From: Azolla caroliniana | Taxonomy: Eukaryota > Plantae > Polypodiophyta | Length of the DNA: 12,054 bases | Reading direction: 5' to 3' | Assembly (NCBI GenBank): GCA_043228905.1 | Contig: JBHGNT010001104.1 | Location: forward strand, 1 to 12,054 | Notes under the pieces: generated by a model | The model's database searches: none | The model's input: only the letters and a program-made list of their open reading frames with translations | What the model was told of the DNA's origin: nothing | In this document: piece after piece, positions 1-12,054 of the stretch | Numbering within the stretch: position 1 is the stretch's first letter | How the letters are laid out: each line of letters begins with the position of its first letter | Program-made: the position numbers and the translations under genes

Positions 1-254
1 AGAGAGATTAGTGAAGTGTTTAGTTAGAGAACACTAATCTCTCTTCCTTGTTGGTGCTAGACCTCTTACCAAAGAGGGTTAATAACATATTCATTATTCT
101 TATTGTCTACATTCGTTACCCTATTGTCTATGAGAGCGAGCTTGAGAGAGTGAATCGTTAAGTAAGTCTGAGGTTCAAAGGTGTCTGACAACCATCTCCG
201 CCCGATTTGCCATCAAAAGGGTATATGCCGGTCCGAACTCCACGAACGACATCG

Positions 255-620
255 AGGACTTAACTCCATCAATACATAGATCCTACACAATCATCTATAT
301 TCCTCGCAGGATTACACGAGCATCTTCTTACAATGTTAGCCTTAACCGACTTCTCACAATAAACAATTGAGCAGGTGGTCGCCCGCGTCCTCGTTGTGGA
401 TACAGCTTAGCATAATACCTCTTTCTCTATGGGATTCCTCCAAAGTACCTTCCCGACACATTAAGAAACCCAATTTCGGCCAGCAATCCAATGCACGACA
501 TGCTCTAACTCCGGCTATTTGGCCGTGGAGTGTGCTCTTTGACCACACTGCCTGATCTACCACTCCCGCACACACACGGTAGAGTAGTGTGAATATAATA
601 TGCTCATCGCACAACCACCT
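255..620 (+). pseudogene. gag: Degenerate LTR-retrotransposon Gag C-terminal fragment with double CCHC zinc knuckle
   Basis: Manual translation of codons starting at positions divisible by 3 gives ...LHQYI..SIFLAGLHEHLLTMLALTDFSQ*TIEQVVARVLVVD...IQCTTCSNSGYLAVECAL*PHCLIYHSRTHTVE*CEYNML. This contains two CX2CX4HX4C knuckles (492-533, 549-590), each broken by single transitions (CAT>TAT, TGC>TAC, CGA>TGA, CAG>TAG). Not in the ORF track. Confidence 0.8.
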
Positions 621-719
621 CTCTAGTATGCAAAATTGAGCCCTACCACGATTGTCCTCAATAGGATGATCGCGATCATCCGCCACCAAGAAATCAGGTT
701 CCCCATTTTTGGTAATTTC

Positions 720-750
<31 letters not shown>
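720..750. repeat. (CT)n microsatellite
   Basis: About 15 CT units with one interruption, read directly. Confidence 0.95.
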
Positions 751-1066
751 ACTTTAGGGGTTTCATTTTTGTTGTGTTGAGTGTCAGATATTTTCCCTTC
801 TTTCCGGCTTATTTGTACGAGATGTGAGAATATGTGAGTGTGCACACGTGTTTCCTCGCTCTCATCCAGTTGCCTCCGTTGTGTATTGGGTGAAGTTCCG
901 GCCTATTGGCCGGTATATTGGCCGGTGTCGTCGGAACCAGTAAGCTCGGTCTTCCCTCCTCCATCTCTCTCTGGTGCAAGATCCCGGTGGTCCCGCACTA
1001 GATCGTACACGCGTTGATTTCCACGACATCTTTAGTGAACCCGACGTGAAAGGGCAGCAAGGGAGG

Positions 1067-1790
1067 ATGGAGTTGGAAGATGAAGACTTCACAGAGATAA
1101 TGACAAAAGTAGTCATAGAGTTCAGATGAGTGACAATGAAATGAGAAGCGGCACAACACGCTGTCGAGAGCATGGTCGATAGAGTTGACCGTTTTAATAG
1201 GGACAAAGTCCCATTCTTCTTGGAAGCCTACAACACGGAAATGGCAGTGCGAAACGTAGATGAGACATTGAGGCTAGAGTTTTTTGTCGAGTGGTAGCCA
1301 TCCGGATGCACTCGCAAGTAAAGGAGCTCCATGAAGCTCATAGTTCATGGGAGGCCTTCGAAGCTGCACTCTTGAAAGACTTCGACCAGTGGATAGTGTC
1401 GGCGAAGGGTTTCCTGGAGTTTAAGCAGCGCTTTGATAGGCTCCTGGTGCACGAACAAAGACTGGTGAGCGGGGGCAAAACCCGACGGTACCATTGGCAA
1501 GGGTGTGGAGCAAGTCACCCTCTCCACTTGTGGAGAAAGACCGATTGAGGATAAACTCGGAATCGGACAGGTGACGATCGCGAGTTCGGAAAAGGACCAA
1601 TAGTTTCGTGCATAACTAGTGGCCGAAACTTTAGAGAAGGAGAAGCAAGCAGATTCAAGGCTTGCATGATCGAAGAAGAGGAGATAACTACTAGTCGTGA
1701 TATCGAGGAGTTAGTGGCGATGGACGAGTTGTCAGCGGACAAAGTTACGGAATTGTTCCACACATGGGTCCCGAAGACTCTAACACTTGA
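1067..1790 (+). pseudogene. gag: Degenerate Ty3/gypsy-like Gag N-terminal (capsid-like) fragment
   Basis: ATG at 1067 gives MELEDEDFTEIMTKVVIEFR*VTMK*EAAQHAVESMVDRVDRFNRDKVPFFLEAYNTEMAVRNVDETLRLEFF. A frameshift in the T-run near 1280-1285 leads into CRVVAIRMHSQVKELHEAHSSWEAFEAALLK (track ORF 1291-1548). The F-x4-V-x2-FL-x2-Y and 'SWEAFEAALL' patterns are typical of retrotransposon Gag. An acidic remnant continues to about 1790. Confidence 0.65.
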
Positions 1791-1809
1791 AGCGCGTAAA
1801 ATTAACAAT

Positions 1810-2022
1810 TGTTAACACCCGTAAAATTAACAATTGAAGCGTAGAACGGAAAGTACAGAGACTACTTTTGTTAATCAATTTCATCGATTCCAGACCCTTT
1901 TATAGGCATCCGGTAAGAATTACAAAATGGTGCCTACTGGCTATCGGCTATCAATTAGTATGGATCCAGATCGGTTCTGTCATGATAACACTCACATTAT
2001 GCATAGAAAGGATCATGACAAT
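1810..2022 (-). mobile_element. LTR-like fragment, interrupted by the next element
   Basis: Starts TGTTAACACCCG (LTR-terminus-like) and contains CCTTTTATAGG, a reverse-strand TATA context common in plant LTRs. A 17-bp direct repeat lies at the junction (1795-1811 and 1820-1836). Confidence 0.35.
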
Positions 2023-2748
2023 TGATAGGAATACACGCTCCCGACGAACAGCGCTCGGCCACAACCGAGCCTAGAATCAAAATACAGTAAACGGGTAATG
2101 AACGCACGACATAATGAAGAGAAGAGAACATAGGATGTTAACGTGGAAAACCCCAAACTAGGGGAAAAAACCACGACAACCCACAGACTGCAAACTATCA
2201 CTACATCAGAATGTACAATAGTGAAGCACCGAGGCAACGACCTCGAGCTTGCTATCTTCGCCACAGGGGCGGTTACAACAGAGATACGAACTCTTCGTCT
2301 CTTTCTCTCTCACTCTCTCTCTGTACACTGTTGTGCTCTCTAATCTTGCACCAACAAGAATAATAACAACAAACTAATGTTTGCCCTAAGTCATATTTAT
2401 ACTAATATGACTTTTCGGCTGTTTACAAATGTAGCCCCGATGGACTCTCAGAAACATATTTACGAATATGTCCCTTCATCCGGTGAGCACTCGTCACGAG
2501 GTCTGCATCATCCGGTGCTTGCCTGGCACACGTCATCCAGTTCTCACCGGTTCTTCCGTTGTCGGGTGCTCCACATCTGGTTCTCACCGGGTCTTCACCA
2601 TCCGGCTCTTGCCGGGTACTCATCATCCGATTCTCACCGGGTCTTTTGTAGCCGGGTACTCGTCATCCGGTTTCGGCCGAGGCCGATAGGGTTTTTAGTA
2701 CTTGTGGGCCGTATGGCCTAAGCAAGGAGTGCGAGCGTATAACCTTCA
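2023..2748 (-). mobile_element. Probable solo LTR (~726 bp)
   Basis: TGA...TCA ends (TGATAGG / CCTTCA) with flanking 5-mers ACAAT and ACGGT, a degenerate TSD differing by two transitions. It has the typical plant U5 motif CGTGGAAAACCCC..GGGGAAAAAACCAC (~2141-2175), a reverse TATAAATA at 2394-2401 inside a 10-bp inverted repeat, and U3-like tandem repeats. Confidence 0.55.
2477..2672. repeat. Degenerate tandem repeats (CATCCGGTTCTCACCGGGTCTT core) in the putative LTR U3
   Basis: CATCCG/CATCCA/CATCTG recurs about 7 times and TTCTCACCGG 3 times. Confidence 0.8.
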
Positions 2749-2828
2749 ACGGTTGGATAGTTAGGGTAAATAGTATGGTACCTAAAGAATAGTATAAGGG
2801 TAAAAGCATGCGAGTGGAAACACTATTA

Positions 2829-2881
2829 TAGCTAATTAGCTACTAAAATGGCCATAGCTAATTAGCTATTTGTTTAGCTAG
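2829..2881. repeat. Subterminal copies of the TAGCTAATTAGCTA palindrome
   Basis: Two full copies (2829-2842, 2855-2868) plus a partial TTAGCTAG. Confidence 0.85.
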
Positions 2882-3048
2882 TCTTTCTTGTGGGAAAATC
2901 AAATATTTGAAAAACTAATTTATGAAAAAACTCAAATATTTGAACTTCTGTTTCAGACGTAGTGGAACTTGGGGAATATCACCATCATCTAAGGTCGACT
3001 TCAATGTCATCAATTTCCTGTTTAGCCTAAGTCTGATTTTGAACGCAG

Positions 3049-3305
3049 ATGGAGTACTCAGAGCACGAACGCAGACGTAGCTCCCGCAACAGCAAAAAAT
3101 CGACATTGCAGATTGAGAGCTACAACACAGAACCCGCTCGATCATCGTCCAGGTATGTTTCAGTTACAGAAACCCCAAACATTTGTTTTTTCTTTTTGAC
3201 TACTGTCTGAACTTTGGTGCCGATTCATATTTCCCCAAAATCGAATAGGGCGAAGTCCTTGGAGTCCCATACAAGGATGTCTCGCAAATCGGGGAGTAGC
3301 AACAG
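3049..3305 (+). CDS. Putative 5' exons of the RING cargo gene (exons ~3026/3049-3152 and 3249-3305)
   Basis: Donor CAG|GTATGT at 3153, acceptor ATAG| at 3248, donor CAG|GTGTGT at 3306. The frame from the ATG at 3049 (MEYSEHERRRSSRN...) is phase 2 and needs the alternative donor at 3308 to join the next exon. A phase-1 frame from acceptor 3025 joins directly. The start codon is unresolved. Confidence 0.4.
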
Positions 3306-3347
3306 GTGTGTTTATATTACTTTTTTTGTGTTTAATCCTGTCTTTAG

Positions 3348-3755
3348 TGATTAGGGTTTGTGATTGAAATTTCTGATTAGGGTTTGTGATTGAAATTTCT
3401 GATTAGGGTTTTTGATTATAAATTTCTGATTAGAATTTCTGAATAGGGTTTCTGGTTACAAATTTTGATTACAAATTAGAATTTCTGAATAGGGTTTTTG
3501 TTTATAAATTTCTGCTTAGGATTTCTGATTAGGGTTTGTGATTGAAATTTTTTATTAGGGTTTCTGATTGAAATTTCTGATTAGGGTTTTTGATTATAAA
3601 TTTCTGATTAGAATTTCTGAATAAGGTTTCTGGTTACAAACTTCTGATTACAGATTTTGATTAGGGTTTCTGATTTCAAACTTCTGATTACAGATTTTGA
3701 TTAGGGTTTCTGATTTCAAATTTCTGAATACAAATTATGATTAGGGTTTCTGATT
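3348..3755. repeat. Intronic minisatellite built on telo-box TTAGGGTTT (units like GATTAGGGTTTCTGATTGAAATTTCT)
   Basis: About 11 TAGGGTTT copies separated by AAATTTCTGATT-type spacers, lying inside predicted intron 3306-3861 (GT...TTTCAG). Confidence 0.9.
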
Positions 3756-3861
3756 TGCTAAGTTAAAGATTTTGCACCATTTTTGTTGTTGTTGATTGGG
3801 GTTTTTGATTCTCACATATTCTGATTTTGCACTATTTCTGATTTCTGAAATGATATTTCAG

Positions 3862-6662
3862 ATGGCTCGTTCCTCCAGCGTAAAATAGAACTGCAAATAG
3901 AGATCCAGGTTCTTTCAATGAACCTGGACCTTCTAGGTGTAAATACTGTTGCAGATTACAATTTGGATAAGCTTCAAGTAAGTTAACGATTCCTGAGCAA
4001 AGTTGGTGTATCTTTCAACAACAAGAATAATTAATCGGTAAATTTCTCTGTTGCGTTGAAGGAACAATACATTCATCAAGAACAGGTAGTTAGCTGCCTT
4101 AAGAAGAAGCTACATTTTGTGGAGGGGATGGTAAGGACCAGACAGGATTTGGACCTGAACATTCTTGCTCCCTTACCAAATGAAGTAGAACCAGAAAATG
4201 ATTTATTGACAGTTCAAGCACGTTGCATCGCTTGTGGGTTAGGTGTGGAGGACAAAACTGCGTCTTTGTTGGTTCACCTACAACCATGCAACCACACATA
4301 CCATCTGCTTTGTTTTCAACATGCCTGTCGAATTGCTGCATTCTGTTTGGGAGATTGCAGTACAACTCTACCAAATGAGTGGAGAAAACAAACAGGTATA
4401 CCATACTGTAGCTAATAAGCTTAGTCTTTTCTAATTAGCTATCCTACTAGCTAATTAGCTACTGGCAGCTAATGAGCTACTAGCTAATTAGCTATGCTAG
4501 TAGCTAATTAGCTATGGTACTAGCTAATTAGCTAGTACCATAGTTGTGTAAAAAAGCTAAATAGCTATCCTACTAGCTAATTAGCCACTGGCAACTAATT
4601 AGCTATCCTAGTAACTAATTAGCTACTGCCATAGTTGTGTAAAGTAGCTAATAAGCTATCCTAGTAGCTAGTTAGCTATGGTACTAGCTAATTAGCTAGT
4701 ACCATAGTTGTGTAAAAAAGCTAATTAGCTATCCTACTAGCTAATTAGCTATCATAGTAGCTAATTAGCTACTGACATAGTTGTGTAAAGTAGCTAATAA
4801 GCTATCATAGTAGCTAGTTAGCTATGGTACTAGCTAATTAGCTAGTACCATAGTTGTGTAAAAAAGCTAATTAGCTATCCTACTAGCTAATTAGCTACTG
4901 GCAACTAATTAGCTATCCTACTAGCTAATTAGCTATCCTACTAGCTAATTAGCTATCATAGTAGCTAATTAGCTACTGACATAGTTGTGTAAAGTAGCTA
5001 ATAAGCTATCCTAGTAGCTAATTAGCTACTGGCAGCTAATTAGCTATCCTAGTAGCTAATTAGCTACTGGCAGCTAATTAGCTGTCCTAGTAGCTAATAA
5101 GCTATCCTAGCTACTACATAGTTGAGAAAGTAGCTAATTAGCTTTCATTGTAGCTAATTAGCTATCCTAGCTACCACCATAGTTAGTAAAGTAGCTAATT
5201 CGCTATCCTAGCTACTACCATAGTTAGTAAAGTAGTTAATTAGCTATCCTAGCTACTACCATAGTTGAGTAAAGTAGCTAATTAGCTACCATAGTAGCTA
5301 ATTAGCTATCCTAGCTACTACTATAGTTGTGTAAAGTAGCTAATAAGCTATCCTACTAGCTAATTAGCTATCCTAGTAGGTAATTAGCTATGGTACTAGC
5401 TAATTAGCTAGTACTATAGTTGTGTAAAAAAGCTAATTAGGTATCCTACTAGCTAATTAGCCACTGGCAACTAATTAGCTATCCTAGTAACTAATTAGCT
5501 ACTGCCATAGTTGTGTAAAGTAGCTAATAAGCTATCCTAGTAGCTAATTAGCTACTAGCAGCTAATTAGCTATCCTACTAGCTAATTAGCTACTACCATA
5601 GTTGAGTAAAGTACCTAGCTATCCTACTAGCTAATTAGCTACTGGAAACTAATTAGCTATCCTAGTAGCTAATTAGCTATCCTACTAGCTAATTAGCTGC
5701 TGGCAACTAATTAGCTATCCTACTAGCGAATTAGCTATCCTAGCGAATTAGCTATCCTAGTAGCTACTGCCATAGTTGTGTAAAGTAGCTAATAAGCTAT
5801 CCTAGTAGCTAATTAGCTACTGGCAGCTAATTAGCTATCCTAGTAGCTAATTAGCTACTGGCAACTAATTAGCTGTCCTAGTAGCTAATTAGCTACTGGC
5901 AGCTAATTAGCTGTCCTAGTAGCTAATAAGCTATCCTAACTACTACCATAGTTGAGTAAAGTACCTAATTAGCTATCCTAACTACTACCATAGTTGAGTA
6001 AAGTACCTAATTAGCTATCATACTAGCTAATTAGCTATCGTACTAGCTAATTAGCTATCCTAGCTTCTACCATAGTTTAGTAAAGTAGCTAATTAGCTAT
6101 CCTAAATAACTGTCATGTTATTGTAGAATCTTGTGGATTAAGGATGGCACATGATGTGTCTGGTGCTGATGATGCTGCAACAGATGAGGATACTACTGCC
6201 AATGTGGCTGAAAGTAAGAGTCCTGCTATCACATCTCCTTCAGATCAGCTGCACCCTATTCTTTTGGAACAGTGTACTGAATTAGGCAACGATGTGAAAT
6301 GCCATGAAATAGTGGAAACAACATGTAAAACTGAGGTTCACAACAACAGTGTTTATGAACACTTGATGCAACATTTCTTCGAGTCTCAAGACCTTGATTC
6401 CACCCCACCGAGCCCAACTACTGAAAATGTCCAAACAGATCCCTCTGTACTTGAAAAGCTAGTTCAAGAAACGGCTGATGTGCAATTAGCTGCTGAGGCG
6501 ATGGGAAGGTTGTCGGAGGAGGACACACTTGCGCATTGGGTCCTAGAAGCAAGGCTAAATGGGGAACCAACCAGAAAAAGGCTGAAGAAGGGGCCACGAT
6601 CGGGAACAAGACCAGTTACTCGGTCAAGGGGCCCAGACGTAGTGGAGCGAAATACTGTTTAG
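3862..6662 (+). CDS. Spliced coiled-coil + RING-H2 zinc-finger protein with acidic tail and basic C-terminus (exons 3862-3977, 4062-4395, 6127-6662); putative E3 ligase
   Basis: Intron 3978-4061 (GTAAGT...GAAG, phase 0) and intron 4396-6126 (CAG|GTATAC...TTGTAG|, phase 1) join an unlisted exon (DGSFLQRKIELQ...DKLQ) to track ORFs 4056-4415 and 6144-6662 in frame. RING-H2 pattern C-x2-C-x17-C-x-H-x2-H-x2-C-x10-C-x3-C at 4224-4358. NLS-like PTRKRLKK near the end. Confidence 0.72.
4409..6101. repeat. 1.7-kb palindromic minisatellite (~20-bp TAGCTAATTAGCTATCCTAS units with higher-order CATAGTTGTGTAAAG modules)
   Basis: Read directly. It lies entirely within predicted intron 4396-6126. Confidence 0.97.
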
Positions 6663-6832
6663 TTGGATATGATTGTTAGCTTAGGGATTTTGCTAGGGTT
6701 TTATGAAGTTTTACTATCCTATTGGACAAGTAAAACCTCAGATTGGTTGTTGCTTGATCCACATTATGTAATGGAACTCTATGATGTTTTTCCAAGATAA
6801 TTTGAAGAGTGTTGTTCTATGACTGAAACTCT

Positions 6833-7933
6833 TTGATGTTCAGGATATTGTTTTGTGAGACTAGTAGTTACTTTGTGAGTGTGAATATGTTGGTGTTTTC
6901 TGATGTTGCAGAGTCTAAAGGGTTTGATTCTATTGCTCGTAAGGCCAATGGCAGTGTGGATACTGTTGATGTTGCGGCATGTTTAAAGGGCCCCATCTTG
7001 AAAGTAGATGTAGCAACTGACACAAGTGATCTGGTCACACAAGTTGATCAAGCATGTAGCACGGATGACTTGGTGTTGCAGGTAGATGCAGCATGTAGCA
7101 CGGATGACTTGGTGTTGCAGGTAGATGCAGCATGTAGCACGGATGACTTGGTGTTGCAGGTAGATGCATCATGTGATACCAGTGGACTGATATCGAGCAG
7201 AACAGTAGCTACATGCACTGAGGTAATCCAAGGATTGATAACTAAGTTGACAAAACAAGAGCACCAGAATGTGAAGCTAGGCCCAACACAGTCGACTAGG
7301 GGTTTAAAGAGGAAAAGGACACCAGTTGTGTCAGCCGAACCTGAGCTGATTGAGATTGATCGTATCCTACCAGAAAATGGTGTAACAGCGGCTCAGTTTC
7401 AGGAATGGAAACCTAAACCACTAGAAGTCGAGCGAAGAGCCTTGATCTTGGAGCTGGATAAAGTCTTGATGAGTGTGAGATATATGCAACCAAGGAGGGA
7501 CGCAAATCAGTTTCTAGAGTGGGCTGTGGAGTACTTCGATGTGTGGAAGTGTTTGGCAAGATTCTTCCCAAAATGGCGAAGTCGTTTTAAAGGTCAATGG
7601 GCACGAGAAAATTGTGAGCAGATGGAAGCTGCAAGATTCAAGAGGCTTTCTGATTTTTGGGCTACTTGGCCTGAATATAATGCTGACAATACATTGATTT
7701 TGGATACAGAACATTTCCGACACTACTTCAATATTCGGAGATGCTGTCTCATTCTACCCGAGGAAATGCCTGAACAGTACCTGGTGCAAACAGTGAGCTG
7801 CCAACTAGGTGCATGGTTGTGGACTCCATACCGAGCTCAATATGCGGATAATATATGTAGACTCGTTCCACTGACTAGCAAGAGCTTAGTTGTTTATAGG
7901 AGATTTGTAGACATTTCCAATGGTAATTTATAA
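6833..7933 (+). CDS. Repeat-containing protein with C-terminal FCP1/SCP (NIF)-like HAD domain, catalytic motifs altered; true exon start probably 6912
   Basis: 366-aa open frame. The HAD/NIF motif order is LILELDKVL (cf. LVLDLDETL), PRRDANQFLEWAVEYFDVW, WARENC, FKRLSDFW..YNADNTLILDT. Acceptor TTTTCTGATGTTGCAG| at 6911, NLS-like LKRKR, and 13-aa repeats. Confidence 0.68.
   Translation: MMFRILFCETSSYFVSVNMLVFSDVAESKGFDSIARKANGSVDTVDVAACLKGPILKVDVATDTSDLVTQVDQACSTDDLVLQVDAACSTDDLVLQVDAACSTDDLVLQVDASCDTSGLISSRTVATCTEVIQGLITKLTKQEHQNVKLGPTQSTRGLKRKRTPVVSAEPELIEIDRILPENGVTAAQFQEWKPKPLEVERRALILELDKVLMSVRYMQPRRDANQFLEWAVEYFDVWKCLARFFPKWRSRFKGQWARENCEQMEAARFKRLSDFWATWPEYNADNTLILDTEHFRHYFNIRRCCLILPEEMPEQYLVQTVSCQLGAWLWTPYRAQYADNICRLVPLTSKSLVVYRRFVDISNGNL
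7051..7167 (+). repeat. Three exact 39-bp in-frame repeats (ACSTDDLVLQVDA)
   Basis: AGCATGTAGCACGGATGACTTGGTGTTGCAGGTAGATGC at 7051, 7090 and 7129. Confidence 0.97.
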
Positions 7934-8064
7934 ATATGTAAAGAGATGACATTATTCAATGAAGAATTTAATTACTTGTTCCCACTGTACTTATCTACTG
8001 TGTAATTTGAGGAATATGTTGCAGATTGTTGATTTCATTCTATTGATGACTATTTAGCTATTGA

Positions 8065-8143
8065 CAGCTAATTAGCTGCATTTGTACAGCGAATTAGCTG
8101 CATTTGTACAACTAATTAGCTGCATTTGTACAGCTAATTAGCT
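8065..8143. repeat. 22-bp tandem repeat CAGCTAATTAGCTGCATTTGTA x3.5
   Basis: Units start at 8065, 8087, 8109 and (partial) 8131, between the convergent 3' ends. Confidence 0.92.
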
Positions 8144-8592
8144 ACTGATGACTATTTCGCTATAACTTATAACTTAAAACTTAACAAAAAAGACATGATT
8201 TTATTGAGAAAGAAGCACAGAAAGCAGACTGTATACAAGAAATTGATTCCAAACGAATTTATTGATCTGTTTTCGCGAAATACATGTTTGTTTTACAAGA
8301 GAACATGGTAAGTGCTACTTGTAGCTACAAATTCCATGGCATACTATTGTAAATACATTTGTACAGCTAATTAGCTACTGATGACTATTTCGCTATAACT
8401 TATAACTTAAAACTTAACAAAAAAGACATGATTTTATTGAGAAAGAAGCACAGAAAGCAGACTGTATACAAGAAATTGATTCCAAACGAATTTATTGATC
8501 TGTTTTCGCGAAATACATGTTTGTTTTACAAGAGAACATGGTAAGTGTTACTTGTAGCTACAAATTCCATGGCATACTATTGTAAATACATT
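8123..8592. repeat. 233-bp tandem duplication covering the transposase stop codon and 3' UTR
   Basis: 8123-8359 matches 8356-8592. I found one mismatch (C8315/T8548) and a CATT microhomology at the junction. Confidence 0.93.
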
Positions 8593-11500
8593 CATACACA
8601 TTAGCACCAACAGTGTATAAACCGGAGCAGCTATTGTATTCTGACATTGGGACGTTGATGCATCTGACCAAATGAGAGTACATATACGCCGCTGGTTTGT
8701 CTTCTAACAGCCTGTACACATATTCGTAGTCATCTAGTTTTGCATAAAAAATGCCTTCGATGTAGAATGTCCCGGTAGATACAAAATTTCCCCATGCATC
8801 TACAATATTCTGCCTTGCACACTGTTTACTAACCGTGCACTTTAATATATAGAAATCAGCACCCTCTGAATTGCCTTCTTCAGCATTTACAGCGAAGTTA
8901 TCCCCAACGTTCAGGACATCACTCAAAGTATCTCCAAGTCCCTCATATGTGAAGTCAGCATTCTGCCCTGTTTCTCCATCAACTGCTTCCTTATCATTCA
9001 GAGTGTGATACTCCCAATTCTGAATGTATGCTTTGTTTAGACAATATCTCCAATTTCCCTGCACACAATGGAAGCAAAAACAAGTCAATTCTCTAACCGC
9101 AATACAATGACCATCCAACCTGGAATAACCGCGAACAACATGCAGAGATCGCAATTCGGGAATTCCTTGGCACTCCCAGGTCTTCTCCCTATTTACTTCA
9201 TCTATCTTCACTTCCCAAAATTCACGTTTGATATCTCGGACTTGCGAGGAATAAACACCTGTGGCACTCGTTGACATATTTGTTCTTAAAAATTCAACTA
9301 CATGTGATGCACAATTCATGTGCACACCATCTGTCTTTAGTTGTTCATGGGTAAGTGCCCGCTTTATAACAGCCCCTGCACCATCATGTTCACCTTTACC
9401 ATGGCCAGACCCAAAAATATTCCATCTCATCTCCAAACCTGTTATAGCAGGATACCTCCCCACAAAATAAAATGGACGTCGAGCCTTGAATTGTGACGCA
9501 GCTCCGTCAGACCAGACCCAATGTTGAGTAAGCTCCAAACGTTGAGCTAATAACCACTGCCAATGTAACTTAAAACAGTGTTGGACGAACAAGGTATCAT
9601 GCTTCTTATCATCGGAAATAAAGAAATGAATTACTTTTTTAACATCACCTGAAACTCGAAAATATGTTATGTGCACAAAAATGGTTACCTGAACTGAACA
9701 CCAATGCATAGATTGAATTTCATTCTGCTGCTTGAAAGTATAATTCTCTGCGAAATCTACTACTGAGACTACTACATCATTTGGGAAATCAGATATGCAA
9801 GTCTTAAACTGATGGGCCTGCCATGAATAAATGAAGTTGTGTTTAATGAACTTTCCTAGAGATACTACAAACAGAGACACCAAATCCCTTGGTTTAAGCA
9901 TCTTCCGAACTAGATCCTTTCTTTTACACACCTTTCCTTCGAAATTGGTGTTCACTGACTCAAATAACTTCACAGAGATCAATATTTCACTACTCAATTC
10001 ATTTGGACACCACCTAAATCTAGTAGGGCCACAATCTTGACATAAACCCATGACACATTTATGAATATGGAAGATAGCGTCAGATTCTCTCGGACACAAT
10101 ATTGAATCTAATAAATAACTCATGGAAGAGATAACGTGCTCAGATGATTTACACTCCTCTTGCGGGCTTGATCGACAGATTGGGCACCCACATGTGCAAA
10201 CTGTATTAGTTAGGGATGCGCTATGGTGACGTAGTAGATTAACAGAGTCCTTCAGAAAACCCATCTGTACATGGTAAATGCAACAACATGTGTATCGATC
10301 CTTTAAGTGTCTCACAAAGTGTGGCTTAAGAGACTCGAATGTTCGTAGTTGAACTTTGATAGTTGGATGCATTCGTTTGAACCTAATAAATAAATCGACC
10401 TGCGTAATAAAGGGGAATTAGTTATTCTCGTAACTAGCTAACTATCCTAGTAGCTAATTAGCTATTCTAGTAGCTAGTTAGCTATTCTAGTAGCTAGTTA
10501 GCTATTCTAGTAGCTAATTAGCTATCATGGTAGCTAATTAGTTGTCCTAGTAGCTAGTTAGCTATCATGGTAGTTAATTAGCTGTCGTAGTAGCTAATTA
10601 GCTATCATGGTAGCTAATTAGCTATTCTAGTAGCTAATTAGCTATCATGGTAGCTAATTAGCTGTCGTAGTAGCTAATTAGCTATCATGGTAGCTAATTA
10701 GTTGTCCTAGTAGCTAATTGGTTGTCCTAGTAGCTAATTAGCTATCATGGTAGCTAATTAGCTGTCCTAGTAGCTAATTAGTTGTCCTAGTAGCTAATTA
10801 GCTATCATGGTGGCTAATTAGCTTGTCTAGTAGCTAATTAGCTATCATGGTGGCTAATTAGCTTTCCTAGTAACTAATTAGCTATCATGGTAGCTAATTA
10901 GATGGTCTAGTAGCTAATTAGCTATCGTGGTAGCTAATTAGCTGGTCTAGTAGCTAATTAGCTATAATGGTGGTTGATTAGCTTTCCTAGTAACTAATTA
11001 GATATCATGGTAGCTAATTAGCTGGTATAGTAGCTAATTAGCTATCATGGTAGCTAATTAGCTATCACGGTGGCTAATTAGCTGTCCTAGTAACTAATTA
11101 GCTATCATGGTAGCTAATTAGCTGGTCTAGTAGCTAATTAGCTATAATGGTGGCTAATTAGCTATCCTAACTAATTAGCTATCATGGTAGTAGCTATTGA
11201 GAGTAGCCAGTTACCTATGTAGTAGCTATCATAGTAGCTAATTAGCTATCATGGTAGCTAATTAGCTATCATGGTAGCTAATTAGCTTTCCTAGTAGCTA
11301 ATTAGCTGGTAATAACGAAATAGCTAACTAGCTACCATGATAGCTAACTAGCTAGCAGTACAGCTAATTATCTGGTAGTACCTAAATTAGCTATTGAGAA
11401 TAGGTAATTAGCTATCATGGTAGTAACTATTGAGAGTAGCTAGTTACCTATGTAGTAGCGATCCTAGTAGCTAACTGAGGTAAATGTAACTGATAAGCTA

Positions 11501-12052
11501 ATTAGCTTTTCTGCTAACTGAGCTAATTAACTTTCCGAGTAGAGTCAAAACAAATGTTGAGATAAATGTAAATACCTGAGGTACATCAAGAAGATGAATG
11601 GGATGCTCCTCGTATTGATTTCTTCCAACACGTTTCCTGCATAAATCCTTTTTATTGGGTGAAACCCTACTCTCATTAGTCCAAAACATTGTGATTACAT
11701 CCTTGATTTCAAATGTTATGGGTGTCATTGGCTTACATCTTGTAGTTAGCTTTAGTAGACTAGTTCCTTCACCCGAGGAAATTATACGGTTCATTGTATT
11801 GTACACTGTTTTTCTACTAACACCAATTACCTTAGATAGCTCACTGATGTTTATATCGTCAACATCACTATTAAGTAACATCATTAGACTAGACCTTTTT
11901 AAGACAAGATCATCTTCTGACCTGCTCATGGATACGAAACTATTACGAAGATTATTTACTAAAATAGATGATATGTTTGCATTAAGACCATCACAATCAA
12001 CTAAGTCCTTTATCGATGGATCATTACATATTCCATAAAGTACTACCTTCTT
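8558..12052 (-). CDS. Sola-like (Sola2-type motifs) DDD transposase, spliced (exons >12052-11576 and 10399-8558), 5' end beyond the window
   Basis: A phase-0 intron at 11575-10400 (CAG|GTATTT...TTACGCAG|) joins ...HPIHLLDVPQ to VDLFIRFKRMHPTIKV... The upstream frame is open to the window edge, giving at least 772 aa. HTH-like ISELSKVIGVSRKTVYNTM; Cys/His clusters (CCCIYH, CVMGLCQDC, CFCFHC); catalytic triad VDFAENY (D 9755-9757), WSDGAASQFK (D 9506-9508), HGKGEHDGAG (D 9383-9385). Confidence 0.85.
10432..11528. repeat. 1.1-kb palindromic minisatellite (20-bp units alternating TAGCTAATTAGCTATCATGG / TAGCTAATTAGCTGTCCTAG)
   Basis: Read directly. It lies within the transposase intron 10400-11575. 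Confidence 0.97.
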
Positions 12053-12054
12053 TT

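Follow-up and report, generated by a model that had tools for sequence, protein, structure and literature searches.

The window analysed here, a 12,054-nucleotide stretch of Azolla caroliniana DNA (contig JBHGNT010001104.1), is most of a multi-copy Sola2 cut-and-paste transposon with a full size of likely about 10 kb. We are highly confident of its layout, in which a spliced DDD transposase is faced by an accessory unit (Table 1). Given this anatomy, an anti-silencing function for the unit stands at roughly an even chance.

Table 1. Features of the element in the window
Feature	Position	Strand	Basis
ATAA, AT-rich 4 bp, candidate target-site duplication (TSD); partner copy outside window	2794..2797	+	sequence
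Element terminus, 13-bp TIR-like motif, begins GGG	2798..2810	+	same motif in relatives; contig break; depth step
Two subterminal palindrome copies, TAGCTAATTAGCTA	2829..2868	.	sequence
Short candidate exons on the 5' side of the accessory unit, with strong donors (3153, 3306)	3002..3305	+	rough donor scan, inferred only
Minisatellite, 13/26/40-bp, in T-rich intron-like stretch	3322..3770	.	sequence
Predicted exon, coiled-coil-like segment preceding RING	3862..3977	+	tblastn, splice sites
RING exon, ends at phase-1 donor; open frame 4035-4395	4062..4395	+	Pfam, spacing, P0244 match
Predicted intron, palindrome-filled (~40 core copies)	4396..6126	+	splice sites, core count
Acidic exon, basic tail, terminal stop; phase-1 acceptor; internal phase-1 donors 6214, 6325	6127..6662	+	splice sites, L005
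NIF exon: phase-1 acceptor, three 13-aa repeats, NIF/HAD domain at ~7433-7860	6912..7933	+	profile, structure, relatives
Convergent 3' region, three palindrome cores, 233-bp tandem duplication (8123-8588)	7934..8557	.	sequence
Transposase exon 2: Cys-rich region, RNase H-like core, BAH-like C-terminal domain	8558..10399	-	alignment, motifs, fold
Transposase intron, GT-AG, filled by palindrome array (20/40-bp period)	10400..11575	-	splice sites; shared intron position
Transposase exon 1, cut by window end; HTH at ~11771-11887	11576..12054	-	Pfam HTH_11; L001

Extent and copy number of the element

The left terminus most likely lies at 2798 and not at 2812, where the earlier note had drawn the boundary. 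The same 13-bp motif is found at accessory-side ends (2798 in the window and, at 18 bits and directly outside the accessory gene, in the related locus L011) and at transposase-side ends, upstream of the transposase (L002, L003, L006, L074/75 and others). A model of the motif built from relatives only scores 7.5 bits at the window end, compared with 6.5 for the best shuffled sequence. One contig of run X6 matches the window from exactly 2798 and is preceded by 232 unrelated letters, a different flank, and read depth rises stepwise in the bin 2796-2827. Sola2 5' ends begin with G-R-G, a start that the GGG at 2798 and in the relatives fits, and the relatives' flanks of this motif are AT-rich, as in the window. 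Among the relatives' loci, both ends are never clear in any single element and no matching TSD was found, the window's own right end lying beyond 12054; the 4-bp flanks of the one weak end pair, in L075, differ, and a blind TIR/TSD scan of 80 loci returned low-complexity pairs only. GAGTGG was considered as the terminus and rejected, as it is frequent in flanks and the conserved motif begins 14 nt earlier.

The contrast in depth among contigs of the DNA runs, together with the contig carrying another flank, shows that the family is dispersed and multi-copy. In run X8, contigs with 0-1 differences (2891-3015, 3116-3250, 6603-6751 and 7840-8077) have depths of 3251-4554, and the divergent contigs among those listed have depths of 11-106. 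At several places along the element, near-identical contigs are thus about 100 times deeper than divergent variants, which tells against single-copy host genes as the cargo, the outcome that the earlier note had named as refuting its reading. Scans of viral_contigs and genome_contigs gave no matches.

The transposase

The earlier note described an uninterrupted DDD transposase. The DDD triad is intact, with D215, D298 and D339 (codons at 9757, 9508 and 9385) invariant in all 48 aligned sequences, but the gene is interrupted by a GT-AG intron (11575-10400) at a position common to L001-L003, L006 and L007. When joined, the exons give 773 codons with a terminal stop only, and L001, 97% identical over exon 1, has a start codon about 270 nt past the window end. 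Comparison of exon 2 with L001 gives dN/dS 0.018/0.095, and selection on the transposase is demonstrable. The core fold resembles integrase and mariner cores (Z ~10) and is RNase H-like. The helix-turn-helix (HTH) of the N terminus matches Pfam HTH_11 at E 4.5e-5, under the cut-off, and the BAH-like C-terminal fold (~8590-8945) is a weak match (Z 5.9-6.7), with no Pfam BAH match in the 48 transposase members. The best Foldseek match of the transposase, NurA, was uninformative.

Domains of the accessory unit

The two open cargo frames that the earlier note saw facing the transposase are both present on the plus strand, one RING-H2-like (4035-4395) and one NIF-like (6912-7933). Rather than two separate genes, however, they probably form a single spliced accessory unit with a third exon, at 6127-6662, lying between them. 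The RING exon holds all eight ligands of a RING-H2 variant, C-x2-C-x17-C-x-H-x2-H-x2-C-x10-C-x3-C at 4224-4358, the last pair being C-x3-C. The zf-RING_2 profile reaches E 0.027 for the window's copy and E 2e-4 for that of L077, below the Pfam cut-off in every case. Over 113 aa, the exon is 31% identical to P0244, an annotated Adiantum protein (E 4e-10), and a tblastn search places residues 306-444 of P0244 at 3882-4379 of the window (E 4e-6). Several fetched RING copies lack some ligands. The acidic exon has a counterpart in L005, likewise ahead of NIF, and the indels listed keep the frame inside this exon and break it just downstream of 6662.

The NIF domain is a NIF/HAD domain of the FCP1-SCP-UBLCP1 family. 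Its likeness to the UBLCP1, FCP1 and SCP phosphatases lies in the sole solved-structure match of the cargo domain, PDB 3shq (E 7e-5), and in close copies that pass the PF03031 cut-off, namely P0121-P0124 (70-99% identical), along with L005 and L006. The catalytic motif of NIF phosphatases is DxDx(T/V). Here that motif is absent, the window family having ELDKV as motif I and L005 and L006 having DLNG in place of DxDxT, and the encoded phosphatase is likely to be catalytically inactive, judging from these residues. The domain called an FCP1-like pseudophosphatase in the earlier note is recognizable in the relatives, with its catalytic motif broken, but the window's own copy has no Pfam match at E<=1. 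That copy is without 11 residues at ~7538-7544 that are present in all 29 fetched proteins spanning the site, and the window's NIF exon is probably a damaged one; its AlphaFold model has a pLDDT of 37. The variants listed bear on selection on the cargo between copies, a check proposed in the earlier note. Those in the NIF domain are synonymous in eight of nine cases, against 24% expected, and selection on this domain is evident; those in the acidic exon are synonymous in 5 of 12.

Distribution of the accessory gene

For 13 other families, 3.5 kb or more of flank is available downstream of the transposase. Eight of these carry the RING variant or its N-terminal partner domain in convergent orientation, and the remaining five have no accessory match at E<=0.01. 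All accessory matches are downstream and on the opposite strand, with none upstream, and this place and strand are unchanged among families at 33-50% transposase identity. NIF is found only in the window's clade, including L005 and L006 at ~49-50% transposase identity, where it is also convergent with the transposase. In L003, a member of this clade, the stretch from the acidic exon to the transposase contains no NIF, indicating that NIF is dispensable.

Transposase and NIF co-diverge; the family tree used is a quick one. As a circumstantial observation, five pairs of transposase and NIF cluster members come from equal-sized contigs and agree with this co-divergence; at most 15 members were listed per large cluster, and one of the sizes, 8892, also occurs at an unrelated locus.

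The RING gene is spread over many distant families, NIF is a clade-limited addition, and the RING accessory gene is likely an old helper gene of the element. The undescribed multi-gene Sola lineage suggested in the earlier note holds up insofar as the element to which the cargo belongs is multi-copy and the cargo is found next to the transposase in distant lineages as well, but the lineage is wider than the one envisaged.

Palindrome and motif arrays

The palindrome core GCTAATTAGC occurs 73 times, compared with 0.03 copies expected. It is never found left of 2831, as the earlier note had observed in describing one palindrome absent from the left flank, and none of the 73 cores lies inside the coding parts of the window. 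The two largest arrays occupy predicted introns (4396-6126 and 10400-11575), and arrays sit mostly deep in introns, far from the element ends. Seven families each have their own distinct motif, chosen from each locus itself, almost never within coding sequence.

Relation to known systems

The likeness noted earlier to Sola elements can be narrowed to Sola2: the transposase motifs DF(A/S)ENY, SDG.A.Q(F/Y)K and HGK..(C/H)DG.G..(V/I)KR, with a C-C-x2-H-Q stretch upstream, match by eye the Sola2 alignment in supplement S10 of PMC3627910, and the short end beginning with G and the 4-bp AT-rich flank are also shared. DFa ends begin with GAG (PMC3627910), and Pfam has no Sola profile (PMC5751038). 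The convergent RING(+NIF) unit, the family-specific intron arrays and the BAH-like C-terminal domain set the present elements apart, and no description of these features in Sola2 was found in the literature searched, Repbase Reports and Bao et al. 2009 being outside its scope. The statement that Sola elements encode only a transposase, made in the earlier note, does not stand, as the Sola2-Fanzor1 elements DFa-1/2/3 and PPa-1/4/5 have a second gene (Bao and Jurka 2013, PMC3627910). Those elements also pair a Sola2 transposase with a further gene, which there lies between short TIRs, but that gene is TnpB-like and amoebal, whereas the gene described here is a plant RING/NIF gene with a fixed place in many families.

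The VANDAL elements offer a parallel in layout. VANC targets are short family-specific motifs that have multiplied as tandem arrays in non-coding sequence, introns included (Hosaka et al. 2017, PMC5735166), and in VANDAL, as here, the accessory gene adjoins the transposase and non-coding motif repeats are family-specific. VANDAL belongs to another superfamily, however, and the accessory unit here has RING and NIF domains. None of the three accessory frames gives a Pfam match at E<=1 to DUF1985 or DUF287, the domains of VANC. The Arabidopsis BAH-PHD-CPL2 complex (bioRxiv 10.1101/2020.10.15.341198) brings together parts of the same three kinds (BAH-like, zinc-finger and CTD-phosphatase-family), a resemblance we treat as a lead only. 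That complex is a repressor belonging to the host, its phosphatase is active and its fingers are of the PHD type. In the present element the finger resembles RING-H2, the phosphatase has a broken motif and the BAH-like fold is matched weakly. Atlas searches gave DUF7869 for the transposase tail (at <=0.82) and Transposase_32 in 10% of a cluster for the RING-partner N-domain (at 0.85); because these matches are leads only, no link to plant mobile domains (PMC7156037) is claimed.

Possible function

In the reading that we favor, which on the anatomy we hold to be about evenly balanced between right and wrong, the accessory unit would work in trans, countering silencing by the host so that members of its own family stay expressed and able to move. 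The arrays would serve as docking sites, most likely for transposase dimers binding through the N-terminal HTH, because the site is palindromic and the window's accessory unit is without a DNA-binding domain. The RING is predicted to have ubiquitin-ligase activity, and the NIF fold, catalytically dead by its looks, may serve as a grip on a phospho-substrate or as a decoy. The target would be either silencing by the host or the control of Pol II at the element. A bolder version, which we think improbable, is that land-plant Sola2 elements contain an old, undescribed anti-silencing module in which a BAH-bearing transposase, docked on palindrome arrays specific to its family, recruits an element-encoded RING ligase, and to which a fern-like clade has added a dead CTD-phosphatase domain that both mimics and blocks the host BAH-PHD-CPL2 repressor.

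The same two-gene anatomy could instead reflect a cofactor or brake of transposition, such as a MURB-like helper or a RING ligase controlling how fast the transposase is turned over, with the arrays being only subterminal-type transposase sites or by-products of slippage. We regard this reading as less likely than an anti-silencing role. It would account for the fixed place of the accessory gene beside the transposase over deep splits and for an HTH that lies in the transposase, the window's accessory unit having no DNA-binding domain. A transposase by itself can also activate cognate copies, according to bioRxiv 10.64898/2026.08.24.746577. The arrays, however, lie mostly deep in introns and far from the ends, like VANC targets; the NIF family includes Pol II CTD phosphatases, which points to host machinery; and the gene is apparently absent in some families.

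A second gene fixed across distant Sola2 families, combined with family-wise motif turnover, provides an independent test of the repeated origin of anti-silencing systems. Detailed knowledge of transposon-encoded anti-silencing factors comes mainly from Arabidopsis VANC and TnpA. The parts here, a ubiquitin-ligase fold and a pseudophosphatase, differ from those of known systems, and the system is open to testing in moss, liverwort or fern models.

One accessory unit or two genes

Splicing would join the RING exon either to one of the other two exons, acidic or NIF, or to the two successively. Its phase-1 donor joins the phase-1 NIF acceptor in frame, this acceptor is conserved in L005, only a T-rich spacer of about 250 nt precedes the NIF exon, and P0244, an automatic annotation, has RING and NIF within one chain. 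These observations argue against RING and NIF being two separate cargo genes, NIF having been acquired later and being transcribed separately, an arrangement that we consider unlikely even though the acidic exon stops before the NIF exon in both the window and L005 and NIF is confined to one clade and absent from L003. Against the spliced model, no good phase-1 donor is present close to the end of the acidic exon. The presumed-RNA runs X18 and X20 contain a few exon-side pieces and none over the predicted splice joints, and are uninformative either way.

That the cargo is passively captured host sequence without a role, or simply flanking host genes, is largely refuted and very improbable: the deletion in the window's NIF, the degenerate RING copies and the acidic-exon variants, just 5 of 12 of them synonymous, speak for it, but cargo depth is uniform with that of the element, the NIF-domain variants are predominantly synonymous (8/9), the gene keeps its place and strand down to 33-46% transposase identity with no upstream matches, and in both the window and L011 the cargo lies on the inner side of the end motif. 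Among fern genes annotated with an "FCP1 homology domain", some may likewise be transposon cargo rather than genes of the host.

A convergent accessory gene accompanies Sola2-like transposases

The window and 80 metagenome loci around related transposases (L numbers) form 41 families at 85% transposase identity, 14 of which have at least 3.5 kb of downstream flank. At E ≤ 0.01, the RING variant of the window or the N-terminal accessory domain (N-domain) was found in 9 of these 14 families, and in 8 of 13 when the window's family is left out. All accessory matches lie downstream of the transposase on the opposite strand (176 kb of upstream and 214 kb of downstream flank searched, redundant loci counted). 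Some matching loci themselves seeded profiles; first-round RING seeds comprised only the window, the homologous proteins P0195 and P0244, and L011, and that round matched L013, L077-79, L073, L074-76, and L047 (E 2e-14 to 7e-3). There was no match in five families: two of a conifer-like clade, L054, L066, and L050 (weak, E 0.019). Co-occurrence with the transposase, the check suggested in the earlier note, holds in these nine families for the convergent RING/N-domain gene. The NIF domain turned up nowhere but in the window's family, L005, and L006, which all belong to a single clade of 11 rows (support 100, quick tree). In that clade, L003 has the convergent acidic exon and no NIF. A canonical RING gene sits right behind the transposase of L049 on the same strand, in contrast to the convergent variant.

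That the cargo is a single-copy host gene is excluded, because contigs of sequencing run X8 with 0-1 differences from the window, at four places between the left part and the NIF 3' end, have a depth of 3251-4554, far above the 11-106 of the divergent contigs among those listed, a contrast that gives relative depth and not copy number.

The accessory unit and its domains

Both the RING and the NIF frames described earlier as two cargo ORFs are present, but they are probably exons of one predicted unit. Likeness to all eight fetched homologues ends at the RING exon donor or before, and four of the eight RING homologues continue reading through a canonical donor. The acceptors of the acidic and NIF exons have the phase of the RING exon donor, and are likewise phase 1 in L005, and three joins give open frames (RING-acidic, RING-NIF, and RING-6127..6213-NIF); a fourth model is not open. 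P0244, an Adiantum nelumboides gene model, combines this RING variant and NIF in one chain with a coiled coil and an N-terminal domain. From these sequences we infer a unit with alternative 3' exons. RNA contigs across the predicted accessory joints were not seen, among few exon-side RNA pieces. The cargo relatives that carry a species name come from ferns (Ceratopteris, Adiantum), and the host of the element is probably a fern as well. A search of the window gave no N-domain; elsewhere it occurs in moss-like families, and its likeness to Transposase_32 is a weak lead.

The NIF domain exceeds the Pfam cut-off in four close relatives, and its sole solved-structure match is UBLCP1. Because motif I reads ELDKV and not the catalytic DxDx(T/V), the domain is likely inactive. 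The window copy lacks 11 residues that all 29 fetched site-spanning proteins have. Among the 40 variants listed of 213, 31 fall within accessory exons: 8 of 9 are synonymous in the NIF domain (24% expected, p 7e-5), 4 of 10 upstream of it, and 5 of 12 in the acidic exon. Two Hibiscus syriacus proteins (P0283, P0286) fuse NIF to Ulp1 protease and HMG-box domains; transposons often carry Ulp1, so elements of flowering plants may have NIF as cargo too.

The transposase and the palindrome arrays

The assignment to a Sola-type DDD transposase was borne out. All 48 aligned sequences have D215, D298, and D339, the motifs agree by eye with the published Sola2 alignment at every column (PMC3627910, supplement S10), and residues 190-391 of the predicted structure (pLDDT 83.5) resemble integrase and mariner cores (Z about 10). 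The gene is not uninterrupted, as had been thought: an intron parts exon 2 from the HTH-bearing exon, and joining the two yields 773 codons with a sole, terminal stop. The intron position is common to the window, L001-L003, L006, and L007; the conifer-like clade is without it. Compared with L001, dN and dS are 0.018 and 0.095 for exon 2 and 0.018 and 0.025 for exon 1. Named relatives come from a moss, a liverwort, and conifers, with Adiantum over short stretches only (66-69%).

Among the 50 structure matches listed for the transposase model, eight are BAH-domain structures that align to residues 486-604 (Z 5.9-6.7), and the listed matches to the tail, which most relatives keep, are all BAH-domain; none of the 48 alignment members matches Pfam BAH. 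The modelled tail is a lead: this Sola2 transposase may carry a chromatin reader. The 233-bp duplication that extends to the transposase stop is either an artefact of assembly or particular to this copy.

The window has 73 copies of the palindrome core (0.03 expected). None lies in coding parts or left of 2831, and the earlier note had likewise described the palindrome as absent from the left flank. L002, L003, and L005-L008 each concentrate a different motif in the same transposase intron, and most mass it again behind the transposase; family motifs almost never cross between loci. The motifs were picked from each locus itself, and therefore only their placement is a test.

Possible function

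The targets of VANC, the VANDAL anti-silencing factor, are described as motifs that differ from family to family and are tandemly repeated within introns (PMC5735166). In the accessory gene, relatives differ in how many copies they have of a coding repeat of 39 bp, and variable regions of VANC reportedly vary likewise. Our preferred reading is that the accessory unit is a helper acting in trans against silencing: the arrays would be docking sites for transposase dimers, the RING protein would ubiquitinate a target in the host or the element, and the NIF fold, probably dead, would serve as grip or decoy. The main rival is that the accessory protein is a transposition cofactor or brake. According to a 2026 preprint (bioRxiv 10.64898/2026.08.24.746577), cognate copies can be activated by a transposase with no other factor. 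The element's parts are alike in kind to those of the Arabidopsis host repressor BAH-PHD-CPL2 (bioRxiv 10.1101/2020.10.15.341198); a functional link would be a bold reading of this analogy.

Sola2 elements with a second gene, Fanzor1, are known (PMC3627910), and a passage of the Azolla and Salvinia genome paper (PMC6786969) notes many SOLA repeats in Azolla without describing them. The convergent RING(+NIF) module is apparently undescribed in the literature searched (Sola in plants, ferns and mosses included, RING, FCP1, TIR), judged mostly from listings; that search took in neither Repbase Reports nor the 2009 paper of Bao et al.

Element ends and flanks

Three DNA runs show a step in read depth, from 280-3000 at 2732-2795 to values mostly in the tens of thousands beyond 2860. 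A contig of run X6 has 232 unrelated letters before fitting the window from exactly 2798. The 13 bases from 2798 resemble a motif 5' of the transposase in L002, L003, L006, and L074/75, a pattern defined with the window's own end in view. A model built solely from seven transposase-side ends finds an accessory-side end at 18 bits immediately outside the L011 accessory gene; it scores the window end at only 7.5 bits (best shuffled, 6.5) and gives one strong match in unexpected orientation, in L070. No matching target-site duplication pair was seen in related loci or in the window, beyond which the element's right end lies. Displaced end motifs in L070 and L050 are perhaps nested or non-autonomous copies.

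The left flank resembles a decayed retrotransposon, with a broken frame that we take to be gag-like and that has no Pfam match; the Sola2 element looks to be inserted within another repeat.

Positions of features in the window, related loci, and P0244
Feature	Sequence	Position (strand)	Remark
Decayed retrotransposon-like stretch	Window	1000-2797	
Broken gag-like frame	Window	about 1170-1550	
Very deep repeat	Window	2380-2700	
RING exon donor	Window	4395	Phase 1
Acidic exon acceptor	Window	6127	Phase 1
NIF exon acceptor	Window	6912	Phase 1
39-bp coding repeat	Window	6998-7174	
233-bp tandem duplication	Window	8123-8588	Near-exact
Transposase frame with Asp triad	Window	8558-10399 (-)	
Transposase tail	Window	8590-8945 (-)	
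Transposase intron	Window	11575-10400	
N-domain	L011; L012; L070; P0244	7484-7825; 8388-8723; 18725-18934 (-); residues 75-170	Unnamed domain
Canonical RING gene	L049	3658-4917 (+)	
Displaced end motifs	L070; L050	5211 (-); 1628 (+)	
LINE-like reverse transcriptase; B3-domain genes; GMC oxidoreductase fragment	L003; L075; L066	1-1795; 14360-16224; 3994-5098	Apparently outside elements
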